Shown here: piece after piece, positions 1-11,758 of the stretch
How positions within the stretch are numbered: position 1 is the stretch's first letter
How the letters are laid out: each line of letters begins with the position of its first letter
Source: Candidatus Asgardarchaeum abyssi
GTDB lineage: Archaea; Asgardarchaeota; Asgardarchaeia; Asgardarchaeales; Asgardarchaeaceae
NCBI GenBank assembly: GCA_040225955.1
Contig: JBECUL010000061.1
Span: forward strand, 1-11,758
Reading direction: 5' to 3'
DNA: 11,758 nt
Made by a program: the position numbers and the translations under genes
Notes under the pieces: model-generated
Databases searched by the model: none
What the model saw: only the letters and a program-made list of their open reading frames with translations
What the model was told of the DNA's origin: nothing

Positions 1-1453
1 TTGTTTTTTTTTTTTTTTCTTCCTTCAGCATTTCCCAATATTTATGAGCATAGATGCAGCCGGGATCAGGAGCTCTTATATTTCTGAAGTAATTGTAAGC
101 TCTAGCTCTACAGCCACCGCATACATATCTATATTTACAGTCACCACACGGACTATACAGCTTATCTTTATCTCTGAGTGCCCAAAGCAATGGAGAGTGC
201 CGCCATAGTAACTCAAAATCATCTTTCAAGATATTACCTACTTTAACTTCTGGATCGTGTGGAAAGAAAACACAAGGATATATATCTCCATTTGGTTCAA
301 TTGATACATAGAATCGGCCAGCTCCACAGCCACCTATGAATTCGGCTAGTCTTTGTAGTTTGCCGGGGAGTTTTGAATTGTAAAAGTGTGTTGGAACTAG
401 GGTAGCGCCATTTTCTTTAATATTCATTTGTAGAGCCACTCTAGCATATTGCGGCGCTGTAGATAGCAATTCAACTTTATACTTACTTCTTAGTTTTAAG
501 AGTGTTTTCAATAGAGATTCCCTTTCTTCAGGAGACAGATCCCAATCAATGATTTCACGCCCACGTCCGATTGGGACAAAATTATATGCCATAAACCAGT
601 TAGCACCTAACTCATCTGCAAGTTCTATTATTTCAGGAATTTCATGTAAATTAAATTTAGTAACTGTTGTAGCTATTTCAACAAACAGTCCAGCATCAAC
701 AGCATTTTTTATTCCTTGAATCGTTTTCTCGAAAGCACCAGGAATCCCTCTAAATGTATCATGTGTCCTAGCAGTGGCTCCATCGAGGCTTATTTGAACG
801 TATTCTAAGCCTGCTTGTTTTAACCTTTTTACTCTTTCTTTAGTAAGTGTTGTACCGTTGGTTGCCATGGCTACATAAAAACCAAGCGATTTTGCGTAGC
901 TTATTAAAGTTTCAATATCAGGTCTTATAGATGGTTCCCCACCAGAGAATGCAAGTATAACTACTCCAGCATCTGCTAGCTTTTTGATTACACGAAGTGC
1001 ATCAGATGTTCCGATCTCATCAGATGCCCGTGAACCAGCACTTTCATAACAATGCTTACATCTAAGATTACAAGCTTTCGTAACATTCCAAACAATTTGA
1101 AATGGTGCGCCTGGAACAAAAGGTTTTCTGACACCAAACAAAGCTATACCTTTTATCACCGCAATTAAAGCTCTCCTGTAGTAAGGTATGGTAAGCAACT
1201 CTTTTAGTTTATCGCTACTCACACCAAACCAATTTTCAGCAAAATTAAGAATGAGAGAAACAGCTTTATAATAAAGAGAACACTTTGCACATGCCGTTTT
1301 TCTTATGCCTGCATACATCTCTAAAGCTACTTCTAATGTCAACCGCTTATCTTTATCGCACTTTCTAAGACCCTTTGTCAAAATAGTTCTGATAAATTTA
1401 CTATTCATTATTCTTTCAAAGAGGTAGCTGACGGTGGTAACATTGCTTGACAT
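1..1453 (-). CDS. Radical SAM protein with C-terminal SPASM domain and a ~125-aa N-terminal extension; 3' end truncated by the window edge
   Basis: Manual translation from ATG 1453 (SD GGGGTGA upstream): MSSNVTTV...CAKC...[31 protein letters not shown] (CxxxCxxC at ~1072-1049), [54 protein letters not shown], PDPGC. These motifs are in one frame and no stop is reached before position 1, which would explain its absence from the ORF track. Confidence 0.95.
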   Translation of the reverse strand, partial: [484 protein letters not shown]

Positions 1454-1474
1454 GTAATCACCCCAACTAGGGAC

Positions 1475-1528
1475 TTTTTATTTTAGAATTTCAAATATTT
1501 CAAATATAAATATTTTGAAAAATAAAAA
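1475..1528. promoter_or_regulatory. Divergent promoter region with palindromic and direct repeats; candidate PadR operator
   Basis: TTTTTATTTT 1475-1484 / AAAATAAAAA 1519-1528 inverted pair; TTTCAAATAT twice (1489-1498, 1498-1507) with near-inverted ATATTTTGAAA 1510-1520; lies between the divergent radical SAM and PadR genes. Confidence 0.4.
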
Positions 1529-1595
1529 TGTTTAAAAGGAAAAATGTGAAAAAATATATAGAAGATCAGAATCAAATAATAAGTTAGGTGATAGT

Positions 1596-1898
1596 GTGAC
1601 CATTGATATAGTAATAGAGCAGATACTTCGAAATTTGCTGGAAATAGCTATACTGAGGATTTTACATGAGGAAGCACTACACGGATACGCGATAGTTCAA
1701 AAATTAAAACTTCTTTTGAATAGAGATTTTACCCCAAATGTTGTTTATCCTATTTTATACAAACTTGAAAATAATAAGTTAATAAAATCCCAAGTGGTTC
1801 AACGTGGAAAGAGGCAAATAATAAGAGTCTATTCGATAACTGAAAGAGGCAGAGAAATTTTTCAAAGAGTCTCTGAAATTGCAAAAAGAGTAATTTAA
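1596..1898 (+). CDS. PadR-family transcriptional regulator
   Basis: 100 aa; IAILRILHEEALHGYAI...VVYPILYKLENNKLI...RVYSITERGR matches the PadR wHTH pattern; SD AGGTGA before the GTG start. Confidence 0.92.
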   Translation: MTIDIVIEQILRNLLEIAILRILHEEALHGYAIVQKLKLLLNRDFTPNVVYPILYKLENNKLIKSQVVQRGKRQIIRVYSITERGREIFQRVSEIAKRVI

Positions 1899-1905
1899 GG
1901 TCTGA

Positions 1906-2622
1906 CTATAATTTGACTTTCATGGTATCACCTGATTTTTCGTATATGAAAACATTAGTAGCTAACTTTTTAAGGAAATCACTGTAGGTTTTAAGTATTT
2001 TTACATTTCCGCTCAAGTGCATCGGTATTAAAAATCTCGGTTTAAGCATTCCACATAATACGTCAATTCCACCATGCCTTTCGCATTCAACACATAAATT
2101 AGCAAAGAGAATATCGACATGCACTTCATTTCGCTTCAGCTTATTGACAACGGTTTCAAATGAATTTTTTATCACTTTATTAAATTCTTCAGGCAAAGAC
2201 GCTCTTCTCCAGTCAGTATTATCACCTGAGAAATAGATTTTGACTTTCTTCACCTCAATTAAATATGAAACACCAAGATCGCTACTTCCATAAACTCTTA
2301 TGTGAACATTACCAATATTAGTAGTATCACCTTCCTTAACTACTTTACACAAATCTGCACACTCTCCACACAATTTTAGAACATCCTCTGAAACTATACA
2401 CTTGAAATCTTTCACATAGTTACTTAAAGAAAAAGCATCCTTGGAGAAATGATCTCTATGAGAATGAGTTATTAGTACTATTAAGTTCTTATTCTTTATC
2501 TTATTAATTACTATTTGCTTTTGTTTTTCGCTTAAAATTTCAGAATAATCGAACAAAATTACTCTATCATTAAGGGATATTATAAAACAATCATGGTATA
2601 TGTACGTTATATTTAAATTCAT
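1906..2622 (-). CDS. Metallo-beta-lactamase-fold hydrolase (UlaG/Lactamase_B_3-like)
   Basis: THSHRDH (HxHxDH), YFSGD and IPMH motifs; N-terminal YIYHDCFII...ILFD. Confidence 0.9.
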   Translation of the reverse strand: MNLNITYIYHDCFIISLNDRVILFDYSEILSEKQKQIVINKIKNKNLIVLITHSHRDHFSKDAFSLSNYVKDFKCIVSEDVLKLCGECADLCKVVKEGDTTNIGNVHIRVYGSSDLGVSYLIEVKKVKIYFSGDNTDWRRASLPEEFNKVIKNSFETVVNKLKRNEVHVDILFANLCVECERHGGIDVLCGMLKPRFLIPMHLSGNVKILKTYSDFLKKLATNVFIYEKSGDTMKVKL

Positions 2623-2755
2623 ATCGCATCACACATTATGCAACATTACTGCTAACTACTTAAAGTTAAAGCATTTTTATAATTCACGTAATAGCATTTT
2701 AAATTCGTTTCAGTTAATTTTTTTACTCTTGTTTCTCTATATCTATTGATGAAAG

Positions 2756-3547
2756 ATGTCTGGTGTCAAGGAAAGGATTAAAGATGTTCTTATGAAGAAA
2801 ATAGCGTTTCTAATACCTATTTTTCAATTTATACCAGCAATAGGGCCATGGTGCGGGATAATGAGCATCCCGGTGATCGCTTATTTTCTTATGTTAATCT
2901 CTATCTATTCTGATTATCCTGATATTTTAGCTCTCGAAATCTCCTACTTACTCAACCCTAGAACATTTATTTTTGAAAAAATTGTTGTACTTGTGGGGTT
3001 TGCTTTATTTGTGTACTCTGCAATCTACTTGCACAAACATAAAAACGGACTTACTACTACAGGTCCTTATAGTTATGTTAGACACCCTCAATATTTAGGT
3101 CTCATAATTATGACCCTTGGCTTTACTCTAATGTCTCTCAATACACCTCTAATTAGCATTGTCATTAGTGTATGGCTTATAGAGATATTAGCATATATCA
3201 TTTTGGGGTTCAGTGAATGTCCGCATTGGTGAGCGAACATCCACCTTGGGCCTCATCAGCCTCAGCTCCCTCTGGGTTCATGGGGAGCAAGTCATTGGTC
3301 TTGACCCCGTTCAGGGTAACCCCGCAAGCCCCACATCACAGCGTCCTTTCACACCGTAATGTCCTTTCGGTGCTTTACTCCCACCACATTCGGACACTGC
3401 CTCAATACTCACAAATGCTCACAAAATATTTAACTGTTTCGGAAGGCAAAAATCGAGGAATATCATCTGAGAAGCAAATTCGGAGATAAATATATACAGT
3501 ATATGAACTCTGTTCCATTTATGATCCCATTTCTAAGAAGAAAATAA
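2756..3547 (+). pseudogene. Isoprenylcysteine carboxyl methyltransferase / PEMT-like membrane protein interrupted by a 240-bp insertion
   Basis: LTTTGPYSYVRHPQYLG motif. The frame resumes at 3446 as AKIEEYHLRSKFGDKYIQYMNSVPFMIPFLRRK* (TAA 3545-3547), the typical EExxLxxxFGxxYxxYxxxVP tail. Removing 3206-3445 gives an intact 183-aa ORF (...AYIIL|AKIEE...). Confidence 0.92.
3206..3445 (-). mobile_element. Non-autonomous 240-bp insertion, probably an IS607 (TnpB-associated) derivative carrying an omega-RNA-like right end
   Basis: Boundaries are fixed by restoring the host ORF; GG at both junctions (3205-3206, 3445-3446); no terminal inverted repeats; subterminal CTCACAAA repeats (3408-3415, 3418-3425); TATA TTAAATAT on - (3433-3426); GC-rich hairpins; short minus-strand remnant MWGLRGYPERG resembling archaeal TnpB C-termini. 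Confidence 0.8.
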
Positions 3548-3617
3548 AGAGGAGGCATTAATTATGTACTCATTATTTCAAAAATATTAATGTCATTAGT
3601 ATGTGTCAAAGTTTTGC

Positions 3618-3740
3618 TGCTCCCCCATGAACCCGGAGGGGAGTTAAGGCTGATGCGACCCAAGTCCGTTGTGAAAGTAAGCATGAATGGAGGAACTTTT
3701 ACTCACTTTCCTCCATGGAAACTCACAACGGACAGACCCC
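3618..3740 (+). mobile_element. Second, truncated right end / omega-RNA-like remnant of a related element in the opposite orientation
   Basis: TGCTCCCCCATGAACCCGGAGGGGAGTTAAGGCTGATGCGACCCAAG (3618-3664) closely matches the reverse complement of 3245-3289. It is followed by a long hairpin (GTCCGTTGTGA 3664-3674 / TCACAACGGAC 3723-3733; ATGGAGGAA 3687-3695 / TTCCTCCAT 3708-3716) and ends in ACCCC, like the first element. Confidence 0.75.
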
Positions 3741-3938
3741 TTGGATGTAAAGCAAATGACTGCTGAGAGGATTGTCCAGTTCGGAAATGCGCTGAAGAGA
3801 AAGGTGTGAAAATTTGCTATGAGTGCAATGATTTCCCCTGAAAAATATTAAGGAGCAATTTGCAAGAAACGTTAATGTCCTTAAGAAATGAAGAAGTCAG
3901 GAATTGAAAAGTGGTTGAAACTTCAATTGAGAAAATGA
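3740..3938 (+). pseudogene. Decayed DUF3795-like Cys-rich protein, C-terminal part
   Basis: LGCKANDC*EDCPVRKCAEEKGVKICYECNDFP, then after apparent 1-bp frameshifts KNIKEQFARNVNVLK and MKKSGIEKWLKLQLRK*. This fits the CxGC...CxxxxCxxxKGxxxCxECxxFPC pattern. A possible N-terminal scrap (NVISMC) lies at ~3589-3606. Confidence 0.7.
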
Positions 3939-4135
3939 GTGATTATGAGATTCATTTTTGATCATTTTTTCTTAAAGAATGACAGGTATAATTTCTTACT
4001 TCATTTATAGGAAAAAGAAAAACAAACTTTCAGCACGCAGAATATGTAATGTTTTTAGTAACTCTTATATTTGAGTAGTTCTCAATCATGTAATACTAAT
4101 ATACTTACATTTTTGTATACTCGTCGGTGAAAGAA

Positions 4136-4975
4136 ATGCTCACTAAAGATTTAGGTAGAACTACTAATTTAAAAGAAAACACTTTGGAAACAATTATCAA
4201 GGAAATCGAAAACACGCAGATCATCCTCGTTGCTGGTGGCAAAGGAAAAAGAATGGGAATGCCAGACATACCAAAACCATTAATTAAAATTCATGATAAG
4301 ACCCTCTTGGACTTATCAATAGAGTTTTACAAACAGGCAGGGTTTAAGGACTTCATCTTACTAATTGGGCATTTGCATAAGATGATAGAGAGGCATATAG
4401 AGGAAAAGGGGTATTATGATGTTAACATTAAAGTTTCGGTGGACCCTGAAGAGCAGATGATGAAAGGAATTGTTGGAAAAGGAAAGGCACTTAAGTATGC
4501 AATAAGGTCTAATATTATTAATAAAAATAAGAGAGCCATAATAACATATCCAGATGATGTTTTTCTTGATAGATTTTTACCTATAAATCTGCTTACACGC
4601 CATATTTATGGCGTTGAGAAGATGAAAATATGGGCAACGCTAGTTTTAGTTCCAGGAACTACTTACCCATTTGGTGTTGCACGACTAAACTATGATGGAT
4701 TAATTAACAGTTTTGAAGAAAAGCCATTTATTCAAAAAGACACTTATACAGGAACTTGCATGATCGAGCCAGAGGTTTATAACGTAGTCGACGAGCTTGT
4801 TGATTTGGATGCGGATAAACCAATAGACTTTGAAGGAGTTGTTATTCCAGAGCTAGCAAAAAGGCATAAGCTTTACAGCTATCACATAGCTCCAAATACA
4901 TGGCTCCCAATAAACACTCAGAAGGAGTATGAAGCTGTTCTTAAGCTCTTTGAGAAGGAAAAATGGAATAATTAA
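4136..4975 (+). CDS. Sugar-phosphate nucleotidyltransferase family protein (NTP_transferase)
   Basis: ILVAGGKGKRM...PKPL, YPDD, PFGV...FEEKP and W..INT motifs; ATG 4136 is preferred over GTG 4127 because GGTGA (4126-4130) serves as its SD. Confidence 0.9.
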   Translation: MLTKDLGRTTNLKENTLETIIKEIENTQIILVAGGKGKRMGMPDIPKPLIKIHDKTLLDLSIEFYKQAGFKDFILLIGHLHKMIERHIEEKGYYDVNIKVSVDPEEQMMKGIVGKGKALKYAIRSNIINKNKRAIITYPDDVFLDRFLPINLLTRHIYGVEKMKIWATLVLVPGTTYPFGVARLNYDGLINSFEEKPFIQKDTYTGTCMIEPEVYNVVDELVDLDADKPIDFEGVVIPELAKRHKLYSYHIAPNTWLPINTQKEYEAVLKLFEKEKWNN

Positions 4976-5129
4976 TTTTCCTCCATATCTTAATGTTTAA
5001 TGTGTAAATGTTTTTAAGATTCAATGCGAAATGTTTACTAGCTAATAAGGGTATCTAATACTCTCTCTATAGATGGAATAACATTATATTTTGAGCATTA
5101 TCACTTTCAAATGATGGTGTTGACCAATC

Positions 5130-6413
5130 ATGGAAATATGGGCAATAATAATCCTTAGCGTTTTTATAGCAACGTTATTTGTAATAATTACAGAGAAAAT
5201 TGATAAGGCTATAGCAACAATTTTAGGAGCTATTATCGTATATTTAACTCTCTCTACATTTAAGGGAGCTACTCTAGATGAAATTCTCTCTTTTATTGAC
5301 TGGCCCACTATAATAATAATGTTTAGCGTTATTGTTACAGGTATTCTTGTAAATGAAGCGGGATTATTTCAATGGGTCGCAATAAAGTTAGTTAAATTAA
5401 CAGTGGGGGACCTTGTAAAGATATTTTTCAGTCTCATTATGTTAACAATTATACTAAGCTCGGTTATTACGATATTAGTATCAGCAATTATTATTGCAAG
5501 GCTAACAATCTCTATAACTGAAGCAATTGATGTTGATCCATACCCATTCTTGCTTGCCGAGGCAATAGCTGTTGGGATTGGCGGCGCAACATCTCTAGTT
5601 GCATCTCCTAACACTATTCTAGTTGCTCAATTTGCACACCTTGATTTTACCTTTTTTCTCATCTATACTATGCCTATTAGCATAATTGCTGGCCTTTGCA
5701 CAACATTTATTTTGATAAAAATCTCTGGAAGCTTAGGTGAAGTTTCAGAAGTAAGAAAAAGCGTTCTTATGGAATTTGAAGAGTGGAGTGTTGTTCCAGA
5801 TCTTTTTTTGTTCTACGCCTCTGCTATTATCTTGATTGCCATGATCATTGGGTTTGCGATATTTCCAGCGCCTTATGTTGTTGCCATCACGGTAGCAGCA
5901 GTTTTCTTATTAATTAGGAGGAAATCATTAAGCAACGTTGCTAAGGATGTAGATTGGAGCACTCTCTTTTTCTTCATGGGGATATTTATAATTGTAGGTG
6001 GTGTCGAGAAAACAGGAGTCTTACATGAAATCGGTTATGCTCTTGGGACAATGAGTAAGGGTAATGTTTTTCTGCCTTTAGTTTTAATAATATGGATAAC
6101 AGGAATATCCTCCGGTTTTCTTGACGGTGTTACAATCGTTCTTACTTTTACGCCCATAATTGCAGAGCTAGTAAAGAGTGGGGGCTTTCAAAATTTTTTC
6201 CTAATTTTTATGATTGCTCTGGTACTAAGTACAAATTTTGGAGGCAGCATGACACCCATTGGTACTCCAGCAAGTCTGCTTATAGTCTCACTCGCCAGTG
6301 AAAGGGGCATACATATCTCATTTAAAGAATTCATAAAGGTCGGTGTAATTGTAGTTGCAATAAATCTTACTTTAGCAACATTATACGCGGTAGTTCTTAT
6401 GCTGATTTATTAA
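5130..6413 (+). CDS. ArsB/NhaD-family (ion transporter superfamily) permease
   Basis: 427 aa, highly hydrophobic, two homologous halves: IDWPTI...GGATSLVASPNTIL and VDWSTLFFFMGIF...NFGGSMTPIGTPASL. Confidence 0.88.
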   Translation: MEIWAIIILSVFIATLFVIITEKIDKAIATILGAIIVYLTLSTFKGATLDEILSFIDWPTIIIMFSVIVTGILVNEAGLFQWVAIKLVKLTVGDLVKIFFSLIMLTIILSSVITILVSAIIIARLTISITEAIDVDPYPFLLAEAIAVGIGGATSLVASPNTILVAQFAHLDFTFFLIYTMPISIIAGLCTTFILIKISGSLGEVSEVRKSVLMEFEEWSVVPDLFLFYASAIILIAMIIGFAIFPAPYVVAITVAAVFLLIRRKSLSNVAKDVDWSTLFFFMGIFIIVGGVEKTGVLHEIGYALGTMSKGNVFLPLVLIIWITGISSGFLDGVTIVLTFTPIIAELVKSGGFQNFFLIFMIALVLSTNFGGSMTPIGTPASLLIVSLASERGIHISFKEFIKVGVIVVAINLTLATLYAVVLMLIY

Positions 6414-6443
6414 ATATATAATACTCACCAAGTTCAAGTATAT

Positions 6444-6492
6444 AGTGTTAGGGGGAATAAATATAAAAACTGAGAAAATTCCCCCTAACACT
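6444..6492. repeat. Perfect 15-bp inverted repeat with a 19-nt A-rich loop (hairpin; terminator/stabiliser or small RNA)
   Basis: AGTGTTAGGGGGAAT 6444-6458 / ATTCCCCCTAACACT 6478-6492, 30 nt downstream of the permease stop. Confidence 0.85.
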
Positions 6493-6602
6493 TGTTGCAT
6501 AAATAACAATTATCTATGAACACTAATAATTTAAATTATAGTTTTAGCTTATCTTTATGTGAAATATGTTTTATTGGATTTCAATTGCAATTATGGAGTT
6601 GA

Positions 6603-7814
6603 GTGCGATTTATGGATATTCCGCTGAATGAACTGGATAGTTGGTATGAAGAGAAAATCAAGGATAAAACACAGGATTACGTTAAAGAAGTTAGTAAAGT
6701 CATAGACCATATTGAAAAGGACATTGATTTCCTCCAAGAGCTCTTAGATATTATGATTAACACTGATTTTAAAGCTCCAGAGTTAGCTACATCATCAGCC
6801 CGTAGGTTAGGAGAAAAGATGAAAGAGCTTATCGTTGAATTTCTCGACGCCCCAGAAGATATTAGATATGACACCATAGATGATTATATTGCAAGGATAG
6901 ACAAATTCTCTGAACAAGTTTTTAAATATGGCAAAATATGGGTCCCACAACTGACAAAACATTATAAATCGCATTTAAAGAAAATTGACTTCTTTCTTAA
7001 AGACATTGAGAAAAAGAAAAATGAGCTTAGAGAGATTCAGAGAGAGTATAGATGGGTCAAGGAGTTGCAAATAATTTTTACTAAAGTTAATGAATTGAGA
7101 AAGGATTTATCGAAACTATCTGAGTATAATGAGAGACTCAAAGAATATGAACAACAGCTTGCAAAAGTAGAAACCGAATTAAATGATGTAAATGAAAAAA
7201 TTGATGTTTTAAAGAGTAGGTTAAAGCTTGATGAGTTAAAACAAATTAGTGATGAAATTGAAAAAATGAGGCAGGAAGTAATAAGTATTTTAAATACTTT
7301 CCAAAAGCCATTTAAAAAGATTTTAAGTGCTCCACCATCTATAACTACTAGAATTCCTGGAGAACTTCAACAAGTTCTCATGGAGTACAGCGAAGATCCA
7401 TTTAACGCCCTCATAGAGGAGGATATTGGCCATCCTAAGTTAAACAAACTCTTAAGAAAAATGAAAGACATTCTAAACAATGTAGACATTGGACTAAAGA
7501 GCTCAGATGTAAGAAGAACATTAAAGAAAATAGATAAAATTTTAAAAAGCAATGAGCTCAAGAGGCTGCAGGAAGATTGTAAGCGACTTTTTGAAAGAAA
7601 AAAAGAAATTGAAGGGATTTCAGGAATCTCTGAACTAGAAAAGCTTAGAGAAGAGAAAGAAAAACTTGAGAGGATTAGGAGTAGTATAAAATTCAAAATA
7701 GATAACCTAAAGGTTCAGATAAATGAGAGAGAGAACAAAATAAAGAACAGCAAAGAGAATCTTGAAACTCTAATAAAAGAAAAAATTGGAGAAGAGATAA
7801 ATATAGTTCTCTAA
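6603..7814 (+). CDS. Hypothetical long coiled-coil protein
   Basis: 403 aa, E/K/L/I-rich heptad segments flanking a central globular region; no Walker A motif visible; GGAG upstream of the GTG start. Confidence 0.85.
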   Translation: MRFMDIPLNELDSWYEEKIKDKTQDYVKEVSKVIDHIEKDIDFLQELLDIMINTDFKAPELATSSARRLGEKMKELIVEFLDAPEDIRYDTIDDYIARIDKFSEQVFKYGKIWVPQLTKHYKSHLKKIDFFLKDIEKKKNELREIQREYRWVKELQIIFTKVNELRKDLSKLSEYNERLKEYEQQLAKVETELNDVNEKIDVLKSRLKLDELKQISDEIEKMRQEVISILNTFQKPFKKILSAPPSITTRIPGELQQVLMEYSEDPFNALIEEDIGHPKLNKLLRKMKDILNNVDIGLKSSDVRRTLKKIDKILKSNELKRLQEDCKRLFERKKEIEGISGISELEKLREEKEKLERIRSSIKFKIDNLKVQINERENKIKNSKENLETLIKEKIGEEINIVL

Positions 7815-7829
7815 CCATATGGTGATAAG

Positions 7830-8315
7830 ATGCTAGAGAAGAATAAGAAAGAGCTACAGACAGTAACGCTGAAGCTCCCAGTTGAGATTATTAGGAAAAT
7901 TGATTCGAGTTTAGAAGGCAAGACGCGTAGTGATTTTATCAGAGAAGCCATTCTTGAAAAATTGGAAAAAGAGAAAGATGTCACATTAAGCAAAATCAAT
8001 AAACTCGAAATGGAGATTAAAGATATCAAAAAAAGACTATTTGAGATTGAAAGAACGATTAACATGCGGATCTCTATAAGTGATATAGAAAAAGAGTTAA
8101 TGGTTGTTGCCAAAGACGAAATAGATAGGCTAATTGTAGGTACAATCTTGGATAAGGGATATGTTAAGGTCATGGAACTTGAAAAAATTCTACCAATAAA
8201 GCGGCGCCAGATAGTAAATAGACTAAAAAGAATTGCAGATAAGACTAAACTTGTAAAATATATCCCGCATGAGAAAGACGGTATAACAAAAGCATGGTGG
8301 CTTATAACGCAATAG
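7830..8315 (+). CDS. Ribbon-helix-helix (CopG-like) protein with a coiled-coil linker and a probable C-terminal winged-HTH
   Basis: TVTLKLPVEIIRKID...TRSDFIREAILEKL is an RHH signature; DEIDRLIVGTILDKGYVKVMELEKILPIKRRQIVNRLKRI is HTH-like; SD GGTGA at 7821-7825. Confidence 0.82.
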   Translation: MLEKNKKELQTVTLKLPVEIIRKIDSSLEGKTRSDFIREAILEKLEKEKDVTLSKINKLEMEIKDIKKRLFEIERTINMRISISDIEKELMVVAKDEIDRLIVGTILDKGYVKVMELEKILPIKRRQIVNRLKRIADKTKLVKYIPHEKDGITKAWWLITQ

Positions 8316-8381
8316 TAAGCAGACACAAAAACCTTCTAGTAATCAATAAGTTTTAATATTACAAATGAGAGAATATATAGT

Positions 8382-8469
8382 GAGGGCAGAGCCGCAAGTG
8401 AGAAGGTCCCCCTCCCCCATCTCCTCTCGAAAACGGATTTTATGCGGCGGTGAAGCCCCTTCTTTTTTT
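8382..8469 (+). ncRNA. Candidate ~85-nt kink-turn small RNA with a C-rich apical loop
   Basis: GC-rich island. GGGC-A-GA-GCCGCA (8384-8396) pairs with UGCGGC-GGU-GA-A-GCCC (8443-8458), a canonical K-turn. Inner stem GAGA-AGGU / AUCU-CC-UCUC closes loop CCCCCUCCCCC (8408-8418). TATA TTTTAATA at 8351-8358; T7 run at 8463-8469. Confidence 0.7.
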
Positions 8470-9004
8470 AAGGCAAAGTTATTTCACTTTCCTCAGTCTC
8501 TTCCTCAATAGCTAATAATTTTTCACTAAGACCAAAGCCAAAGCCGCTTCCTATGGTTATTATAATAAAATGAGGAATTAATACTGGTCTTACGTCATTT
8601 ATTATCATCATTGCGATATTAAGTATTTTTTCAGGGGAACGAAAAACTTCAGGAATGTTTAGGTAAACATCCGTGAATACGACCAATGTGTGAAAGAAAC
8701 CAACAAAGAACAAAGCAAAAAATGCTGTTAAAAAAACTTGACTTTTATTCTCTAAATTGAAACCAACAATAAAAGAGGTGGCAAACCACATAGCAGCTGT
8801 GAGAATTGAGTGATTACCATAATTTAATAGAATCTCACCAAAAATAAATGCCATTTGGGATATGACAGTTGTGCGAAGTCTATAAGCTATTGCAATCTCA
8901 GGGGGAACTAAAAATTCAAAACCTTGTAAAAATGTAAATAACATCCATGTATAAACAAACGACATTGATACAATTGAAAATGCTGCGCTTATTGACTTTG
9001 ACAT
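8468..9004 (-). CDS. Hypothetical multi-pass membrane protein with an acidic C-terminal tail
   Basis: 178-aa ORF with about 4-5 hydrophobic segments, SD-like GGTGTGA upstream; ends EEETEESEITLP. Confidence 0.8.
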   Translation of the reverse strand: MSKSISAAFSIVSMSFVYTWMLFTFLQGFEFLVPPEIAIAYRLRTTVISQMAFIFGEILLNYGNHSILTAAMWFATSFIVGFNLENKSQVFLTAFFALFFVGFFHTLVVFTDVYLNIPEVFRSPEKILNIAMMIINDVRPVLIPHFIIITIGSGFGFGLSEKLLAIEEETEESEITLP

Positions 9005-9101
9005 AGTATCACACCACGCACCAACTGTTTAACATTTAATATTTTAAAAATAACATAAATATACTTTGCTAGTGTAGAAACTCATGACCAGGAGGAATTA
9101 T

Positions 9102-10016
9102 ATGAACGCAAAAGACATTGTCGACGAAATAGACATAGCAGTTCTGAGAACAATCGACGGTCTTAGAACAGCATTTGAGTACGTTCCAATAGAAACATTA
9201 ATTGAGAAACTACCATATTCCCCTAAAAAAGTGATTCACAGAGTAGAAAAACTTGCAAGAATGGGGCTTATTCGATATATTTACGTTCCAGCAATGAATA
9301 CAAAGGGGGCCAGAATCACTGAAAAAGGATTTGATACATTAGCGCTTTGGGACTTTAAAAAGCATGAGATAATTGGTGAAATAGGGCATCTTATTGGCGT
9401 TGGTAAAGAGGCCACAATAATAAGCGCACTAAGTCCAGATAATGAGAGATTAGTTGTTAAATTTCATAGATGGTGGATTCATGAGTTTAAGAAAATAAAA
9501 AAATCATTGGCATACACGTCCATAGCTTGGAGGGGTAAAGAGTTAAAAATTGATGATTACAAAGTTGATATTCCAAGAGCTAAAGCACAGGTGGAAATGC
9601 ATGCGTTACAAGTATTATATTCGAAGGAAATAAGTGTTCCAGAGCCAAGGGGATTAAATAGGCATGCAGTTGTAATGATAATGATAGAGCGTGGGAATGG
9701 AATTCCAGCACCTCAACTGATTGACATTAAGCTACAAAACCCAAAAGAGACGTATGAGATAATAATAGAAGATTATATTAGGATGGTAAATGACTGCGGA
9801 ATAGTTCACGGAGACCTTAGTGAGTTTAACATCTTAGTCGATCCAGATGGTATTTTATATTATATAGACTTACCTCAGGCAGTACCCATTGATTTTCCAG
9901 GAGCTTATGAGCTTGCTGAAAGGGATTTAATGACCATAAATAACTATTTTTCAACAAAATATGGAATTAAAGTTACTCCTGTTGAGGGAATTATGGAGCA
10001 ATTAAATTTTGAGTAA
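9102..10016 (+). CDS. rio2: RIO2-type atypical Ser/Thr kinase/ATPase (small-subunit maturation factor)
   Basis: N-terminal wHTH (FEYVP...GARITEKGFDTLAL), IGVGKEA, VVKFHR, NRHAVVM, IVHGDLSEFNI, IDLPQ; ATG 9102 follows SD AGGAGG. Confidence 0.93.
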   Translation: MNAKDIVDEIDIAVLRTIDGLRTAFEYVPIETLIEKLPYSPKKVIHRVEKLARMGLIRYIYVPAMNTKGARITEKGFDTLALWDFKKHEIIGEIGHLIGVGKEATIISALSPDNERLVVKFHRWWIHEFKKIKKSLAYTSIAWRGKELKIDDYKVDIPRAKAQVEMHALQVLYSKEISVPEPRGLNRHAVVMIMIERGNGIPAPQLIDIKLQNPKETYEIIIEDYIRMVNDCGIVHGDLSEFNILVDPDGILYYIDLPQAVPIDFPGAYELAERDLMTINNYFSTKYGIKVTPVEGIMEQLNFE

Positions 10017-11177
10017 TTATACGTAGGTTACTATTTGAACAACATCTCCATCTTTCAATTCATAATTTAGGCCTACCCTTTTTGCAGGTATTCTCTCGTT
10101 CATTCTTCTTATGACAGCATATTTGAAGTACTTAACAAAAGTTGAATGTATTCTCTCTGCAACATCACGAACAGTAGCACCTTTTTTCATTACTAGAGGT
10201 CTGTCTGCGATGCCTTTATCGCTTTTAGTCCAAATACGAATAAGATTAAGTTGCCTAAATGATTCATTTAGCACATCATCTAGTCCTTTTCTCTTAATTG
10301 CCGTAGTTGGAATAACTTTAAATTTATTATCTACCAGCTCAAGCAGATTTTGATAGGATTTTGATGTTCCAGGAACATCGCCTTTTGTAGCGACAATTAT
10401 GGCTTTTTTATAAGTAATACTTCCATCGAGGCAATCTATCACATCTTTTAACTCAACCTTGCCAAATATGCGAACTACCGCATTTCTAATACCAGATTCC
10501 ATTAGGAATTCTTTAATGTCATTAGGGTCTATATTGTACCTTTCTGCGCCAAAAACTAAGATTCCACCGCTTCCAGTTCTCTCTATTTCAATTGGAGGAG
10601 GAGGCACGTTTAGTCTTATATCTGCATTATATAGCTCATTCATGAGGAGATTATATTGCCACTCAATATCTTGTGTTAGATCGATAATAATAGCAATTAA
10701 ATCAGCGTTCCTAATAAGCCCAAGGATTTGTCTACCGTTACCCATACCACGACCAGCACCCTCAAATAGAGCTGGAGCCTCAATCATTTGTAATTGAACA
10801 CCATTGCAGCACACAGCAATGCCTTGTATAGGTTCTATTGTTGGTTTGCCTATTTCAACTTTCACATTTGTCAATGCTGAAAGTAGGGCAGATTTCCCCG
10901 AGGACCGAACGCCAGTAAGAACTATTTGTGCATCACCCTCCTTAGGGATAGAAAATGGAGAAAAACCGCTGCCCTTTCTTGCCATTTGTCTTTTTTCAAG
11001 TTCCTTTTTCAGTTTTACTAATCTACTTCTATGTAAAGCTATTAGTTTCTCAGTACCTTTATGTTTAGGAACGAGGGAAAGAAACTCCTCTAAGGTTCTT
11101 ATTTTCTCTTCTAAAGTTTTAGCCTCCAAATGCCTAGCATATGCTGCCTGTGCTTCTGGAGGCAGATTTGCTGGCAT
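10017..11177 (-). CDS. DRG/OBG-family GTPase with C-terminal TGS domain
   Basis: MPANLPPEA...PKHKGTEKL N-terminus, P-loop GVRSSGKS, TKGD, and TGS-type GATVRDVAERIH...RVGLNYELKDGDVVQI; start placed at MPANL (11177). Confidence 0.92.
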   Translation of the reverse strand: MPANLPPEAQAAYARHLEAKTLEEKIRTLEEFLSLVPKHKGTEKLIALHRSRLVKLKKELEKRQMARKGSGFSPFSIPKEGDAQIVLTGVRSSGKSALLSALTNVKVEIGKPTIEPIQGIAVCCNGVQLQMIEAPALFEGAGRGMGNGRQILGLIRNADLIAIIIDLTQDIEWQYNLLMNELYNADIRLNVPPPPIEIERTGSGGILVFGAERYNIDPNDIKEFLMESGIRNAVVRIFGKVELKDVIDCLDGSITYKKAIIVATKGDVPGTSKSYQNLLELVDNKFKVIPTTAIKRKGLDDVLNESFRQLNLIRIWTKSDKGIADRPLVMKKGATVRDVAERIHSTFVKYFKYAVIRRMNERIPAKRVGLNYELKDGDVVQIVTYV

Positions 11178-11239
11178 TATGCACACCAATCATATATATT
11201 ATCTAAGTTTTTTAAGTTTTCAGATGACAGGCAAATATG

Positions 11240-11416
11240 CTATTTCATCCAAATCTCTATCTTGCATTTCTTACAGTATATTTTCTTAACAAAGTGACCA
11301 TCAGGGGTATAATAAACAAAGGCCCATAAACTTTCGCCACATTTGCCACATGATATATCAGTAAGCCTTTTTGACTCAACAAGTACAAGTTTTCGCTCAT
11401 CCATCTTTTGATACAT
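11240..11416 (-). CDS. Small zinc-ribbon protein (CxxC...CxxC); start uncertain
   Basis: MYQKMDERKLVLVESKRLTDISCGKCGESLWAFVYYTPDGHFVKKIYCKKCKIEIWMK. The upstream part of the 91-aa track ORF looks like AT-rich promoter DNA. Confidence 0.7.
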   Translation of the reverse strand: MYQKMDERKLVLVESKRLTDISCGKCGESLWAFVYYTPDGHFVKKIYCKKCKIEIWMK

Positions 11417-11525
11417 TATTTTTGTCAATGCCAATTCCCCGTGTATAATTATAAGTTTACAAAAATACAAATACAATAGGGTAATAAACATATATAAAAA
11501 ATTATTGTCTAACATACGAACCCGT

Positions 11526-11589
11526 AAAAAAATTCGTGATTGACGGGATCAGAGCCGACAAATTTATTTTCTTTGGCTCATCATCTCCC
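11526..11589 (-). ncRNA. Candidate box C/D-like kink-turn hairpin RNA (~64 nt)
   Basis: Minus strand GGGA-G-AUGAUGA-GCC...GGCU-CUGA-UCCC: perfect box C (11584-11578), box D (11552-11549) and terminal stem; CGTAAA-TTAAATA BRE/TATA at 11626-11614; U7 run at 11532-11526. Confidence 0.7.
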
Positions 11590-11653
11590 ATATGTTCTGG
11601 CTCATTAACGATGTATTTAATTTACGAAAAGTTATCTCACTCCTACGGCATCC

Positions 11654-11702
11654 AAAGCCGATTTACATACCACTCATCATTGCAAGAGCAGCACTCGGCT
11701 CC
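11654..11702 (-). ncRNA. Candidate hairpin small RNA
   Basis: Minus strand GAGCCGA/UCGGCUU outer stem and GUGCUGCUC/GAGUGGUAU inner stem, whose several G-U pairs form only on the minus strand; AUGAUGA at the apex (11680-11674); TATA-like TTTATTTT at 11734-11727. Confidence 0.5.
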
Positions 11703-11758
11703 ATTTCTACAGATACGTTAATCGAAAAAATAAATTTGACGCTTGAAAAACTGCAAAA

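Follow-up and report, generated by a model that had tools for sequence, protein, structure and literature searches.

A gene-less IS607 mini-element in an Asgard archaeon resembles a stand-alone TnpB guide-RNA cassette

Guide-RNA loci that travel without their own enzymes have been described in several settings. [quoted passage not shown] PATE-like minimal IS200/IS605 elements, which are gene-less with both ends kept, often encode omega-RNAs (10.1101/2023.03.14.532601), and these depend on the TnpB of other elements. With stand-alone omega-RNAs and PATEs, the concept of gene-less guide-RNA elements is already published; a guide RNA without its own enzymes is a known design and therefore no new kind of system.

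For the IS607 family, described comparators are H. pylori IS607, IS1535 and ISC1926 (PMC6188088), ISXfa1 (10.1101/2023.08.09.552727), CboIStron (10.1101/2023.11.20.567912), and ISFba1 (PMC11061315). A pseudoknot is shared by all TnpB omega-RNAs and is required in CboIStron, in which TnpB cleavage serves transposon maintenance (10.1101/2023.11.20.567912). Retention by TnpB and the rule that the TAM equals the target have been shown for bacterial IS607 elements (10.1101/2023.11.20.567912, 10.1101/2023.08.09.552727). In Staphylothermus marinus, ~260-nt MITEs occur as 14 short gene-less copies that disrupt genes and are similar to DNA upstream of IS607-family ORFs (PMC2678158); they were described with inverted repeats and no RNA role, and are set beside the element reported here by description only. 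In a search that mostly covered literature outside subscription, no papers on guide-only IS607 elements or on a GCC/RuvC-III-Gln clade of TnpB were found.

Here we analysed the window, an 11,758-nt stretch that is contig C61 of a metagenome-assembled genome (MAG) of Candidatus Asgardarchaeum abyssi (2.6 Mb, 34% GC, 93% complete, 189 contigs), an Asgard archaeon from the phylum that also includes Baldrarchaeum yapensis. An earlier note on this DNA had claimed an exact 240-bp insert in an otherwise intact methyltransferase gene. Indeed, taking out positions 3206-3445 regained a 183-aa PEMT/ICMT ORF starting at 2756, from which an intact methyltransferase in the database (P0001) differs in four residues. 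Empty alleles, which the note had proposed to look for, were found in three other assemblies. The empty site ATCATTTTGGCAAAAATC, with a single GG in place of the GG noted at both junctions, is present in two independent contigs encoding the intact protein, L041 (JGI) and L042 (ENA), and in run X3 one contig passes directly from 3204 to 3445, with 240 positions missing and two ambiguous letters. Because of the GG core, the registers 3205-3444, 3206-3445, and 3207-3446 are equivalent. Excision of 243 bp would also keep the frame and is excluded by the empty alleles. A 90-aa ORF at 3217-3489 was dismissed as chance read-through of the insert, its sole Pfam match being below the cut-off. The GC content of the insert is 52% compared to 34% for the genome.

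Neither TIRs nor a target-site duplication were found at the insert, so that it lacks what marks a classical TIR MITE. The previous statement that TIRs are absent holds in that none are seen, but the left-end repeat sits inverted in the loop of the last hairpin. A second IS607 family is represented in the window by a truncated right end (Table 1), which lacks P1 and the pseudoknot 5' strand and is followed by a decayed ORF remnant; it is present in both empty alleles and therefore older than the 240-bp insert.

Table 1 Positions of the mini-element, its predicted RNA parts and neighbouring features in the window.
Feature	Position	Strand	Remarks
PEMT/ICMT-family methyltransferase gene, interrupted	2756..3547	+	183 aa intact, 158 aa with insert
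Whole non-autonomous IS607-derived mini-element, both CC cores included	3205..3446	-	240 bp net insertion
Left junction G-CC	3445..3447	-	G is target, CC is crossover core; predicted TnpB TAM 5'-(H)GCC
Left end	3404..3447	-	91% identical to L062 positions 1-44
TATA-like box TTAAATA, presumed tnpA promoter	3427..3433	-	predicted start near 3403-3400
Two TTTGTGAG repeats 10 bp apart, likely TnpA-binding motifs (predicted)	3408..3425	-	
5' hairpin from tnpB zinc-finger codons	3359..3397	-	outer stem, 5x3 internal loop, 5-bp inner stem
12-bp hairpin, from an 18-nt imperfect duplication	3333..3362	-	long (243-nt) subtype only
Stem P1, TGGGG with CCCTG	3314..3337	-	loop holds pseudoknot 5' strand GGGGTT (3323-3318)
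Nested stems P2-P4, GA-rich internal loops between	3245..3307	-	covariation on alignment A2
Terminal 12-bp hairpin P5	3213..3244	-	loop holds inverted left-end repeat CTCAC
Right terminus AACCCC	3205..3210	-	pseudoknot 3' strand and CC core
Predicted guide, host flank	3185..3204	-	antisense to methyltransferase mRNA; after GCC only in empty allele
Truncated right end, second IS607 family	3620..3740	+	98% to tnpB tail on contig C97

In line with the earlier assignment to IS607 and its advice to seek a tnpA-tnpB parent common to both ends, two metagenome contigs (L062 and L051) were found to carry ~1.9-kb elements consisting of an IS607 transposase followed by a TnpB of ~417 codons. The parent TnpA matches the IS607 serine transposase NF033518 (E 1.7e-71). 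Both ends of the mini-element are shared with these parents, at 89-95% over 37-44 nt on the left and 86-88% over ~120 nt on the right, which, as had been suggested, corresponds to the 3' end of tnpB; a comparable element is present in B. yapensis. Mapped on L062, the mini-element corresponds to parent positions 1-44, 1592-1632, 1705-1716, and 1770-1890. The alignment of the zinc-finger block to 1592-1632 scores above all 300 shuffles, and the 12-nt third block (1705-1716) was placed by position, its own score not being significant. The mini-element is derived from a 1.9-kb parent via three internal deletions (~1,550, 70, and 53 bp), which spared every RNA helix, and was inserted at GCC through a 2-bp CC core without duplication. 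The former view of it as only a promoter plus an omega-RNA is right in that both protein genes are gone, and is refined as to its make-up, which is a four-block mosaic and no two-part fusion: the left end with the TATA-like box and presumed TnpA repeats, the zinc-finger hairpin, a stem arm, and the 120-nt right end.

We regard it as practically certain that the element is an IS607 mini-element. Together with its parents, it has in common with this family the lack of TIRs and target-site duplication, the 2-bp GG/CC core, phased end motifs, a serine TnpA with an N-terminal HTH, and an omega-RNA over the tnpB tail that forms a pseudoknot to its own 3' end. A PATE, that is an IS200/IS605 derivative, was ruled out, as the parent TnpA is a serine recombinase rather than Y1; while PATEs combine a Y1 TnpA with subterminal DNA hairpins, the mini-element has a 2-bp core and phased direct repeats.

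The BLASTN search for more copies that the earlier note had called for, together with a covariance model, showed that the full right-end core occurs at least 18 times in the genome; further fragments lie at contig ends. Sixteen of the 18 are near full length (85-97% identity) and some copies are truncated or degenerate; there are two subtypes, a long one of 243 nt and a short one of ~225 nt. No identical pairs exist among the copies, the closest differing by 3 bases (range 3-30). Read on the minus strand, the left junction is G-C-C throughout the 18 copies, with G-C-T in one of them; a G is found at -3 in 18/18 and at -4 in none, and the right terminus of complete copies is ACCCC. All copies examined use the GG/CC crossover core that had been claimed, and since the empty allele already has the junction G, this base belongs to the target, which reads G-CC, with the crossover at CC. 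This coding-strand CC core and GCC target differ from known IS607 elements, whose TAMs are G-rich (TGGG, GGG, AGGAG, GAGGG). Relative to host ORFs, six copies are antisense and three are sense, without clear bias.

A further mini copy is present in other strains at window positions 2651-2653 (L041:53-278, L042:1-52), where the window itself has an unoccupied GCT site. This copy is polymorphic between strains and has therefore moved since the strain split, or was precisely lost. Near-identical strains thereby show both filled and empty alleles at two sites that lie 550 bp from each other. A search of 60 further genomes from the same phylum yielded no full-length copy, and no viral contigs with the left end of the mini-element were detected. 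In L041, the left flank of the copy at 2651-2653 is that of the genome copy C3:12950, so that either two copies have been rearranged with each other or the assembly is chimeric here. In addition, contigs of runs X20 and X2 at window position 3201 show a mini copy apparently at a GCC within the omega-RNA region of a C96-type TnpB element.

The left end carries CTCACAAA repeats at 3408-3415 and 3418-3425 and a TATA-like box; these, as well as the GC-rich structured tail, lie where the earlier note had placed them. In nine parents, the box is at the same position (15), 37-41 nt ahead of the tnpA start codon. With the usual archaeal spacing, transcription from TTAAATA would begin around 3403-3400, immediately upstream of the first hairpin. 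A sigma-70 promoter scan was set aside as not applicable to archaea. Across parents, the repeat type follows the recognition helix of TnpA (GTGAG with KTIQRW, G(A/G)TAGG with RTIQKW), which fits the helically phased TnpA motifs described for IS607 family ends (PMC6188088). In RNA from run X20, available as assembled contigs whose strand and start are unreadable, one 174-nt contig matches 3201-3341 of another copy inside another element's tail; it was rejected as evidence of the element's own promoter because it runs into that tail.

Folding of the predicted transcript (3403-3205) gave a z of -4.2 for the minus strand compared to -0.2 for the plus strand, and this strand-specificity arises through G-U pairs. 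In an alignment of 22 right ends, 93% of cells in P2-P5 and the terminal pairing were paired and 16 of 33 pairs showed two-sided change, most of the covariation stemming from coding parents that are themselves related; none of 500 shuffles reached as high and slid controls remained at or below 53%. The GGGGTT in the P1 loop pairs with the last bases of the element, with compensatory types across 42 sequences: position 6 is T-A in 31 and C-G in 7 sequences, and position 7 shows four standard pair types. This pseudoknot was judged by positional anchors, an automatic search for the complement having been discarded as circular. P1 itself covaries (TGGGG/CCCTG versus TGTGG/CCACG). Its loop contains a variable insert of 0-90 nt in parents, and the 53-nt deletion of the mini-element lies wholly within it. 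The remaining 8 nt are comparable to the 7-9 nt that occur naturally in other parents. From their appearance, the GA-rich internal loops between P2-P4 presumably resemble K-turns. A search of Rfam gave no match for either the window or the parents.

In the parent clade, the zinc-finger codons fold into a two-stem hairpin with a 5x3 internal loop, a geometry that the mini-element retains. Its folding exceeded that of shuffles with synonymous codons in 48% of parent-clade tnpB genes compared to 9% of control windows, in a post hoc test for which the tested segment had been moved one codon earlier, the first segment, missing the outer 5' arm, having been negative. In Zestosphaera minis, the same hairpin fold is present with the outer stem rebuilt from new sequence. 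Seven of 11 gene-less mini types, with the 11 types coming from five or six genomes, keep a separate zinc-finger block with DNA deleted on both sides; these seven come from at least three parent lineages, the second family here (C54) included. The break lies within ~15 nt of the first Cys codon in minis keeping the block, with a clustering probability of ~6e-5 that assumes uniform, independent deletions and is indicative only. The 5' hairpin is absent in the other four types. Among 16 genomic copies, stem substitutions kept pairing in 11 cases and broke it in six (46% expected; p 0.10), and the variability of paired sites was only slightly lower, a weak signal of current selection on the stems. 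Overall, we consider it probable that the scaffold was kept through selection at the RNA level.

A plain MITE would require only DNA ends for TnpA, its RNA-like fold being inherited from the tnpB tail and its blocks reflecting deletion hot-spots at GC-rich hairpins. Such an origin would agree with the weak selection signal within the family, the missing 5' hairpin in some minis, the double role of the recombination end as pseudoknot 3' strand, and the one RNA run (contigs only), in which no transcript from the mini's own promoter was seen. However, ~190 nt are kept even though excision of CboIStron needs ~60 bp per end (10.1101/2023.11.20.567912), and a block that in the parent lies 260-300 bp away from the end survives two flanking deletions in several lineages, with compensatory rebuilding. 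Together with a fold that is strand-specific via G-U pairs, this makes a plain MITE unlikely in our view.

Instead, we favour the reading that the mini-element is a non-autonomous archaeal IS607 derivative acting as a stand-alone guide-RNA cassette, with a probability of about 0.65. Features of stand-alone omega-RNAs seen here are homology to the tnpB 3' end, no effector in cis, covarying stems with a 3'-end pseudoknot, a scaffold that ends at the element border, a variable flank as guide, and a predicted TAM at the left junction. Both are mobilised guide-RNA loci without nuclease or transposase; the mini-element differs by its IS607 serine-recombinase ends and its Asgard archaeon host, and its function in trans is a prediction. 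The proposal that the guide is taken from flanking DNA agrees with our placement, including its start at 3204.

Based on knowledge of the family, a cognate TnpA acting in trans would bind the phased repeats, excise the element precisely, and integrate it elsewhere. The insertion sites are many and polymorphic between strains, but no intact cognate helper was found in the MAG. Judging from its structure, the former tnpA promoter would give rise to a ~200-nt RNA folding as a TnpB omega-RNA and reading on into flanking DNA, which would serve as guide. TnpB from elsewhere would load this RNA and recognise GCC plus the flank. This combination is found only at the vacated site because the filled site has CCC; hence, the filled site would be spared. 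Precise excision would recreate GCC plus the flank as a target for TnpB, and targeting of the empty site could lead to the insert being retained or re-acquired, the same logic of an empty site targeted and a filled site spared as in ISXfa1 (10.1101/2023.08.09.552727). A second GCC-adjacent target for the guides was not found in the MAG, save one 10-nt seed match that may be due to chance. Present-day production of the RNA and its loading on TnpB appear slightly better than an even bet, and actual cleavage of the empty allele is a tentative proposal that we place somewhat below even odds.

The earlier note suggested that recombinase and nuclease would both be borrowed in trans. None of the refuting conditions that it had set on the DNA was observed; borrowing of the nuclease is uncertain, given a Gln at RuvC-III in the cognate TnpB clade. 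Among the assembled contigs of the 93%-complete MAG, no cognate tnpA or tnpB was found. A related IS607 family is present in pieces, with tnpA on C44 and tnpB tails on C97 and C135. The C44 TnpA, the only full-length IS607 TnpA in the MAG, is 67% identical and has the same recognition helix, but its catalytic Ser is replaced by Tyr. On C1, a third family is represented by an intact-looking TnpB (38% identical). In run X4, a contig contains the left end of the mini-element and then the start of tnpA. Two other gene-less IS607 minis were observed in this genome: C54:8036-8274 (minus strand), which is 239 bp long and carries the complete scaffold belonging to the C1 TnpB, a protein with the canonical DRD motif, and C53:479-652 (plus strand), with one family's left end and another's right end.

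The unassembled cognate helper and the mutated C44 TnpA would suit a stranded relic, a former working guide cassette now decaying in a lineage without active helper, as would copies that are 3-30 bases apart and in part truncated or degenerate. Against such decay speak the filled and empty alleles side by side in near-identical strains and the X4 contig leading into a tnpA start, and multicopy IS tend to collapse in a MAG of 189 contigs. We give a stranded relic little credence.

With regard to the nuclease, 41 of 48 related TnpBs read (D/N)RQ compared to DRD of ISDra2, the Asp of which we take to be the RuvC-III catalytic residue. The cognate TnpBs retain the RuvC-I Asp and RuvC-II Glu and have Gln at the RuvC-III Asp. 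Together with this Gln, the K-turn-like loops, the separate zinc-finger hairpin, and the lack of an Rfam match set the mini-element apart from known IS607 elements. Altered RuvC-III branches in archaea are listed in PMC10691335, many of them thought to be still active. It is conceivable that the RNA is made and loaded and that the cognate TnpB binds without cutting, e.g. steering re-integration or repressing the target locus. Replacement of the RuvC-III Asp by Gln in 41/48 proteins that keep the other two residues, and the listed archaeal branches, point in this direction; conserved rearrangements, however, often retain activity, as argued in PMC10691335, and the elements are still multicopy with a TAM-like target. 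A non-cutting TnpB thus seems rather improbable to us. A long shot is an undescribed bipartite omega-RNA, composed of the zinc-finger-codon hairpin and a K-turn core that may need L7Ae, with a GCC-TAM/RuvC-III-Gln TnpB that binds more than it cuts and guide-only copies as mobile DNA-binding or silencing cassettes. If this were true, archaeal IS607 minis would be a natural deletion scan of that RNA.

Returning to the favoured guide-RNA cassette, the repeated deletions predict, for a large, uncharacterised, and probably thermostable archaeal TnpB clade, where the omega-RNA has its 5' border and which of its parts are dispensable. The mini-element offers a ~200-nt minimal scaffold with a predicted GCC TAM, and thereby a direct test of whether RuvC-III-Gln TnpBs cut. 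In addition, it actively generates gene knock-outs by which strains of this Asgard archaeon differ.

Several further elements were observed. In B. yapensis (G006:C96), an 840-bp insert at L035:1719-2560 (minus strand; also in L043 and L061), with GATG at both junctions, interrupts a tnpB tail precisely where the 5' arm of P1 lies. The insert contains an ORF with LAGLIDADG-like and HTH parts (PF14528, E 3e-4, below the cut-off; one stop near the start) and may be a homing-endonuclease intron or an insert parasitising the omega-RNA. Its 3' end is also carried by the mini L155. The left part of two minis, L178 and L180 (G041, G058), seems to hold the reverse complement of their own terminal hairpin. 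Finally, large expansions of the present IS607/TnpB scaffold family were seen in other archaeal MAGs, with 40 matches in G081 and 22 each in G075 and G309.

Follow-up and report, generated by a model that had tools for sequence, protein, structure and literature searches.

The window, that is, the entire 11,758-nt stretch of DNA analysed here, is contig C61 of a Candidatus Asgardarchaeum abyssi MAG (2.6 Mb, 34% GC, 93% completeness, 189 contigs), and the element under study lies between two convergent ORFs. The upstream neighbour (7830-8315, + strand) encodes 161 residues with a weak ribbon-helix-helix (RHH) match, contains no in-frame TGA and ends in a TAG stop codon; the downstream neighbour (8468-9004, − strand) encodes a membrane ORFan of 178 residues, for which only near-identical copies were found. 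Within the GTDB sample the host genome has no relatives closer than phylum level, and comparison with 40 relatives revealed no similarity at the DNA level. As an observation in its own right, the GTPase of this genome has its nearest relatives among Heimdall- and Promethearchaeati-type sequences, at about 45% identity.

Between the two ORFs, a near-consensus kink-turn can be read from the sequence at 8384-8458 (+), uniting both ends of the putative RNA. Its NC (non-canonical side) stem is formed by GGGC (8384-8387, +) and GCCC (8455-8458, +), and its C (canonical) stem by six Watson-Crick pairs between GCCGCA (8391-8396, +) and UGCGGC (8443-8448, +). The non-bulged strand (8388-8390, +) comprises A8388 (3n), G8389 (2n) and A8390 (1n) and reads D'-box-like CAGA, while the bulged strand (8449-8454, +) comprises G8449, G8450 and U8451 (L1-L3) followed by G8452 (1b), A8453 (2b) and A8454 (3b) and reads C'-box-like GGUGAAG, so that the D'-like box is located 5' and the C'-like box 3'. 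The sequence permits all that a kink-turn requires, namely (i) a C stem ending in a C-G pair (-1b.-1n, here C8448-G8391), (ii) a 3-nt bulge, (iii) the tandem G.A/A.G positions G8389.A8453 and A8390.G8452, for which sheared geometry is predicted, with A8388 (3n) opposite A8454 (3b), and (iv) an NC stem. A TATA-box-like TTTAATAT (8352-8359, +) is followed by 24 nt up to the first paired base, and one C after the NC stem an oligo-T run, TTCTTTTTTT (T7; 8460-8469, +), begins, the last 2 nt of which are shared with the convergent gene's stop codon. From what is generally known of archaeal termination, this run is a likely terminator. The initial annotation had described the same layout (a GC-rich island, a TATA box ~24 nt upstream, the T7 run, the two K-turn stems and the GGU bulge), and every part was recovered where it had been placed, with a local GC content of 47-48% vs about 33%. 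It had also held that the K-turn works on the + strand only, which agrees with the GA dinucleotides being found on that strand alone.

The C stem closes a 46-nt interior loop (8397-8442, +) harbouring a pyrimidine tract, GGUCCCCCUCCCCCAUCUCCUCUCG (8405-8429, +), which in turn contains the mirror-symmetric C-rich word CCCCCUCCCCC (8408-8418, +). At 70-85 °C the two clasp stems alone persist in the predicted fold, and the tract with its C-rich word is predicted to be mostly unpaired at 70 °C. The large loop and its 11-nt C-rich word were borne out, but the inner hairpin that had been proposed to present this word is weak, and relatives do not share it. A strict kink-turn descriptor (Watson-Crick pairs only, C stem of at least 5 and NC stem of at least 3 pairs, at least 6 G-C pairs) identifies 3 sites in the 2.6-Mb genome vs 0-2 in locally shuffled genomes; the window site is the best and most GC-rich of the three (G-C pairs 9/10), and the element is present in the genome as a single copy.

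Comparison with Rfam 15, a check that the initial annotation had itself named, yielded no match either at the gathering threshold or at E <= 10 other than chance rows; among these, a CRISPR-repeat resemblance of 8350-8384 (E 2.9) was judged to be due to chance. The box C/D families in Rfam gave no match at the gathering threshold, and their single row at E <= 10, TtnuCD11, lies outside the RNA (8268-8330, − strand; 11.7 bits vs a cut-off of 70). A box C/D sRNA, in which a terminal 5' C box (RUGAUGA, on the bulged strand) pairs with a 3' D box (CUGA), was rejected since the box order is reversed (CAGA 5', GGUGAAG 3') and the + strand of 8381-8469 contains no CUGA; the same holds for a second (C'/D') motif with 10-12-nt guides abutting D and D' on their 5' side, given that there is a single kink-turn, that only 3-6 nt are available 5' of CAGA, and that the pyrimidine tract adjoins neither box. 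An H/ACA sRNA was likewise rejected, as the kink-turn occupies the RNA's base with no pseudouridylation pocket below it, the 3' tail CUUCUUUUUUU is devoid of ACA, and Rfam provides no match. ARAGORN finds no tRNA or tRNA-like structure, either in the window or at the loci of the relatives. The view that the RNA is neither a C/D, nor an H/ACA, nor a tRNA-like molecule was thus upheld, the defining features of C/D and H/ACA RNAs being absent. Two further candidates were discarded: (i) an Asgard eukaryote-like SECIS element, because the G-A pairs are on the outer helix, the bulge is on the 3' strand and ORF 7830-8315 has no in-frame TGA, and (ii) Cuckoo/CcsR/ar14 (RF02344), for which no match was obtained even at E <= 10 and whose word is CCUCCUCCC rather than the window word CCCCCUCCCCC. 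A literature search for a C-rich, kink-turn-clasped Asgard RNA family retrieved no paper.

Twelve contigs from other samples, reached via the downstream ORFan, are nearly identical to the window, and in the RNA region they differ only by G8380A (just 5' of the stem), A8397G and a one-base shift in the A-run/T-run; being so similar, they yield no covariation. The upstream RHH gene has homologues in other Asgard archaea, and what follows them is an intron-rich tRNA-Arg(CCG), not the element. The search of syntenic regions for covariation that had been suggested failed at close range, but compensatory pairs emerged from distant relatives.

These relatives share a common design, found in Atabeyarchaeia, Baldrarchaeota and Jordarchaeia, which consists of a TATA box, a clasp of the form Y-GA-GCC...GGC-RRU-GA-R and a purine-poor, C/U-rich interior; the window fits it with TTTAATAT, 24 nt, and then GGGC-A-GA-GCC...GGC-GGU-GA-A-GCCC. 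When a covariance model was derived solely from the window, one locus in each of two genomes from one family of Atabeyarchaeia (G011 and G033) came top of its genome, with weak E-values of 0.16 and 0.47. Both loci carry a TTTATAAA box 24 nt ahead of the clasp GGGG(C/U)-U-GA-GCC...GGC-GAU-GA-A-(G/A)CCCC and a C/U-rich interior, and are flanked by GluRS and a zinc-ribbon gene in place of the RHH protein and membrane ORFan of the window. In 400 Asgard genomes a strict pattern retrieved only these three loci (window, G011 and G033), and reversed-pattern controls none; because the pattern was derived from the same three loci, this demonstrates its specificity and does not represent an independent discovery. 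A metagenome pattern scan added one variant (L146), and synteny led to a copy in a second genus of Atabeyarchaeia, in which 3b.3n is G.A. In the reverse direction, an HMM constructed from four Atabeyarchaeia copies alone placed C61:8410-8468 at the top of the window's genome (E 0.63), and a combined model (R2), built from the end-anchored alignment A4, found a Jordarchaeia-type copy (G005) with E 1.3e-3 and a Baldrarchaeota-type copy (G028) with E 0.09.

When all GTDB species were scanned for the core word together with the kink-turn's 3' half, nine loci in archaea came up alongside about 28 chance matches in bacteria. Two of the nine are labelled Baldrarchaeota and a third, labelled 'uncultured archaeon', has a Baldrarchaeota-type sequence; three are labelled Jordarchaeia and one, labelled 'Thermoproteota', is of Jordarchaeia type; the remaining two belong to the already known Atabeyarchaeia group (Atabeyarchaeum deiterrae and MAG LC30). 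Loci with the design comprise G011, G033, L146, G022, G005, G028, two more of Baldrarchaeota type and four of Jordarchaeia type. All relatives examined possess a TATA box (TTTATAAA, TTTATATT, TTTAAATA, TTTATATA or similar) located 21-26 nt 5' of the NC stem. This box was left out of the covariance and HMM models (R1, R2 and the Atabeyarchaeia HMM) and of the all-species scan, and was included only in the metagenome pattern that found L146.

The GA dinucleotides and L3 = U are invariant in all 13 copies, and -1b.-1n is C-G in every relative. Position 3b.3n varies (A.A, A-U, G-C, G.U, G.A) and covaries as U/A, C/G and U/G, the first three C-stem pairs are kept in nearly all relatives, and the Baldrarchaeota copies exhibit a perfect 10-bp C stem. 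In alignment A4, 88% of the stem cells are paired vs 80.5% in shuffles (a value reached by 4 of 500) and 28-50% after sliding of the partner column, and two pairs change in a compensatory manner: 4-111, the fourth NC pair, is C-G in three sequences and U-A in three, and 11-101, the fourth C-stem pair, is A-U vs G-C. Each single cross-lineage E-value is in itself non-significant, so that homology between the window and the other copies rests on reciprocal top rank combined with shared architecture. From these sequence comparisons we conclude that the window copy is best regarded as a divergent member of a real, hitherto uncatalogued Asgard RNA family. The suggestion that the locus encodes an L7Ae-type kink-turn RNA of an unrecognised class consequently gains support from the blank Rfam result, the conserved kink-turn, the compensatory changes in three other Asgard classes and the L7Ae-family genes of the genome, with the binding itself being expected.

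The relatives also bear on whether the element is a gene at all. It could instead be a structured 3' UTR, or a bidirectional terminator of 7830-8315 (+) and 8468-9004 (−), in which a kink-turn-like sequence arose by chance; the position between convergent genes would suit such a role, a T7 run behind a GC-rich stem resembles a terminator, and in nearest-neighbour folding, which is unable to score a kink-turn, the + strand is no better than its shuffles (z +0.86), whereas the − strand is more stable (z -1.88). Yet the same clasp with an equally spaced TATA box recurs in unrelated gene contexts, and three features that never vary, namely the GA dinucleotides, the U at L3 and C-G at -1b.-1n, are confined to the + strand. 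Since the upstream-gene homologues precede tRNA-Arg(CCG) elsewhere in Asgard archaea, and since the RNA recurs with its own promoter in other contexts, the element is very probably not the 3' UTR of its neighbour, and we regard this explanation as very improbable. What the comparisons establish is that the motif is there and conserved, that the promoter lies at a constant spacing of 21-26 nt and that the element does not depend on the neighbouring genes. The element is very probably a separately transcribed small RNA gene, and we hold with high confidence that it is a real, independent kink-turn sRNA gene belonging to a conserved family.

The interior is where the window copy departs from its relatives. 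In the other lineages it is nearly purine-free, with CGCCCUCCUCCCC-type words at the same place as the window tract. The window carries CCCCCUCCCCC where other members carry CCCUCCUCCCC: its interior reads GGUCCCCCUCCCCCAUCUCCUCUCGA (UCCCCCUCCCCC...CUCUCGA) instead of the family core word, the position being the same and the word different, and most of the differences are C<->U changes. Within Atabeyarchaeia, a 33-nt interior tract is identical between genera, whereas the neighbouring protein is just 53% identical. The Atabeyarchaeia-1 copy contains, in addition, a 30-nt insertion whose predicted fold is a 4-bp helix (CCCU/AGGG) with a 3-nt bulge on either side (CCA and AAU), and cuts 2 nt into each bulge recreate the conserved word exactly; on this basis, the insertion is a relaxed bulge-helix-bulge motif.

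How might such an RNA work? We propose a stand-alone transcript of about 80 nt, extending from roughly 8381-8384 to roughly 8465 (+), which would be transcribed from its own TATA promoter and end at the T7 run. Its kink-turn, in D'/C' orientation, would clamp the 5' and 3' ends and would be expected to be bound and stabilised by L7Ae; the clamp would leave the 46-nt purine-poor interior open, and the exposed C/U-rich tract could then pair as an antisense element with G-rich single-stranded RNA. Candidate targets would be GGAGG-type ribosome-binding regions of particular mRNAs or, as in the sister lineages described below, a structured G-rich partner RNA. The genome contains two L7Ae-family genes (C16:22870-23142 and C33:1498-1770) and uses ribosome-binding sites of GGAGGTG type about 6-12 nt ahead of its starts, which makes an L7Ae-stabilised RNA with a C-rich antisense word plausible. 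For the full reading, that is, an L7Ae-stabilised kink-turn sRNA gene of the family acting by an antisense mechanism, we estimate a probability of roughly 0.55.

The possibility that the CCUCC in the loop masks Shine-Dalgarno sequences had been raised before, along with a particular target, the ribosome-binding site of the nearby rio2 gene. The general idea is plausible only: sites of GGAGGTG type are indeed used, but the loop prefers GGGGGAGGGGG and not GGAGGUGA. The rio2 site itself is not supported as a target, as its duplex with the loop (-9.5 kcal/mol) ranks 1046 of 2041 start regions, that is, at about the median gene, and the proximity to rio2 is not kept in relatives; a reversed-loop control is not informative in this case, given the near mirror symmetry of the loop. 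Across the window's genome no target site offers more than 12 contiguous pairs, and the best duplexes involve a poly-G run antisense to poly-proline codons (C73), stretches of coding sequence and a G-rich repeat that exists in multiple copies. The best candidate for a partner RNA in this genome, C82:4862-4951, lies directly after a stop codon and combines two stems, of 9 and 7 bp, with the loop UGGGGAGGGAGGGGAGAU; its complementarity is weak, being equalled by 22/300 shuffles.

In the sister lineages, separate and structured G-rich RNAs exist that contain 15-19-nt perfect complements to the C-rich RNA. Those of Atabeyarchaeia (G011 and G022; GGGCAGG...CCUGCCCGC with GGGCGAGGAAGAGGG(AA)) have complements of 15-18 nt and their own TATTTAAG box, and belong to no Rfam family. 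The Baldrarchaeota G-rich RNA (G028; GGUGGGCUCG...CGAGCC) provides a 19-nt complement and has homologues in two further Baldrarchaeota genomes. In both G005 and the Jordarchaeia-type MAG S9B3_HD70 (G404), the Jordarchaeia G-rich RNA, with a 15-bp stem and repeated GGGGAGGAGGG, immediately follows a lipoate-ligase gene, at a distance of about 6 kb from the C-rich RNA. When the energy of each cognate duplex was compared with those of 300 composition-preserving shuffles of the G-rich RNA, the number of shuffles that matched or beat it was 0 for G022 and G028, 1 for G005, 3 for G401, 5 for G402, 9 for G404 and 12 for G011. A cross-lineage duplex matrix showed no cognate preference, with the most G-rich RNAs pairing best with every C-rich RNA; the pairing of the two RNAs may thus be generic, as expected between C-rich and G-rich sequences of low complexity, and lineage-specific co-evolution is not seen in this matrix.

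It is tempting to speculate that the C-rich RNA and the separately encoded, stem-clamped G-rich RNA constitute a dedicated Asgard two-RNA system. The two might act as anti-Shine-Dalgarno and Shine-Dalgarno mimics, cancelling each other out and thereby adjusting how translation is initiated, or might assemble, on an L7Ae-bound kink-turn, into a particle of two base-paired RNAs with a loose likeness to U4/U6; the tRNA-splicing endonuclease might, in some lineages, process the C-rich RNA to its mature form. We consider this scenario decidedly unlikely. A protein-based role of the tract deserves comparison with the antisense mechanism as well. The L7Ae clasp might only stabilise the RNA, with the polypyrimidine loop binding a protein specific for C/U-rich RNA (KH-type, or a handler of the CCUCC 3' end of 16S rRNA) which it would titrate or deliver. 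A near purine-free interior in Jordarchaeia, Baldrarchaeota and Atabeyarchaeia and a word invariant across genera would be equally compatible with binding by a protein and with antisense pairing, and the missing lineage-specific matching of the G-rich RNAs, together with the lack of a single convincing RNA target in the window's genome, points in the same direction. However, synteny links no candidate protein to the RNA, the 15-19-nt perfect complements in the separate G022 and G028 RNAs are unlikely to occur by chance (0/300 shuffles each), and C<->U exchanges, tolerated in pairing with G-rich RNA, account for nearly all lineage differences in the word. We therefore rate such a decoy or scaffold as rather unlikely.

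The likeness of the clasp to box C/D motifs raises one more alternative, namely that of an atypical modification guide. In such a half-sized box C/D-like RNA, the D'/C'-type kink-turn would recruit L7Ae along with Nop5/fibrillarin or another enzyme, and the C-rich tract would pick out, for modification, a G-rich site of an rRNA, a tRNA or some other RNA. CAGA and GGUGAAG are indeed near D' CUGA and C' UGAUGA, L3 is U as in C/D boxes, and archaeal C/D RNPs use L7Ae (PMC6009581, PMC5062973). Against this, there is one kink-turn only and the terminal C/D pair is absent; the tract is separated by 17 nt from CAGA and by 22 nt from GUGAAG, so that it is not box-adjacent as guides must be. Moreover, no rRNA complementarity exceeds 11 nt, G.U pairs counted, in the single complete genome of a relative that was compared, which is from Atabeyarchaeia, the MAG of the window itself having no assembled 16S or 23S rRNA. 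A guide function thus appears improbable, and the antisense reading remains the one we prefer.

Regulatory RNAs are almost unexplored in Asgard archaea, the nearest known prokaryotic kin of eukaryotes. The family appears conserved in at least four Asgard lineages and joins an L7Ae-type kink-turn, the motif on which snoRNPs and the U4 snRNP are built, to an exposed, putatively antisense C-rich word. As a divergent thermophilic member, the window copy helps to separate the essentials (clasp, promoter spacing and pyrimidine loop) from the variable word.

Among known systems, U4 snRNA offers a remote parallel. In its 5' stem-loop, the bulged strand is located 5', the NC stem is loop-capped, and a partner RNA is base-paired. 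The Asgard family shares with it the AAU/GAU-type bulge and, in the Baldrarchaeota and Jordarchaeia copies, a Watson-Crick 3b.3n pair, but the orientation is opposite and there is neither an Sm site nor a spliceosomal context, so that we regard this as a resemblance only. RoxS/RsaE and, among archaea, sRNA41 of Methanosarcina mazei are further analogues with C-rich anti-Shine-Dalgarno words. Bacterial Cuckoo/CcsR/ar14 (RF02344) likewise exposes a CCUCC-containing C-rich word able to pair with GGAGG, and the word of CcsR, CCUCCUCCC, recurs within the family core CCCUCCUCCCC; those RNAs, however, display the word in small hairpin loops and possess no kink-turn, and target masking by the window RNA is putative.

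Asgard eukaryote-like SECIS elements are comparable in that a kink-turn RNA with a GA/GA quartet directly follows a gene in an Asgard genome (PMC11227280). According to their model, a 5'-[A/G]UGA...[G/A]A-3' quartet is located at the base of a 7-15-bp upper stem, with unpaired A's in the apical loop, in the 3' UTR of a UGA-containing gene (PMC11227280). The topology of the window RNA is inverted relative to this arrangement: the SECIS quartet is placed on the upper inner helix with AUGA on the 5' strand, and the window RNA lacks the AAR loop motif.

Closer in kind are the orphan L7Ae-binding kink-turn sRNAs sRkB, sRkC and sRk52 of Pyrococcus abyssi (PMC3124441), to which L7Ae RIP-seq in Sulfolobus has added further orphan L7Ae-bound kink-turn sRNAs (PMC5539422). 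The window RNA resembles these independently expressed sRNAs, as it is small, GC-rich in an AT-rich thermophile and probably expressed on its own, and carries a kink-turn or K-loop with neither C/D nor H/ACA guide architecture (PMC3124441, PMC5539422). In contrast, sRkB and sRkC are about 210 nt long, contain two kink-turns and derive from the 3' ends of IS200/IS605 OrfB genes (PMC3124441). The window RNA bears no sequence relation to the sRk RNAs, and is about 80 nt long and single-copy, with one kink-turn clamping both ends and a conserved polypyrimidine interior.

A structural counterpart of the clasp itself is the internal C'/D' motif of archaeal box C/D sRNAs, with which it shares the strand order, the box-like CAGA/GGUGAAG, the U at L3, the tandem G-A pairs and L7Ae as the expected ligand (PMC6009581, PMC1635284). 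The window RNA differs from it in being devoid of a terminal C/D pair, of a second motif and of a 12-nt guide abutting a box, and in having a 46-nt loop where the internal motif has a 3-9-nt K-loop. If our reading holds true, the family would represent a new archaeal use of the kink-turn, which would serve as the clamp of a trans-acting regulator instead of as a part of a modification guide.

The gene upstream of the kink-turn RNA (window 7830–8315, + strand) encodes an RHH-like protein of 161 amino acids, and a single-copy homologue occurs in 125 of 400 genomes, spread over many Asgard families. Of the 19 loci inspected in relatives (L065–L083), most have a tRNA-Arg(CCG) gene downstream of this gene in the same orientation; in several of them the tRNA gene carries at least one intron, the T-arm being among the positions interrupted. 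In the source genome, tRNA-Arg(CCG) is located away from the RHH-like gene, at C63:167–244, and the slot downstream of the latter is occupied by the kink-turn RNA. The promoter region of this RNA (window 8350–8384, + strand) weakly matches RF01361, a model of CRISPR repeats (16.5 bits, E-value 2.9); we judge this match to be due to chance.

G-rich structured RNAs of uncatalogued type, with a GC-rich terminal stem and a GGGAGG-type tract, were located at seven loci drawn from Atabeyarchaeia, Baldrarchaeota and Jordarchaeia, that is, L157:1430–1535, L160:1432–1533 and L233:1492–1607 on the minus strand, and L174:1467–1549, L217:1445–1548, L175:1472–1596 and L231:1463–1579 on the plus strand. At all seven, the exposed tract shows complementarity to the genome's own C-rich RNA, and the G-rich RNAs are conserved within each of the three classes. 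An Rfam search with the two Atabeyarchaeia loci yielded no match.

In the source genome, a 90-nt element lies directly 3' of a stop codon (C82:4862–4951, + strand), comprises a 9-bp outer stem (GGGUGGGUG/CACCCACCC), a 7-bp inner stem and the loop UGGGGAGGGAGGGGAGAU, and is followed by T-runs. It may represent a 3'-UTR-derived G-rich RNA that is the analogue of those in the sister lineages. The same genome contains a multi-copy G-rich repeat (...GGGGGAUGAAUGCGGUCUGGGAGGGAGGGGGCUGGGUGGUGGGAAC...; C32:24607–24644, C68:31–45, C148:2591–2605, C101:5901–5946, C77:97–132, C106:113–149 and C136:3638–3670), which is one of the better partners predicted in silico for the C-rich loop. Separately, 14 consecutive C residues on the coding strand near a gene start (C73:1308–1340) would be translated as a stretch of prolines (ATG GAT GAT ... 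ACC CCC CCC CCC CCC ACC); they are either a real slippage-prone homopolymer tract or an assembly artefact.

ARAGORN predicts 43 tRNA genes in the whole source genome, 18 of them with introns. The latter include a tRNA-SeC(tca) prediction, which may reflect selenocysteine usage in this organism or may be spurious. In the complete Atabeyarchaeia-1 genome, the 16S rRNA gene (L100; G011:C1:448464–450889) spans 2426 nt compared with 1478 model positions, and therefore contains ∼950 nt of inserted sequence; near its 3' end, the sequence after GUAGCCGUA deviates from the usual ...GGAUCACCUCCU ending. The Atabeyarchaeia-1 copy of the C-rich RNA (L090:1512–1622, − strand) is interrupted by 30 nt placed within its most conserved word. 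Since the predicted fold of this insertion is a 4-bp helix between two 3-nt bulges, and symmetric cuts in the bulges would restore the word, the insertion looks like a relaxed bulge-helix-bulge intron of the tRNA type, residing within a small RNA that is not a tRNA.
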